A stretch of 64,000 nt of DNA from an uncultured delta proteobacterium (GTDB lineage Bacteria; Desulfobacterota; Syntrophia; Syntrophales; UBA2185), in the NCBI GenBank assembly GCA_963695875.1, contig CAVOID010000015.1, positions 18,243-82,242 on the forward strand. Direction: 5' to 3'. The translations under genes and the position numbers were made by a program. Below, in pieces: positions 1 through 64,000 of this stretch (position 1 is the stretch's first letter; the number at the start of each line of letters is the position of its first letter). The notes below the pieces were generated by a model. That model was given only the letters and a program-made list of their open reading frames with translations. It was not told the origin of the DNA and searched no databases.

Positions 1-1015
<1,015 letters not shown>

Positions 1016-1080
1016 CCTTTTTTTCTTGACAACTTAAGAGACTTCTTAGTAAGAGGGCGAACTTTAAAATTGAATCATGG

Positions 1081-1156
1081 GGGCCGTTAGCTCAGGTGGT
1101 AGAGCAGCGGACTTTTAATCCGTTGGTCGGGAGTTCGACTCTCCTACGGCCCACCA
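1081..1156 (+). tRNA. tRNA-Lys (anticodon UUU)
   Basis: Acceptor stem GGGCCGT/ACGGCCC, D arm GCTCAGGTGGTAGAGC, anticodon loop CTTTTAA, T loop TTCGACT, encoded CCA, 76 nt. Confidence 0.96.
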
Positions 1157-1163
1157 AAAGAAA

Positions 1164-1337
1164 TCAAGGTGCTACGAGTTGTAAACCACCTTTTAAACCG
1201 CCAAGTCTGCCAAGCCCAACAGCATGAGGATTTTTATCGGATGGGATTTCTTCTGCCTTCATTTCTCCTGTAGTTTCTGCTACAATAGACGCGGCCTGTT
1301 GACTTATATCCCGTGGTCTTTTCTTTTTATCTTTCAT
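1164..1337 (-). pseudogene. Truncated small basic KGG-motif protein of a type often carried by IS elements
   Basis: KRPRDISQQAASIV..TGE..KNPHAVGLGRLGGLKGG, then the expected C-terminal helix is lost next to the tRNA. Confidence 0.6.
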
Positions 1338-1382
1338 GGCTAAAGCATAGCATAACCGCTTAAGCATTTCAGGATTTAAGAT

Positions 1383-1402
1383 ATTAAAACTGACCTACTA
1401 CC
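1383..1402 (-). mobile_element. Possible IS1-family-like terminal inverted repeat remnant
   Basis: Minus strand reads GGTAGTAGGTCAGTTTTAAT directly upstream of the KGG-protein remnant. No partner end or transposase seen; the resemblance is from memory. Confidence 0.4.
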
Positions 1403-1494
1403 AATCTTTCTGTTCATTATCTATTAATTAGTGTATAATTATTAACAAGATCGATCTTCTTTATATTTCACCCATAATCAGAGGCCACTATGGG

Positions 1495-2883
1495 ATGAAA
1501 GTAAAATCTAGAACAAAACAGACGAATACAACAGATAAGCAAGCTGCCGCAACGCTTCTCTGGAAGTATGGAGTATTCCAGGAGCTGGCAGATAATATCA
1601 GTGATGGCGTTTACTGCATCAACACTAACGGATATTTTACCTTTGTAAACAAAGCAATCACAGAACGATCTGGTATGCCGCCGGATAAATTCTACAAATC
1701 CCACTTCCTCGATATCGTTCATCCCTCATATCGTGATCAGGCCGTACAGAACTTCCGGAGAGTTATGAATGGTGAGAACGGTATAGTGTATGAGTTGAGA
1801 TATGAAAGTGCCGATGGACAAGCAATGATCGTGCAAGTGCATTCACAACCGATCCGTAGCGACGGTAAGGTAATTGGCATGCTGGGTATTTCGCGAAACA
1901 TCACCGAGCAGAAGCAAGCAGAAGAGTTGTTGCATAAAGCCGAAGCCCGTTACCATGCCATTGTTGAGGACCAGGAGGAGATGATCTGCCGTTTTCTTCC
2001 CGACAGCACGCTGACCTTTGTCAATAGTGCATACTGTCATTATTTCGGCAAGAGCCGGGATGAGTTACTCGGGAAGAAGTTTCTGTCCCTTATTCCGGGG
2101 AGGGAACGGAAGATGGCGGCGGAGAGGATTGCCGCATTAAGTCCAGAAAGACCGACAGACATGCATGAACAGCAGGCAATTGCCGCTGGTGGTGAGGTCC
2201 GCTGGCAGCAGTGGGTGAACAGGGCGCTGTTCGATAAACAGGGGAATCTCACAGAACTTCAGGCAGTGGGGCGCGACATCACCATGCGCAAGCTGGCTGA
2301 GGATGCCATCAAAGCATCCGAGATGAATCTGTCAAGGCTGGTCAAGGAGCGGACGGAGGAGCTCTCGAAGCGAAATATGCAACTGGAGGCAGAGATCAGA
2401 GATCGGAAACGTGTCGAGGAAACATTGAGGAAAAGAGGCCGGGAACTTAACCGCCAAGCACGCAAGCTGGAAGAACTGAATGCCGCCCTTAAAGTTCTCC
2501 TGAAGCAGCGGGAGGAAGACAGGACAGAACTGGAAGGTAAGGTGGTGTCGAATGTCAAGGAGCTTCTTCTCCCCTACGTGGAGCAAATGAAGGAGAGGAA
2601 GCTGGATTCCACGAGCAAGGTCTTTCTAAATGTTTTTGAGTCAAACTTGAAAAGCATCATCTCGTCCTTCCCCCAGAGGTTAACTTCGAAGCAATCAGGC
2701 CTTACCCCACGGGAGGTACAGGTTGCCGATCTCATCCGTCAAGGAAAGTCTACCAAGGATATCGCACGGTTTATAAGAATCTCCACGAGTGCTGTCAGTT
2801 TACATCGTTATCACATCAGGGAAAAATTGGGAATCATTGACCAGAAGATTAACCTCCGAACCCACCTGCAATCCCTATCATAA
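1495..2883 (+). CDS. PAS-PAS/coiled-coil/LuxR-HTH transcriptional regulator
   Basis: Two PAS/PAC units ending RNITEQK and RDITMRK; C-terminal LTPREVQVADLIRQGKSTKDIA..HRYHIREKLG. Confidence 0.92.
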   Translation: MKVKSRTKQTNTTDKQAAATLLWKYGVFQELADNISDGVYCINTNGYFTFVNKAITERSGMPPDKFYKSHFLDIVHPSYRDQAVQNFRRVMNGENGIVYELRYESADGQAMIVQVHSQPIRSDGKVIGMLGISRNITEQKQAEELLHKAEARYHAIVEDQEEMICRFLPDSTLTFVNSAYCHYFGKSRDELLGKKFLSLIPGRERKMAAERIAALSPERPTDMHEQQAIAAGGEVRWQQWVNRALFDKQGNLTELQAVGRDITMRKLAEDAIKASEMNLSRLVKERTEELSKRNMQLEAEIRDRKRVEETLRKRGRELNRQARKLEELNAALKVLLKQREEDRTELEGKVVSNVKELLLPYVEQMKERKLDSTSKVFLNVFESNLKSIISSFPQRLTSKQSGLTPREVQVADLIRQGKSTKDIARFIRISTSAVSLHRYHIREKLGIIDQKINLRTHLQSLS

Positions 2884-3189
2884 CAGTAATTTTATCTTAC
2901 TATTATTTTACTAAATATTTAATAATAATATAACTTCCATTAGACCTTGGAACGTGTATAACAATATAGTCAGAATATGTGCTTTGCAATATTTTAGATG
3001 ATAAAAGTGTGACTTTCTCAACCCTAACGCGGCGGTGTTAGCGGCCCAAGTTCAGTGTTTTTTAATCCATTCAAGAAGGCAATCCATAAAGAGGAAATAC
3101 ATAATAATAGATATCTAATATTATAAATGGGCTTGAAAATATTCAGGAGGGACATAAGATGAAAACGATGTGCAAAGTAGCGATAATAG
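2788..3189 (+). repeat. Copy 1 of a ~400-bp module (luxR 3' end, intergenic region, RBS and start); inverted partner at 23369-23776
   Basis: Manual alignment is colinear throughout; 3018-3071 is identical to the reverse complement of 23493-23546. Confidence 0.9.
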
Positions 3190-5537
3190 CGATTTGCCTG
3201 TTAATCGCGCAGACGGTTCTCATGGCTGGTCCGGAGCAGGCAGGGGCCCAGATACCCAACTGCACAGTCACATCCGCTAATGGTACATATACCGCGTCTC
3301 CAATCGGGTGTAAAGTTTATGCGGCTTCTGCGTCTGGTGTACCGGCTGGGCTTATAACGACAGCGACAACTGCGCAGCGAATCTATCCTGGATCCGGTAA
3401 CGATTTTACATTATTCTTTTCAGATAACGCAAAAGGTAACGGAATAACTTATAATTTAAACCCTGCCCCAACTCTTTATCAAACTTCTAAAGCTATAACA
3501 AATTATGCGTATACCACCTTGAACAGTAGTCTTAACACAACTAAGATGTATGATAACTGGGGGACAACAATTATTCCAACCGGCAAATACCTGCAAGCAA
3601 ACCCCATCAATAATGAGTCCACGGGAATAATTCAGGTTGCGGGAAAAATAGTTAACCCTGTGAAAAATGGAGGGACGATGAAGGTCGGTGGTGAACCCGA
3701 CGGAGTGATAATCGATGGCTCCCTGACGAACCAGCTGGTTTTCCCCAGGCCCTTCGCGATGGGTTATTTTCACTCTCTCGGGCTGAAATCGGACGGCACG
3801 GTCTGGGCATGGGGTGACAATTCTTTCGGTCAGCTCGGGAACGGGACTTACACGGGCAGCAGTTCTCCCGTACAGGTGAAGGACCCGAGGAACGAGACGG
3901 GCGCGACGCCCCTGACGGGAATCGTATCTGTTTCGGCGGGTGAATTTCACTCTCTCGCGCTGAAATCGGACGGGACGGTCTGGGCTTGGGGTGACAATAC
4001 TTACGGTCAGCTCGGGCACCCAATGGACTCCACCCTCAGCAATGTTCCCGTGCAGGTATTGGACCCGACGGACCCGTCGGGCATGACGCCCCTGACCGGA
4101 ATCGCGTCTGTTTCAGCGGGTTTTTGGCACTCTCTCGCGCTGAAATCGGACGGGACGGTCTGGGCTTGGGGTTATGATGGTGACGGTCGAGCTCGGGACC
4201 GGCTATAACGGGGACAGTCTCTTTCTTCCCGTGCAGGTGGTGGACCCGACGGACCTGACGACTCACCTGACGGGAATTGTGTCTGTTTCAGCGGGTTTTT
4301 CGCACTCTCTCGCGCTGAAATCGGACGGGACCGTCCGGGCATGGGGGGCGAACTCTTGGGGTGCGCTCGGGAACGGAACTAACACGGACAGTTATGTTCC
4401 CACGCTGGGTCGTTAGGGGCCTGACGGAAATCGTGTCCGTAGAGGGGGGTGCAACCCACTCTCTCGCGGTGAAATCGGACGGGACGGTCTGGGCATGGGG
4501 TGACAATTTAAACGGTCAGCTCGGGAACGGAACTACGACGGACAGCTGGGTTCCCGTGCAGGTGTCGGGGCTGACGGAAATCGTGTCCGTCTCGGCGGCG
4601 AGTTGGCACTCTCTCGCGGTGAAATCGGACGGGACGGTCTGGGCACTGGGGTGACAATTATTACGGTACGCTCGGGAACGGGACTAGCGGACCTCTTACG
4701 GACAGCAATGTTCCCGTGCAGGTGTCGAGCCTGACGGGAATCGTGTCCGTTTCATCGGGTGCAAACGACTCTCTCGCGCTGAAATCGGACGGGACGGCCT
4801 GGGCTTGGGGTTATAATGGTGACGGTGAGCTCGGGAACGGGACAACCTCTGACAGTTATGTTCCCACGCCGGTGTCGGACCCTCCAGAATGGGGTATGTC
4901 ACCGGGTACCTTGTCGTTCGATATTGGGGGCACTACTCCATGCCCGTGTGGCCAAAGCTGCGGTCCGGGGTTTTACAGTCAGCTTTGTGTAACTGGCACA
5001 GTAACGCTTGATGGTGCAACAGTGATCTTGAACTTCATTGACGGCTTCACACCGCAACAGGCTGGTAATACTATCTTCCATATAATTTCTGCAGCCGGCC
5101 AAGTGATCGGCACGCCCCTTCAAGTGCTGCAAGTAGTAAATGGGGAAATAACGCCTTACACCGGTAGTGTTGTCTTCGATCAAAATGCTACGGGCACGAC
5201 GTTACTCAATGCCATTGTGACTTTGCAAAACCAGATAAGAGATTTAGATGTCAGTGTGTTCAAAAAACGCGACATTACGAAAACTCTCCTACTGACGGAG
5301 TTAGACGTGGTTATGGCCACAATTAACGAGGGCATCAAACATCCCAAATACAGCAAATTTTTCTTTGGGGTTGCCCTTGCTGAGCTCCAACTTGTAATCT
5401 TGCCCGAAACCAACGGTTGTGAAAAACCGCGGGCAACGCGTCCTGATGGCGATGACTTGATAGTTAATTGTACGGCTCAGGGCCTGGTTTATCCTCTCGT
5501 TTTGAACGCGATAGATGTCCTGAGACATTTATTATGA
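3159..5537 (+). CDS. Secreted RCC1-repeat beta-propeller protein, split by several frameshifts
   Basis: Signal peptide; about 7 repeats [21 protein letters not shown] across ORFs 3159-4208, 4174-4416, 4361-4654 and 4716-5537; RBS AGGAGG. Confidence 0.85.
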
Positions 5538-5664
5538 TTCGGTAAATCTGCATTGGTTTCTTTGGAGGCTTTGTATTTGTCTCCGAAGTTTGACTTTTGG
5601 GTTTTGTGGGATCTATTGACTCTCAAAAAATATTTTTAACATTTATTGCAAGGAGGGAATTACC

Positions 5665-6496
5665 ATGGGAAACTTTACCAGATTGATAACGTTGATTTTC
5701 GTCTTGTCAGTTTTAATGGTTACCCCAACATTGGGTGCATCAGCGCCGGTGATATACGATGTAAAATCAGATTACAATGCCATGACCCTCACTGTGATCG
5801 GGCAGAACCTTGGAAGCACATCTGGCACCGTAACACTCGGAGGTACCCCGCTTACCGTCAATAGTTGGTCTCCAAGTGCAATCGTTGCGCAGATTCCCCA
5901 AGGAACTAGCCCTGGAAGTTATTCATTGGTTGTTACAGGACCAAGAAGGGGTGATCTTAGCGCAACGGCCGAAGTAACTATAGGGGAATTGAACATCCAA
6001 GGCACATATTCCTTCACGGGTCAGGCCTCCGGTCTCAGTCTCGCACGGCGATTTCAACTCAGCTCTCTGATTCCGATAGTCAACGGGTACGTATGTTTCT
6101 GTAACGTGCAGCATGACAGGGCGTTGCGACCTTCAGTAGTGACAGGCACGGGAACTTTGTCGGGTCAGGGGTATCCACCACCATTGGCCCGTTCTATGTA
6201 TTTGGGAATTCTTGGTGATTCGGGTTCGACAAATTATACTGAACAATTCACATACACCGTCGGAACTGACGGCATCATTACTATACCGGGTAGCCTCGCG
6301 CACGGGGACATATCTCACGGGGCCCCGTACCGACCATACGTGGGTGGAATACCCGATCATTCTCACAGGTATGATCTCGATGGATAGAAATAGCATAACG
6401 CTCAGCAGCCCCGATCCGCCAGTGATCACGACGTTCACAGACATACTTCTAATGGGACCGACCATCGCATCTGTCATCGATCGCGCGTCATGTTAG
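5665..6496 (+). CDS. Exported IPT/TIG (Ig-like) domain protein, frameshifted 3' half
   Basis: Signal peptide; TLTVIGQNLG..GTVTLGGTPLTVNSWSPSAIVAQIP..PGSYSLVV; 3' end uncertain. Confidence 0.65.
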
Positions 6497-6764
6497 GACG
6501 CCAGTAGAACAAGGAGCAATGGGAACCTGATCGGGATTGCGATCACCGATAAAGTGTTCCTGAACCGTCAACCGTGCTTTTTTTGGTTTCGGTTTAATGT
6601 CGGGTTGAGTAGGGATCAGAAGAAAGTATAAGAAGTAATGTTGGCAGACGTCAAAAGAAAGTGTAGAAAGTTAGAATAATTCATTGTGTCGGAATGGCCC
6701 CCATGAGCTTTTTTGTTTTCGTGGGGGAAATTTTCACTATCAATATTTGAGAGGTCGGAAAAAA

Positions 6765-9700
6765 ATGGCGACACAACGACATCACTCGTGCCTTGTATCT
6801 TTGATCACGGTTTTCCTTGTTTGCGTCCTTTTTCTGGGTGTGGCCTCCGTTGCGGTTGCGGCGGGGGATGGAGTAAGACTGGACGGCAGCCTCGGTCAGA
6901 CCCCGGGTATTGTGGGCGGGGGCCAAGTAAACGGCACCCCAACTACTTACCTGATTACCGACACCCTGGGAAAGAAAGCCGGCGGCAATCTATTCTACAG
7001 CTTCGGCAGCTTCAACATTTACACGGGAGAGAGTGCCACCTTTCACAGCCCAAATAGCACCAGTTATAACAATATCATCAGTCGCGTGACCGGGGGGAGT
7101 CCGTCCAGCATCGATGGACTCCTCAGGTCGACGATTGAAGGAGCAAATCTCTACCTGATGAACCCGAGCGGCGTCATGTTCGGCCCCAACGCGAGCCTCG
7201 ATGTGAAGGGGAGCTTCCACGTGAGCACGGCGGACTATCTCAAGTTCAGTGACGGGGGTGTTTTTTACGCCGACCCCGCGAAGAGCAGCGTGCTCTCCGT
7301 GGCGGAACCGCAGGCATTCGGGTTCCTCAGCGCAAATCCGGCCGCCATTTCCCTGGACCGATCGGTCCTCACGGTACCGGACGGGCAGACACTATCGATT
7401 ATTGGGGGAGATATTAACGTTCAAAATGATCCCACATCTCCTACATATTATGGAGCGACATATTATACTCTCTCCGCACCGGGGGGGAGGATAAACCTCG
7501 TCAGCGTCGCCTCACCGGGTGAAGTCAACCTGAGCACACTGGATATTGGTTCTTTTACAAAACTGGGGAATATCACATTCTCAAACGGAGCCAATGTGAA
7601 CGTTTCCAGCAGCGATGGAACGACACCAGCAGGATCCGTCGTCATAAGGGGTGGCCAAATCCTCTTTCAAGGTTCCGCTATCGATGCGACGGGAAACCCG
7701 GGTGGCTCGATCGATATTAAGGGAGAGACCCTTCAACTGGATAATTCTTCTTTCAATATATCCACCTATGGCGATGCGGATCACCCCGGAACGGCATGTC
7801 AGATCGAGCTTTCCGGTGATTTTATCATGAAGAATGATTCGTGGATTGACTCTGAGAGCTTTGGTACGGGGCGCGGGGGAGACATACGCATCAATGCAGG
7901 CAATGTCATGCTGGGGGATGACTCTCCCGGCAGCGGTCCATTAGCCGCCTTTGGCAATTACGGTTTTATCCAGTCGGGCTACTTTGCTTCGTCAGGTCCG
8001 GTGGTATCATATCCATTATTTCAGCCGGCGACGTGGTTGTGAAGAATGGTTTCTATATCGCCGCAATGACAGCCGGTGAAGGGAATGCCGGCAATATTAC
8101 CATCCAAGCCGGCAACAATTTCGTCATGAAAAACGAGTCTTACATCGATTCCTCGACTTGGGGCACAGGGCGCGGAGGATACATACAAATAACTGCGAGG
8201 AATATAACGCTCGGCGATGATGCCCCCGGAATACCACTCTTGGATACTTTCGATCCCTTTAACCCTTACGGCAGCATCCGTTCGTGGTCTAATCCATCAT
8301 CAGGCCCAAGCGGTGATATATCTATTACAGCAGGTAATCTCATAGTTAAGAACGGTTTTTATATCGGCACCGCGGCGCTGAATCAGGCGAATGCGGGCAA
8401 TGTCACGGTTCGCGCTGATACTATAAAGTTTCTGGATCAGGGAAACATATTCTCGAATGCTTTCGCGTCAGGGACAGGGGGTAATGTCGATGTGTCGGCC
8501 CGTGATATCCTGATTTCCGCCACGAATGAAGCAGCAGTGACAAATAGTCAATATATTACCGGCATAGGTGCGCAAACCGGTGGCACCTCTAACGGTGGTA
8601 AAATAACAGTAAACACGGACAGCCTGCAGCTCCTCGACGGAGGACAGATAAGCACGGTCCTTCTCGGTTCGGGCCGTGGAGCGGACATTGAGATTACGGC
8701 GAAGAATATCCTGATTTCGGGATTTGTTCTTGATCCTGCCTTATCCCCCGTGCCGTATGGATTATCAGGGATAGATGCGCGTGTGGTTGGCGCGGCGACA
8801 ACCGGTGGTATCGGAGGGAACATTGCCGTCACCGCAGGCAATCTGAACATAGCGAATGGAGGGGTTATCCGTACGAACCTCTTTGAAGATGCCCCTGGCA
8901 CAGCCGGCAATATCACCGTCAATGCGGGAGCAATAAATATCAGCAGCGGCGGCCAGATCTATGCGGATTCCTTCCGGGGAACAGGCGATTCGGGAGACCT
9001 TAATATTACCGCAAACAGCATGAGCATCTCCGGCTTCGGGGGTTCGCAGGCTCCCTATCCCGTTCCCGACTTTACGGGACTTTCGACCAAAACGAATGCA
9101 GGGAAAGGCGGCACGATTAATTTAACCCTCACTGGCGATCTCTCGATAACAAACAAAGGATCGATCAGCGCCGATACGCAGGGGACAGGTTCAGGCGGTG
9201 CCATCAATATACGCGCGCAAAATGTGATGCTTACCGATCAGAGCATTATCAGCAGTTCAAGCTCCGGGACAGGGCCAGGCGGAGTGGTTAATATATCGAC
9301 TGTCGGTGATCTCTCTGCAACAAACTACGGAACGATCAGTGCCGCTGCAAGCGGGGACGGTGTGGGCGGTGACATAAATATCAAGGCGCAAAACTTACGC
9401 CTCACCGATCAGGGCACTATCAGTAGTTCCAGCTCCGGAATCGGCAACGCCGGAAATGTAAATATCACCGCCGCTGATTCTATACTGCTGAGAAACAGCT
9501 CCATTACCACAGAAGCCATGAAAGCGGACGGGGGTAACATCCAGATAAGCGCCTCATTCGAGGTGAGCCTCTTTGACAGTAAGATCACAGCGAGTGTGGG
9601 CGGAGGACCTCAGACAACCGGAGGAAACATCACCATTGACCCACAGTTTGTCATTTTGAAAAACAGCCAGATTATCGCCAATGCCTTTGAAGGCAGAGGA

Positions 9701-9985
9701 GGCAACATACTGATCAATACAGGTGTATTCCTTGCAGATCCGGATAGTGTAGTGGATGCTTCGTCCGCCCTGGGCATTAATGGCACGGTTGATATTCGAG
9801 CGCCCATCACCAATGTCAGCGGGCTTTTGAATCCATTATCCGCTGATTTTGTCAGCGCTACGGCACTGCTTCGAGAGCGATGCATTGCCAGGATCCAGGG
9901 GGGCAAATACAGTAGTTTCGTAGTAGGCAGTCGTGATGGGCTACCCATTGAACCGGGCAATCTCATGCCTGGATTTCTGCACTAA
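6765..9985 (+). CDS. TpsA/filamentous-haemagglutinin-family beta-helical exoprotein (one frameshift near 8000-8040)
   Basis: TPS domain NLFYSFGSFNI..NIISRVTGG..NLYLMNPSGVMFGPNASLDVKGSF; repeated G.GG.I.I.A coils; C-terminal ERC..SSFVVGSRDGLP. Confidence 0.9.
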
Positions 9986-10056
9986 TTGCTCCCGGCTATT
10001 TAAATCAATAAAACCAATAGCTGGGGAATCAGTACCGATAATCAAGATAAAAGGTT

Positions 10057-10111
10057 TGAATCCGGCAGCGAGCGTATTCCCCGTAGCTTGCTGCGGGGTA
10101 AGCGAGCGAAT
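10057..10111 (+). repeat. Miniature palindromic element with AGC-TT-GCT hairpin core, left-end copy
   Basis: 49/55 identical to the reverse complement of 52620-52674. Confidence 0.8.
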
Positions 10112-10182
10112 GGGGAACATCATTATAGTCTCAAGAAGTCAGCATCCGACATTAGAATTATACCGGCTAGGGGATAACTACT

Positions 10183-11997
10183 ATGAAGGCAGAGAGTTTG
10201 CTTCGCCATTGGATAAAGAAAGTCCCACTTCCTGAGATGATCAGAGATCTTTGGCATCACAGCTCACGGGGTACTTACTTCGCATTGCGCACCTTCCTGG
10301 TCTTTCTGGTATTGATCTCTCTTATCACTTCTGCTTATGGCCAGGTGCTGCCCCGTCTCGATCCCACAGGCCGATCAGGAGATAGGCGTCCCGAGCCTCT
10401 TGAGGAAGAACTCCTAACCCCTCCTCCGACGGTGACGCTTCCTGCTCCACCTGGTCCCGCGAAGGAACAGGCGGTACCGCTTCTCAAGAGTGTATTTGTA
10501 CGTAAGATAGTTGTAACGGGAAGCACAGTCTTCAAGGCAGACGAGATCGCCAGGGTCACCGCTCCTTATGAAAACCGGAATGTGACAATGGAAGATCTGG
10601 AGTCTCTTCGCCGGGCTTTGACACTCCTATATGTGAACAAGGGTTATATTAATTCCGGCGCCATCATTCCGGATCAGAAGGTGGTTGATGGTGTGATTAC
10701 CTTTCAGATTATTGAAGGTAAGCTCACGCACATAGACGTGGAGGGGAACAAGTGGTTTGGTGAGGCTTTTCTCAGGGATAGGATAGCTCTGGGCGCAGGA
10801 GCTCCCGTCAATATCAGTCCTTTGCAGAACCGTTTACAGATACTGCAGCAGGATCAGAGGATACAGCGTATTCATGCGGAGCTGAGACCCGGCGCCACAC
10901 CCGGAGAGAGTGAGTTGAAGGTGAAGGTAGAGGAAAAACCACCATTTTATGCATGGCTCGCATTTAACAACTACCAGCCACCGTCGGTTGGTGCTGAAAG
11001 GGGACTCCTCACACTTGCTCACCAGAACCTTACCGGCCATGGAGATATCCTGAGTTTAACATACGGACGTTCGGAAGGTCTCAGTCCCCAGCTTGACACC
11101 TGGTATGCGATCCCCATCAATGTTTACGATACAACACTGCTTTTAAGATACAGGATAAACGACTTTGACGTTGTTGACAAGGAGTTTGGACCACTGGACA
11201 TTTCGAGTAAATCGGAAATCTATGAACTTACCCTGCGTCAGCCTATCTACCGGACACTCAACCAGGAATTCGCCCTCGCCCTTACGTTAGAGCATGAGTA
11301 CAACAAGACCTATCTGTCCGGAGAACCTTTTTCATTTGCTCCGGGAGTGCAAGATGGGCGCGAGGTAGTGATTCCAGTGCGGTTTTCACAGGAATGGACA
11401 TACCGTACGCAGCGGCAGGTCATCGCGGCACGATCCCGTTTCTCCTATGGTCTGCACACTGAGGATACGACAATAAATAATAATAAAGACGTCCCGGACG
11501 GAAGATTTTTTGCGTGGCTGGGACAGTTTCAATGGGCTCGAATCCTGGGATTCTGGGATACGCAGTTGCTCTTCCGGGCAGATATACAGCGTTCCAATGA
11601 TTCTCTTCTACCCCTCGAGCAGATTACCATCGGCGGGAGATACAGCGTAAGGGGCTATAGGGAGAACTTGCTGGTCCTTGATCAAGCCTTTATTGCCTCC
11701 CTGGAAGCCCGGATCCCCATTATACAGAATAAGCGCTGGGCGGACTATATTCAATTGTGCCCTTTTTATGATTACGGCAGGGGGACAAACAAGGATTTTC
11801 CAACCCCCGATCCGGTAGATATTTCCAGCGTCGGCCTGGGCCTCAGGTGGGCTGCACCCTTGATAAAATCACCTTTTGAGCTGAGGTCCGAACTTGAAGT
11901 ATACTGGGGGTATGCCCTGAGAAAGATCGATCTGCCGTATGACGATCCCCAGGATGCCGGGATTCACTTTCAAATCGCCATCACAGGTTTCTTCTAA
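10183..11997 (+). CDS. TpsB (ShlB/FhaC/HecB family) outer-membrane transporter
   Basis: POTRA LYVNKGYINS; loop-6 motif IGGRYSVRGY; C-terminal Phe; follows tpsA. The true start may be 10237. Confidence 0.92.
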   Translation: MKAESLLRHWIKKVPLPEMIRDLWHHSSRGTYFALRTFLVFLVLISLITSAYGQVLPRLDPTGRSGDRRPEPLEEELLTPPPTVTLPAPPGPAKEQAVPLLKSVFVRKIVVTGSTVFKADEIARVTAPYENRNVTMEDLESLRRALTLLYVNKGYINSGAIIPDQKVVDGVITFQIIEGKLTHIDVEGNKWFGEAFLRDRIALGAGAPVNISPLQNRLQILQQDQRIQRIHAELRPGATPGESELKVKVEEKPPFYAWLAFNNYQPPSVGAERGLLTLAHQNLTGHGDILSLTYGRSEGLSPQLDTWYAIPINVYDTTLLLRYRINDFDVVDKEFGPLDISSKSEIYELTLRQPIYRTLNQEFALALTLEHEYNKTYLSGEPFSFAPGVQDGREVVIPVRFSQEWTYRTQRQVIAARSRFSYGLHTEDTTINNNKDVPDGRFFAWLGQFQWARILGFWDTQLLFRADIQRSNDSLLPLEQITIGGRYSVRGYRENLLVLDQAFIASLEARIPIIQNKRWADYIQLCPFYDYGRGTNKDFPTPDPVDISSVGLGLRWAAPLIKSPFELRSELEVYWGYALRKIDLPYDDPQDAGIHFQIAITGFF

Positions 11998-12031
11998 GCA
12001 GGAGAATGAAATCTGAATTAGGGGAATTGTT

Positions 12032-14444
12032 ATGAAAATGAATAAAACCTTTAAAAGATGCAGGGTCTCTTTCCGAAGGTTCATTCCTTTATCAGCTTTC
12101 TTATGTCTTTTCATGTTGGTTCCCGCTTTTGGAAGTCTCTTTATTGGTACTGCCTTTTCATCGGAGGAATCGCCGGTTGTAAAGAATCCGGGTCTGAGTC
12201 CGAAGACATCAGGTTCGTCTGAAGGCCAATCGCCCGGAAAATATATAGACCAGGGAGTCCTTTCGTTTGATCGGGGCGCCTTTGATGATGCCATTGTAAA
12301 CTTCGAAGCTGCCATACGTTTGTGTGAGCAGGATACTAACAAGGTCAAGCAGTGCGAGGCACTAATAAGGCTGTCTCAGGCCAGTCATTTTACCGGCCAA
12401 TACAAGAAAGCACTGCAAAGCTTGGAAAAGGCCATGACCATTGCAAGAGAATTGAATGACGGACATCAAATTGCCGCTATCTTCGGTTCCATGGGAAATG
12501 TCTATATCGGAATGGGTAATGGTAATTTGGCTTTAGAAAATTTGAATCAGGGACTCCTTATCGCAAAAGAATCAGGATATGTCAGATGTGACAGCTGTCA
12601 TTCTGAACAATTTTGGGAACCTGTACGTTTCGCAGAACAAATATGATGACGCACTCAATGCATATCGGGAAAGCGCTCAGCAAGCGAAGAAAGCGAAGAA
12701 CATTTCGCTTGCAGTCCAGGCTGATATCAATGGGGCGACGGCCGCATTGAGAGGCGGTAAATATGCCGATGCCCGGAAGCAACTCGATAAGGCGGTGGGT
12801 CAACTTCGCAGTCTCGAAGATTCCTATGCCAAGGCTTACAGCCTCATCAACGCAGGCATTGTATACTCTGATCTTCGTGTGTATTATCCTGACCAAAAGC
12901 AGGTTCTTTTAAAGCAAGCTTACACTGCAATCAATGAAGCCCTTACTGTGGCCCAAAAGATAAACGACCAGAGAACAGTATCATATGCATACGGCTATCT
13001 CGGAAAACTGTATGAAGATGAACGTCAATATGAGGAGGCCCTCGAATTAACCAGACGGGCAATATTTGCGGCCCAACAGAAAAATGCAAACGAGGCTCTG
13101 TATAGATGGCACTGGCAGAGCGGACGGATTCTCGCCCATCTGGGTAACATAGATGAAGCAATTGTATCTTACAGAAATGCGATACATGACCTGCAGGCTA
13201 TCCGGGAGGAATTTGCTTCCTGCTATGCCAGTCCTGAATCGTCCTACCAAAAAACCGCAAGTGTCGTCAGTTTTGAAATGGTGAAATTGCTCCTCGAGCG
13301 TGCCTCCGTGCTCCAGAAAGGGGAGGCTGTCGAGCCTTATCTGGTCGAAGCCCGTGAGGCTTTAGAAATCTTGAAGGTGTTTGAGTTGCGGGAGTACTTC
13401 AAAGACGATTGCGTGGATGCCGCCCGATTTGTTGAGAAAAAACTGGATGTAGTTTCTGAGAAGGCCGTGGTAATTTATCCGATTCTGTTAGATGATCATG
13501 TGGAACTCCTGGTAAGCTTTTCAGGACGCCTCAAAAGATTTACACTCCCTGTGGGAGCAGTTGCCTTAACCAACGAGATCAGGGAATTCCGCAGAAAGCT
13601 CGAAAAACGAACCACAGGAGAGTACCTGCCCCATGCCCAGAAGCTTTATGACTGGATCATCCGACCTCTCGAAAAAGACCTTAATTCTGTGAAAATTGAT
13701 GCCGTTGTGTTCGTGCCGGATGGACCTCTCCGGACAATTCCCATGGCTGCGTTACACGATGGAAATAAATTTCTAATTAATCGTTACCCGGTTGCTATTA
13801 CCCCGGGATTAAATCTTACGGATCCGCGCCCCTTCAAACGGGAGAACGCAAAAGTACTGGCCCTGGGGTTGACCGAACCCAGGCAGGGGTTTCCCGGTCT
13901 GCCCTATGTATCCGGTGAGCTCAAGGCTATTAAACAACTTTATGGAGGGCAGTTCCTGCTGAATGGGGAGTTCCGTGTGTCTAATGTGGAAAAAGAGCTG
14001 AAGAAGGAACCCTTTAGTATTGTCCATATAGCCTCGCACGGCCATTTTGGGGGGGACGTGGGTGATACATTCCTCCTGGCATTTGATGAAAAGTTCACTA
14101 TAGATCGCTTCGGAGAGTATGTGGGTCTTTTCAAATTCCGTGATGAGCCCCTGGATTTACTCACATTGAGCGCATGTGAAACCGCCGCAGGGGATGACCG
14201 GGCAGCACTGGGCCTGGCTGGGGTTGCCATCCGGGCAGGCGCCAGGAGCGCTCTTGCAACACTTTGGCATGTCAATGATCCCGCATCTTATGAGTTGATC
14301 GTAGAATTTTACAAACAGCTACAGCATCCGTCTGTCTCGAGAGCCGCGGCACTCCAGGCAGCACAACTCAAACTGCTCGGAGATCTGCGCTACGATCATC
14401 CCGGTTACTGGGCGCCTTTCATTTTGATCAACAACTGGTTGTGA
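12032..14444 (+). CDS. Exported TPR-CHAT (caspase-HetF family) protease (frameshift near 12580)
   Basis: Hydrophobic N-terminus; TPR helices; FVPDGPLRTIPMAAL, HIASHG (His), LSACET (Cys), LATLWHVND, HPGYWAPF. Confidence 0.92.
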
Positions 14445-14459
14445 GGTTGCCTGCAAGGT

Positions 14460-16400
14460 ATGGCACAGTTTCTCAAATTCATCCAGAAACCCATCATCGT
14501 CAAATTGATGGGAGGTCTCCTCGTTTTTCTGCTTATCGTGGGTTTGCGAAACAGCGGACATCTCGAATTTCTGGAACTCGCAGCGTATGACTGGTTCATA
14601 CGCATGGAGCCGAAACTCTCCAGCGGAGATCCCAGGATAACGCTCATAGAGATTTCCGAAAAAGACATTCATGCCCATGGCCGCTGGCCCCTGACGGATG
14701 AGGCCCTCGCCAAAGCCATGAATATTCTCGTCAAGGATAATCCCCGTGCCGTTGGCCTGGACATTTATCGCGATATTCTCGTGCCTCCAGGAAGCGAAGA
14801 ATTAAACGCCATCTTCGTCGAAAATCCTCAAATCATCGGGGTGATGACATTCGGCGAGAAGGGTGTGCGGCCGCCGGCGATCATCAGCAATACGGAGCAA
14901 GTGGGGTTTAACGACATACTTGTCGATCCCGGAGGTATTGTGAGGAGAGCGCTTATCTTTCTGGATGACGGTGAGAATGTGTATAATTCTTTTGCCCTCC
15001 GGCTCGCTTCTCTTTATCTTCATGCGGAAGGAATTGCTCTACAGGCTGATCCGGAAAATCCGCAATACATCCGTCTGAAGGATACTACGATAAAACCTTT
15101 TGAGGCAAATGACGGGGGCTATATTAAGGCGGATGCTAGAGGTTACCAGTTTCTTCTGGACTTCGAGAACGCGGGCTTGCCTTTTCGGTCCTATTCTTTC
15201 TCCAAGCTGTTATCCGGTGAAGTTCCAGCGGAAGCGATCGCCGATAAAATAATCCTAATCGGCGTCAGCGCCCAGAGCGTCAAAGACTTTTTTTATACAC
15301 CGCTGAGCAAAGGTTTCGAAGAGGTCCAGCAGGTTCCCGGTGTTGTTCTGCACGGACACATTATAAGCCAACTGCTGAGGTTCGCCCTCGACGGAACTTC
15401 ACCGCTAAAGACATTGCCGGAAACGCAGAAGCTCATCTGGATCTTGCTCTGGAGCCTCACAGGAGGTTTGATCGGACTCCGCATACGCTCCGTATGGCGC
15501 TTCTCTATGTTGATCTTAGGCGGCTTGGTGCTTCTTTGTCTTGCGTCATATTTTGCCTTTCTTGCCCGCTGGTGGATTCCCCTGGTGCCTCCAGCTCTAT
15601 CATTCTTCATATCCGCTGTTGTCGTCACGGCCTACATGTCAAGCCATGAAAAGAAAGAGCGGGCCCTCCTGATGCAGCTCTTTTCGAGACATGTGTCAAA
15701 AGAAATTGCGGAGATCATCTGGCAGCAGAAGGATCAGTTTCTGAACGACGGCCGTCCCCGATCCCAGAAAATGACGGCTACCGTTTTTTTCTCCGATTTA
15801 AAGGGTTTTACAACGATGTCCGAAAAGATGGACCCGCAGGAGCTTATCGACTGGCTGAACGCCTATATGGAACCTATGACGCGCTTGATTATGGAGCACG
15901 GCGGGGTCATCGATGACTATGCCGGGGATGGCATCAAGGCGAACTTCGGTGTGCCGCTGCCGCGGAAAAATGAAGATGAGGTGCGCTCGGACGCCATGAA
16001 TGCAATTAACTGCGCTCTTGCCATGGAGAAAGAAATGTGCCGCCTCAATGCCTTCTGGAGCCAAAAGGGGCTTCCCGCCATGGGGACGCGGGTCGGCATC
16101 TTTACCGGGACTGTTGTGGCGGGCCTTCTGGGAAGCTCAAAGCGATTAAAGTACACCACCGTCGGCGATACCGTTAACATTGCCGCGCGGCTGGAAAGTT
16201 ATGACAAAGAAGTGTGCAAAGATGCCCTCTGCCGCATCCTCATCGGTGAGCCGACTTTGCGCCATGTCAACGGCCAGTTTAAGACAGAAAGAATAGGAGA
16301 GGTCAGCCTGAAAGGAAAGGATGAAAGAATAATCGTTCACCGGGTGCTGGGTGATGAATCTCCCGGCTCTCAAGCAATATCAAAGGAGGGAATATCATGA
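14460..16400 (+). CDS. CHASE2-domain class III nucleotidyl cyclase
   Basis: CHASE2 (WP..D, GLDIYRD, D..GIVRR, PGVVLH); 3 TM helices; FSDLKGFT, GDG, GDTVNIAARLES. Confidence 0.93.
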   Translation: MAQFLKFIQKPIIVKLMGGLLVFLLIVGLRNSGHLEFLELAAYDWFIRMEPKLSSGDPRITLIEISEKDIHAHGRWPLTDEALAKAMNILVKDNPRAVGLDIYRDILVPPGSEELNAIFVENPQIIGVMTFGEKGVRPPAIISNTEQVGFNDILVDPGGIVRRALIFLDDGENVYNSFALRLASLYLHAEGIALQADPENPQYIRLKDTTIKPFEANDGGYIKADARGYQFLLDFENAGLPFRSYSFSKLLSGEVPAEAIADKIILIGVSAQSVKDFFYTPLSKGFEEVQQVPGVVLHGHIISQLLRFALDGTSPLKTLPETQKLIWILLWSLTGGLIGLRIRSVWRFSMLILGGLVLLCLASYFAFLARWWIPLVPPALSFFISAVVVTAYMSSHEKKERALLMQLFSRHVSKEIAEIIWQQKDQFLNDGRPRSQKMTATVFFSDLKGFTTMSEKMDPQELIDWLNAYMEPMTRLIMEHGGVIDDYAGDGIKANFGVPLPRKNEDEVRSDAMNAINCALAMEKEMCRLNAFWSQKGLPAMGTRVGIFTGTVVAGLLGSSKRLKYTTVGDTVNIAARLESYDKEVCKDALCRILIGEPTLRHVNGQFKTERIGEVSLKGKDERIIVHRVLGDESPGSQAISKEGIS

Positions 16401-17150
16401 ATAACCTGAAACTAATAGTAATCGTCGGGCTTATTGCGGCGCTGCCGTTTCTCACCGGCGCAGCAGATGAGGGTAAGACAAAGCGGTCTGATGAAAATAC
16501 CCAAACAGATCAAAAAGCGAAGCAGGTTACGACCGTGGGCAAGCCCGTATACAAACCGCCTCTCCGCGGATCGCCAGCCGGGCGTGTGGGGGGTGGAACG
16601 CGCGGGATGACAGAAAGGGAGTCCTTTTCTCTACAGGTCCTGGCGCCGGACCACATTGGTTTGACGATCCAGGATCAACCCTGTCTCTACTGGTACGTAT
16701 CGAAACCAATCCCTTATCCTGTTGAACTGACCGTTATTGAAAGAAATGCAGTGAAACCACTTCTTGAAAAGATCATCAAGGGTCCTGATAAGGGTGGCAT
16801 CCAATTCATTCGTTTAGCCGATTATGCTGTGCATCTGCGTCGGAATGTCCCATACAAATGGTTTGTGACCCTTGTGACCGATTCCAATCACCGTTCCAAA
16901 GATATTCTGGCAGGTGGCATAATAACACTGGTTGAACCGCCGCCATCGCTATTCGGCCAAACTCAAGGCGGCAGACAGCGGCAAAGCGCCCTATATTTAC
17001 GCCGAGGAGGGGCTATGGTATGATGCGCTGGGAGCGATATCAGGGATGATCGATGCTTCACCGAATAATGTGGATCTCCGCAAACAGCGCGCCTCCCTTT
17101 TAGAACAGGTAGGTTTAAGTGAAGTTGCAGAATTTGAGAATCGGCAATAA
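16397..17150 (+). CDS. DUF928-family exported protein (frameshift near 16955)
   Basis: YKPP..GSPAGRVGGGTR, LAPDHIGLT..QP.LYWY; second frame YAEEGLWYDAL..LLEQVGL. Confidence 0.85.
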
Positions 17151-17329
17151 GTGTTTAAAAAACAAATAGAAACAAAACTGACATAAATTATAGAATAGGC
17201 TGATGCTTTGTATATGATGGGCGTGAAGTCTGTGAATGCCAACCCGTCGACCAGACAACGAAAGTGACCTTTGATATAGATGGACACGTGAAGGAAGTAA
17301 GGGAAATCCATAAGGAACAGTAGACTGCC

Positions 17330-18256
17330 ATGAACGAGAACGAGAGCGGGAAAAAGGGACTTACGGGGAGCAGAGTTTTCGGGCAATTGCCCAAAGAGAA
17401 GTGGGATGAGCTCACTAGGGCTATGGAGAACCAGGTGGTAGCACGGCGTACGATCATCTTCAGGCAGGGGGATCCAGGGGACAAGTTTTACATTATCCAT
17501 TCAGGGAAAGTGAGGGTGTTCAGGAAGGACGCTGATGGATTGGAGACGGACTTGTCTTTGCTGGGAGCGGGTGAAAGCTTTGGTGAGATGGCCCTGCTGA
17601 CAGGTGAGACGAGATCAGCGAACGTGGAGGCGGTAGAAGAGACCCGCCTAAAGGTGCTTTCCAAAGAGCAATTTGAGCTTATTCTGAAGGACTTTCCCCA
17701 TATTTCCCTGGCCTTTGTGAAGCAGATGTCGGGATGGCTTCTGAGGGATGAGAAGACCATTGAGAAGGAAGCGCAACAACTTTACCGGGCACATCACATA
17801 TCCTGGTTTGATTTTCTGCTGGTGATCGGGGTGAGTGTAATTCTAGCCCTCGTGTTCAATAAGTCTAACCCGAACGGGATACCCCTGTTTCCGAAGTTTC
17901 CTGACAGGAAAGCGATTTCCGAGATCAGCGCTGCTCAGGCGATGGAAGAGGTGAAGAAGGGCGAAGCGCTCATCGTGGATGCTGGTCCTGAAGCCTTCTA
18001 TGAAAAGAAACATATCCAGGGGGCGATCAGCATACCGCTCTCTCTTTTTGATATAGTGTATACGATGGCCTTTGGAGGGAATGAGAAGGGGAAAAAGGTG
18101 ATTGTGTACGGAGGAACATTCAGCAAGCTCTATGATTGGGAGCTGGCGGACAAGCTCCTTCTTCGGGGGCATAAGGATGTGAAGGTGTTGGAGGGGGGGA
18201 TGGCGACCTGGGAAAAAAAGGGCTATCCGGTGGAGGAGGAGAAAGGGAAGGAATGA
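17330..18256 (+). CDS. cNMP-binding domain / TM helix / rhodanese-like fusion protein
   Basis: [32 protein letters not shown] helix; [29 protein letters not shown]. Confidence 0.9.
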
Positions 18257-18756
18257 TCCATACATTTCTAAAACAGATTGTGACGAGTCCGTATCTGGCG
18301 CTGATTCTGAGGGTGTTCGTGGGCTATATCTTTCTGTACGCTAGCGTGAGCAAGATACCGCACCCTGCGCAGTTTGCGGAAGCGACGGCAGCCTATCAAC
18401 TGATCCCGTACTGGTTTCTGAATGTGGGGGCTATACTATTGCCGTGGATCGAGTTTGTGAGCGGGCTGTTTCTGATCATCGGGCTGAGGACGAGGGCGGC
18501 GGCAACCCTCATCGGTCTGATGTTGATCATGTTCACCGTGATGGTCCTGACCAACATGTACTGGGGAGCGTCTATTACGTGTGGGTGTTATGATACGGTG
18601 GGGGAGCCTATTGGGTGGAAGAAGGTCAGTGAGGACATATTACTGCTCCTCTTCACGATACAGATTTACTTCTGTGACAGGTTGTTCATCTTCCGCAGGG
18701 GGGGCTTAATGCCCAGCATAAAGGGCATGGTCGCTACTCTGACAGGATTGCAATAA
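18253..18756 (+). CDS. MauE/DoxX-family membrane protein
   Basis: [31 protein letters not shown] motif; overlaps the upstream stop (ATGA). Confidence 0.88.
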
Positions 18757-18764
18757 GGTGGCCT

Positions 18765-19130
18765 ATGATGCACACATCAAGATTTCAGGATTATGGATTG
18801 ATGGTTGGTCTTTGCGTGCTTCTGATGCTTCTGCTCTCATGTGAGTCCAAGGATAAATACGCGGGAGTATACAAAGCGGTGGGGAATGAGTCGGTGAAGC
18901 AGGGGGAGACCGTCTTGGAATTGAAGGGGAATGGGGATGGTCTGTGGAGAGTGGCCTCTGATGAGGTAGCGGGAACCTTCGTAGAGGTCCCCTTTGTGTG
19001 GTACATCAAGCAGGGGGAGTTGCGGGTGAACACCAGAGCAGGGGGAGTGATTGTGGGGAAGATAGGGAAGGACACCATTCAGATGACCCTCCCAGGCTCC
19101 AAAGTGATGACCTTCAAGAAGATCCAATAA
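18765..19130 (+). CDS. Hypothetical lipoprotein
   Basis: Lipobox LLLSC after a hydrophobic stretch; last gene of the + strand run. Confidence 0.7.
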   Translation: MMHTSRFQDYGLMVGLCVLLMLLLSCESKDKYAGVYKAVGNESVKQGETVLELKGNGDGLWRVASDEVAGTFVEVPFVWYIKQGELRVNTRAGGVIVGKIGKDTIQMTLPGSKVMTFKKIQ

Positions 19131-19156
19131 GTCCAGAGGTCGAATCTCGGAAGCAG

Positions 19157-19585
19157 CTATCTATTCCCATTGGGTTCGACTGGATACTTCGCTACCTCCC
19201 AGGCCCTCCATCCGCCCTTCAATGCGTATATCTTCTTGTATCCTTTCTCCATGAACTGCAGTGCCGCACGGGCACTGGTCGCTTCATCGTGTCACTTACA
19301 ATAAAAAACTAATGTTTTCTCTTTTGGATACTTGTTGATCCAGGAGGTAAGATAGCGGACGTCCTCGTGAACAGCCCCCTTGATCTTGTTCTTGCTGTTC
19401 TCCCAGTCGTGGACCGTCCTCACATCGATAACGATGACATCGGGATTCACAAGCTGCGCTTTCAGCCCATCAATAGACATCTTCTGCACACTCTCGGGGG
19501 TGAGCTCCGTCGCGGCGAAACTAACCGTTCCCGCGAAACCCACCGCAAGCACCATCAAGGCCAGAAAGAATACTGTTTTTCTCAT
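19157..19585 (-). CDS. Exported rhodanese-domain selenoprotein candidate, 142 aa, Sec at codon 98 (YCKUHDEATSARAA)
   Basis: In-frame TGA at 19294-19292; the frame continues with a normal rhodanese C-terminus KGYKKIYALKGGWRAWEVAKYPVEP; SECIS-like hairpin; signal peptide. Confidence 0.9.
19259..19294 (-). promoter_or_regulatory. Bacterial SECIS-like element
   Basis: UGA, 16 nt, then GUGCC-CGUGC-GGCAC; the stem extends to CAGUGCC/GGCACUG. Confidence 0.8.
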
Positions 19586-19810
19586 TTATCCCTCCTTTTG
19601 CGCCGGTCAATTGTTAAGGGTTACTTCTTAAGTCTCTTCTCATATTTTTTGGAAGGTCATTTATGGCTACTGTAAGTAAATCGGCTGGGTTCTTGTCATG
19701 CTCAACGGCAACAAATCTTAGTTTCTTTATAAACGTGCTAATCAAGACGAAATGATACCACTTTTCAGATAGTCTTGAGCGTGTATTAATCACCCCGCAT
19801 CGCTTCAAGA

Positions 19811-20122
19811 TTACTGGATGATCTGCGGTTTCCCTTCGATCGGGAATTCTTGCTTGGCCAGACCCTCTACAATCTTCTCGATACTGGTTTTTGCATCGTC
19901 GAATTTTACCGTGACTTCGTGAGTTAATTGGTTCGCATCATATTGCAGCACGCCCGGGATTTCCTTCAGGGTAGCACGTACCCATTTAGCCGAGTCCGGT
20001 CACTCACATCCGGGAACTACCATTTTGACAATTCTTTCGGCAGCAAAAATGGGTTGTGATGCGACGAGCAGGAACATCACACTCAAAAGACAGACGATCA
20101 GGGAATGTTTACTCCGCTTCAT
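19811..20122 (-). CDS. Exported HMA (MerP/CopZ-like) selenoprotein candidate, 103 aa, Sec at codon 41 (VPGCEUPDS); absent from the ORF track
   Basis: MKRSKHSLIVCLLSVMFLLVASQPIFAAERIVKMVVPGCE-TGA-PDSAKWVRATLKEIPGVLQYDANQLTHEVTVKFDDAKTSIEKIVEGLAKQEFPIEGKPQIIQ; RBS GAGGGG; HMA-fold pattern. Confidence 0.87.
19969..20002 (-). promoter_or_regulatory. Bacterial SECIS-like element
   Basis: UGA, 16 nt, then GGGUA-CGUGC-UACCC. Confidence 0.8.
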
Positions 20123-20294
20123 GGGTATTCCCCTCAATATTTTTGGGTTAGATTATACGGATGCCTCTTTCTAAGAGATGGGTCTTCTATACATAGTTTA
20201 CATTTTTTATTTCTCAAACAAATTGGTTAAATCGGATAGAAGGGTTAAGTGGATAAGATATAAATGAACGAATATAATTTTATACTTATGTGAA

Positions 20295-20323
20295 TTTATA
20301 TAGTGATTCTTCTTCTATGTCAA
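20295..20323 (-). promoter_or_regulatory. Sigma70-type promoter upstream of the Sec-HMA and Sec-rhodanese genes
   Basis: TTGACA-17 nt-TATAAA. Confidence 0.6.
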
Positions 20324-20741
20324 GCTAATTTTGTCACTAAATATGTCCGGTATAGCTGTCGATTTCCACGAGTATGCTTGTGAGAGTTTTTCGATGATCG
20401 CTGGTAGATATCAGAAGGTCAAGCATTTGTATGAATTTCTCCCCGGTCTCATGATCTCTAAAAACATAGGGAGAATTCCGTTCTCTAAACTATATGTGCC
20501 AACAGAGTAGAAGATTACCGTTAAAAACATTCACTTTCACTGCCCACGTTATGGTACCTCATAAAAAATAAATCATGCCCCTTCTCTCTTTCAAAAATTA
20601 CTCTCCGGTGGATGGAAGGATGCTCATATTGGGCAAAAGTCATATCTGGCAAAGATCAGGACGCATATTTTTTACAGCGAGCAAGGCTCCTCCATGCAGC
20701 CGGAAAAAGAAAATGATCAAAGAACCAGATGACCAAATAAC

Positions 20742-21260
20742 CTATTTGGCAGAACGCACCGGGAGAACCCGGCTGCTGATGACGTACGACTGGGGATTCC
20801 AACTCCGTTCGCCGTACCGGAAATTGAAGACGGCGGCGGCGGAATCGCGCGTCGCCGAGTTCCATAACCAAAAACAGGTAATATCTATCAACTCCGTTGC
20901 GATATGAATATTATAGCTTCGATTGCATGCTCCTGGACGGGATTTACTCGCATCATACAGCCCCATCAATTCATCCTGCGTTGGCATCCGCCAGTCCGTA
21001 TAGCCGCCGCCGCGATAATTCTCGCAATAACTCTTGGCATCCGCCCAGTTTATGTTGCGTTCATTGTCCTTTGCCGCCCACATTAGGTTCGTCTGTGTGT
21101 CCAGGACCGTCCCATCATCATAGGCGATGAAACGACCGTCTCTGGCGATCTCTCCGGCTGCGGCATATTCTGCAAAAACAAAAGTACCTATATAAAAAAC
21201 CAACACCATTGCCGCAATGAAAAAGCCCTTTCTCAAGTCAGTCATACGTTCACCTCTCAT
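20742..21260 (-). CDS. Exported DUF1566 (Lcl/C-type-lectin-like) protein
   Basis: RFIAYDDGTVLDTQTNLMW..INWADAKSYCE..GGYTDWRMPTQDEL..RVLPVR; the start may be 21245. Confidence 0.88.
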   Translation of the reverse strand: MRGERMTDLRKGFFIAAMVLVFYIGTFVFAEYAAAGEIARDGRFIAYDDGTVLDTQTNLMWAAKDNERNINWADAKSYCENYRGGGYTDWRMPTQDELMGLYDASKSRPGACNRSYNIHIATELIDITCFWLWNSATRDSAAAVFNFRYGERSWNPQSYVISSRVLPVRSAK

Positions 21261-21326
21261 AATTCTAATCTCTAGGGGTTAAATTTCCCTAAGCTTACTT
21301 CGCTCGTAAAGGACCCGAACCTTCAG

Positions 21327-21358
21327 ATACCCCGCAGCTTGCTGCCAGGGTAGTTCAT
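21327..21358 (+). repeat. Miniature palindromic element, right-end copy
   Basis: ATACCCCGCAGCTTGCTGCCAGGGTAGTTCA parallels AGATTCTCCGGAGCTTGCTCCGGAGAGCTTCA at the end of the 52558-52674 element. Confidence 0.6.
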
Positions 21359-21464
21359 TTTGTTTTTTCCACTAACCGCTTGGCTTTCCGGCGTTGCCAC
21401 AGTATTTCAACGATGTATCCGTAGGCTCCAGCCACTCACAAAAATTGACGGATGATTAAGACAC

Positions 21465-21497
21465 AAAACCCCGCTCTCGCTTGAGAAACGGGGTTTC
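21465..21497 (-). terminator. Intrinsic terminator-like hairpin
   Basis: Minus strand AAACCCCGTTTCTC-AAGC-GAGAGCGGGGTTTT. Confidence 0.7.
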
Positions 21498-21883
21498 GAT
21501 AAGCTCTTCATGGCACCACCCTTACAAAAAGGGTTCAGACTAGTTGTTAACCTTTTGACGATGCCCTATTTAAATATGATTATTTTTTGCTCTCAATTCT
21601 TTGAAAAGTCAAGAGACAAATTTCATTGATAATCATTTGAAAGGATGTATATCTATCAAAACCACGGGACACTGCCTTCACCCTCAGAATCTATTATCCA
21701 TGAGACCTAACGATTACCATTGTAAGAATCAATATTTCCCTAACATTAATGGTTAGGAGGAAGTAGCGGATTATCGCTGTCACCCGAGAGCTGTGCAGAT
21801 CAATTTGAAAGCGATTATCATGACAAGTCGCTAAGACGAAAAATCAAAAAACCTATTACCGAGGTTACAATAAGAAAATTAAT

Positions 21884-22315
21884 TTATTTAGGTTCGATTG
21901 GATACCCCGCATCCGTCCAGGCATGAAAACCACGCTTGAGGGCGCTTACCTTTTTAAAGCCATTGTCCAATAATATCTGTGCCGCACGGGCACTTGTCGC
22001 TTCATCGTGTCAGGTACAGTATGTAATGATCTCTTTGTCCCTCGGCAGTTCGTTGCTTCTGACCTCCAGTTGAACTATGGGAATCCTGATGGCCCCTCTT
22101 ATCCTGATCTTGCTATCGGCATATTCTCGTCCCGCTCGGACATCAACAATCACTATGTCCTCACCTTTATCCATCTTAGCCTTCAGTTCCTGCACTGTGA
22201 TTCTTGGAACTACATCGTCTGCAGATAAAACAACCGATACGATCAGCTGATTCAGTACACCGAAGAGCAGAGAAAGAAAGAGACCCTTTAAAAACCATCT
22301 CATCGCCATCCTCAT
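21884..22315 (-). CDS. Second exported rhodanese-domain selenoprotein candidate, 143 aa, Sec at codon 102 (YCTUHDEATSARAA)
   Basis: In-frame TGA at 22012-22010; continues QILLDNGFKKVSALKRGFHAWTDAGYPIEPK-TAA; hydrophobic N-terminus. Confidence 0.9.
21979..22012 (-). promoter_or_regulatory. Bacterial SECIS-like element
   Basis: UGA, 16 nt, then GUGCC-CGUGC-GGCAC. Confidence 0.8.
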
Positions 22316-22447
22316 CTCATCCTTCCGGGGTAAAATGCTTCTTAATTGCTGTGTCTAAAACTTACTGAATAACAAGTCGAGATCCAGACTTTATTATAAT
22401 GCATTAAGCCAGCTCAAAAATTGGGTGGGTCGTGGGTTGCTTGTTTA

Positions 22448-22933
22448 TTATTCCTTTTTTACTGAACGGGGGAAACAGCATTCCCAACTTGGCATACCAT
22501 CTTCCTCGTTGCGAAGTTTCATGGTGAAATCACCCTTGCTTATTTCCGTGGCAATGATCGCATTACCATACTTCTTACCCCTTACTTCAACCTTGTCGCC
22601 GGCCATAAATTTGATCTTCTGATTTTCAATGAACCACTTGGGTCCCATATAGACGACATACTTGTTATTCTGATCCGTAATGAATCTCATCTGCAGACCG
22701 TCTTTCACACCTTTCATCGGCTCAACTCTCGTTACTTTACCGGGCTCCACCACTATTGCTTCCATTCCCGTAAATGATGTCTCGGCATCAAGTCCGGGAA
22801 CTCCCAAAGTCCATGCACCCCTTGATACAGGGCCCGAGGACTGAGATGCCTGAGCAAACAGCTCTGGTGCGAAAGTCATGCTCACCAAGAACATCATTGC
22901 AACTACAACCGTCCAACGTGCTACCTTTCTCAT
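22448..22933 (-). CDS. Exported OB-fold-like hypothetical protein
   Basis: Signal peptide from MRKVAR with RBS AAGGAGG; VYMGPKWFI..GDKVEVRG..LRNEEDGMPSW; ends WECCFP. Confidence 0.7.
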   Translation of the reverse strand: MRKVARWTVVVAMMFLVSMTFAPELFAQASQSSGPVSRGAWTLGVPGLDAETSFTGMEAIVVEPGKVTRVEPMKGVKDGLQMRFITDQNNKYVVYMGPKWFIENQKIKFMAGDKVEVRGKKYGNAIIATEISKGDFTMKLRNEEDGMPSWECCFPRSVKKE

Positions 22934-23229
22934 ACTTTCCTCCTTGGTATCATTGTTTTGACCCACCCGATTTCGAGCTTAACGATTTAAAAAATGAACC
23001 TTCCATACCTCGTGACATCATCTTGTATCCCCTATGGGGTGATGATCCTGTCCAACACTCTGTTCTTTTTTGCGCAATCTGCAGGGATGGCTCCGGTACA
23101 AATAATATCTTTTGACTGCTATTAGTGTCAATCTCTAAATGCTGCATCATGCAACAGTTTATAATCAGGTATAGACTGATTTGTGGCTTCGAAATTCCTG
23201 CAGTAATCGCCCAATGTTGCATACAGGAA

Positions 23230-23325
23230 CGGAAAAGCCCGAAGCGATTGAGTTGGCAAAATTGGCTTCGGGCTTCTCTGGAAACGACCGGCCTCAAAGA
23301 AGGAGGAGGCATGAAAACAAAATAT
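23230..23325 (-). ncRNA. Candidate ~95-nt sRNA or attenuator leader
   Basis: Lies between a consensus promoter and terminator AAGCCCGAAGC..GCTTCGGGCTTTT; internal hairpin GCCTC-CTCCTTCTTT-GAGGC. Confidence 0.45.
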
Positions 23326-23331
23326 ATTTTA

Positions 23332-23360
23332 ATTATAAGCCTTTAGAAAGAGTCAGTCAA
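23332..23360 (-). promoter_or_regulatory. Sigma70 promoter
   Basis: TTGACT-17 nt-TATAAT. Confidence 0.7.
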
Positions 23361-23368
23361 TCCTTTTT

Positions 23369-23776
23369 CTATCAGTGCTGCTTCGCACATCGTTTTAACC
23401 TTATGTCCCTCCTTAATATTTTTAAGCCTGTTTATAATATTAGGTATTTGTTACTATTATTATGTATTCCCTGTTTATGGATTGCCTTCCTAAATGGATT
23501 AAAAAACACTGAACTTGGGCCGCTAACACCGCCGCGTTAGGGTTGAAGAAGTAATATTCTTATCATTTAGAATATTGCAGAGTACATTTTCTAGTTATAT
23601 TGTTATACAGATTCTAAGGTTTAATGGAAGTTATATTATTATTAAATTATAAATAAGAAAATAGTAAGGCAAAATTACTATTATGACAGGGTCTGCAGGT
23701 GGGTTCTGAGATTGACCTTCTGTTCAATTATTCCTAATTTGTCCCTGATGTGACAGCGATGCGCACCGACAGCACT
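23369..23776 (-). repeat. Copy 2 (inverted) of the luxR-3'/promoter module; includes a luxR C-terminal remnant and a dead start of an RCC1-like gene
   Basis: Encodes SAVGAHRCHIRDKLGIIEQKVNLRTHLQTLS-stop versus SAVSLHRYHIREKLGIIDQKINLRTHLQSLS; RBS kept, ATG changed to GTT. Confidence 0.9.
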
Positions 23777-23800
23777 TGCAATCTCCAACACATTTATCAT

Positions 23801-23829
23801 TTGACATTAAAACATTAGAAAATTACACT
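23801..23829 (+). promoter_or_regulatory. Sigma70 promoter of the hybrid kinase
   Basis: TTGACA-17 nt-TACACT. Confidence 0.6.
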
Positions 23830-23849
23830 ATAAAAAATCTCAATTTGTT

Positions 23850-25976
23850 ATGAGATTGCTGTGTTTTTCTTATATACCAGACAGCCATGGTGAAAATGAA
23901 GGGAACAGCCCCGTGAAAAATGATTTAAAAACAACTCAGGAACTTGTTGAGGAGCTGGCTTCTGTAAAACATAGAATTGCAGAGCTGGAGCAAGCTGAGA
24001 AGAAACATCTCACAATCATTCAAAATATCCGGGACGGCATCTATATGCTCGACAGCTCCGGTAAGTTCACATTTGTCAATGATGTGATTATAGAGCGCTC
24101 TGGCTTCCCGGCAGAGTGGTTTTTAGGCAGAAGTTATCTCGATGTCGTCAGCACAGAAGACCGTGAACGCGTGCAGAGCATTTTCAACGCTTCGAAGGAT
24201 GGGAGAACACGTACTTACGATCTTTATCTTTCTTATCCAACTGCCTCCGGGAAACTTATATGTGTCGAGGTGTGTGCAGTGCCTCTCTTAGACGGTGATA
24301 AAGTGATTGGTCGGATAGGTATCTCACGTGACGTCACCGAACGTAAACAGATGGAAGAGGTCTTAAGGGCAAGTGAAACTAGTTTCCGGCGTATTTTCAA
24401 TCAATCACCCATTGGAGCAGCGATTGTAACACCGAATAATCGTTTTGCCCTCGTTAATGAAGCCCTATGTCGCATGATGGGATACACGGAGAAGGAATTA
24501 ACGTCGTTTACATTCACAGACATCACACACCCCGACCACTTGGCCACTGATACAGAACAGGTGAAACGTCTTGTTGCCGGAGAGATCGACGAGTATGCAA
24601 CCGATAAAAGGTATATTCGCAAGGACGGCGCTGTCATCTGGGGACGATTGTCGGTGCGGGCAATCAGAGACGCGACGGGCCGTCTTCTTTATTCTTTGCC
24701 GTTTGTAGTCGATATCACTGAACGCAAGCAGGCGGAGGAGGCTCTGAAAGAGACAGAACGAAGGTTATACGAGATTATTGAGGAGTTAAAAATTGCCAAA
24801 GAGTCAGCCGAAGCCGCCACACGTGCAAAGACGGATTTTCTGGCCAACATGAGTCACGAGATCAGGACACCGATAAATGCGATCATCGGATTATCCAACC
24901 TCTTCTGGAATACGGACGTCTCGGTCAAGCAACGCGATTACTTGAACAAAATAGAGACTTCGGCCAGGTCCCTGCTGGGAGTCATCAATGATATCCTGGA
25001 TATCTCCAAAATCGAGGCGGGCAAGCTGGAGATGGAATACGTCGATTTCCGGTTGCATGACATCATGAACAACATAACCACCATGTTTTCCGCGAAGGCC
25101 ATTGAAAAGAGGATCGAACTTATGGTGTCCATAGCAGGGGATGTGCCGTGCGAGTTGTTGGGAGATCCCTTACGCCTGGAGCAGGTGCTGGTGAATCTAA
25201 CGGGCAATGCGGTCAAATTCACGGAGTCAGGATTGATTATGGTAAAGGCAGAACTGATTGAAAAGGATGCAGTGCGCTGCAGACTGAGATTTTCCGTTAT
25301 GGATTCCGGCATAGGGATGACCGGAGATGAGATATCCAGGCTCTTTGCGGCCTTCTCTCAGGCGGACAGTTCCATAACCAGGAAGTTTGGCGGCACGGGT
25401 CTTGGCTTGGCCATTTCGAGGCGGCTGGTGGAGATGATGGGTGGGGAGATACATGTGGAGAGTGAGCCAGACAGAGGCAGCACCTTCACTTTTACGGTGG
25501 AGTTCGGATGGCAGCCGGAGGTGTGGGATGATAAAAAAGGAAAGATCGCCGCTCAGCCAGCGGCGGACTTCACGGGAGCGCGGTTGCTTTTGGTTGAGGA
25601 TAATCTTATAAATCAGGAGGTAGCGAGAGAGATTCTGGAAGGCGCCGGTTTCGTAGTTGATGCGGTGAATAATGGCCTTGAAGCGGTGGAGGCAGTGCGC
25701 TCAAATGACTATGACGCTGTAGTCATGGATGTGGAGATGCCGGTGATGAGCGGATACGAAGCCACACGTCTGATCCGGGGAGATGCTCGCAGCAAGGATC
25801 TGCCGATCATTGCCATGACCGCTCATGCCCTTCAGGAAGTGCGAGAAGAATGCCTGGCGGTTGGTATGAACGACTATGTTACAAAGCCGATAGAAAAGGG
25901 CTGGGTGTTTTCAGTCCTTAGCCGTTGGGTGAAGCCCCGGTCATTGGTCCGGGACAGTAAAACGGCAACTGATTAG
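23850..25976 (+). CDS. PAS-PAS hybrid histidine kinase with receiver domain
   Basis: FLANMSHEIRTP, NLTGNAVKFT, DSGIG, GGTGLGL, LLVEDN..MDVEMP..KP; start uncertain (23888 or 23913 possible). Confidence 0.93.
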   Translation: MRLLCFSYIPDSHGENEGNSPVKNDLKTTQELVEELASVKHRIAELEQAEKKHLTIIQNIRDGIYMLDSSGKFTFVNDVIIERSGFPAEWFLGRSYLDVVSTEDRERVQSIFNASKDGRTRTYDLYLSYPTASGKLICVEVCAVPLLDGDKVIGRIGISRDVTERKQMEEVLRASETSFRRIFNQSPIGAAIVTPNNRFALVNEALCRMMGYTEKELTSFTFTDITHPDHLATDTEQVKRLVAGEIDEYATDKRYIRKDGAVIWGRLSVRAIRDATGRLLYSLPFVVDITERKQAEEALKETERRLYEIIEELKIAKESAEAATRAKTDFLANMSHEIRTPINAIIGLSNLFWNTDVSVKQRDYLNKIETSARSLLGVINDILDISKIEAGKLEMEYVDFRLHDIMNNITTMFSAKAIEKRIELMVSIAGDVPCELLGDPLRLEQVLVNLTGNAVKFTESGLIMVKAELIEKDAVRCRLRFSVMDSGIGMTGDEISRLFAAFSQADSSITRKFGGTGLGLAISRRLVEMMGGEIHVESEPDRGSTFTFTVEFGWQPEVWDDKKGKIAAQPAADFTGARLLLVEDNLINQEVAREILEGAGFVVDAVNNGLEAVEAVRSNDYDAVVMDVEMPVMSGYEATRLIRGDARSKDLPIIAMTAHALQEVREECLAVGMNDYVTKPIEKGWVFSVLSRWVKPRSLVRDSKTATD

Positions 25977-26022
25977 AGAGGACCGAACAGGCCGGCAACA
26001 ATATATTTCTATGGAGCAACAT

Positions 26023-26130
26023 ATGACACAGGATGGGCAGGAAAAGAATTACCGAATATTGGTTGTGGACGATGCTTACAAAATATACAGGTTATTGAAA
26101 ATATGTTGCAAAAAGGCGGTACGAGAGGCT
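26023..26130 (+). pseudogene. Response-regulator N-terminal remnant
   Basis: MTQDGQEKNYRILVVDDA, then shifted frame QNIQVIENMLQKGG; no continuation. Confidence 0.55.
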
Positions 26131-26217
26131 GTATCGATTTTTCCGTCCCCATATCCAGAAGGAGTGATTTGTCTCTGCATATAAACTGTCAGCAAATATT
26201 AATAATACAGAATAAGC

Positions 26218-27522
26218 ATGGACTGGCTTCTACATCTCCCCGCATATATTAAAGTAGGTGGTTCCTTCCTGGGAATTTTGATGCTGAACTATTTTGGTCT
26301 GCCCCTGGGTCTGGCTATTCTCCTTTTTTCTATTCTTCTTCCCTTGTGGGCCGGCACAGGTATGAACGGTCTTTACTACCAGATTGAAAGTTTTTCCCAG
26401 CCCCAGAATTATATACTACCCGTGATCATTCTCCTGCTTCTTTTTTTTACCGAATCGCTGAGCAAAACGGGCCGGATGGAACGCACGATCGGGGCGCTGA
26501 AAGAATGGCTGAAGAGCAAGCATATTATCTTGGCTGGACTACCCGCACTGGTGGGACTACTTCCTATGCCCGCCGGCGCCCTGTTTTCGGCACCCTTTGT
26601 GGCCTCCGTTGATGAAAAAAAAGAACTCGAACTGTCTCACAAAGTCGCCATCAATTACTGGTTCCGTCATATCTGGGAATACTGGTGGCCCCTTTACCCC
26701 GGTGTAATTCTTGCCATGCAGTACTCGAGACTTCCGGTAATTACCTTTTTTTTAATACAGATTCCTTTTACCCTCGCAGCAGTGCTTGGAGGGTATATCT
26801 TCATTCTGCGGAGGGTTAAAGGCGAAGATGAGCAGAACCGTGGTTATGGAAAAATGGACATCGGTGAAGTCTTCTCGGCAATGGGACCTATCGGACTCCT
26901 CGTCACTTTATCGATCCTGGGATCGGCAGTACTGCCCCTTTGGGGCATCGAGGGTACACTTGCCAATTTGATAGCCATGCTGATCGGCCTTATCATTGCC
27001 CTTGGGTCCATTTTCTCCGGCCACGCTGCGGCATTCAGGCCGTCACTCCGCATGCTTAAACGTATGGATACCTGGCTCATGATAGCCCTTGTCGTGGGAA
27101 TACAAGCCTTTTCCGCAGCCCTGCTGTGTCCGTTCAATGCTGGCGGTGACACATTAATCACAGGGATGCGCGATGAATTCATCAGAACAGGCATTCCTTT
27201 GATCACGGTAATCATGCTTATCCCCTTCATCTCCGGCATGGTGACGGGAGTTGCTTTCGGCTTTGTCGGCGCCAGTTTCCCGATCGTATTTGCCCTCGTT
27301 GGACCGGAACCGTCTCCTGCGCTGTCCGCGGCAACTACGGCCTTTGCCTATTCATTCGGCTACATGGGAATGATGCTTTCTCCTATGCATGCCTGCTTCG
27401 TCGTTACTGCTGAATATTTCTGTACAACTGTTTTTGGCGCTTATCGTTATATTATCGGGCCGGTAGTCATCATTCTGCTCACAGCGATTGTCCTGTCAGG
27501 CATCTATTATATTACATTCTGA
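26218..27522 (+). CDS. DUF401-family multi-pass membrane protein
   Basis: LPALVGLLPMPAGALFSAP, INYWFRHIWEYWWPLYPG, GMMLSPMHAC. Confidence 0.85.
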   Translation: MDWLLHLPAYIKVGGSFLGILMLNYFGLPLGLAILLFSILLPLWAGTGMNGLYYQIESFSQPQNYILPVIILLLLFFTESLSKTGRMERTIGALKEWLKSKHIILAGLPALVGLLPMPAGALFSAPFVASVDEKKELELSHKVAINYWFRHIWEYWWPLYPGVILAMQYSRLPVITFFLIQIPFTLAAVLGGYIFILRRVKGEDEQNRGYGKMDIGEVFSAMGPIGLLVTLSILGSAVLPLWGIEGTLANLIAMLIGLIIALGSIFSGHAAAFRPSLRMLKRMDTWLMIALVVGIQAFSAALLCPFNAGGDTLITGMRDEFIRTGIPLITVIMLIPFISGMVTGVAFGFVGASFPIVFALVGPEPSPALSAATTAFAYSFGYMGMMLSPMHACFVVTAEYFCTTVFGAYRYIIGPVVIILLTAIVLSGIYYITF

Positions 27523-27687
27523 CAGAGTGGATTTGTGAACCCTTTCATCTATCATAACGTGCAGCATCCTGTTTGGAGGAAGGACCACCTTTTCTGAAGT
27601 TTGGATGAATATTTCTCTTCCTGATCCTAGAAATTGCACCCCCGTCATTGATGGGAGATTACGATCAACAACCCGATCCAATCAAAT

Positions 27688-27718
27688 AAAAAAAGGCAGG
27701 GTCTCTCGGCCCTGCCTT
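27688..27718 (-). terminator. Intrinsic terminator
   Basis: Minus strand AAGGCAGGG-ccgagaga-CCCTGCCTTTTTTT. Confidence 0.75.
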
Positions 27719-27767
27719 GAACTATCGTGGTTTACGTCCCCTATAGCTATTTACTCTTCATATCTGC

Positions 27768-27986
27768 TCAACTTATAGGAGGAGTACATGCACCAGAAGG
27801 AGGTGTATAAGGTTTTCGAGCGCCAGTCTTTTTCCTTGATTCTTTAATCTCATCCATTGTCATGCCTCTGCGGGGGATAACTAACTTCTGGCCCCGACAG
27901 ATCAGATTCTAATTCTGATTCTTAATTTTATCTTTGGTTGCCTCGTAAATAACCGGCCACAGGAATGGATCTCTATAAATACTTTC
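27768..27986 (-). pseudogene. LysM-domain protein remnant
   Basis: IYRDPFLWPVIYEATKDKIKNQN*NLICRGQKLVIPR; internal TAG and no start. Confidence 0.7.
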
Positions 27987-28054
27987 AGCTTGCTTATCTG
28001 CCCTGGACAATCTCTCTTCTTAGCCACATGCGACCACATCATTGACTTGTCTCC

Positions 28055-28606
28055 CTATTTTTGGGGCGTCACGACAAAATGGTCTCTCCTGTTTTTTGCC
28101 CAAGCTTCTTCGTTGTGTCCCGGATCCAGGGGTCTTTCCTTACCATAACTTATCGTTTTTAACCTTTTCCCATCAATCCCAAGTTCAACAAGATATTTCA
28201 TGGCTTCCTTAGCGCGTCTTTCGCCAAGCGCAAGGTTGTACTCAGTCGTTCCTCTTTCATCACAGTTCCCTTCAATGAGCGCATCATAATTTTTGTTTTT
28301 CGTGAGCCAGCCTGCGAGCTGTTTAACAATGTCCCTGGCTTCAGGCCTGAGACTGAATTTATCGAACTCAAAATAAATATCTTTAAATGCGATTCCCTCT
28401 TTTGCGGAAGCGGCCGTCTCCTGCGTTGCTTCTGCCTCAGCACCTTTTCCTTTTTCAGTTACGGTGCCGGCACCCGCTGTTGATTCCTTCTGGACAGCCG
28501 ATTCCTCCCCCTTCACAACAGCTTTCTGTGTACATCCAATAGTAAATAATGACAAAAGCCAAAGTATGGAAATAATCCAAACCACTAATTTCGGACGCCT
28601 TTTCAT
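28055..28606 (-). CDS. pal: Peptidoglycan-associated lipoprotein
   Basis: Lipobox TIGC; DIYFEFDK, IEGNCDERGTTEYNLALGERRA, SYGKERP, NRR. Confidence 0.93.
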   Translation of the reverse strand: MKRRPKLVVWIISILWLLSLFTIGCTQKAVVKGEESAVQKESTAGAGTVTEKGKGAEAEATQETAASAKEGIAFKDIYFEFDKFSLRPEARDIVKQLAGWLTKNKNYDALIEGNCDERGTTEYNLALGERRAKEAMKYLVELGIDGKRLKTISYGKERPLDPGHNEEAWAKNRRDHFVVTPQK

Positions 28607-28747
28607 CTTAACCCTCCTCTCATAAGATTATTTCAACATACAATATTTGATAATTTGCAATTTGTCAATTGATTTTTACACAAATTATTTGTATAGAAAC
28701 GTAAAATGCATTAGAATAAATGCAGATGATTATAGAAAGGATCAGAT

Positions 28748-29248
28748 ATGCCCCAAAAAGCAAAAGTGGTATCGGACATTATAAACAATATTCGCAGGGT
28801 TTTTAAAGTTGTGAACGAGCAGTCAAAGAAAGCAAAAAGGGTTACAGGCATCACAGGGCCTCAACTTTGGGCAATCAAGATTATAGGAGACTTGTCGCCA
28901 GTTAGGGTCTCTGACCTGGCAAGCCGCATGTATATACATCCTGCTACGGTGGTCGGCATACTCGATCGCCTTGAATCAAAAGGGCTTGTAAAGAGGGTGA
29001 GGTCCAGAGATGACAAGAGGGTTGTAACGGTTGAACTGACGGATGTTGGCAAGAAACTCGTTAGAAAAGCGCCGGAAGTTGCTCAAGGGTTATTAGTTGC
29101 CGGTCTCGAGGTACTAACTCTTAAAAAGCTGCAAAGTATAGCTCAAGGGTTAGATGAACTCGTGCACATTCTGGGAGCCCAAGAATTACCACCGCGATTG
29201 ATTCTTCTGCCTGAGGTGAATCGGCCTAAAAAGCGAAAAAAGGAATAA
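28748..29248 (+). CDS. MarR-family regulator
   Basis: GITGPQLW..DLA..TVVGILDRLESKGLVKR..DKRVVTVELT. Confidence 0.9.
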   Translation: MPQKAKVVSDIINNIRRVFKVVNEQSKKAKRVTGITGPQLWAIKIIGDLSPVRVSDLASRMYIHPATVVGILDRLESKGLVKRVRSRDDKRVVTVELTDVGKKLVRKAPEVAQGLLVAGLEVLTLKKLQSIAQGLDELVHILGAQELPPRLILLPEVNRPKKRKKE

Positions 29249-29720
29249 GATGGCACACATCACAAAAGATTCCAAGATACCTGCAATGCTCCATTTCCAT
29301 CCACTATTTCCACCTTATTAAATATATCCGGGGTAACACTTTGTGAAAGAGACCATGTTTAGCATCAGGCCGGTGATCCTCAATCCAATGAAGTGAAAAA
29401 TCCCGAATTTCCCCTGTAGTCATTCTTGGGCATAATGATGCCTCCATCATCTTCATTACAAATTTTGTCCGAGAAGGTTTTTCTTTTTTGCTGATATTAC
29501 TAATTTTTTTATTTCTTTTGCCGATATAAGACACAGATGCTTATATCCGTTGTGCCAGGTCTTGTTGGAAGAATTCTTTGCCTTTGACACTGGTATCAAT
29601 CTTGCCTCTTTTCATCTTTCCATGAAGGAATGGAGAAAAGATTTCCCAGATTGTATTGGTTGAGGAATTGCCGGAAAAATGAGCCACGTAGCGATCAGAC
29701 TTTTAAAAAGAGGCGGAGAA

Positions 29721-29876
29721 ATGGTCCACCGTTTTCAAGACTATATTAAAACCAGGCCATGGAATGATAACATGGATGATATTGAAGATGTCATCAAACC
29801 CTTTATGTGGGTAGTAATCGCCTTCACTTTTGTTTTTATCATCCTTCAGGTAGTTGTCTCGATCCTTCTGATGTAA
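29721..29876 (+). CDS. Small single-TM hypothetical protein
   Basis: RBS GGAG; C-terminal hydrophobic helix. Confidence 0.4.
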   Translation: MVHRFQDYIKTRPWNDNMDDIEDVIKPFMWVVIAFTFVFIILQVVVSILLM

Positions 29877-30055
29877 CTTTACAGCTAACAGTTCTTTCTA
29901 TTAAATTTCCCGTCACATGCCATGAAAAAGATTCTCATCACCGCTGCTAACGTCTTCATTGGGTTCCATCAACCGGCGCGTTACCCGATTATTAATCATA
30001 AAATTATGGGTGCGAAATGCCCGGCTGCTAATTCTTGCCTTTCAAATGCCGCGAC

Positions 30056-31150
30056 TTAGTCCCCGAAAGAGATCCCAATTTCCCGAGCCGTCTTAATTTT
30101 ATCACTATCAATGGGAACATTTTTTATGCGTCCGATTATCTTCTCAAGGGGCACTGCTTTTATATGCGGCGGATCAAGGGCCACCATGGTACCGAACTTT
30201 TGCTCCCCAATACTGCGAACGGCCGCCGCACCGAAACGGAGGGCTACCAGCCGATCAAATGTTGTAGGAGGACCGCCGCGCTGTAAATGGCCAAGAACCA
30301 GGGACCGTGTCTCTTTACCCGTACGTGCCGCAATCTCCTTTGCTAAATACTCCCCTATACCACCCAGAACGACATCCTGCCGGCCAATTTCTCCCTTGCC
30401 TTTGTCCATTGTACGACCGCCGGCAGGGGATGCCCCTTCTGCAACGACAACAATTGAGTAATGTTGGCCGCGAACATCGTAGTCCATTATGTGATCGCAG
30501 ACCTTATCAATATGAAATGGTATCTCCGGAATGAGAATAACATCCGCTGATCCGGATAAGCCACTATTCAACGCAATCCACCCTGAATGACGCCCCATAA
30601 CCTCTACAACCATTACCCGTTCATGTGACTTGGCTGTGGAATGAAGACGGTCAATGGCCTCTGTAGCTATACTTACGGCAGTGTCAAAACCGAAGGTGAT
30701 TACTGTCTCACAGATATCATTATCTATGGTCTTGGGCACACCAACGACAGGTATTCCTTTCTTAAATAAATCATAAGCAATACCTAAGCTGCCATCACCG
30801 CCTACCGCTACCAGGCAATCAAAACGAAGGCGTTTAAAATTTTCGATGACTTTATCCGATACATCACGTATTTCAACCTCACCGGCCATATTTGTTACCG
30901 GCATTTGAAATGGATTGCCCCGGTTTGTTGTCCCCAGGATCGTCCCCCCGGTGTTGGAAATGTGACTTACTATTTCAGGAGTCAAACGGATAACTTCATC
31001 AGTATTCAGGAGACCGGTGTAACTATTCTTGATACCATATACTTCCCAACCTCTGTTGTAGGCCGCCATGACAACAGCTTCAATAACTGCATTAAGTCCG
31101 GGTGCATCGCCTCCCCCGGTATTTATGGCAATTCTCATCTTCTTTTCCAT
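30056..31150 (-). CDS. pfkA: 6-phosphofructokinase (GGDG/PKTIDND type)
   Basis: TGGGDAPGLN, GGTILGT, GGDGS, PKTIDND, EVMGR, LGHLQRGG. Confidence 0.93.
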   Translation of the reverse strand: MEKKMRIAINTGGGDAPGLNAVIEAVVMAAYNRGWEVYGIKNSYTGLLNTDEVIRLTPEIVSHISNTGGTILGTTNRGNPFQMPVTNMAGEVEIRDVSDKVIENFKRLRFDCLVAVGGDGSLGIAYDLFKKGIPVVGVPKTIDNDICETVITFGFDTAVSIATEAIDRLHSTAKSHERVMVVEVMGRHSGWIALNSGLSGSADVILIPEIPFHIDKVCDHIMDYDVRGQHYSIVVVAEGASPAGGRTMDKGKGEIGRQDVVLGGIGEYLAKEIAARTGKETRSLVLGHLQRGGPPTTFDRLVALRFGAAAVRSIGEQKFGTMVALDPPHIKAVPLEKIIGRIKNVPIDSDKIKTAREIGISFGD

Positions 31151-31368
31151 TATGCCCCCTTTTAGACACTATGTTTTGTATTTTATTAGCAAATATTGTA
31201 CCATACTATGTTCCCTGAGATCATACAAAAAGGCCGGCTAATAAGAATATGAGGGATCAAATTTGCTATTGTACTATCAAACAGCATACAATTCCTCCCT
31301 GATCCCAATGGTTAAGTTGCAATTTCGGACAAATACTATTATAAACAGGCCACCAAATTGGAGAGCAT

Positions 31369-32595
31369 ATGGAAAAGCCTGTCCTAAGAAGGGACATTCA
31401 ACCTGTCGCCACAACAGTTAAAGGTCGTCAAATGATCGTCTTTCATGATCCTTACCATTTGACCGACCATAGCATCGCTATCGATAAGAAGGCCCTTCCC
31501 ATCCTGCAGTTGCTTGACGGGACGCATGACCTCAGAGATATTCAAATGATAATGATGAAACAGCAGGGTGGCAGCATTGTTTACATCTCTGAAATCGAAT
31601 CTTTTATTGAAATGCTTGACAGTGCCTGTCTTTTAAACAGCGAATTCTTTAACAATAGAATGAGCAGGCTTCGATACGAATTCGGCAGCCGGCAAAATCG
31701 TCTCCCTGCACATGCCGGAAAATCCTATGCGGCAGAGCCTGGTCAGTTTGCCCAGTTCATACATGACGTTGAAAACAATCTCAACCAAGATAATTTACGA
31801 TATACAAGGGATAATATTACCGGCATCCTCGCTCCACATATAGATATCAAGGTTGCCAAGGAAACCTATATTAACTCTTACCGCTGTTTAAAGGGCAGGA
31901 ATTATGATCTCGTCGTTATTTTCGGAATCAACCACCACGAACAGGAAGGGCTTTATTGTGTTTCAGAAAAGAATTATGTGACACCTTTCGGGGAAATCAA
32001 ATCCGACAGAAATTTCATTTCAGGATTAAAGAGCAATTTACCCGAGGGAACGTTTGCAGCAGATGATTTTGGCCATATGATGGAACATTCCATCGAATTT
32101 CAAACCATTTTTTTGCACCATTATCTGCAGGGACCGTTTTCAATAGCAGCGATTCTGTGTGGGGGCGTTCATGAGTTTATCTACCAAAAGAAAAATATCC
32201 TCGCCGATGAGAGATTCCGGGGGATGGTAGATGCGATGAAGAAATTAATGCAAAAGGGAAACAACCGTACCCTTATTGTGGCAGGTGTCGACCTCTCCCA
32301 TATTGGAATCAAATTTGGAGACCAATTGCCGGCGGATGCCATTCTGCCTCAGGCGACATCTAATGATAAAACGATATTGTCTTTCCTTGCGCGGGGAGAA
32401 CCGGAAAATATTTTCCAAAACGCAGTCGAAACCCAGGACAGATACCATGTCTGCGGTCTTCCTGCCATCCTGCTTTTTGCCAGCCTGTTTGCAGAAAGCC
32501 GCGCAGACATTCTTCATTTTGACACTTATAATGAGCGAGAAACACACAGTGCCGTAAACTATGCATCCTTGATTTTCTTCTCCAAATCGGAATAA
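31369..32595 (+). CDS. amrB: MEMO1/AmmeMemoRadiSam protein B with N-terminal extension
   Basis: HAGKSY, LAPHID, TPFG, EHSIEFQ, VDLSHIG..FGD, VCG. Confidence 0.85.
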   Translation: MEKPVLRRDIQPVATTVKGRQMIVFHDPYHLTDHSIAIDKKALPILQLLDGTHDLRDIQMIMMKQQGGSIVYISEIESFIEMLDSACLLNSEFFNNRMSRLRYEFGSRQNRLPAHAGKSYAAEPGQFAQFIHDVENNLNQDNLRYTRDNITGILAPHIDIKVAKETYINSYRCLKGRNYDLVVIFGINHHEQEGLYCVSEKNYVTPFGEIKSDRNFISGLKSNLPEGTFAADDFGHMMEHSIEFQTIFLHHYLQGPFSIAAILCGGVHEFIYQKKNILADERFRGMVDAMKKLMQKGNNRTLIVAGVDLSHIGIKFGDQLPADAILPQATSNDKTILSFLARGEPENIFQNAVETQDRYHVCGLPAILLFASLFAESRADILHFDTYNERETHSAVNYASLIFFSKSE

Positions 32596-32740
32596 AGCCG
32601 GTAAAGGAGCATTTAACACTTACCCCAATCCTATATATTTACATTCTTACCCATATAGCCCAAATTGATGAATGTGATTGACATAATTGTATATTTAAAG
32701 TACTTTGAAAAGAATATTCGACATTAGGAGGAACAAAAGG

Positions 32741-33211
32741 ATGGCTGCTAATAAATTGCGTGTTTTAATACCAGCGGTGTCCTTGATGCTGGTAATGGCT
32801 GCATGGATTACTATATCGGGAGAAGTATACGGAGGCACACTTTACCAATATATAGATAAGGACGGCTCCACCGTAATTACCGACAACCCCCCGGAGGGAG
32901 TCCAAGCCGAACCTCTGATGTCATTGCCCGATATGACAGAAGAACAAAAGGCAGAGACTGAAAAAGAGGATGACGCAAAAATTCAAAAAAATCAGCAGGC
33001 TGATATAAAAAGGCTGGAGAAGGATGAAAAAATCAAAACTGCCAGAGAAGAATTGGAGAGGGCAAAAAATGATGCAGACCTCTACAGATCGAATATGAAC
33101 CAATCTGCCAATTATTCGCAAAGGCATCACTGGCGGGTTATGTTAGACGAACAACAAAAAGTGATTGAGGAAAAGCAGAAATTGATTGATGAACTTGAAG
33201 CACAACCATGA
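32741..33211 (+). CDS. DUF4124-domain exported protein
   Basis: Signal peptide; LYQYIDKDGSTVITDNPP; coiled-coil tail. Confidence 0.8.
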   Translation: MAANKLRVLIPAVSLMLVMAAWITISGEVYGGTLYQYIDKDGSTVITDNPPEGVQAEPLMSLPDMTEEQKAETEKEDDAKIQKNQQADIKRLEKDEKIKTAREELERAKNDADLYRSNMNQSANYSQRHHWRVMLDEQQKVIEEKQKLIDELEAQP

Positions 33212-33229
33212 CATAGATAGTTGTTCAAC

Positions 33230-34054
33230 ATGGTTGAAAAAAGACACTTATCACAACGCAGTTTCTATATCCATGCCGCCCGCCATCGCCTCTTTGCTCA
33301 ATTCATCGATTCAGATTCTGAGGATCCCAAAAAGAGTCCAACAACCTTAGTCTTTCTGCATGAAGGACTCGGCAGTATCGCTCAGTGGCGTGATTTCCCT
33401 GCTTGCCTGAGCGCGATGACCGGATTACCCACATTGGTATATGAGCGATGGGGATACGGAAGCTCTGACACCCTAAATGTCCCAAGAACCATGGGCTACC
33501 TTCATGATGAGGCTTTGATAAGCCTCCCCGAGGTGTTGGAGCAGGTAAATATCAATGATGCCATTCTGATCGGTCACAGCGACGGCGGCTCTATCGCCCT
33601 TATTTTTTCGGCCATTCATGGAGACAAGGTTCGCGGAGTTATCACAGAAGCGGCACACGTCTTTGTTGAAGATGTAACAATAGCCGGTATACGCCAGGCC
33701 TTCGAGCTGTACGGGACAACCGATCTCAAGGATCGTCTGCATAAATTTCACAAGAATAACACTGATCTGATGTTTCGCTCCTGGGCCGACACGTGGCTTG
33801 CCCCATGGTTTCGCAATTGGAATATTGAAGAATACCTTTCACGAATTACCTGTCCTCTCCTCGTGATCCAGGGGGAAGACGACGAATACGGAACAAGTGC
33901 ACAGGTAGAATCGATCATATCGCAGGCAGGAGGTCCGGCGGAGGGCGTCATCGTATCAAACTGCGGGCATGTTCCGCATCACCAAGCCCGTGAGCGTGTG
34001 CTCGATAGAATGGCCCGTTTCATCAGTTCTCTTGCTCATTCGAAGCAAATCTAA
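33230..34054 (+). CDS. Alpha/beta hydrolase
   Basis: FLHEGLG, GHSDGG, QGEDDEYG, CGHVPH. Confidence 0.9.
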   Translation: MVEKRHLSQRSFYIHAARHRLFAQFIDSDSEDPKKSPTTLVFLHEGLGSIAQWRDFPACLSAMTGLPTLVYERWGYGSSDTLNVPRTMGYLHDEALISLPEVLEQVNINDAILIGHSDGGSIALIFSAIHGDKVRGVITEAAHVFVEDVTIAGIRQAFELYGTTDLKDRLHKFHKNNTDLMFRSWADTWLAPWFRNWNIEEYLSRITCPLLVIQGEDDEYGTSAQVESIISQAGGPAEGVIVSNCGHVPHHQARERVLDRMARFISSLAHSKQI

Positions 34055-35256
34055 TCATCTTTCAGAATACGAACCCCTATTCTTGTCTTGTCATAACAGT
34101 ATGCCTCAAGCCCCGGCACGATCATGCGTACAGTCGGAATGCCTGTGTCCGGTCTTGTAAGATCTACCGCAATTACCCGAGCCAAGCCCCTTGCCCACAG
34201 TTTCGCAATCATAGTTCTGATATCCAGCAGTATGTCCTTACTGAAATCCACTTCAATATCTCGAAGTCCCTTCCGAGCATACGCATAGAACCTCGGATCA
34301 TCGTCGCCTTCACGATCACCAAGATAGGCCGTTATGGGTTCGCATATTCCCTCGATACCGAATTTTTGGATCAACAAAGCCCTGGTGGTCACGATTTCGA
34401 GAAGTGAACGGATCATGGCGACGCGGGGATCAAGATGGGCGCCAAAACCGTCTATAGGTTTCATTGTTGGATGAACCAAGTCGTGGGAAAAGGCGGCAAT
34501 GACAGGAACTCCAATGTCCGAAGTTATGTCCTTAGCGACTATCTCAATACCGGCATGCTCGAATTTTTCGAAGATTTTAATTATGAACTGGTTGGCCGGC
34601 TCATCCTCGATAAACAGGGCATCGCTGTAACTACGTGTATACCGCACTATGCTCCATGCGTCTCGCTCGATAACCTCGGCAAGACCGTGAACGACGGCCT
34701 CTTCAATGGTATTCCCCGCAGCAATGCCGTTTGTATGAGTATCCATAAGAAAGACATCGTCCAGATGGCAAGGATGGTAGACCGCGCAGGCGGGGACCAG
34801 GATATCTTCGTTGCGCGCCAAATCGCATCCCCAGACCCAGTGAATATCCCGATCATGGTTGTAATCGCTGTCGTTGGACAGAATCAGCTCGTGAGGATCA
34901 AGAATGTTGAACTTCTGTTTCAATTGGTTATAGCTGCCTTTGACCAGTTTATTCCTGTACTCGTCCATGAATTCTGACGAATAGCGCTCGATGGATTCCA
35001 TCGTCAAAGACACCTGGGCCTGAATCTGAGATACTCCCTTGCCCGTATGACTCGTTTTCGAATTGTCCGGTCTGATCCGGTGACAGGTAAAAACCGGAAT
35101 CCCGATCCTGTCGAGATCCGATGCTTCCCTAAAGTCAATCATGCTGACCAGGTGTCTAATGCTTTCGACAAAATGAAGTGTGGACTCCGGTGTCCTGGAG
35201 CGGTGTGTTTCCAGAATGTATACCTTGGGACATTCTCTTAGAATCATGCCTGGCAT
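34051..35256 (-). CDS. YcaO-family ATP-dependent amide-activating enzyme
   Basis: GKG..QA..MESIER, TNGIAAGNTIEEAVVHGLAEVIERDA, DITSDIGVP, GAHLDP, VPGLE. Confidence 0.92.
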   Translation of the reverse strand: MPGMILRECPKVYILETHRSRTPESTLHFVESIRHLVSMIDFREASDLDRIGIPVFTCHRIRPDNSKTSHTGKGVSQIQAQVSLTMESIERYSSEFMDEYRNKLVKGSYNQLKQKFNILDPHELILSNDSDYNHDRDIHWVWGCDLARNEDILVPACAVYHPCHLDDVFLMDTHTNGIAAGNTIEEAVVHGLAEVIERDAWSIVRYTRSYSDALFIEDEPANQFIIKIFEKFEHAGIEIVAKDITSDIGVPVIAAFSHDLVHPTMKPIDGFGAHLDPRVAMIRSLLEIVTTRALLIQKFGIEGICEPITAYLGDREGDDDPRFYAYARKGLRDIEVDFSKDILLDIRTMIAKLWARGLARVIAVDLTRPDTGIPTVRMIVPGLEAYCYDKTRIGVRILKDD

Positions 35257-35363
35257 TTTTATACTCCTCCATTCATATTATTCTTGCCTGGAGTATAACA
35301 CAATAGGACCATACTTCCAAATTCGTGAGAGAACTTTAAGAACTTGGAAAAGATCCTGGAACA

Positions 35364-35393
35364 ATATGAAGGGTTGAAGAAACCCCTTCATAT
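35364..35393. terminator. Hairpin downstream of meaB
   Basis: ATATGAAGGG-N10-CCCTTCATAT. Confidence 0.5.
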
Positions 35394-35488
35394 GATCTGC
35401 AGGCATATCAGTATTTAAACAATTTGTTTCCTTCAGTGAGTCTTGAGGACTTACAACTTAAAAGAATGGGCAATTGCAGAAGTCTCTT

Positions 35489-36454
35489 TCAAATACATCC
35501 CTGCAGGTATTTTCGGGCAATCTCCTCGGCCAGTGTACAGGGATCTGATTCCTTGTTGAGTAATTTTTCAATCATTCGATCGAGTTCCCCGGTGCTGACC
35601 AGGATTTTCAGCACCGGTTCAAGAATATTCGATCGGAGCGCCTCATTCAACTCATGCACTGTCTTTCTGCGGATGCGATCACCAATGAAATCATTCTTTA
35701 CGAGGAAGTCATAGTGTTCATGAACCTTGTCGGATAGTTTTTCAATATCCCCCTCAAATTCATCCGGCTTGAAAGAATTCCCAATCGTCACAATCGGTGG
35801 ACGCCAGCCGCCAGGCGGTATGGGAGACATTTCAATCATGGCCATCAACTCCCGCTGGAGCTTACCCGATCCCTCACGGTCAGACTTGTTGATAACAAAT
35901 ACGTCCGCAATTTCCATGATTCCCGCTTTGATCGCCTGGATCTCGTCTCCCATTCCCGGCACAAGGACAACAAGGACCGTATGAGCATAGTTGATGATCT
36001 CCACCTCCTGCTGCCCCGTACCAACAGTTTCCACAAGTACAAGATCTTTCCCCATGGCATCCATAACATGGATGGCATCACCAACCGCCTTTGAGAGCCC
36101 ACCTAGGGATCCCCGGGTGGCAAGGCTCCTGATAAAGACACCGGGGTCTTCAGAGTGCCGCTGCATGCGGATCCTGTCGCCAAGTGTTGCTCCTCCCGTA
36201 AAGGGACTGGTAGGATCAACAGCAAGGACGCCGATCGTCTTTTCCTTCCTTCGGCATGTTTCAATCAGACCGTCAATTATAGTGCTCTTCCCCGCCCCCG
36301 GCGAGCCCGTAATACCCACCACCTGCGCTTTGCCCGTATAGGGGAAAATGTGTTTGATCGTCGATTTTGCTCCAGGAATATTATCCTCTATATCTCTTAT
36401 AAGGCGGGATGCAGCCCGGATGTCTCCCGCCTTAATCTTCTCATCTATTTCCAT
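35489..36454 (-). CDS. meaB: MeaB/ArgK GTPase chaperone of B12 mutases
   Basis: GSPGAGKST, AVDPTSP..GG..LGDRIRM, ETVG.GQ, NKSD. Confidence 0.93.
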   Translation of the reverse strand: MEIDEKIKAGDIRAASRLIRDIEDNIPGAKSTIKHIFPYTGKAQVVGITGSPGAGKSTIIDGLIETCRRKEKTIGVLAVDPTSPFTGGATLGDRIRMQRHSEDPGVFIRSLATRGSLGGLSKAVGDAIHVMDAMGKDLVLVETVGTGQQEVEIINYAHTVLVVLVPGMGDEIQAIKAGIMEIADVFVINKSDREGSGKLQRELMAMIEMSPIPPGGWRPPIVTIGNSFKPDEFEGDIEKLSDKVHEHYDFLVKNDFIGDRIRRKTVHELNEALRSNILEPVLKILVSTGELDRMIEKLLNKESDPCTLAEEIARKYLQGCI

Positions 36455-36864
36455 TACATCCTTTCCGACGGCTTTACATTCTTGCTGACCCACTCTACGA
36501 TCGAATCCAGGGTAGTACCTGGCACAAAGATCGCCTTGATACCGGCGTCTAAGAGCTTCTTAAAATCCTGCTCGGGAATGATACCACCTCCTATTACGGT
36601 AATGTCATCCGCTCCTTTTTCCTTCAATAAAGTGACTACCTGGGGGAATAAATACCGGTGAGCTCCTGATAGACAACTCAAGCCGACAACATCAACGTCT
36701 TCCTGGATTGCAGAAGCCGCGATCTGCGCCGGTGTCTGATGGCATCCCGTGTAGATTACTTCAAATCCCGCATCCCGGAAACACCTGGCTAAAATTCTGG
36801 CTCCCCGATCATGACCGTCCAGCCCCGGCTTTGCCACCATTATACGAATCTTTCTCTCAGCCAT
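36454..36864 (-). CDS. Acyl-CoA mutase small (cobalamin-binding) subunit
   Basis: KPGLDGHDRGA..GLSCLSGAH..GGG. Confidence 0.94.
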   Translation of the reverse strand: MAERKIRIMVAKPGLDGHDRGARILARCFRDAGFEVIYTGCHQTPAQIAASAIQEDVDVVGLSCLSGAHRYLFPQVVTLLKEKGADDITVIGGGIIPEQDFKKLLDAGIKAIFVPGTTLDSIVEWVSKNVKPSERM

Positions 36865-36888
36865 CTCCTTCTCCTTCCTTATTTACTT

Positions 36889-38571
36889 CTAATAGAGTCC
36901 CGGATCACGGTATTCACCATAGAGTTCACGATAGACATCGCATATCTCTTGGACACTGGCCAGATTCTTCACGGCCGCAATGCAGTAGGGCATGACATTT
37001 TCACCCTTCTTGCAGGCATTCTTAACATCTTCGAGACTCTTCTTGACTGCCTTATTGTCCCGTTTCCTGCGCACGGCATTCAAACGTGCGATCTGGTCTT
37101 CTTCAACTTTATCGTCAATCTCTAAAAGAGGGATGGGTATCGCTTCATCTGTGACATATTTGTTGACACCGACCATAATCTTTTCGCAGGAATCTATTTG
37201 CCGCTGGAACTTGTATGCCGAATCTGCAATCTCTAACTGCGGGAACCCTTTCTCAATCGCGGCTACCATACCGCCCATCTCGTCAATCTTGTTGATGTAG
37301 TCCCATGTCTGCTCTTCCATTTCGTTCGTCAGGGCTTCTATGAAATACGAACCGGCCAGCGGATCAATCGTACTGGCAGCACCAGTCTCTTCAGCAATGA
37401 TCTGCTGGGTTCTGAGAGCGATCTGAACAGCAGAATCCGAAGGGAGGCACATCACCTCATCGAGTGAATTGGTATGCAGGGACTGAGTACCGCCAAGGAC
37501 AGCGGCGAGAGCTTCAGTTGCCGTTCGCACGACGTTGTTGTATGGCTGCTGCGCCGTCAACGAGCACCCGGCGGTCTGTGTGTGGAAACGCATCCACCAG
37601 GACCTCGGATCTCTGGCTTTATAGCGGTCGCGCATGACCTTCGCCCAGATCCTCCGGGCGGCGCGCATCTTACAGATCTCCTCGAAGAAATCGATGTGGG
37701 AGTTGAAGAAAAACGAGAACCGTGGAGCAAATTCATCGACATTCAATCCCTTCCTGTTGATGACATCCTCCACATACTCCATCCCATCACGGAGGGTAAA
37801 CGCGAGCTCCTGAACCGCTGTGGATCCCGCTTCCCTGATATGGTACCCGCTGATGCTGATGGTATTCCACCGGGGAACATGCTTCGTCCCGAATTCTACG
37901 GTATCGCTGATCAGTCTGACCGAAGGCTCCGGTGGACACATAAATGTCTTCTGCGCGATGAATTCTTTCAGCATATCATTCTGGATAGTGCCGCCAATCT
38001 TGCTGAGAGGTATACCCTTGATCTCTGCCGCTGCACAGTACATCGCCCAAAGTATTGTAGCCGGCGGATTGATGGTCATGGACGTGGTTACCTGATCCAT
38101 GGGAATTCCATCCACCAACTGAAGAAAATCCTCGAGAGTATCTATGGCAACCCCACACTTCCCGCACTCACCGAGGGCCTTGGGAGAACCCGAGTCATAG
38201 CCCATCAGGGTCGGAAAATCAAAGGCCGTACTGAGGCCGGTCTGCCCCTCTTTGAGAAGCATGTGCCAGCGTTTGTTGGTATCTTCAGCGCTCCCCATGC
38301 CGGAGAACATTCGGAATGTCCAGTACCGCCCGCGATAACCGGTCACCTGGTTGCCCCGTAAATACGGAAACTGTCCTGGATATCCGATATCCTGTACAAA
38401 GTCCATGTCTTTTATGTCTTCAGGACCATAGAGCCTTTTGATTTCGAGGTCTGAAACGGTAGACCATCGTTCCCTCTGGTCGGGAACTTTGCTGACCACC
38501 TTCCGCACCTCGTCCTCCCACTTCTTTCGAAGTTCACTGGAATGACTCAGTACATCTTTTGCAAAATACAT
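36889..38571 (-). CDS. Acyl-CoA mutase large subunit with isobutyryl-CoA-mutase-type specificity residues
   Basis: PGQFPYLRG, WTFRMFSG, IQNDMLKEFIAQKT, ISGYHIREAG, SLHTNSLDE. Confidence 0.93.
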   Translation of the reverse strand: MYFAKDVLSHSSELRKKWEDEVRKVVSKVPDQRERWSTVSDLEIKRLYGPEDIKDMDFVQDIGYPGQFPYLRGNQVTGYRGRYWTFRMFSGMGSAEDTNKRWHMLLKEGQTGLSTAFDFPTLMGYDSGSPKALGECGKCGVAIDTLEDFLQLVDGIPMDQVTTSMTINPPATILWAMYCAAAEIKGIPLSKIGGTIQNDMLKEFIAQKTFMCPPEPSVRLISDTVEFGTKHVPRWNTISISGYHIREAGSTAVQELAFTLRDGMEYVEDVINRKGLNVDEFAPRFSFFFNSHIDFFEEICKMRAARRIWAKVMRDRYKARDPRSWWMRFHTQTAGCSLTAQQPYNNVVRTATEALAAVLGGTQSLHTNSLDEVMCLPSDSAVQIALRTQQIIAEETGAASTIDPLAGSYFIEALTNEMEEQTWDYINKIDEMGGMVAAIEKGFPQLEIADSAYKFQRQIDSCEKIMVGVNKYVTDEAIPIPLLEIDDKVEEDQIARLNAVRRKRDNKAVKKSLEDVKNACKKGENVMPYCIAAVKNLASVQEICDVYRELYGEYRDPGLY

Positions 38572-38794
38572 ATTACCTCCTCCTTTTAATAAATCTTATA
38601 AAACTGATATGCCAAATCAAGACTCCAAGGTGAATATCTTAACCCGCAAAAGTCCTGATTAATCCTGCTCTTTGCATGCAGGCTCGTCAAACGGAAAATA
38701 GACATGCGCATCTCTCATTGAAAATGGACAATTATCTTAAGCCATGTTATATAATTTTCATCTCTCACCAAAACCAATTACGGAGGTAAAAGCG

Positions 38795-39094
38795 ATGAAA
38801 ATCAAAATGCCCATAAAGTTTCACGGCAATTATCGGGTGATCATTCGCCAGGGCGATTGGGAAGCCCGGGAACGATGCCAAAAACTCATCATCAGAGAGA
38901 TAACACCAGCTGAGAAAGAGCAATACTACAAAGAGATGGATGAAAGAGATATCCCTACGCACCAGGTCAATTTTTTTGACTTTGGTTGCCGCCGCATCAT
39001 AGAGGGCAAACTCACGGTAAACGAAGAAAACAGAGTGGCTTTCGCAGTTGAAGAAAAGGAGTACGAATTTTCACCCTTCGTCCCCGGAAGATGA
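38795..39094 (+). CDS. Hypothetical protein
   Basis: RBS GGAGGT before MKIKMP; occupies an intergenic gap. Confidence 0.6.
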   Translation: MKIKMPIKFHGNYRVIIRQGDWEARERCQKLIIREITPAEKEQYYKEMDERDIPTHQVNFFDFGCRRIIEGKLTVNEENRVAFAVEEKEYEFSPFVPGR

Positions 39095-39139
39095 TCCGGC
39101 AACATCATAATATATAAAAGAGCCTGGTTATTCTTGCCC

Positions 39140-40289
39140 TTATCGCATGCCTAAGAGCTTTCTCGAGATAACTACTCTCTGAATCTCGTTCGTGCCTTCA
39201 TAAATCTGGCAGATCTTTGCATCCCGCATGTGCCTTTCGGCCGGATACTCTTTGGTGTAACCGTAACCGCCGAATATCTGCACACCTTCAACGGATGCTC
39301 TCATCGCGACATCGGACGCATAACACTTTGCCATCGCCGATTCCTTCTCGTAATCAAGGTGATTATCCTCCATCCACGCGGCGCGAAGGAGCATCAGCTC
39401 CGCTGCATCAAGCTCCATTGCCATATCGGCAAACTTGAACTGGATTGCCTGGAAGGTCGAAATCGGCTTACCGAACTGCACTCTTTCTTTTGCATAAGCG
39501 AGGGCATCTTCCAGAGCGGCCCGACCGATACCGCAGGCCTGGGAACCTATTCCGATCCTTCCCGCATCGAGCCCCATCATCATCTGCTTGAAACCCTGGC
39601 CCGGCTTACCGAGGAGATTTGCCGCCGGTATCTCGGCATCCTCAAAGACCAGTTCCGCCGTTCCGGACGCCAGGATTCCCATCTTCTCCTCGATCTTTCC
39701 TACTTTAAAACCAGGGGTGTTCTTCATGTCCACGATGAGATTGATGACCCCCTTGTATCCTAATGCAGGATCTGTCGTGACAGCCAAAACGCAGTAATGG
39801 GCTACATTGCCGTTCGTTATGAAGATTTTGGTCCCGTTGACAATATATTTGTCCCCCTTCAATACGGCCCGGCACTTGAGCGCAGCGGCATCCGAACCGG
39901 CGCTGGGTTCCGTTAAGCCATAGCAGCCTTCAACCTTTCCGCTTGCCACCGGCGTCAGGAACTTCTTCTTCTGCTCTTCCGTACCAAACGTCAAGACCGG
40001 ATATCCGTACAGTGAATTGTTGACGGAGACAATGACGCCACAGCTTCGCGCAGGCCTTGGAAATCTCAATCATGCACAGAACATATGTCACTACATTCAT
40101 GCCCGCCCCGCCGTATTCCTGCGGTACGGCGACGCCCATGATTCCCATCTCGCCCAGTTTGCGGCAGATCTCTTCCGGATGCCTGTGGGTTTTGTCCAGA
40201 TCTGCGGCGATCGGTTTAATCTCCTGCTCCGCAAACTTTCTTACCATATCTCGCACATCTCGCTGATCTTCTGTCAATCCAAAATTCAT
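39140..40289 (-). CDS. Acyl-CoA dehydrogenase (frameshift near 40050)
   Basis: LTEPSAGSD, GTKIFITN, FGKPI..FQAIQF, GGYGYTKEY, IYEGTNEIQR. Confidence 0.92.
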
Positions 40290-40345
40290 GGCTCATAACC
40301 CCCTTATTAATGATACGTTATTAATGCATTGTAGCAAACTGCAAA

Positions 40346-41128
40346 TCAACTTCCTGTGAAGACAGGCTTTCTTTTTTCAAGAAAGGCTTTCATTCCTTCT
40401 TTCTGATCATCCGTACTGAAGCACTGGGCGCAACACTCCATCTCAAGCCTGATGGCGTTATCGAGAGAAAGATCATACCCAAAATTGATTGCATGCTCGG
40501 CCATCTTGATGGCGAAACCGGGCATACGTGCCAATTTTCCGGCAAACTTTTTTGTTTCAGGGAGGAGCTGATCGAGCGGGAATATCCTGTTTACGAGGCC
40601 GATTTCATAAGCCCTCTTTGCATCGATCTGCTCGCCACTCATGATGAGTTCCTTAGCCCTACCCATTCCAACTAAACGTGAAAGCCTCTGAGTTCCTCCC
40701 CATCCCGGTATTAAGCCAATCAATATTTCGGGTTGGCCGAATCGGGCTGTCTCTGATGCGAATCTCATATCGCAGGCCATCGATATTTCTGTGCCACCAC
40801 CAAGGGCAAAACCGTTCACGGCGGCGATCGAAGGCTTGGGTAAAGTCTCAATCAAGCGGAGCGTTTCATTACCCAGTTCCATGAAAGCAAGGGCGTCCTT
40901 GGGCCTCAAGTTCTGCATTTCCGATATGTCTGCACCTGCTACAAAGGCCTTCTCTCCCGCCCCGGTGAGGATGAGGACCTTGACGCTGTCATCATTTTTG
41001 CAGCAGGTAACAGCATCAAATAATTCCTTCATGGTTTCCGTATTCATGGCATTCAAGGCCTTGGGCCTGTTAAAAGTTATCGTAGCGATGCCCTCCTCCG
41101 CTGCAAACAAGAGGTTTTTATATTCCAT
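40346..41128 (-). CDS. crt: Enoyl-CoA hydratase (crotonase)
   Basis: FVAGADI, ALGGGTE, FGQPEI..PGWGGTQRL. Confidence 0.92.
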   Translation of the reverse strand: MEYKNLLFAAEEGIATITFNRPKALNAMNTETMKELFDAVTCCKNDDSVKVLILTGAGEKAFVAGADISEMQNLRPKDALAFMELGNETLRLIETLPKPSIAAVNGFALGGGTEISMACDMRFASETARFGQPEILIGLIPGWGGTQRLSRLVGMGRAKELIMSGEQIDAKRAYEIGLVNRIFPLDQLLPETKKFAGKLARMPGFAIKMAEHAINFGYDLSLDNAIRLEMECCAQCFSTDDQKEGMKAFLEKRKPVFTGS

Positions 41129-41209
41129 CTCACCTACCTCCTTTTTCACTTTCTTTTAATGCCCAGAAAAGTGCTCCAAGCACCGAAGAACATTTCTCGA
41201 AATCAAGTA

Positions 41210-42067
41210 TCACTTGCCGTACTCGTAAAAACCCCTCCCCGTTTTTCTCCCCATGTATCCCGCATCCACATATTTTTTCAAAAGCGGACAGGGGCGGTAT
41301 TTGGAATCACCGAATCCCTTGTAGAGAACATCCATAATGGCCCAGCAGGTATCCAGACCGATCAGATCTGCTAAGGCCAGGGGACCCATGGGATGATTCA
41401 TGCCTAAAACCATGATGTCGTCAATTGCCTTTGGCGTACCCACACCTTCCATGAGGGCATAAACGGCCTCATTGATCATCGGCATGAGAATTCTGTTTGA
41501 TATAAATCCGGGGAAGTCATTGCATTCCACTGGGATCTTCCCGAACTGTTTGGAAAGCGCCTCGGTCGTATTGTACGTCTCCTGAGAGGTGGCCAAACCC
41601 CTGATGATCTCAACGAGCCTCATTACAGGTACAGGATTCATGAAATGCATCCCGATGACAAGCGCCGGCCTCTTTGTCGCACCGGCTATCCTTGTGATTG
41701 GAATAGACGACGTATTAGTGGCCAGAATTACGCCGGGCTTGCAAAATTCATCAAGCTTTCTAAATATCCCAAGTTTCAGATCCTCTCTTTCCGTTGCCGC
41801 TTCCACAACGAAATCGGCATCCTTCATATCTTCCAGGTTAGTACTCTTCTTGATACGGCCCATGATCTCCTTTTTCTGGTCCGCCGTAAGCTTCTCTTTT
41901 GCTATGAGTCTATCAAGGTTCTTGGAAATTGCATCATAGCCTTTATCTACGAACTGGTCTGCTATGTCATTCATGATGACATTCAGTCCTCCCGGGTTTG
42001 CCGCAACCTGAGCGATGCCGTTCCCCATCTGACCGGCTCCGATAACGCCGAATGTTTTAATTGCCAT
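41210..42067 (-). CDS. hbd: 3-hydroxybutyryl-CoA dehydrogenase
   Basis: [35 protein letters not shown]. Confidence 0.94.
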
Positions 42068-42130
42068 CGCTTCCTTTCTCCCTTCATTTAATTATGAACA
42101 TTTCGTGTACCTGAAAATTAACTTCGCAAT

Positions 42131-43488
42131 CTATACCTTGATCAACATCGCATCACCCTGGGCATGACCCGAACATATTCCGCATATTCCTATACCACCG
42201 CCTCTACGCCGCAGTTCATAGGCCAGCGTCATGACGATTCTGGCGCCCGTAGCGCCGATCGGGTGGCCATATGCAATAGCACTTCCGTTCACATTGATCC
42301 TCTTGAACATGTCTTCTTTAGTCATTCCCAGAATACTTCGCGCACTTACGAGCACTACAGCTGCAAATGCCTCATTGATCTCGATGAGGTCAATCTTATC
42401 GAGTGTCATATCATTCTGCTCCAGAATCTTCTTGATGGAGAGCCCCGGTACCGTTGCTATATCCTTCGGAGGCTGAGAGACCTCGGCGTAATCAAGTATG
42501 GTAAACAGAGGCTTTATCTCCAGTTCATCAGCCTTTTCCCTGCTCATAACCAGACAGACATCACCGCCGTCATTCACGCCCGGCGCATTACCGGCTGTAA
42601 CACTGCCAGGATCTACCGGTAACGGGACTTTTATGGTTGAAAACCGGCGGCAGTTTGGCCAAGCCTTCCATGGTCGTTTCCGGCCGCGGACCTTCATCTT
42701 TATCAAAGATGATTATCTTTTTCCCCTGTTTTACCTCGACAGGAAATATCTCATCATCCAGCTTCCCCGTCTTCATGGCCTCCACAGCTGCCATCTGCGA
42801 ACGCAGAGCCCACTCATCCTGATCCTGCCGTGTAATTCCGAATTCATCACCCACTTCCGAGCCGTGAACAGCCATATGCCGGTTATAGAAAGCATCCCAC
42901 AGGCCGTCGTAAACCGTCAAATCGATGACTGACCGACCGGGAAGGCCCATCCTCACGCCCCATCTCATTTCGGGAAGAGCATACGGACCATTGCTCATGC
43001 TTTCCTGGCCTCCGGCAACGCAAATCTCAGCCCTTCCCAGTTGAATCATCTGGACCGCCAGATCGATTGGTTTGATGCCCGAAGAACATACCTTGTTGAT
43101 TGTAATGGAGGGAACGGATTCCGGAAGACCCGCCAGAATTGTCGCCTGCCGGCTGGGAATCTGCCCGCAACCGGCGGGTACAACCTGCCCCATGAAGACA
43201 TAATCCACATCCGAAGGCTTGACCTTTCCGTTTGTCCGCCTGAGAACCTCCTTAATTGCCAGAGCTCCCAGTTCGGGAGCGGTAAAGTCCTTCAGCGCTC
43301 CGCCGAATCTGCCGTACGGCGTCCGGCATGCCTCTACGACGACAACTTCTCTGAAATTTCCTGTACTGATTTTTTATCTTCCGCCCCATTGTCGAAAAAT
43401 CCGGCTTTCTCTGACCGAATTTTGCGATTGGCGCATTTGCATACATCTCCGCCCTGGTTTTTTCCAGTTTCTGCGGTACCTTATCCAT
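42131..43488 (-). CDS. Thiolase (frameshifts near 43357 and 42600)
   Basis: ACRTPYGRFGG, NKVCSSG, VTAGNAPGVNDG, NEAF, GHPIGATG; RBS AAGGGGG at 43488. Confidence 0.88.
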
Positions 43489-43697
43489 TCCTTCCCCCTT
43501 GATTTTACCTTATTAGGTCTTTATATAAGTAGCAGAAGAGATCCTCAGATGCGAATCAAAGCTTTATTCGATAGCTGTGCTATGCAACTGTGTATTTTTA
43601 TAGGCTTTTTGCTTCCATCACATGCTCGAAAAAATATTTTGAGCCGCGACGAATCCCTTCTGCAAGACTTCCCTAATATCAGATGCCGGTAATTAGA

Positions 43698-44857
43698 CTA
43701 TTTCAGACTGTTTAAAATATCTCTGGCAATAATCATTCTTTGTATCTGGTTGGTTCCCTCATAGATTAACGTAATCCGGACATCCCTTGCGTAACGTTCA
43801 ACGGGGAATTCTTTGGTGTATCCATACCCCCCAAGCATCTGTATAGCATTGAAACACGCCCTATCCGCTGCTTCCGTCGCGTAATACTTTGCCATGGATG
43901 CTTCTCTTGCAAAGGGTTTGCCTGTCTCTTTTTTATACGCGGCATTCATAAGGAGGAGCCTCGCCGCCTCCAGCTCCGTATAGGATTCCGCAATCATCCA
44001 CTGGATAGCCTGAAAATTCGTTATCGGCTGGTCAAACTGCTTTCTATCCATGGCATATCGTGTGGCATAATCCATCGCAGCAAGTCCGATACCCAAGACC
44101 AAGAGATCCGATACCGATACGTCCACCCGCCAGTTCCCCCGTGGCTGTCTTGAAACCGCCGTTCAATTTCCCCATAAGGGCCGATTTCGGTATCCGACAG
44201 TCTTCAAAGATGAGTTCGTTTGTCACAGAAGCGCACTGCCCCATTTTATGCTCTTCTCTTCCAACGGTGAGACCGGGGATGCCATTTTCCACCAGAAACG
44301 TGCTGATGCCGCTGCCCTTTTTTGCTGTCTTATCGGTCACTGCCCAGACAACGAACACACCCGCATATTCAGCGCTGGTAATGAACATCTTATTACCGTT
44401 AAGAACCCATTGATTTCCATCAAGGACAGCAGAGGTCTGGAGCGCGGCAGCATCGGAACCCGCCACGGTTTCAGTCAAACCAAATCCACCGGCATAGTAT
44501 TCACCCGAGCAAATCTTCGGGATGTACAACATTTTCTGCTCTTCGGAGCCAATAGCCTGAATTACCTCACAGACCATGTTATTGACCGACATGGTCACTG
44601 CCGTAGAAGCACAGGCCCTTGCAATCTCTGTGACCGCCAGACTGAAGGCCACAACACCTGCTTCAGAGCCTCCATATTCGACTCTTCACATTGATGCCCA
44701 TCAAACCGAGCTCGGCAAGTTTCCTTAAATTTTTCAAGAAGGTTTCACGATCGCCAACTTGGTCCAGCTTTGCCGCTACAGGCTCAAGCTCCGTCTTTGC
44801 GAAGCGCCTTGCTGTGTCTTGAATGATTATTTGCTCTTCTATCAGTTCTAAATTCGT
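43698..44857 (-). CDS. Second acyl-CoA dehydrogenase (frameshifts near 44680 and 44095; start codon reads ACG)
   Basis: NLELIEEQIIIQDTARRFA, LTETVAGSD, GGYGYTKEF, IYEGTNQIQR. Confidence 0.85.
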
Positions 44858-44897
44858 AGCTCTTCCCCCTCTCTTCTATTAATCTATAATATATTGT

Positions 44898-44931
44898 ATC
44901 CCTTGCTTCACCTTCAGGCAAAGCAAGGGAT
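44898..44931. terminator. Hairpin downstream of the CoA-transferase beta gene
   Basis: ATCCCTTGCTT-N12-AAGCAAGGGAT. Confidence 0.55.
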
Positions 44932-44938
44932 GCATTTT

Positions 44939-45844
44939 TCATTTTTCAATAATAGCCTTGATCACAGGCGGATATTCCGTCTTTGCAGGCAGGAAGATCA
45001 GCTCCGGATCAACAAACTCTCTGAGGACGAATAGTTCTTTGTAAGTCGGATTTGGCGTTTCACCCTTAACTTTTGAAACATTCAAGTCAAACCCGCAATT
45101 TTCTTTGACCTTCTCCACAGTGACACTGGGGTGTAAGGTTTCCAGGTAGATGATTCCCTCTTTATCAAACCGGTATACGCCCATATTGGTCACTACTCCC
45201 ACCGGCCCACAGTCCGCATAGGGCGTCCCTTTCCAGACTTCCTTCTTCGGTTTCCATTCCCTTGTCTTGAAATCCCAGCACCACCAGCCCGGTGTTGTGG
45301 TATAATCATTCCTCTCCAGAAACCTCCTTTTCTCCTGGAGGATGATGTAGGCGACCCTTTTCGACATGGTTCCTATGTCGGAATTTCCTCCGGAACCTGT
45401 GAAGCGGTGTGCCGGGGCATAGTAATCACCGATCGATGTAACATTCACGCCGCCGTATTTGTCGATAGCGGCGCCTCCGAGGAACCCCAGGGTCACAAAA
45501 CCCTGCTGCAAATAATACCCAAAGGTATCCACCAATCCTCCAAGGGTGGAACACATATTGGCCGCCCTCTGGTCACTCACAGACATGGGCACATGCATGG
45601 TTTTCCCGTCACATATCCCGGATTCGTAGATCAACACCGCATTCGGTGCATTCAGCATATTGGCCGCCATAATCCCCACCATGGGAAGTCCCGTACCGGC
45701 AAAGACGACATCATCGTTCAGAACCTCATGAGCAATGGCAATCGCCATTAATTCGGGCAGAATAAATTCACCTGCCTTTGCTTTCTCATCGGGCATCTTA
45801 TCGATTAACTCCATCAATTCTTCCATCGATTTAGCCATTTTCAT
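44939..45844 (-). CDS. Family I CoA-transferase beta subunit (GctB-like)
   Basis: FAGTGLP, LIYESG (catalytic Glu), GFLGGAAIDKYG.VN, GSGG. Confidence 0.88.
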   Translation of the reverse strand: MKMAKSMEELMELIDKMPDEKAKAGEFILPELMAIAIAHEVLNDDVVFAGTGLPMVGIMAANMLNAPNAVLIYESGICDGKTMHVPMSVSDQRAANMCSTLGGLVDTFGYYLQQGFVTLGFLGGAAIDKYGGVNVTSIGDYYAPAHRFTGSGGNSDIGTMSKRVAYIILQEKRRFLERNDYTTTPGWWCWDFKTREWKPKKEVWKGTPYADCGPVGVVTNMGVYRFDKEGIIYLETLHPSVTVEKVKENCGFDLNVSKVKGETPNPTYKELFVLREFVDPELIFLPAKTEYPPVIKAIIEK

Positions 45845-45858
45845 TTCCCCCCTTTCCT

Positions 45859-46915
45859 TTAATAACCACTTCGAGCTACGGATAAAGGCATCTTCATCCT
45901 GGGCGCCGGGTTCTTTCCCCGCATCATCCTGGTGCTGTATCCGGTGGTGCTGTCCGCTTTGAGAGACAACAGTTTCTTTGCACCGAGCTTCACAACGAAG
46001 TCTTCCCAGCTCTTCGGACCAAAGACCCATTCATCGAGCCATTTTTTCAAATCCTCTGCGTTTCTTGATGCTTTATCCATCTCCCTCATAAACGGTGCGT
46101 CATAGTCATAATAGAAAGGGACACCGCTCGGAAAGGCTCCCCAGGGCACTTCCACAATGGCATCAACGGTAAAGAAGGGAATCTGATTGGCTTCAGGTTC
46201 CTTCCTCATCTCCGCCTCGGGAACGATCTCTTCGGCAGTGATGACAACCTTGTCGCAGGCAAAGGCGATTTCCTTATCAATCGTACCTACACCGCGCCAC
46301 CGCGCCGTACCCTTATCACCCACCTGTGATACGTGGATGATTGCCAGTTCGGGCCTCGCTGCGGGAAGAAGGACAACATCCCCATCGCCAAAGAAGGGTT
46401 CTTCAATCTGTATGAATTTTTTCTTCGAAATTCTCGGATTCTTACCGGTTCTGAGACCTGCTTTCCCCAGTGCATCATAGTCCGGATTGTAGAGGTCCGA
46501 TCCCAATGGTGCATAATAGGGAATGAATGGCGCTCCGATGGCGCCGGCAAGGAATCTCATGGCCATGGAGCCGTGAGAGTAATCCTCAAGGATTATCTTT
46601 CCTGCCTTGTAGATCCTTTCCATGTTGATGTCGAGTTTTCCCGCCATCTCCCCCCAGCCCATCCAGTCGGTTTCATAAATCTTAATGGCGCCGACGGTAT
46701 TAAGGAGCCAGGTGCAGCAACTGCCATGCCTGTCGATAACATGCAGGTCTTTGAATCCCTGCCTTACTGTCTCCCAGGCAAAGGCCATCGGATTTCTGTT
46801 AAACCCCGTAAACCCGCTGAAGGCACACCTGGATTCCGTTATGCATGTATTTCTTGACTGCTTGTTCAAGGGTCATAATTTCAGCTTTTTTAGCTTTTCC
46901 GCGAATTCTCGCCAT
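45859..46915 (-). CDS. Family I CoA-transferase alpha subunit (GctA-like; frameshift near 46825)
   Basis: IMTLEQAVKKY, EDYSHG..RFLAGAIGAPF..LGSDL, ITAEEIV, PWGAFP. Confidence 0.88.
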
Positions 46916-47009
46916 AACTTCCTCCTTTCAAAAAAACATTACCAATTCGCACACCCTTCTCGTTACCAGAATCACAATCTCTGTACATGAGCAACATAGT
47001 CTTCAATAT

Positions 47010-47041
47010 GAGGTAAAGGGGACCTAAATCCCCTTTACCTC
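47010..47041. terminator. Perfect 13-bp hairpin
   Basis: GAGGTAAAGGGGA-cctaaa-TCCCCTTTACCTC. Confidence 0.6.
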
Positions 47042-47050
47042 CAATATTAT

Positions 47051-48343
47051 TTAGTGATGCTCATCATGAACATAGAAGGGCCATTTGTGGAAGAACCACT
47101 CGTTCCAGAGAAGCGGGATGATCCACCAGAAGTTCCAGATGAGGGATTCACCACCTGATCAATCTTGCAGCAATATCGTGCTCCATGTGGTGATTGCCCA
47201 GTCCCCAGTGACCGAAGTTGACGTAGTAGAACAAATAATAATTGATAACTGTCAGCACAAGCACACCGAACGTTCTGAACCAGAAGGCACCCCAGGAATC
47301 TACATCCTTCTGCGGGCACATATCATCGAAATAATGGTGCCACTGGAGGAACGGAATCAGGGTCATACCGGCAATCTCCGCTGCATGTATCCACAGGAAG
47401 CGCGCCGGGTTCCCCTTGTCCCCCGCCGGCAGATGCATGAATGACATCGATCCATGTTCGCCCAAAGCGGAATGCCGTTATAACAAATCAGGGCTATTGC
47501 ATATCCACCCACAACGGTTAAACAAAAGGAAATTATACCTTTCCAGGGCTGAGGCAGCTTAATGAGCGTCCAGGGTTTCATGCGCCAGACGTTCGGCGTC
47601 ATGAAGAGGATGATGATCATCCACTCCCACCAGCCGAAGACCCAATACACATGGGGAGTGCCACCAGACAGACCGACCCACCAGGGAGTGTTGAATCCAA
47701 TAGAATTACCGAACATCTTGCCCCAGACCAGACCAAAGAAGGGAACGATAAGAACGACATAGAAGAAAAGTGTGAGTAAGCTGCACCAGCCGATCTCGGC
47801 GAGACCGGCGGCAGGCTGCTCAAGGTTGCTGGGACGGATCGGCCATTTGCCAAAGTAGATCGTCACAAAGGGATATGAGAAGAATCCGATCAGAACAAAT
47901 CCCACGATTGCACTCTGGGCAAGGTGCGCTTTTTGCATTACCTCCAAGGTAATTATTTTCCCGTCGGGCAACACTATCGCCCCTGCGGCTGCCAGTGCAT
48001 TAATATTGGATTGGCTCAAGAAATTGAACCCTAAACCAAAAATCCGATAAAAAATCACTTCGATAACAAACCATGTGAGGGCCGCGTTCACGATGGTCAT
48101 GACAACGCCTCTGACGACGGGCGACAACTTCTGAAAGGGCCAGTCACCCAAAAACATGTGCTGCCATAACCCCACCAGAATCATCACGGCGAGTATCATA
48201 ACCATCGGGTAAGGAAACCAACCTACGGGCCCACGAGGATCGCTCAAAATATACCAGGTAATCCACGCGATCAGAAAAAAAGCTATGGTAGAAATAATGC
48301 CTGTCATGGGTTGCCCCCAACGAGGCCGTAATGCTCCTGCCAT
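47051..48343 (-). CDS. Trp/Pro-rich multi-pass membrane protein, putative transporter (frameshifted 3' part)
   Basis: Many TM helices with repeated WPF/WPI/KPW-QP motifs; ends WNEWFFHKWPFYVHDEHH; RBS AGGAGG. Confidence 0.7.
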
Positions 48344-48789
48344 AATGTCATCCTCCTTTTTTAATTCTTAATGACTTTGCTTAGTTGCTTACATCTTCCT
48401 GAACCTGTTTGCCGCAATTCGTCTTTAAGTTGATTATCACCTCCTTCACTATTATTGAGAAACCTAATTATTACCCCTTTGAATGTCCTAAATAAATTCC
48501 CGTTGTCCATAAGTTTCCCTTAAATTATTATTAAAGAGGCCATGGACATCCACCCGTGGTCTCAAAAAACACTCAGCTATCATTGATCTCCTAAAAATGA
48601 ATAGGCGAGAATCACCACATTTCCAAGGAACAGGATTTCTTCATTAAACAGTACGCTTTAATTACGTCTTTCTCCTGATTGTTAAATTAATTTTAGAAAC
48701 TCTTTCATTTTATAAGAATTTTTATAAGAATGGAGCCAAAAAGACAATATTAAAAGATTAGTAAGTAATATTAAAAAATGATTAATATT

Positions 48790-51700
48790 TTAGATTAGCG
48801 ATGATAGGTAAGACCGAAGATTATGCTTTTTTGTTAGGCTTAGTTTACGTCTGATATGATAACGGTATACGTTGACTGCACTTTCAGAAACATTCAGGAA
48901 TGATGCTATCTCTTTAGTAGTTTTCCCCTCATTGATAAGATTGGCGATCTGCACTTCTCTATTGGTAAGATTCAAATATTTGACTGACAATTTCTGTGCA
49001 AAGGGGGATACGATGTCTTTTAAATTAGATTCGAGGACATTGATATAAGACATGCCCTTCAGATCCAAATGGTTTTTCATTTTTTCTATTTGGGGCAGAA
49101 TAAGTACCTTTACGTTAGACAACACCTTTTGTTCGAGCTCGCTTCTATCCTCCTCTCTCTGTTTCAGCAAAACTCTTAGGGCAGCGTTCAGGTCTTCAAG
49201 CTCAAGCGTCTTGGTCTCAAGCTCGTTTTCCCTATTCTCCAGCGCTTCCTCCGCCTGCTTGCGCTCGGTAATATCGCGGATCGACTCAATAGCACCCACG
49301 ATGTCACCTTTGCTATCATAGAGGGGACTTGCCTTTGCCCAGAGAAAGGCCCTTCTCCACTTTAAAAAGGGAACCCACGTTTCCACGATCAGGAGATCCT
49401 TCTCCTTCTTGAGAATAGAATAATAACTCCGCTCAATTTTTTTATCCGGCTTCAGCACCAGATCAAGCAAGATAGGCCTTCGTATACTATAAAACGGCAG
49501 GGCATACTCATAGTCCCCTTTGCCCAGCATGTCGGAAGCCTTAACTCCCGTCATTTCCTCAATGGCACGATTCCAGGCAATAACCTTTCCCTGCCGGTCT
49601 ATTGCAAGCGTCGCATCGGGCAAAAAATCTATGATATCCGCTAATCGCCTCTCTGATTCTCTCAGCGCCTCCTCCGCCTGCTTGCGCTTGGTGATATCTT
49701 TCCCTATGCCCAGGACCACATTCTTACCCTGCCAAGTCGTCGGTGTAATGGTCATTTCCATAAATTTGATCTTGCCACGGATGTAGTACTCAGCTTCCAC
49801 AGTGCCGCCCGATCTCCACAGGGCTTTATACAGCGCTCGCTCACGCCGTTCCTTGTTCGGAGCAAGGAAATCAAGCACATTTTTTGACAGAATTTCTTCC
49901 TGTGTACACTGGAAAAACTGAAGTGCTGCATTGTTGCAAGTGATATAATTACCCTCCGAATCGATGACTAGAATGGGATTTACCGTACTCTCAAACAACG
50001 TACGGTATCTTTCCTCACTCTCTCTTATTGCCTCTTCAGCCCGCTTGCGGTCGGTAATGTCCCGGACAACAATACATATTACGTCCCGGCCCCCCAGGTT
50101 AAACATACTCGTGGATGCTTCTACGGGAAACACTGTTTCGTCATTTTTCCTATGATATCGAAGCGGTACTCTGTGCATTTTCCCGGCGATAGTTATCTCT
50201 ATAGCTTTTTCTGATTCCTCCGGTTCCGCAGTGATATCTGCATATTTTAGCTTGAGAAATTCGCCCCTTGAGTAGCCATACAACCTTAAGGAGCTCTCAT
50301 TTACATCGATGATCCGGCGCGTTTCCGCGTCAAAAATAAAAATGGCATCCGGTACCGTTGTAAAAAGTTGCCGGTACTTTTCTTCACTCATTCGCAGCAA
50401 CTCATCCAGCTGCTTGCGTTCGGTGATGTCCCGGATCGACTCTATGGCGCCTACAACGTCACCCTTGCTGTCATAAAGGGGACTTGCCTTGGCCCAGAGC
50501 ACGTACTGTCCCCCTCTTAAAGGCACATCCGCTTCCGTCAAAAGTACATCCCCTTCTTTCCTGATAAAACGATACTCCTTTTCAACCTCTTCATCATATC
50601 CGAAAACCAGATCGATCAGTATGGGCCTCCTGGCACCATAAAACGGCAAGGAATATTCGTAATTGCCTCTCCCCAGCATCTCGGAAGCCTTAACCCCTGT
50701 CATTTCCTCAATGGCACGATTCCAGGCAATTACCCTTCCCTCTCTGTCGATCGCCAGAGTAGCATCCGGCAGAAAATCAATAATGTCAGCCAACCGTCTC
50801 TCCGATTCTCTCAGCGCTTCCTCCACCCTCTTGCGCTCTGTTATATCCTTGGAAACTACAGTTACGGCCGTAGTTATTCCATCAGGATCTTTAACCGGAC
50901 TTAATGTCCGAAGAAAGTATCTCCCATCTCTTCCGCTCCTGTGTTCATGTTGAACGGCCTGCCCTGTCTCGAAAATGCGTTTCACGATTTCTGTAAATTC
51001 TCTCGCATCCTCTTTGGAATGGAACTCTTTGTAAGACCTTCCTTCCATCTTGTCTAACGGAATACCAAACCTCAACAGATGTCCGTCATTCATGAACAGA
51101 TACCTGCAATCTTTGTCAACCAGATACATCAAATCAACGGTGGATGCGAGGGACCGGTATTTCTCCTCTGATTCCTGGATTATTCTTTCTGCCTTTTTGT
51201 GCTCGGTTATGTCCCTGATTGACTCAATGGCTCCTACGACGTCACCCTTGCTGTCGTAAAGGGGACTTGCCTTTGCCCAGAGCACATACTGTCCTCCCCC
51301 TAAAGGCACATCCGCTTCGGTCAATAGGACATCTCCCTCTTTTTTTATAAAACGATACTCCTTCTCAATCTCTTCATCATATCCGAACACCAGATCGATA
51401 AGTATGGGCCTGCGAATGCCGTAAAATGGCAAGGAATATTCGTGATTCCCTTTTCCCAGCATCTCGGAAGCCTTAACCCCCGTCATCTCCTCTATGGCGC
51501 GATTCCACGCAATAACCTTCCCCTTACGATCAATCGCCAGCGTTGCGTCAGGGAGAAAATCAATAATATACGCCAACCGCCTCTCCGATTCCCTCAGCGC
51601 CTCCTCGGCCTGCTTCCGCTCCGTAACGTCTATGGCATTACCTAAGATAGCCCGCCTGCCATTGTATTGAATCGGAGAGACTATTTGAATTATGAACCTG

Positions 51701-52056
51701 ATCTTGCCCTCTTTGGTCACCATTCTGAATTCATACGGCGAAGAGTCTCTACCCTGCAGCATCTCACGAGCCTTGTCCTTTACCATTTCCCTATCGGCCG
51801 GATGAACGATGATATCGGAATTCTGGCCTATGAGCTCTTCCGCAGTATAACCGGCATAAACAATAGCACTTGTGTTAATATAGCGGAATCTTCCATCCTG
51901 TACGATAAACGCGGCAGCTAATGATTTTTCTGTGAGGCTTCTAAAGAGCTGCTCATTCTCCCGGAGCTTTCCTTCCGCCTCCACACGCCCAGTGGATACT
52001 GTTTCCGGACTTGATGCTTTTTGAAGTGGATTTTTGCCAAATGGTTTTTCCGACAT
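48790..52056 (-). CDS. Multi-PAS LuxR-HTH regulator (about 7 PAS domains, three near-duplicate)
   Basis: Repeated DITERKQAEEAL; C-terminal LTNREVQIANLINEGKTTKEIA; paralog of 1495-2883. Confidence 0.93.
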   Translation of the reverse strand: MSEKPFGKNPLQKASSPETVSTGRVEAEGKLRENEQLFRSLTEKSLAAAFIVQDGRFRYINTSAIVYAGYTAEELIGQNSDIIVHPADREMVKDKAREMLQGRDSSPYEFRMVTKEGKIRFIIQIVSPIQYNGRRAILGNAIDVTERKQAEEALRESERRLAYIIDFLPDATLAIDRKGKVIAWNRAIEEMTGVKASEMLGKGNHEYSLPFYGIRRPILIDLVFGYDEEIEKEYRFIKKEGDVLLTEADVPLGGGQYVLWAKASPLYDSKGDVVGAIESIRDITEHKKAERIIQESEEKYRSLASTVDLMYLVDKDCRYLFMNDGHLLRFGIPLDKMEGRSYKEFHSKEDAREFTEIVKRIFETGQAVQHEHRSGRDGRYFLRTLSPVKDPDGITTAVTVVSKDITERKRVEEALRESERRLADIIDFLPDATLAIDREGRVIAWNRAIEEMTGVKASEMLGRGNYEYSLPFYGARRPILIDLVFGYDEEVEKEYRFIRKEGDVLLTEADVPLRGGQYVLWAKASPLYDSKGDVVGAIESIRDITERKQLDELLRMSEEKYRQLFTTVPDAIFIFDAETRRIIDVNESSLRLYGYSRGEFLKLKYADITAEPEESEKAIEITIAGKMHRVPLRYHRKNDETVFPVEASTSMFNLGGRDVICIVVRDITDRKRAEEAIRESEERYRTLFESTVNPILVIDSEGNYITCNNAALQFFQCTQEEILSKNVLDFLAPNKERRERALYKALWRSGGTVEAEYYIRGKIKFMEMTITPTTWQGKNVVLGIGKDITKRKQAEEALRESERRLADIIDFLPDATLAIDRQGKVIAWNRAIEEMTGVKASDMLGKGDYEYALPFYSIRRPILLDLVLKPDKKIERSYYSILKKEKDLLIVETWVPFLKWRRAFLWAKASPLYDSKGDIVGAIESIRDITERKQAEEALENRENELETKTLELEDLNAALRVLLKQREEDRSELEQKVLSNVKVLILPQIEKMKNHLDLKGMSYINVLESNLKDIVSPFAQKLSVKYLNLTNREVQIANLINEGKTTKEIASFLNVSESAVNVYRYHIRRKLSLTKKHNLRSYLSSLI

Positions 52057-52386
52057 TTATGATTCTCCATCTCCTAAAATCAACCATCCATTAGAAATGG
52101 CATTGTAAGAAGTATTATCCATGATAGCTTTATTGCCGCATACCTATATATTAAATATATATTTTTTAATTGTGGCTACAGGCTCCTTAGAGATGAAGCC
52201 GGAATCACTTTTTCTTCAATTGCAGGATGATATCCATTTAGAGTATTTTTAACGCAATTTGTCTCAAGAAGTAAAGATTTTTTACTCATAATTGACGGTA
52301 CCGGGAAAAGTCTCCCCGTTTCACACTAGTTTCCCATTACGGGGCATAGATAAATGTTCTTATAAAAAAAACAAATTGGATTATCA

Positions 52387-52415
52387 TTGACAACCCACCG
52401 TCTCTTTTCTATACT
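52387..52415 (+). promoter_or_regulatory. Sigma70 promoter
   Basis: TTGACA-17 nt-TATACT. Confidence 0.7.
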
Positions 52416-52557
52416 ATTCAACATAGCAGAAGCTGAATTTATGAAAGAAAATAAATATTAGTTCCAAAAATAAGGGTGCAGTTTGGCATGGAACCCCGGC
52501 GTAGCCCACAAAATACTATAAAGATGAACCACCAGGAAGAACTTAGAGACATAAATT

Positions 52558-52674
52558 TGAAGCTCTCCGGAGCAAGCTCCGGAGAATCTCCAATCCTTGA
52601 GGAAGAATCTTCAAACATGATTCACTCGCTTCCCCCGCAGCAAGCTACATGGAATGCGCTCGCTGTCGGATTCA
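52558..52674 (-). mobile_element. 117-bp two-hairpin miniature element (MITE/REP-like)
   Basis: TGAA..TTCA ends; perfect hairpin TCTCCGGAGC-AA-GCTCCGGAGA (52564-52585); second hairpin matches 10057-10111. Confidence 0.65.
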
Positions 52675-52873
52675 GGATTGATTGGCAGGGTTACAATACC
52701 GATGATCCCAGGACTCGCGAGGAAAGAGTTGATGTATCTCCTGCCGGCACTGAGGGAATCTTTATAGATCTGGAATCTCCCGAAAATGACTGTGAAAAGG
52801 CATAATGTAAATTATACCAATTGTCTCGCAATACCACAAAGAACAATATATCCAAGGGTACATTTTCGAGGGT

Positions 52874-53179
52874 ATGTCTATGTTTGAAGAAACCGCAGGA
52901 CTATGGATACGTGAAATGATCCAGGAATGCAAATTACAAGGGGACGACCAAGAATTCCTGAGGCAACTCACTGAAGATTACGCACGCCGACTTGAAGATA
53001 TTTTTTATTGTGAGGTTAGAAATAATTTAGAAAAATCAGGAAAGGTAGAGGAATTTGAAAGAATGCTGCTCTATGATAGTCAATATATAAATAAGTATTT
53101 GAACCAGCTTATTCCCGGTTACACAGGTTTTAAGGCAGATACCTTTGAAAAAGCAAAAAAGATGATCCTGGAAACTTGA
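52874..53179 (+). CDS. Hypothetical helical protein
   Basis: RBS GAGGG; co-directional with the downstream genes. Confidence 0.65.
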   Translation: MSMFEETAGLWIREMIQECKLQGDDQEFLRQLTEDYARRLEDIFYCEVRNNLEKSGKVEEFERMLLYDSQYINKYLNQLIPGYTGFKADTFEKAKKMILET

Positions 53180-53197
53180 AAGGCTGGGAAGGCATTC

Positions 53198-53947
53198 ATG
53201 AGAGTTATCTTCCTGGGCACCAACGGCTGGTATGATACTGATACCGGTAACACTATCTGCATACTTATAAGAACAACGGATTATGAGATTATATTGGATG
53301 CCGGAAATGGATTTTATAAAATAGACCAGTATATCCCGAAAGGGAATTCGAAGCCCGTCTATCTCTTCCTAAGCCATTTTCATTTAGACCACATCGTAGG
53401 CTTACATACACTGATGAAATTCGATTTCTCCCTTGGTCTGACCATTTGCGGTCCAACCGGCACGAGGGACATCATGGGAACATTTATCAATAACCCTTTC
53501 TCGGCGTCCTTTTCACAACTCCCATTCTCAGTAATCATATATGAACTGCCTGAAGAACACTCTAAGCTTCCCTTCAGAGTTGAAGCCAAAGAACTCTACC
53601 ATGCTTCCCTTACTTTAGGATACAGGATCGAGATAGAAGGGAAGGTGATAAGTTACTGTCCTGATACAGGTTACTGTGAGAATGCCGTCGATCTAGCTAG
53701 ATCGTCAGATCTCTTGATAGCTGAATGCGCATATAAAAAAGGTCAGTCCTCTGAAAGCTGGCCGCATCTTAACCCGGAAACTGCTGCAAGGATTGCCAGG
53801 GAAGCCAAAGCAAAAAGTTTAGCCCTTGTTCACTTCGATGCTGAAACATATAAAACTATAGCGGAAAGAAAAGAATCAGAGAGGGTGGCCCAAGAAATAT
53901 TCAAGAACGCATTTATAACAACCGATACTATGGCAATAGAAATATAA
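53198..53947 (+). CDS. Metallo-beta-lactamase-fold hydrolase (RNase Z-like)
   Basis: FLGTNG, LDAGNG, SHFHLDH, PDTG, LVHF. Confidence 0.88.
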   Translation: MRVIFLGTNGWYDTDTGNTICILIRTTDYEIILDAGNGFYKIDQYIPKGNSKPVYLFLSHFHLDHIVGLHTLMKFDFSLGLTICGPTGTRDIMGTFINNPFSASFSQLPFSVIIYELPEEHSKLPFRVEAKELYHASLTLGYRIEIEGKVISYCPDTGYCENAVDLARSSDLLIAECAYKKGQSSESWPHLNPETAARIAREAKAKSLALVHFDAETYKTIAERKESERVAQEIFKNAFITTDTMAIEI

Positions 53948-53980
53948 GCTCCGGCGCACTCAGGATTAAGGAGAGCTTTC

Positions 53981-54370
53981 ATGGTGAAAAAAATACTGGT
54001 AGTCGATGACGACGCATCGGTTCGGGATTTGCTTAAAGATACTTTCTGTAATGAAGGTTATAAAGTCCAACTGGCAGAAGGGGCCGAGCCGGCCTTTGAA
54101 ATTCTGAAAGAAGAAAACATTAAGGTCATATTTCTGGATCTCAAGCTATTCGGGATGAACGGCATAGAGCTGTGCAAACAAATAAAGAAAAACAACCCCA
54201 CTGCTATTATCTTCGCGATGACCGGCTGGGCAGCATTATACGATATAGAGGAATGCAGGGAGGCCGGATTCGATGACTTCTTCACAAAACCGGTCCAGAT
54301 TGATATGCTTTTGAAGGCTGTTGATGATGCATTTGAAAAGCTCGATCGCTGGCGAATAAAGTATCGTTAA
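53981..54370 (+). CDS. Single-domain response regulator
   Basis: ILVVDDD, FLDLKL..MNG, MTG, KP. Confidence 0.9.
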   Translation: MVKKILVVDDDASVRDLLKDTFCNEGYKVQLAEGAEPAFEILKEENIKVIFLDLKLFGMNGIELCKQIKKNNPTAIIFAMTGWAALYDIEECREAGFDDFFTKPVQIDMLLKAVDDAFEKLDRWRIKYR

Positions 54371-54420
54371 TTTCTTTAAAACGAGATGCCCTGTTCGAGC
54401 TTCTCGTCGAATCGGTGCTC

Positions 54421-55215
54421 TTATTTTTGCATATTAAATGATTCCGCGGCATATTTATACTGCATCGGCAGCAGAATGATACTTATCCTTCTGTTACGCG
54501 GGTCATTCGGGTAAAGCTTGATCAACAAATCGTTATCCGCATATCCTATTACTTTGGCAATCCTGTCCGGCGTTATTCCGTCATTTTCAAGAACCCTTCT
54601 TGCCGCCGACGCCCTGGCGGTAGAGAGTTCCCAGTTAGTCATTTCACCGCCTCTATAAGGAAGCGCATCGGTATGTCCTTCAACAACAATTTTATTTGGT
54701 GTCTCTTTTATCGTTTCAGACACCAGCGACAGTATTTCTAACGCCTTGTCGGTGGGCTTTGCACTGCCCAGAAGAAACATTTGGCTCCCCTCATTATCTA
54801 CAATCTGGATCCTGACAGCTCCTTCATGAACATCGACGAGAACCTGATCTTTCAGTGTTTTTAGGTTCGTGTCCACTGCTGTTTTAATTTTTGTTTTCAA
54901 TTTCTCAGGAGATATCTCTTCTTTCTTCCCCGGTGCCACATCCGAAGTTCGGCCCAGACCCCTTTGTTCAAGGATTCCCGCTCCCCCCCTTGTAAACGTC
55001 TCCCCCTGTTCTTTGAAAACGTTGAATTCCTTGAAGTACTGCGATAATGCGGCCCTTCTGTCAGGAGATACCATTGAGAGTAACCAGAGCAGTAAAAAAA
55101 AGGCCATCATCGCCGTAACAAAGTCCGCATAGGCAACCTTCCATTGTCCACCATGGTGTGCCGCATGTTTCTTTATCTTCTTGACAACAATGATAGGTCT
55201 TAATCTTTCAGCCAT
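54421..55215 (-). CDS. motB: Flagellar stator protein B
   Basis: WKVAYADFVTAMMAFF, EGHTD, NWELSTARA, NRRI. Confidence 0.94.
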   Translation of the reverse strand: MAERLRPIIVVKKIKKHAAHHGGQWKVAYADFVTAMMAFFLLLWLLSMVSPDRRAALSQYFKEFNVFKEQGETFTRGGAGILEQRGLGRTSDVAPGKKEEISPEKLKTKIKTAVDTNLKTLKDQVLVDVHEGAVRIQIVDNEGSQMFLLGSAKPTDKALEILSLVSETIKETPNKIVVEGHTDALPYRGGEMTNWELSTARASAARRVLENDGITPDRIAKVIGYADNDLLIKLYPNDPRNRRISIILLPMQYKYAAESFNMQK

Positions 55216-56075
55216 TATTTCCTTACCTTCCTCACAGCTTCCTCAACTTCTATAAAGCTAGGCCTCTGCTTTGCCGGAATGACCCTCCGTCCGAATTCGA
55301 TCGCAACCATTGGTGCTGCATTATTGCTTACAAAGGACTTGAGGGCAATTTTCAGGACATTCAAATATTGTAGTTCTTCCTGAGCAATAAATTCCAGGTT
55401 CTTTGCAACAGGCCCTACAAAGCCATAGCACATCAAGACCCCGAGGAACGTACCTACCAGTGCCGCTCCAATACTGTGTCCCAAAACCTCCGGCGGTTCA
55501 CCTATCTTCCCCATGGTTAAGACGACCCCTAATACGGCAGCTACGATACCAAGTCCGGGTAAGGCATCTGCTGTGGTCGCCATGCTTTTCGACGGTATCA
55601 GGGCATCTTCATGATGTTCTTCCAGTTCAGTCTCCATCAGTGATTCCAGCTCGTGTGGCTCAATCGTAGTCGTTATGACCATTCTCAATGTATCCGTAAT
55701 AAAGGTAATGGCATGGTGGTTTTTAAGGATCTTCGGATAATTTTTGAAAATTGAACTTTCGTCCGGCGCATCCACATCGCCTTCAATAGACACCAAACCC
55801 TGCTTTCTGATCTTGTAAAATATCTCGCTCAATAACATCAGGATTTCCAGGTAATCAGCTTTTAAATAGGGTTTGTTATTGAATATTGTTAAAACGCTGC
55901 CCGCGGTTGATTTAATTACCCTCATAGGTGATGCAATCAGAAAGGCTCCAAAGGCTGCACCAAATATAATAAGCACCTCGGCAGGCTGGAGCAGAACATA
56001 AAGGTTACCGTGCTCCATGAGATAGCCGCCGGCGATGGCCCCTGTAACAACTATGAATCCTATCACAACTATCAT
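55215..56075 (-). CDS. motA: Flagellar stator protein A
   Basis: QPAEVLIIFGA, PGLGIVAAVLG, ALVGTFLG, EFGRR. Confidence 0.94.
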   Translation of the reverse strand: MIVVIGFIVVTGAIAGGYLMEHGNLYVLLQPAEVLIIFGAAFGAFLIASPMRVIKSTAGSVLTIFNNKPYLKADYLEILMLLSEIFYKIRKQGLVSIEGDVDAPDESSIFKNYPKILKNHHAITFITDTLRMVITTTIEPHELESLMETELEEHHEDALIPSKSMATTADALPGLGIVAAVLGVVLTMGKIGEPPEVLGHSIGAALVGTFLGVLMCYGFVGPVAKNLEFIAQEELQYLNVLKIALKSFVSNNAAPMVAIEFGRRVIPAKQRPSFIEVEEAVRKVRK

Positions 56076-56088
56076 ATATTATTTAAAA

Positions 56089-56613
56089 CTATCCCCTTTT
56101 CGCACTCAGGATCTCCCTCTGTCTTCTGAAGACGAATTTTATGATCTCATCTCTTATATCATCACTCATTTCCGTAAACTTGACGGCCGTATTGAAGTGA
56201 TCACCTTCCTGTTCAGACTTGACCACATCGCCATATAAGTAAAGAGCCACGTGAGGGTACATGTAAAGCAACATCTTTATTTCCAGGAAATCGCCCTTAT
56301 TGTACTTTCCCTTGGACTTGAAACCCATCCCGTTGCCGCTGATATTCAACATTTGGTAGGTTAAAGTGCTGAACCCTTCACGTTCGACCGAGAGGGAACT
56401 GATGATCGAGTCAAGTTTTGCATTTAACATATCAAGCCACTGTGCCAGAAGCTTGTCGTCCGGTTCAGGCGGTTTCGCAAAATCGTTTAGGACTGCCACT
56501 CCGGAAATTCGAGGTCTGCGGACCTGCCGCTCTGCCGGTGGAACGAGACGAATCTCAAATGGTAGATATGCAGTTACCCTGGCGTATTCTCTCTTGTCAT
56601 CAACATAATCCAT
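56089..56613 (-). CDS. PilZ-domain protein
   Basis: REYAR, NISGNG, IIKFVFRRQR. Confidence 0.85.
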   Translation of the reverse strand: MDYVDDKREYARVTAYLPFEIRLVPPAERQVRRPRISGVAVLNDFAKPPEPDDKLLAQWLDMLNAKLDSIISSLSVEREGFSTLTYQMLNISGNGMGFKSKGKYNKGDFLEIKMLLYMYPHVALYLYGDVVKSEQEGDHFNTAVKFTEMSDDIRDEIIKFVFRRQREILSAKRG

Positions 56614-56709
56614 AATCTAACTCCGATTTATGTAAGGGCCATAATCCTTCGACGATTTCGTAAAGAGTCTCCCTGCCCGCATCAGAGGCAGGCTTCTGCT
56701 GAAGAAAAC

Positions 56710-57177
56710 TTATTGCGGATCACCCATACATACATCCACCACGAATGGTCCTTCATCCATTTCAAAAGGAATAACAACGCTGGGACCACCCAGCACATGC
56801 GTAATTGAATGTTCTTTACCTGAAACGACAGTCGGAATGGAGGCAGATAGACTATAGCCCATCGCTTCAATTTTTTTCCTTGCCGCACCGGATACCATAT
56901 TCGTGATCTCGCCAACAGCATCCCTGATATCCCCATTGATAGAGGTCATCTCCTCACCCAGCATGTTTGATACTATTTTAAGTATACTGCCAGCAGAGAA
57001 ACTCAAGGCAAGCGAACCCTTTATCGTTCCTGTGATACCGATAATTCCGGAAACATCACCTTTGGCTAAATTGTTCTTCTTGAGATAAGGCTTACCGGGC
57101 CTGGGGTTCACAAAGGCCATCGTTGTTAATACCTCAATGGTTCCCTCCAGAAAGGGATTAATAAATTTAACATCCAT
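56710..57177 (-). CDS. cheX: Chemotaxis phosphatase CheX
   Basis: FINPF, DVSGIIGITG, DAVGEITNMVSG. Confidence 0.9.
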   Translation of the reverse strand: MDVKFINPFLEGTIEVLTTMAFVNPRPGKPYLKKNNLAKGDVSGIIGITGTIKGSLALSFSAGSILKIVSNMLGEEMTSINGDIRDAVGEITNMVSGAARKKIEAMGYSLSASIPTVVSGKEHSITHVLGGPSVVIPFEMDEGPFVVDVCMGDPQ

Positions 57178-57584
57178 GACTCAATGCCTTTCAAAATTAT
57201 TTGATAGTTCTTCATGATCTTGTCTATTTTTTCACCGAGGACTTCGTGAGTAAATGGTTTCACGATATAATCGTTCACACCGGCTTTAACCGCTTCCACC
57301 ACATTTTCCTTAAGGGACTCCGCTGTCACCATAAGAAAAGGCATTGCGCTCAGCTCACTATCTGACCTGACAGCCCTTAAAAGCTCAATCCCCGTCATAT
57401 TGGGCATATTCCAGTCGGAGATGACAAAATCTATTTTTGTCGACTTCAGTTCCTTCAAAGCAAGCACACCGTCCTCAGCTTCGGTAACATTTTCAAAGCC
57501 GGACTGTTTCAAAAGGTTCCTTATAACTTTTCTCATTGTTGCAAAGTCATCGACTACCAAGATTTTAATTTTTTTAACATCCAT
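57126..57584 (-). CDS. cheY: Chemotaxis response regulator CheY (3' end possibly extended by a sequence error)
   Basis: VVDDFATMRK, SDWNMPNM, MVTAE, VKPF. Confidence 0.9.
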   Translation of the reverse strand: MDVKKIKILVVDDFATMRKVIRNLLKQSGFENVTEAEDGVLALKELKSTKIDFVISDWNMPNMTGIELLRAVRSDSELSAMPFLMVTAESLKENVVEAVKAGVNDYIVKPFTHEVLGEKIDKIMKNYQIILKGIESWMLNLLIPFWREPLRY

Positions 57585-57638
57585 AATGCTTCCTCCCGCG
57601 TTAGATCAATTCCTCAAGTTTCTTTTACTTTGAAAACT

Positions 57639-59846
57639 TTACATTTCACTCAATTCGAATAAACCTTCCGGATCCAGTATCAATCCTATGTTCCCATCTC
57701 CCAGGATCGCACCGCCGGAAACCCCTTTTACATGTCTTAAGCTTTCACTGAGACCTTTAATGACAACCTCTTCTTGACCAATGATCTCATCTACCAGCAG
57801 GCATTTCGATCCGTTTTCACCATCAACAACCACGACTGTCGCTTCCCAGGGATTCCGGCAATCAGGTTCTATTTCGAATAGATCATGCAGCCGTACCAAA
57901 GGCAGAAGGTTACCCATAACATTTATAACCTCACCTCGACCGATGACAGTGTTGTAATATTCCTTATTGGGACGGAGCAATTTCCTGATCGCGACGGTAG
58001 GAACAATATATTTTTCGTGACCTACCCTCACAATCATTCCGTCTATAATGGCCATCGTCAGAGGGAAGCTTGTCACGAACGTTGTTCCTGACCCGTAATG
58101 ACTGTTGATCTCTATCTTCCCTCTCAATTTGTCTACCGCTTGCTTTACCACATCCATTCCGACTCCCCGGCCGGAAACATCCGTTATCTTTTCGGCCGTC
58201 GACAATCCCGGCAGCAAGATAAAACGATATATATCCTGATCTGAAAGGCCGGTTGCAGAATCAATAATCCCGTTTGTAAGGGCCTTGTTGAGTATCTTTT
58301 CTTTATTTAAGCCCTTCCCATCATCGGATATCTCAATCAAGATGTTACCGCCTTTATGGTAAGCCTTCAGCTGGATTGTGCCTGTCTCTTTCTTACCCGC
58401 TTTTATTCGCTCCTCCGGAGATTCAATGCCATGATCCACTGCATTTCTGATCAGGTGGACAAGAGGGTTATAAATCTCCTCCACCATATTCCTGTCTATT
58501 TCCGTATCCTCACCAACTGTGACTACATTAACCGCTTTTCCGGCGGATTTTGACAGATCTCTGACCAAACGAGACATCCTCTGAAACGTCTGCTTTATGG
58601 GAATCATCCTCAAACTCGTGGATGTCCTCTGCAACTCCGATGTGATACTGGCACAGCTGGGAGATATCTCTAAAAAATTTTCTGTCCGTATTCGACTGAA
58701 CGATAGGGCTCTGCCTGATCATCGACTGGGTAATGACCAACTCCCCCACCATGTCTATCAGATCATCCAGCTTCCTTGTATCCACTCTGATGGAAGTCGT
58801 ATCGACTACCTGACTTGTCTGTTTTCTCAGTGCCTGAGATACCTGTTTGGGAGTTGCTTTACCTTCGGCAATCAGTACTTCACCGATCTTTTTGTCGGGT
58901 GATGTCTTTGCAGCTTCGAGAGCTTCCTCCAGGGTATCTTCGGAAATGAGACCGTCTTCTACGAGAATTGCCCCTATCTTCTTCGGCTCTGACCTGTTCA
59001 TACTTACCCTCTTGCACACTTTTTATCCGTTTCTCCAATGACGGTATATCGATTTCAAGTGATGCATCTGCCTTGCCTTCCAGACGATCTTTCACCTGCC
59101 CGATCATTGCCTTCAAGGCATCAGCCCCGTCAAGAATAACATCAATAACCTGAGGCGTCACGGACAGTTCATTATTTCTCACCTTGTCAAGAAGATTCTC
59201 CAGATTATGGGCAAGATCACGAATCTTTTCCAGGTTGAGGAAGCTTGCCACACCTTTGATGGAGTGAAATGGTCTGAAGATGGTATTTACATAATCCTTG
59301 TTCTCGGGATCCTGCTCCAGATTCAAGATATTCACTTCAATCTCGTTGATATATTCAAGCCCTTCAATAATAAAATCCCTCAATAAAGATTCGTCCTGAG
59401 CTTCAACTTCTTTTCCTGTTGCGGCGCTTACTTCTTTGTCCGGCTCCTGCACATATTTCGACCGCAATTATTTTGGCTTCAACAGCAGGTGAGGTGCCCG
59501 TCAGGCGGCAAACAGATTCCATGAAACCACTTATGTCTCCCTGATAGCCACCAGTTTTGGTAAAACTCTGATCAATCTCCTGCATCATAGTTATACCCTT
59601 TTCGAAGGTGGCAAAGGCACTCTCGATATCTTTGATTTCATCGAGGATCTTCTTTTCTAAGAGACAGCTCAACCCTTTAGCTACGCAACACATAGGATCT
59701 ATCTTCAGAGTCTCGGCACCTTTGATAATAGCGTCAAGCTGATTGAGCAAGTTTCCGGCTGTCGGGATATCGATATCCCGATCTTCTAAAAACAAAAATT
59801 TCGAAGCAATTACATCGATTAATTTCAGCAATTCATTATGTGACAT
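57639..59846 (-). CDS. cheA: Chemotaxis histidine kinase CheA (frameshifts near 59455, 59000 and 58650)
   Basis: Hpt FRPFHSIKG, IRVDTRKLDDLIDMVGELVI, HLIRNAVDHG, SGRGVGMD, CheW-like tail. Confidence 0.9.
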
Positions 59847-59849
59847 TGT

Positions 59850-61345
<1,496 letters not shown>

Positions 61346-61798
61346 CCCCCACGCCGATTACTTCATAAAGAATTTTTCTGACATATTCAGGTGAAAAAGG
61401 TTTTCTGATAAACTCTTTTGCACCCATCTCCAAGACTACCTTCCTCCTCTCATCGCTGCCTTCCGTCGAGACAATAACGACAGGGATTTCTTTTAAGAGA
61501 CTATCCCCCTTCAAGGCCGCAAGCAGCTCCACGCCATTCATTTCCGGCATATTCAAGATCCGATAAAATAATGTCCACCCAGACCTTTGACAAAATTTCC
61601 AATGCCTGTTTTCCGTTCCCGGCCTCATAGCATTGATCCATTTTGAAACCTGAAAGCGTAATAATCTTTTTGATCACGGAACGCATTGAATTGGAATCGT
61701 CAACGATCAGGACGTTAAAAGACATTGTAGCACCTCATAATTATGATACTGAAACACTGTAAATATACTTCCCATAAAATCAGCACTCACTTTTATAT

Positions 61799-62408
61799 CT
61801 AAACTATACCAAGCAATTCCTTGGCGCGCTCAAGATCCCCCAGCATCGTCATGATGCATTCTTCGAAATCCCTTTGACGAAGTTTGAACCTGACGATCGC
61901 CTCAGATAATCCCTTGTATGCAAGTCCATCATTCCCCAGACCAATTCCCATCATGATACAGGCCTGATCGGCAAGATAAATGAGCCAGGCATTATTGTTA
62001 TCCCCGTCCGGCATCAAATCAGGTCTATGGTGGTAAACAATCGCATCCCGCATATCAGCGGGAAAATTCCACTGAGAAGCTATCTTCCCACCCAGTTCCG
62101 CATGATCGATGCCGATAACCTCTCCCTCCGCTTCAAGAAAAGAAATCCCCTTATGAGAAACGATATCATAAATTTTCATAAACGACTCATCGACAAATTC
62201 ACCCATGATAACTTTTCCGATGTCATGTAGAAGGGCTGTCGTATAAAGTCTGGCATCTTCACAATTAAAAATTCTTTTAGACAATATCTGGGACATCAGG
62301 GCAACACCCACAGAATGCTCCCAGAGTTTGTTCGCATCCAGACCATATCCCTTTGCTTTCTTGTAAAATTTTGATACGCCAGCAGCTTCGACAGCTCGGA
62401 CGACAGCA
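61799..62408 (-). CDS. HDOD-domain protein, 5' part missing at the junction
   Basis: LWEHSVGVA, LLHDIGK, DHAELG..WNFP..HHRP. Confidence 0.85.
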
Positions 62409-62657
62409 ACCTTGCACCCAGCCCGGGCCAAGCATGAAGTGATAGACGATCAGCTGACTCTTGCTGCCGAACAGATCGGACAGCGTTTCCCGGCCGTTCG
62501 GTCCTTCGAATACATAATTTTTGTCCACCTTCACCCATGGCAATGCACGCCGCGCTTCGCTCAGCTGATCGCGTGCTCTGGTAAAATCCTTTTCCTTGGC
62601 AAGCAGCGCCTTGCGCGCTGCCAGCCATTCATTCTGCGAAACGATAGCGTGTTGCAT
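62409..62657 (-). pseudogene. DUF899 (thioredoxin-like) protein N-terminus, cut at the junction
   Basis: WLAARKALLAKEK..RRALPWVKVDKNYVFEG..LFGSKSQLIVYHFMLGPGW..GC, then sequence of the HDOD gene. Confidence 0.8.
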
Positions 62658-62677
62658 GACTTACCTCCGCATGACTG

Positions 62678-63067
62678 TCAGGCTTTTGCCGGCGTCATCC
62701 AGCCGACGCCAGCCCCGCCGGGCTCTTTGAGAATTGCGATACGGCCGACGCCGGGAACGTCAAAGATCGGCCGCATCAGTGTCGCGCCGGCCGATTGGGC
62801 CTTTTTCACGCGGGCGTCGACGTCGTCGACGGCGAGATATGACATCCAGCTTTCGGGAACGCCGTCGAACTGCGGGCTGGTCGAGGAAAAAGGCCGCCGA
62901 CATAGTCGCCGCCCATCCTTCTTGGCAACCCAGTAGGTGCCATCGGGCATTGGCATGGGGTCGAAACTCCATCCGACCGTGGAGCTGTAGAACTTCTTCG
63001 CCTTCTCGGCGTCGCGGGTCATCAGCTCGTTCCAGTAGAAACGTCCATGGGACCATTCGTGTGGCAT
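62678..63067 (-). CDS. VOC/glyoxalase family protein
   Basis: WNELMTRD..KKFY..GW, WMSYLAVDDVD, DVPGVGRIA..EPGGA. Confidence 0.88.
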   Translation of the reverse strand: MPHEWSHGRFYWNELMTRDAEKAKKFYSSTVGWSFDPMPMPDGTYWVAKKDGRRLCRRPFSSTSPQFDGVPESWMSYLAVDDVDARVKKAQSAGATLMRPIFDVPGVGRIAILKEPGGAGVGWMTPAKA

Positions 63068-63082
63068 GGCCAACTCCTGTCA

Positions 63083-63525
63083 CTATTCTGAAAGATATTT
63101 GTCGAGTTTCTCCAACGCGCTGCTCCAACCACCCTGATGACGGTCGCGCGCGTCCGTGTCGAAGAATTGCTCGTGCAGCAGTGTCATGATCGTTCCGTCA
63201 CCGTCACGTTTGAACGTCAGTGTCACCAGCAATTCGCGCTCGGGTGTGGACTTCCAGGCCCAGGTGAAAACAAGTTTCTCGTTCGGGATGACCTCCCGGT
63301 AAACCCCGCTGACATCGTGGTCCTCGCCGTCCGGAGCTCTCATGACCCAGCGGTAGCGGCCACCGGTGCGCAGATCGTTTTCCGCGCTTAGAGCCTTGAT
63401 TTCGCCTGGACCCATCCAGCGTTTTACTTTTCCGGATCCGTCCATGCCGCGAAGACTTTTTCCGGCGGCGCGTTGAACCGTCGCTTGATGGTGAGGCTGG
63501 GTTTGACTGTGAGGGTGGTGGCCAT
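63083..63525 (-). CDS. SRPBCC/AHSA1-domain protein (frameshift near 63435)
   Basis: LTIKRRFNAPPEKVFAAWTDP, DLRTGGRY, EKLVFTW, HQGGW. Confidence 0.85.
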
Positions 63526-63855
63526 GTTTCTTCCTCCAAAAAGGCAGCAAGTTCGTCCAACCGGTCCGTCCCAGAACTTCTGGTAGCGGTTGAGCCAATC
63601 GTTGGCGTCGCGCATAGGTTCCGCCCGCAGGCGGCAGCTCACGATGCGGCCGCTCTTCTCGCGTCCGACAAGTCCGGCATCCGACAGAACGTCGAGATGT
63701 TTCATGACTGCCGGCAACGACATCGAGAACGGCTTGGCAAGTTCGCTGACCGAAAGGCTTTCGTCTTCACTCAACCGGGCGAGCAACGCGCGTCGCGTCG
63801 GATCTGCCAGCGCGCCAAAAGTGCGATCGAGGTTTGGTTTGGAATAGTAAACCAT
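63522..63855 (-). CDS. ArsR/SmtB-family regulator (3' end frameshifted, approximate)
   Basis: FGALADPTRRALL..SVSELA..SLPAVMKHLDVLSDAGLV. Confidence 0.88.
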
Positions 63856-64000
63856 TTGGTTAAGTATAGGGATATGCGTTTCGTTGTCAAGCGGATCGGC
63901 ATTTATCTTTCGTTGACCAAAAGGGATTAGAGGTAGCCGGAGATGGACCCTGTATCTCTCGCAACCGCTTTTGCCGGCGCTCAGATAAGCAGCGCGCAGA

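Follow-up and report, generated by a model that had tools for sequence, protein, structure and literature searches.

Three minus-strand genes in the window, the whole 64,000-nucleotide stretch analysed here from an uncultured Syntrophales bacterium, are real selenoprotein genes, and the plus-strand arm that converges on them is a conserved module of three genes encoding a cNMP-binding rhodanese-like protein, a MauE with a CGC motif and a lipoprotein. Many uncultured anaerobes likewise carry this MauE module beside an exported selenoprotein, and we take this recurrence to suggest a selenium-based redox relay in the envelope. Our best reading is a MauE-centred periplasmic redox pathway with an exported selenoprotein client, to which we assign a probability of about one half. 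The features are:

17330-18256, plus strand: cNMP-binding protein with a transmembrane helix and a rhodanese-like domain without catalytic Cys (Pfam cNMP_binding 89.8 bits, Rhodanese 46.1 bits)
18253-18756, plus strand: four-helix membrane protein of the MauE family (Pfam MauE 92.3 bits)
18765-19130, plus strand: small lipoprotein (lipobox LLLSC), third trio member, following MauE in every long-enough locus
19157-19585, minus strand: exported CxU selenoprotein rhodanese 1 (UGA 19292-19294, motif YCKUHDEATSARAA; NF041203)
19259-19277, minus strand: SECIS hairpin of rhodanese 1 (7 bp, loop CGUGC)
19811-20122/20137, minus strand: exported HMA selenoprotein resembling MerP, its metal-binding loop reading G-C-E-U (UGA 20000-20002, PGCEUPDS; likely ATG at 20122)
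19967-19985, minus strand: SECIS hairpin of the HMA gene (loop CGUGC; the pairs formed in the window are the five inner ones, GGGUA/UACCC)
20742-21260, minus strand: exported Lcl_C/DUF1566 protein (Pfam Lcl_C 69.1 bits), a recurrent but facultative neighbour
21405-21680, no strand assigned: dispersed repeat copy of about 270 nt (blastn copies on contigs C10 and C7, 85-90% identity)
21884-22315, minus strand: exported CxU selenoprotein rhodanese 2 (UGA 22010-22012, motif YCTUHDEATSARAA; NF041203)
21979-21993, minus strand: inner 5-bp stem of the rhodanese 2 SECIS (hairpin folding and homologue covariation)
22448-22933/22966, minus strand: exported MamS/MamX-like protein (likely ATG 22933), upstream partner of rhodanese 2

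Of the Sec machinery, selA (609 bits), selD (395 bits, with a TGA of its own) and tRNA-Sec (76 bits, anticodon TCA) are present in this Syntrophales MAG; selB is split over two frames in the assembly, probably through an indel at a G-run. A sequence-only reading of this DNA had pointed to an in-frame UGA two codons 3' of a Cys, and all three minus-strand ORFs have one when read with TGA as U. The Pfam Rhodanese and HMA matches span each UGA with 54.9, 58.3 and 38.1 bits, the last for HMA on the MerP-like protein, all above gathering scores. The N-termini, described in that reading as signal-like, do look like signal peptides when judged by eye.

The matching hairpins that it had noticed are borne out. 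Each lies at the same distance from its UGA, with an identical five-nucleotide loop, CGUGC, atop the stem at nucleotides 25-29 from the U of the UGA. Single-sequence folding energies are unexceptional (z -1.9, +0.7 and +0.9); across homologues a common helix occupies columns 18-24/30-36. This helix is 93.7% paired in 25 HMA sequences, with four of its seven pairs changing on both sides, and 85.7% paired in 41 rhodanese sequences, with five of seven doing so. Neither covariation score was reached by any of 500 shuffles (0/500 for each family), and slid controls were at most 50% paired.

Both window rhodaneses are members of the known selenoprotein family NF041203 ('LYCAU', CxU), scoring 160.9 bits (rhodanese 1) and 123.7 bits (rhodanese 2) against a cut-off of 115; the family is listed as 'Rhodanese form 3, CxU' in a review (PMC13188914). 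U98 of rhodanese 1 aligns gap-free to the catalytic Cys of PDB 6mxv_A. A stop, listed as TGA, occupies the U position in 30 of 30 fetched rhodanese loci, and a Cys-form rhodanese (P0023) reads CAC. UxU forms, a variant described from Olavius symbionts (PMC1976440), were found in 11 of the 30 rhodanese loci of Syntrophales.

The convergent arm holds the cNMP-rhodanese and CGC-bearing MauE that had been noted, together with a lipoprotein that had been omitted. By eye, the first protein has a cytoplasmic cNMP domain, one transmembrane helix at about residues 158-176 and a periplasmic rhodanese-like domain. Gly replaces the catalytic Cys (VYGGTFS), and this Cys-less loop is kept in all listed orthologues. 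The suggested cyclic-nucleotide control is plausible given the strong cNMP-domain match and a phosphate-binding Arg-Ser-Ala (R95 S96 A97) that is invariant in 32 orthologues. The family comprises 693 clusters at E<=1e-30. The MauE start overlaps the stop of this gene by 4 nt, and the CGC (residues 110-112, nt 18580-18588) lies between TM3 and TM4. It is present in 39/39 MauE orthologue matches; among 50 diverse representatives C110 and C112 never vary, while conservation is at least 90% for K34 and E67. The CGC does not set this locus apart, for it marks the MauE family as a whole. The genome has this single MauE match and also a VKOR homologue, so MauE need not be the general oxidase. The lipoprotein had no Pfam or NCBIfam match, and in the Atlas it led to lipoprotein clusters and, weakly, to a lipocalin. 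All three genes stand together in 38 of 47 metagenome loci; among the other nine, six contigs end inside the first gene and three match the cNMP domain only.

An exported redox-motif protein adjoins the trio in 28 of these 47 loci. The partner is a CxU Sec-rhodanese in 18, a UxxC thioredoxin-like selenoprotein in eight, its Cys form (CxxC) in one and a CxU HMA protein, encoded directly upstream of the trio, in one. Where a CxU rhodanese is adjacent, TGA is seen at the site in 16 loci and two are cut off before it; the gene lies convergent downstream in eight and upstream in ten (eight divergent, two on the same strand). The exported ResA/TlpA-like U-x-x-C selenoprotein sits directly upstream of the trio in each of its eight loci (TGA seen in seven, one cut), as it does in a genome of another family (G093) that also carries the trio. 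All eight loci with at least 900 nt upstream and at least 1100 nt downstream contain an exported redox-motif gene. The 19 loci without a client gene comprise 13 trio carriers with at least one side too short to tell, three contigs cut inside the first gene and the three that match the cNMP domain only; at one locus (L090) no client gene was found in 1277 nt upstream and 997 nt downstream. Because the loci are related to one another, these counts overstate independent events, and the underlying events are perhaps two or three rearrangements and one partner swap. Recurrence of the trio with a Sec-rhodanese in two distinct layouts of the genes supports a functional tie between the convergent arm and a CxU Sec-rhodanese.

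We regard it as improbable that there is no system here, only independent exported selenoprotein genes that synteny within the lineage and local duplication have brought together in a genome rich in selenoproteins. The full arrangement of trio, rhodanese 1, HMA and MamS-like genes does occur only in close relatives (L019, L022, L080, L081 and L117), whose cNMP-rhodaneses are 86-95% identical. The MamS-like/rhodanese-2 cassette is duplicated around the genome, decayed rhodanese remnants lie on contigs C4 and C5, and other selenoprotein genes are present too, among them one on C11 that is OsmC-like. However, the link between the trio and an exported Cys/Sec protein persists through rearrangement between convergent and upstream positions, holds where the partner has been exchanged for one of a non-homologous fold (rhodanese versus thioredoxin-like) and extends down to 52% identity in the other family, in G093.

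The single envelope system proposed from the sequence is partly supported: the trio with a CxU Sec-rhodanese recurs, whereas the HMA gene joins it only in closest relatives and rhodanese 2 belongs, with the MamS/MamX-like protein, to a separate duplicated two-gene cassette. The latter protein had been said to end in Cys-Cys; the pair actually lies nine residues before the C-terminus (…SWECCFPRSVKKE), is kept in four paralogues of the genome and is Ser-Ser in the L019 and L022 orthologues. It scores 0.98 in the Atlas (235/256 features) to clusters carrying PF26390, with four copies in this genome and up to ten in another. Its gene is directly upstream of rhodanese-2-type genes in 11 of 18 fetched loci and in two loci of the genome itself; the other seven fetched loci have other rhodanese types. 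The Lcl_C/DUF1566 gene is also by the cluster in L022, L079, L081 and L083. The dispersed repeat, which has raised contig depth in four runs, is no part of the selenoprotein/MauE system.

A search of 201 Syntrophales genomes found the exported C-x(1-2)-U HMA family in 119. It is not covered by any NCBIfam model, nor did we find it in a selenoproteome review of 2026. The homologues keep the TGA (26 of 29 distinct loci, 16 CxU and 10 CxxU; two have Cys and one is unclear), and Cys forms reading CAC or CEC also exist. The gene joins the cluster in the window and the five close relatives named above, and in L125 it is directly upstream of the cluster; in the other 22 of 24 genome loci examined it lies elsewhere, by housekeeping or redox genes. 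These positions bear on the soft-metal role suggested in the sequence-only reading, a relay for binding or detoxifying Hg, Cu, Ag or Cd, in which the MerP-like CxU protein would capture periplasmic metal and be serviced by the rhodaneses or MauE. MerP is the best NCBIfam match of the HMA protein, signal-peptide region included, at 41.6 bits (TIGR02052), under the 92.55 cut-off. The Sec-containing HMA relatives NF041115 and NF045683 are catalogued as metal-related, and one HMA paralogue group has an upstream MerA-like flavoprotein (343 bits versus a MerA cut-off of 454). We nevertheless consider a metal relay very improbable. MerP and CopZ scores fall below cut-offs in 11/11 family members tested, the motif spacing is CxU rather than CxxC, and the ten annotated ORFs from 14460 to 22966 showed no Cu/Hg transporter, reductase or regulator. 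The neighbours conserved elsewhere are Maf, a YggS-type protein, a nucleotidyl transferase, POR subunits and DUF362, and the trio accompanies a rhodanese or thioredoxin-like selenoprotein far more often than an HMA protein.

The MauE-centred reading follows from a preprint (bioRxiv 10.64898/2026.03.05.709764) whose accessible text describes MauE as a DsbB-like CXC thiol oxidase. There, the MauE proteins of Desulfatibacillum and Caldithrix stand in for DsbB in E. coli, the CXC motif between TM3 and TM4 is the periplasm-facing active site, Lys and Glu are conserved, a thioredoxin-fold intermediary is expected, and an earlier report of MauE as a reductase is mentioned. The available part of another paper offers a precedent in PspE, a periplasmic rhodanese able to support disulfide formation (PMC5403849). 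The link from MauE to selenoproteins is proposed from gene neighbourhood. We infer the MauE activity from the other MauE proteins of the preprint, and also infer electron direction, client identity, physiological substrate and cNMP control. The envelope module would be built around the periplasm-facing CGC of a MauE that, like the proteins in the preprint, may be a quinone-linked thiol oxidase, flanked by the cNMP/TM/Cys-less rhodanese and the small lipoprotein. In the window its client would be rhodanese 1 with its CxU motif; the MerP-like CxU protein next to it would probably be another. The CGC loop would exchange disulfide with the Cys-x-Sec pair, in which Sec would hold the catalytic position of the rhodanese loop and the Cys two residues earlier would be the resolving residue. 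A selenenylsulfide would be made and electrons passed to menaquinone. The oxidised selenoprotein could then act as a periplasmic oxidant or sulfane-sulfur carrier, as DsbA and MauD do for DsbB and MauE, and the module may be tuned by cNMP bound to the cytoplasmic part of its single-pass member. Rhodanese 2 and its MamS/MamX-like partner stand apart, accompanied elsewhere by a TlpA/ResA-like thioredoxin.

Counting against a MauE client, most Sec-rhodaneses are not accompanied by the trio (48 of 201 Syntrophales genomes have rhodanese matches, and 4 of 201 a full-length cNMP-rhodanese), and other settings in which this rhodanese family is found speak for electrons entering rather than leaving. 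An overlapping alternative, differing in electron direction and substrate, is reductive handling of sulfane sulfur, polysulfide or selenite by a small sulfur-reducing or detoxifying unit. The rhodanese selenolate would capture polysulfide sulfur, as Sud does in Wolinella, the neighbouring Cys would resolve it and free sulfide, and the selenenylsulfide would be re-reduced by a TlpA/ResA-like partner, a multihaem cytochrome or MauE acting as a reductase. In one Syntrophales family an NF041203 domain (CxU or UxU; 155 and 151 bits) is N-terminal in an exported protein of about 540 aa with eight CxxCH, whose haem part resembles HAO/HDH at 85 bits, far under that model's cut-off. Ten of the 13 rhodanese-2 loci have a convergent WCPEC TlpA/ResA-like thioredoxin, and the PDB matches include Sud of Wolinella (chain 1qxn_A). 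According to the accessible part of its description (PMC13510729), the periplasmic multihaem selenoprotein MccSep has been proven to reduce polysulfide, and it reduces selenite as well; the MauE proteins so far tested are oxidases in the text available of the preprint cited above. The fusion and TlpA contexts, moreover, concern family members other than rhodanese 1, and no psr, hydrogenase or cytochrome genes were seen among the same ten ORFs. Passing electrons from menaquinol to a couple of the polysulfide type would also be uphill by established redox potentials. We hold the reductive alternative to be possible but rather unlikely.

The sequence-only reading had known of no account of this combination, and our literature searches likewise found none; its parts, NF041203 and MauE, are known. 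At the protein level the window rhodaneses do not differ from NF041203, carrying Y-C-x-U and then E-A-T-S; we did not find the gene context of that family (MauE trio, MamS/MamX-like partner, TlpA-like neighbour, octahaem fusion) in print. Against the HMA-domain comparators MerP, NF041115 (a UxxU metal-binding selenoprotein), NF045683 (MerT/CopZ fusion-like) and the Sec E1-E2 ATPase, the window protein shares the HMA fold, a MerP-like signal peptide and Sec in the loop between first strand and first helix. It differs in its motif, C-x-U (for most of the order C-x-x-U) where the comparators have CxxC or UxxU, its family scores under every curated cut-off, and mer or cop genes were not seen nearby. 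DoxX-family partners of rhodaneses are known from the DoxX-SseA-SodA complex of M. tuberculosis and the DoxDA thiosulfate:quinone oxidoreductase. These share with the window a DoxX/MauE-clan membrane protein and rhodanese-type sulfur chemistry, in different subfamilies and without selenocysteine or a cNMP domain. Sud of Wolinella (PDB 1qxn), which carries polysulfide sulfur, and PspE of E. coli are likewise small exported single rhodanese domains. Where these have a single catalytic Cys, the window rhodaneses have a Sec in its place with a Cys two residues ahead of it, and hence an internal redox pair.

MccSep (ExtKL), as far as its accessible description goes (PMC13510729), also sets a periplasmic Sec and partner Cys to chalcogen-chalcogen bond chemistry in Desulfobacterota, but it is a five-haem cytochrome of unrelated fold with no rhodanese domain; the rhodanese-octahaem fusions of related genomes are a different protein. 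The SAO system of Clostridioides and other anaerobes (bioRxiv 10.1101/2022.07.06.499078) is similarly a conserved neighbourhood of several Cys/Sec-motif selenoproteins exposed outside the cytoplasm, but its families are a MerB-like protein, an ABC transporter and a CC-COOH protein, without MauE, rhodanese or cNMP domain. With the MauE/MauD and DsbB/DsbA pathways, in the accessible text of the MauE preprint (bioRxiv 10.64898/2026.03.05.709764), where rhodanese, selenocysteine and cyclic nucleotide do not appear as terms, the window shares a four-helix MauE in which a Lys and a Glu are conserved and the CXC between TM3 and TM4 faces the periplasm. As with MauE/MauD, a periplasmic redox partner is encoded alongside, in one clade a thioredoxin-fold, MauD-like one. 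Unlike in those pathways, the partner is a selenoprotein, either UxxC thioredoxin-like or a CxU rhodanese outside the thioredoxin fold, and the window MauE is translationally coupled to a single-pass cNMP protein with a dead rhodanese domain and followed by a lipoprotein.

Three short open reading frames on the minus strand between 19157 and 22315 end at TGA under translation table 11. When TGA is read as selenocysteine (Sec, U) they give full domains, and the Pfam Rhodanese and HMA matches extend across the UGA, above the gathering scores. These exported candidate selenoproteins, two rhodaneses and an HMA-fold (MerP-like) protein, lie beside three plus-strand genes, which we refer to as the trio.

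Features of the locus (positions in the window).
17330–18256, plus strand: protein with a cNMP-binding domain, a single hydrophobic helix and a rhodanese-like domain with Gly at the catalytic-Cys position
18253–18756, plus strand: MauE, CGC between helices 3 and 4; 4-nt overlap with the preceding gene
18765–19130, plus strand: lipoprotein, third of the three plus-strand genes converging on rhodanese 1
19157–19585, minus strand: rhodanese 1, 142 aa, …FYCKUHDEATSARAA…
19811–20137 (likely start 20122), minus strand: HMA-fold protein, …VPGCEUPDSAKW…
20742–21260, minus strand: exported Lcl_C/DUF1566 protein, between the HMA gene and rhodanese 2
21405–21680, no strand: copy of a dispersed repeat (about 270 nt), with the Lcl_C gene on one side and rhodanese 2 on the other
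21884–22315, minus strand: rhodanese 2, 143 aa, …TYCTUHDEATSARAA…
22448–22933/22966, minus strand: exported MamS/MamX-like protein, upstream of rhodanese 2

The lipoprotein has no Pfam or NCBIfam match, and an Rfam search of 15000–25000 returned nothing relevant. A scan for sigma-70 promoters and terminators was uninformative; one 'terminator' that it called is the SECIS stem of rhodanese 2. The dispersed repeat contains a GC-rich hairpin and has copies on two further contigs of the same genome, C10 and C7 (85–90% identity); contig depth is raised over it in four of four public DNA runs.

The sequence-only reading took the three minus-strand genes for selenoprotein genes, and the kept UGA, covariation in the SECIS and the existence of Cys-form homologues bear this out. 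A hairpin with the loop CGUGC stands at an equal distance 3′ of each UGA. Folded as single sequences the three hairpins are not more stable than shuffles, so the support for a SECIS comes solely from the alignments. The helix (columns 18–24/30–36, seven pairs) is common to HMA and rhodanese homologues, with 93.7% of cells paired and double-sided changes in four of seven pairs in the HMA set (25 sequences), and 85.7% paired with double-sided changes in five of seven in the rhodanese set (41 sequences). In both sets the covariation score was matched by none of 500 shuffles, and control helices with partners slid by 1–3 columns reached at most 50% pairing. The G at position 2 of the loop is kept.

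A stop occupies the U position of the rhodanese in all 30 loci that we retrieved from further genomes of the order, and TGA is kept in 26 of 29 distinct HMA loci; among the HMA genome matches listed, 137 of 145 have TGA (table counted by hand). Contigs from four public DNA runs (three studies, peat and freshwater sediment) span all three sites, and among the rows listed no difference falls at them. Cys/Sec pairs were found for both folds, the HMA protein having CAC at locus L025, CEC at L026 and further Cys forms in database homologues P0047–P0050, and the rhodanese having CAC in P0023. Truncation by gene callers had also been anticipated; in public protein databases the copies (P0034–P0046, P0009, P0017, P0019 and P0022) are either cut at Cys-x or carry Trp at the Sec site, the latter as though TGA had been decoded with a different translation table. 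We rejected a real Trp at this position (GCEW, YCAW in database homologues) for the family, since all fetched DNA has TGA there.

Of the machinery expected for Sec insertion, selB is present in the window's own genome only as a split gene. We identified selA (609 bits), selD (395 bits, with one TGA, Sec-containing) and tRNA-Sec (76 bits, anticodon TCA), while selB falls in two frames near C9:81430 (207 and 164 bits) in an assembly of 82.6% completeness. The overlap of the two selB frames (C9:79843–81742; L002/L004) falls close to a GGGG run, around C9:81430, as an assembly indel or a real frameshift would produce. Because many intact Sec genes are kept in the genome, an assembly indel is the likeliest, if not proven, cause.

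Among the trio, MauE is identified by Pfam (92.3 bits against a gathering score of 27); four helices can be read by eye and CGC forms residues 110–112. In an alignment of 50 diverse representatives C110 and C112 are invariant, and K34 in TM1 and E67 in TM2 are at least 90% conserved. According to the accessible part of a recent preprint (10.64898/2026.03.05.709764), the active site of MauE is the CXC motif of the periplasmic loop that joins helices 3 and 4, a conserved Lys and Glu, proposed to hold the quinone, lie near its predicted site, MauE of Desulfatibacillum and Caldithrix substitutes for DsbB in E. coli, and an intermediary with a thioredoxin fold, MauD or DsbA for instance, is anticipated. 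The window's genome has a single MauE match, one VKOR homologue and no DsbB match.

The first gene of the trio had been read as encoding a pseudo-rhodanese, and this stands: the active-site loop of the cNMP-linked domain is VYGGT[FI]S, in which the catalytic Cys that would begin the loop is absent from the window protein and all orthologues listed. Its cNMP-binding domain (PF00027, 89.8 bits) has R95, S96 and A97 of the phosphate-binding cassette invariant in 32 sequences. The protein is full-length in 4 of 201 Syntrophales genomes and matches 693 metagenome clusters at E ≤ 1e-30, with Syntrophales and Syntrophorhabdales among the source names. A complex prediction for MauE with residues 150–308 of this protein scored 0.19 against a mark of 0.32 and gave no verdict. 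Nucleotide-cyclase genes occur within a few kb of the trio in the window and at least six other loci; together with the invariant Arg-Ser-Ala of the cytoplasmic domain, this makes second-messenger control of the trio a plausible inference, as yet only that. Just upstream of the trio, the window carries at 12579–17023 a probable CHAT/TPR protein (by eye), a CHASE2-adenylate/guanylate cyclase and a DUF928 protein. At L097:5585–9022 the gene of a zinc-ribbon-cyclase-AAA-TPR protein lies convergent to that of the lipoprotein, and a cyclase also lies near the trio at L022:3672–4730.

The genes do co-occur elsewhere, the window arrangement being largely kept, though with the MamS-like gene changing place, in five loci: L019 and L022 from two other genomes, and L080, L081 and L117 from metagenome contigs. 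Scanning metagenomes with the cNMP-rhodanese protein gave 47 loci. MauE and the lipoprotein follow 3′ of its gene in 38 of the 38 loci that extend far enough; six of the other nine contigs end within the cNMP-rhodanese gene and three match the cNMP domain only.

Exported Cys/Sec genes adjoining the trio in the 47 metagenome loci.
18 loci: CxU Sec-rhodanese, in two sequence subtypes; in 16 of them the TGA itself is seen; 8 lie convergent downstream and 10 upstream (8 divergent, 2 on the same strand)
8 loci: ResA/TlpA-like thioredoxin-fold selenoprotein with U-x-x-C, directly upstream on the strand of the trio; TGA seen in 7
1 locus: thioredoxin-like protein in the CxxC Cys form
1 locus: CxU HMA protein, directly upstream of the trio in the position of the thioredoxin-like gene

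The U-x-x-C selenoprotein, an exported protein of 192 aa, is found at trio loci that have no Sec-rhodanese (L097:3073–3648, L099:2633–3208, L092:2658–3233, L095:669–1244, L094, L088, L086, L059:5738–6295), and also beside the trio in another genome (G093, 52% identity); its best NCBIfam match, ResA at 38–41 bits, is far under the cut-off. An exported Cys/Sec gene is present in all eight trio loci with at least 900 nt upstream and at least 1100 nt downstream. The 19 loci lacking one comprise 13 trio loci, all with at least one flank too short, and 6 that are cut in the first gene or match the cNMP domain only. As the positive loci are related, they are not 28 independent events. Pure chance synteny of selenoprotein genes and trio is nevertheless unlikely given these recurrent neighbourhoods, in which the link between trio and partner survives both rearrangement and a change of partner fold.

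The proposal that the whole region forms one envelope system therefore survives in part: the trio is linked to an exported redox selenoprotein, whereas the MamS-like gene and rhodanese 2 form a unit of their own. This cassette occurs in 11 of 18 fetched rhodanese loci and twice in the window's genome; 10 of the 13 loci have a convergent TlpA/ResA-like WCPEC thioredoxin, and none has the trio. The MamS-like protein had been described as ending in Cys-Cys, but its CC sits nine residues from the end. Its assignment as MamS/MamX-like comes from Atlas feature similarity to MamS/MamX-domain clusters (0.98); it has no Pfam or NCBIfam match, PF26390 being without a match or absent in the Pfam copy searched. 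The gene has four copies in the window's genome, two followed by seeming rhodanese remnants (antisense ORF similarity only). About 400 nt upstream of the window copy (22967–23400) are 92% identical to C5:210081–210481, upstream of its paralogue, so that the duplicated unit includes a long leader or promoter region; shorter matches of 86 nt lie on C8 and C4. A DoxX-family gene (C4:177798–178202; L177:2299–2700) stands about 440 nt upstream of a MamS-like paralogue with a seeming decayed rhodanese remnant downstream.

Since the window MauE bears all the sequence marks of the DsbB-like MauE described in the available portion of the preprint (10.64898/2026.03.05.709764), we read the trio as most likely a MauE-centred periplasmic thiol/selenol oxidase module whose intermediary would be an exported selenoprotein. 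In some lineages the intermediary would be a MauD-like UxxC protein; in that of the window it would be a CxU rhodanese, probably with the neighbouring CxU HMA protein. The single-pass partner would hold its cNMP-binding domain in the cytoplasm and its catalytically dead rhodanese domain outside. Candidate substrates of the oxidised selenoprotein are protein thiols, for which PspE offers a precedent (PMC5403849, as far as the consulted part goes), sulfide or sulfane sulfur by rhodanese chemistry, or a metal thiolate.

Both rhodaneses are members of the rhodanese_LYCAU family NF041203 (160.9 bits for rhodanese 1 and 123.7 for rhodanese 2; cut-off 115), which appears as rhodanese form 3, motif CxU, in the accessible part of a 2026 review (PMC13188914). 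Residues Y95, C96, U98, T103 and S104 do not vary among 28 sequences. In an alignment without gaps to 6mxv_A, the best PDB relative, U98 falls on the catalytic Cys and C96 two residues earlier, so the pair could form an internal selenenylsulfide; a lower-scoring alignment to YnjE places C96 on the catalytic position instead. Rhodaneses of this type occur in 48 of the 201 Syntrophales genomes searched, and the U-x-U variant, on record since 2007 (PMC1976440), in 11 of 30 fetched loci. In one Syntrophales family the NF041203 domain, CxU or UxU, forms the N-terminus of an exported octahaem cytochrome of about 540 aa (minus strand at L041:298–1914 and L055:304–1914; also L044, L047, L048, L050, L053 and L057). 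Seven of eight loci examined have eight CxxCH motifs, the fusions carry one or two Sec, and resemblance of the haem part to HAO/hydrazine dehydrogenase is weak (85 bits; cut-off 900).

The same components could run with reversed flow, reducing polysulfide, persulfide or selenite, a reading that can coexist with oxidation. The octahaem fusions and the TlpA/ResA-like protein that accompanies rhodanese 2 would suit it, and MccSep is a case of polysulfide reduction driven by periplasmic Sec (PMC13510729, in the part available). However, both contexts belong to other NF041203 family members and the MauE proteins tested in the accessible part of the preprint are oxidases (10.64898/2026.03.05.709764), which places reduction second to the oxidase module.

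The HMA protein matches PF00403 at 38.1 bits (gathering score 24.8). Against MerP TIGR02052 it scores 41.6 bits, short of the cut-off of 92.55, as are ten relatives at 34–61 bits; the protein and these relatives stay under every curated cut-off. The motif in the window protein is G-C-E-U, not the GMxCxxC of MerP, and among the ten ORFs annotated in 14460–22966 there is no merT, merA or merR family or other metal gene. A dedicated soft-metal relay, soft metals being one option in the sequence-only reading, is thus left with little support. HMA neighbourhoods outside the close relatives likewise yielded no mer or cop genes and no rhodanese. The family matches 119 of 201 Syntrophales genomes searched; in two families of the order its motif reads C-x-U, outside them C-x-x-U, and every member inspected has a signal-peptide-like N-terminal segment.

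Several further observations concern HMA relatives. Another gene for a CxU HMA selenoprotein (69% identity) is found in the window's genome at C11:100387–101288 (L179), where the gene immediately upstream encodes an OsmC-like selenoprotein (one TGA; Pfam OsmC 38 bits). In a paralogous group (L024:6619–7980) the upstream gene encodes a MerA/lipoamide-dehydrogenase-like flavoprotein, GGTCVNVGCVPSK, below all cut-offs. An AhpC/TSA-like ORF apparently split by TGA, possibly another exported selenoprotein, follows 3′ of the HMA gene at L020, L021, L023 and L024. At L067:4563–5303 (minus strand) a CxU HMA protein of 247 aa has a C-terminal extension, thioredoxin-like by eye and lacking CxxC.

A bolder version of the oxidase module, which we regard as rather unlikely, would make the trio a cyclic-nucleotide-gated, quinone-coupled 'selenol oxidase' complex that recharges exported selenoproteins. 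MauE-CGC would act with the lipoprotein and a membrane-tethered dead rhodanese that docks the client, the client being swapped by lineage among UxxC thioredoxin-like, CxU rhodanese and CxU MerP-like proteins. In syntrophic anaerobes, a unit with a rhodanese client would then serve as a thiol-relay sulfide/sulfane-sulfur:quinone oxidoreductase or run the reverse reaction. If true, envelope redox and sulfur metabolism would have a branch that depends on selenium, with a periplasmic activity under cytoplasmic second-messenger control.

No description of the combination had been known to the sequence-only reading. Its parts are known, the rhodaneses being members of a known family and the MauE activity newly published; the association of MauE with a selenoprotein partner was not found in the literature searched. 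Our search returned nothing on a rhodanese as MauE partner or on a cNMP-binding pseudo-rhodanese and lipoprotein as MauE accessories, and a limited search found no paper on a rhodanese-octahaem cytochrome selenoprotein. The proposal that MauE ranks second in abundance among DsbB-like enzymes is very recent; the locus with its 47 metagenomic relatives names candidate partners outside methylamine clusters, suggesting that selenoproteins often fill this role, with or without a thioredoxin fold. It also adds two unexplained accessory proteins, one of which may tie cytoplasmic cAMP or cGMP to the module. A testable context is gained for NF041203, a selenoprotein family that is widespread and without known function, and the octahaem fusions are candidate new periplasmic sulfur/selenium redox enzymes of peat and sediment anaerobes. 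An exported C-x(1-2)-U HMA family, truncated by gene callers and found in over half of the Syntrophales genomes searched, is brought to notice. The terms HMA, MerP and PF00403 are absent from the available part of the review table (PMC13188914), where the family was not found and the sole HMA-type entries are the UxxU protein NF041115 and an E1-E2 ATPase; the deep-Sep and BSepDB papers have no rhodanese, metal or mercury terms in the main text, and their supplements may list the family.

Compared with known systems, the window HMA protein stands beside the known Sec-HMA proteins as a variant that is new or uncatalogued, with CxU where NF041115 has UxxU. The window MauE shares both the CXC between helices 3 and 4 and the conserved Lys and Glu with the tested DsbB-like MauE proteins, as these are described in the accessible part of the preprint.
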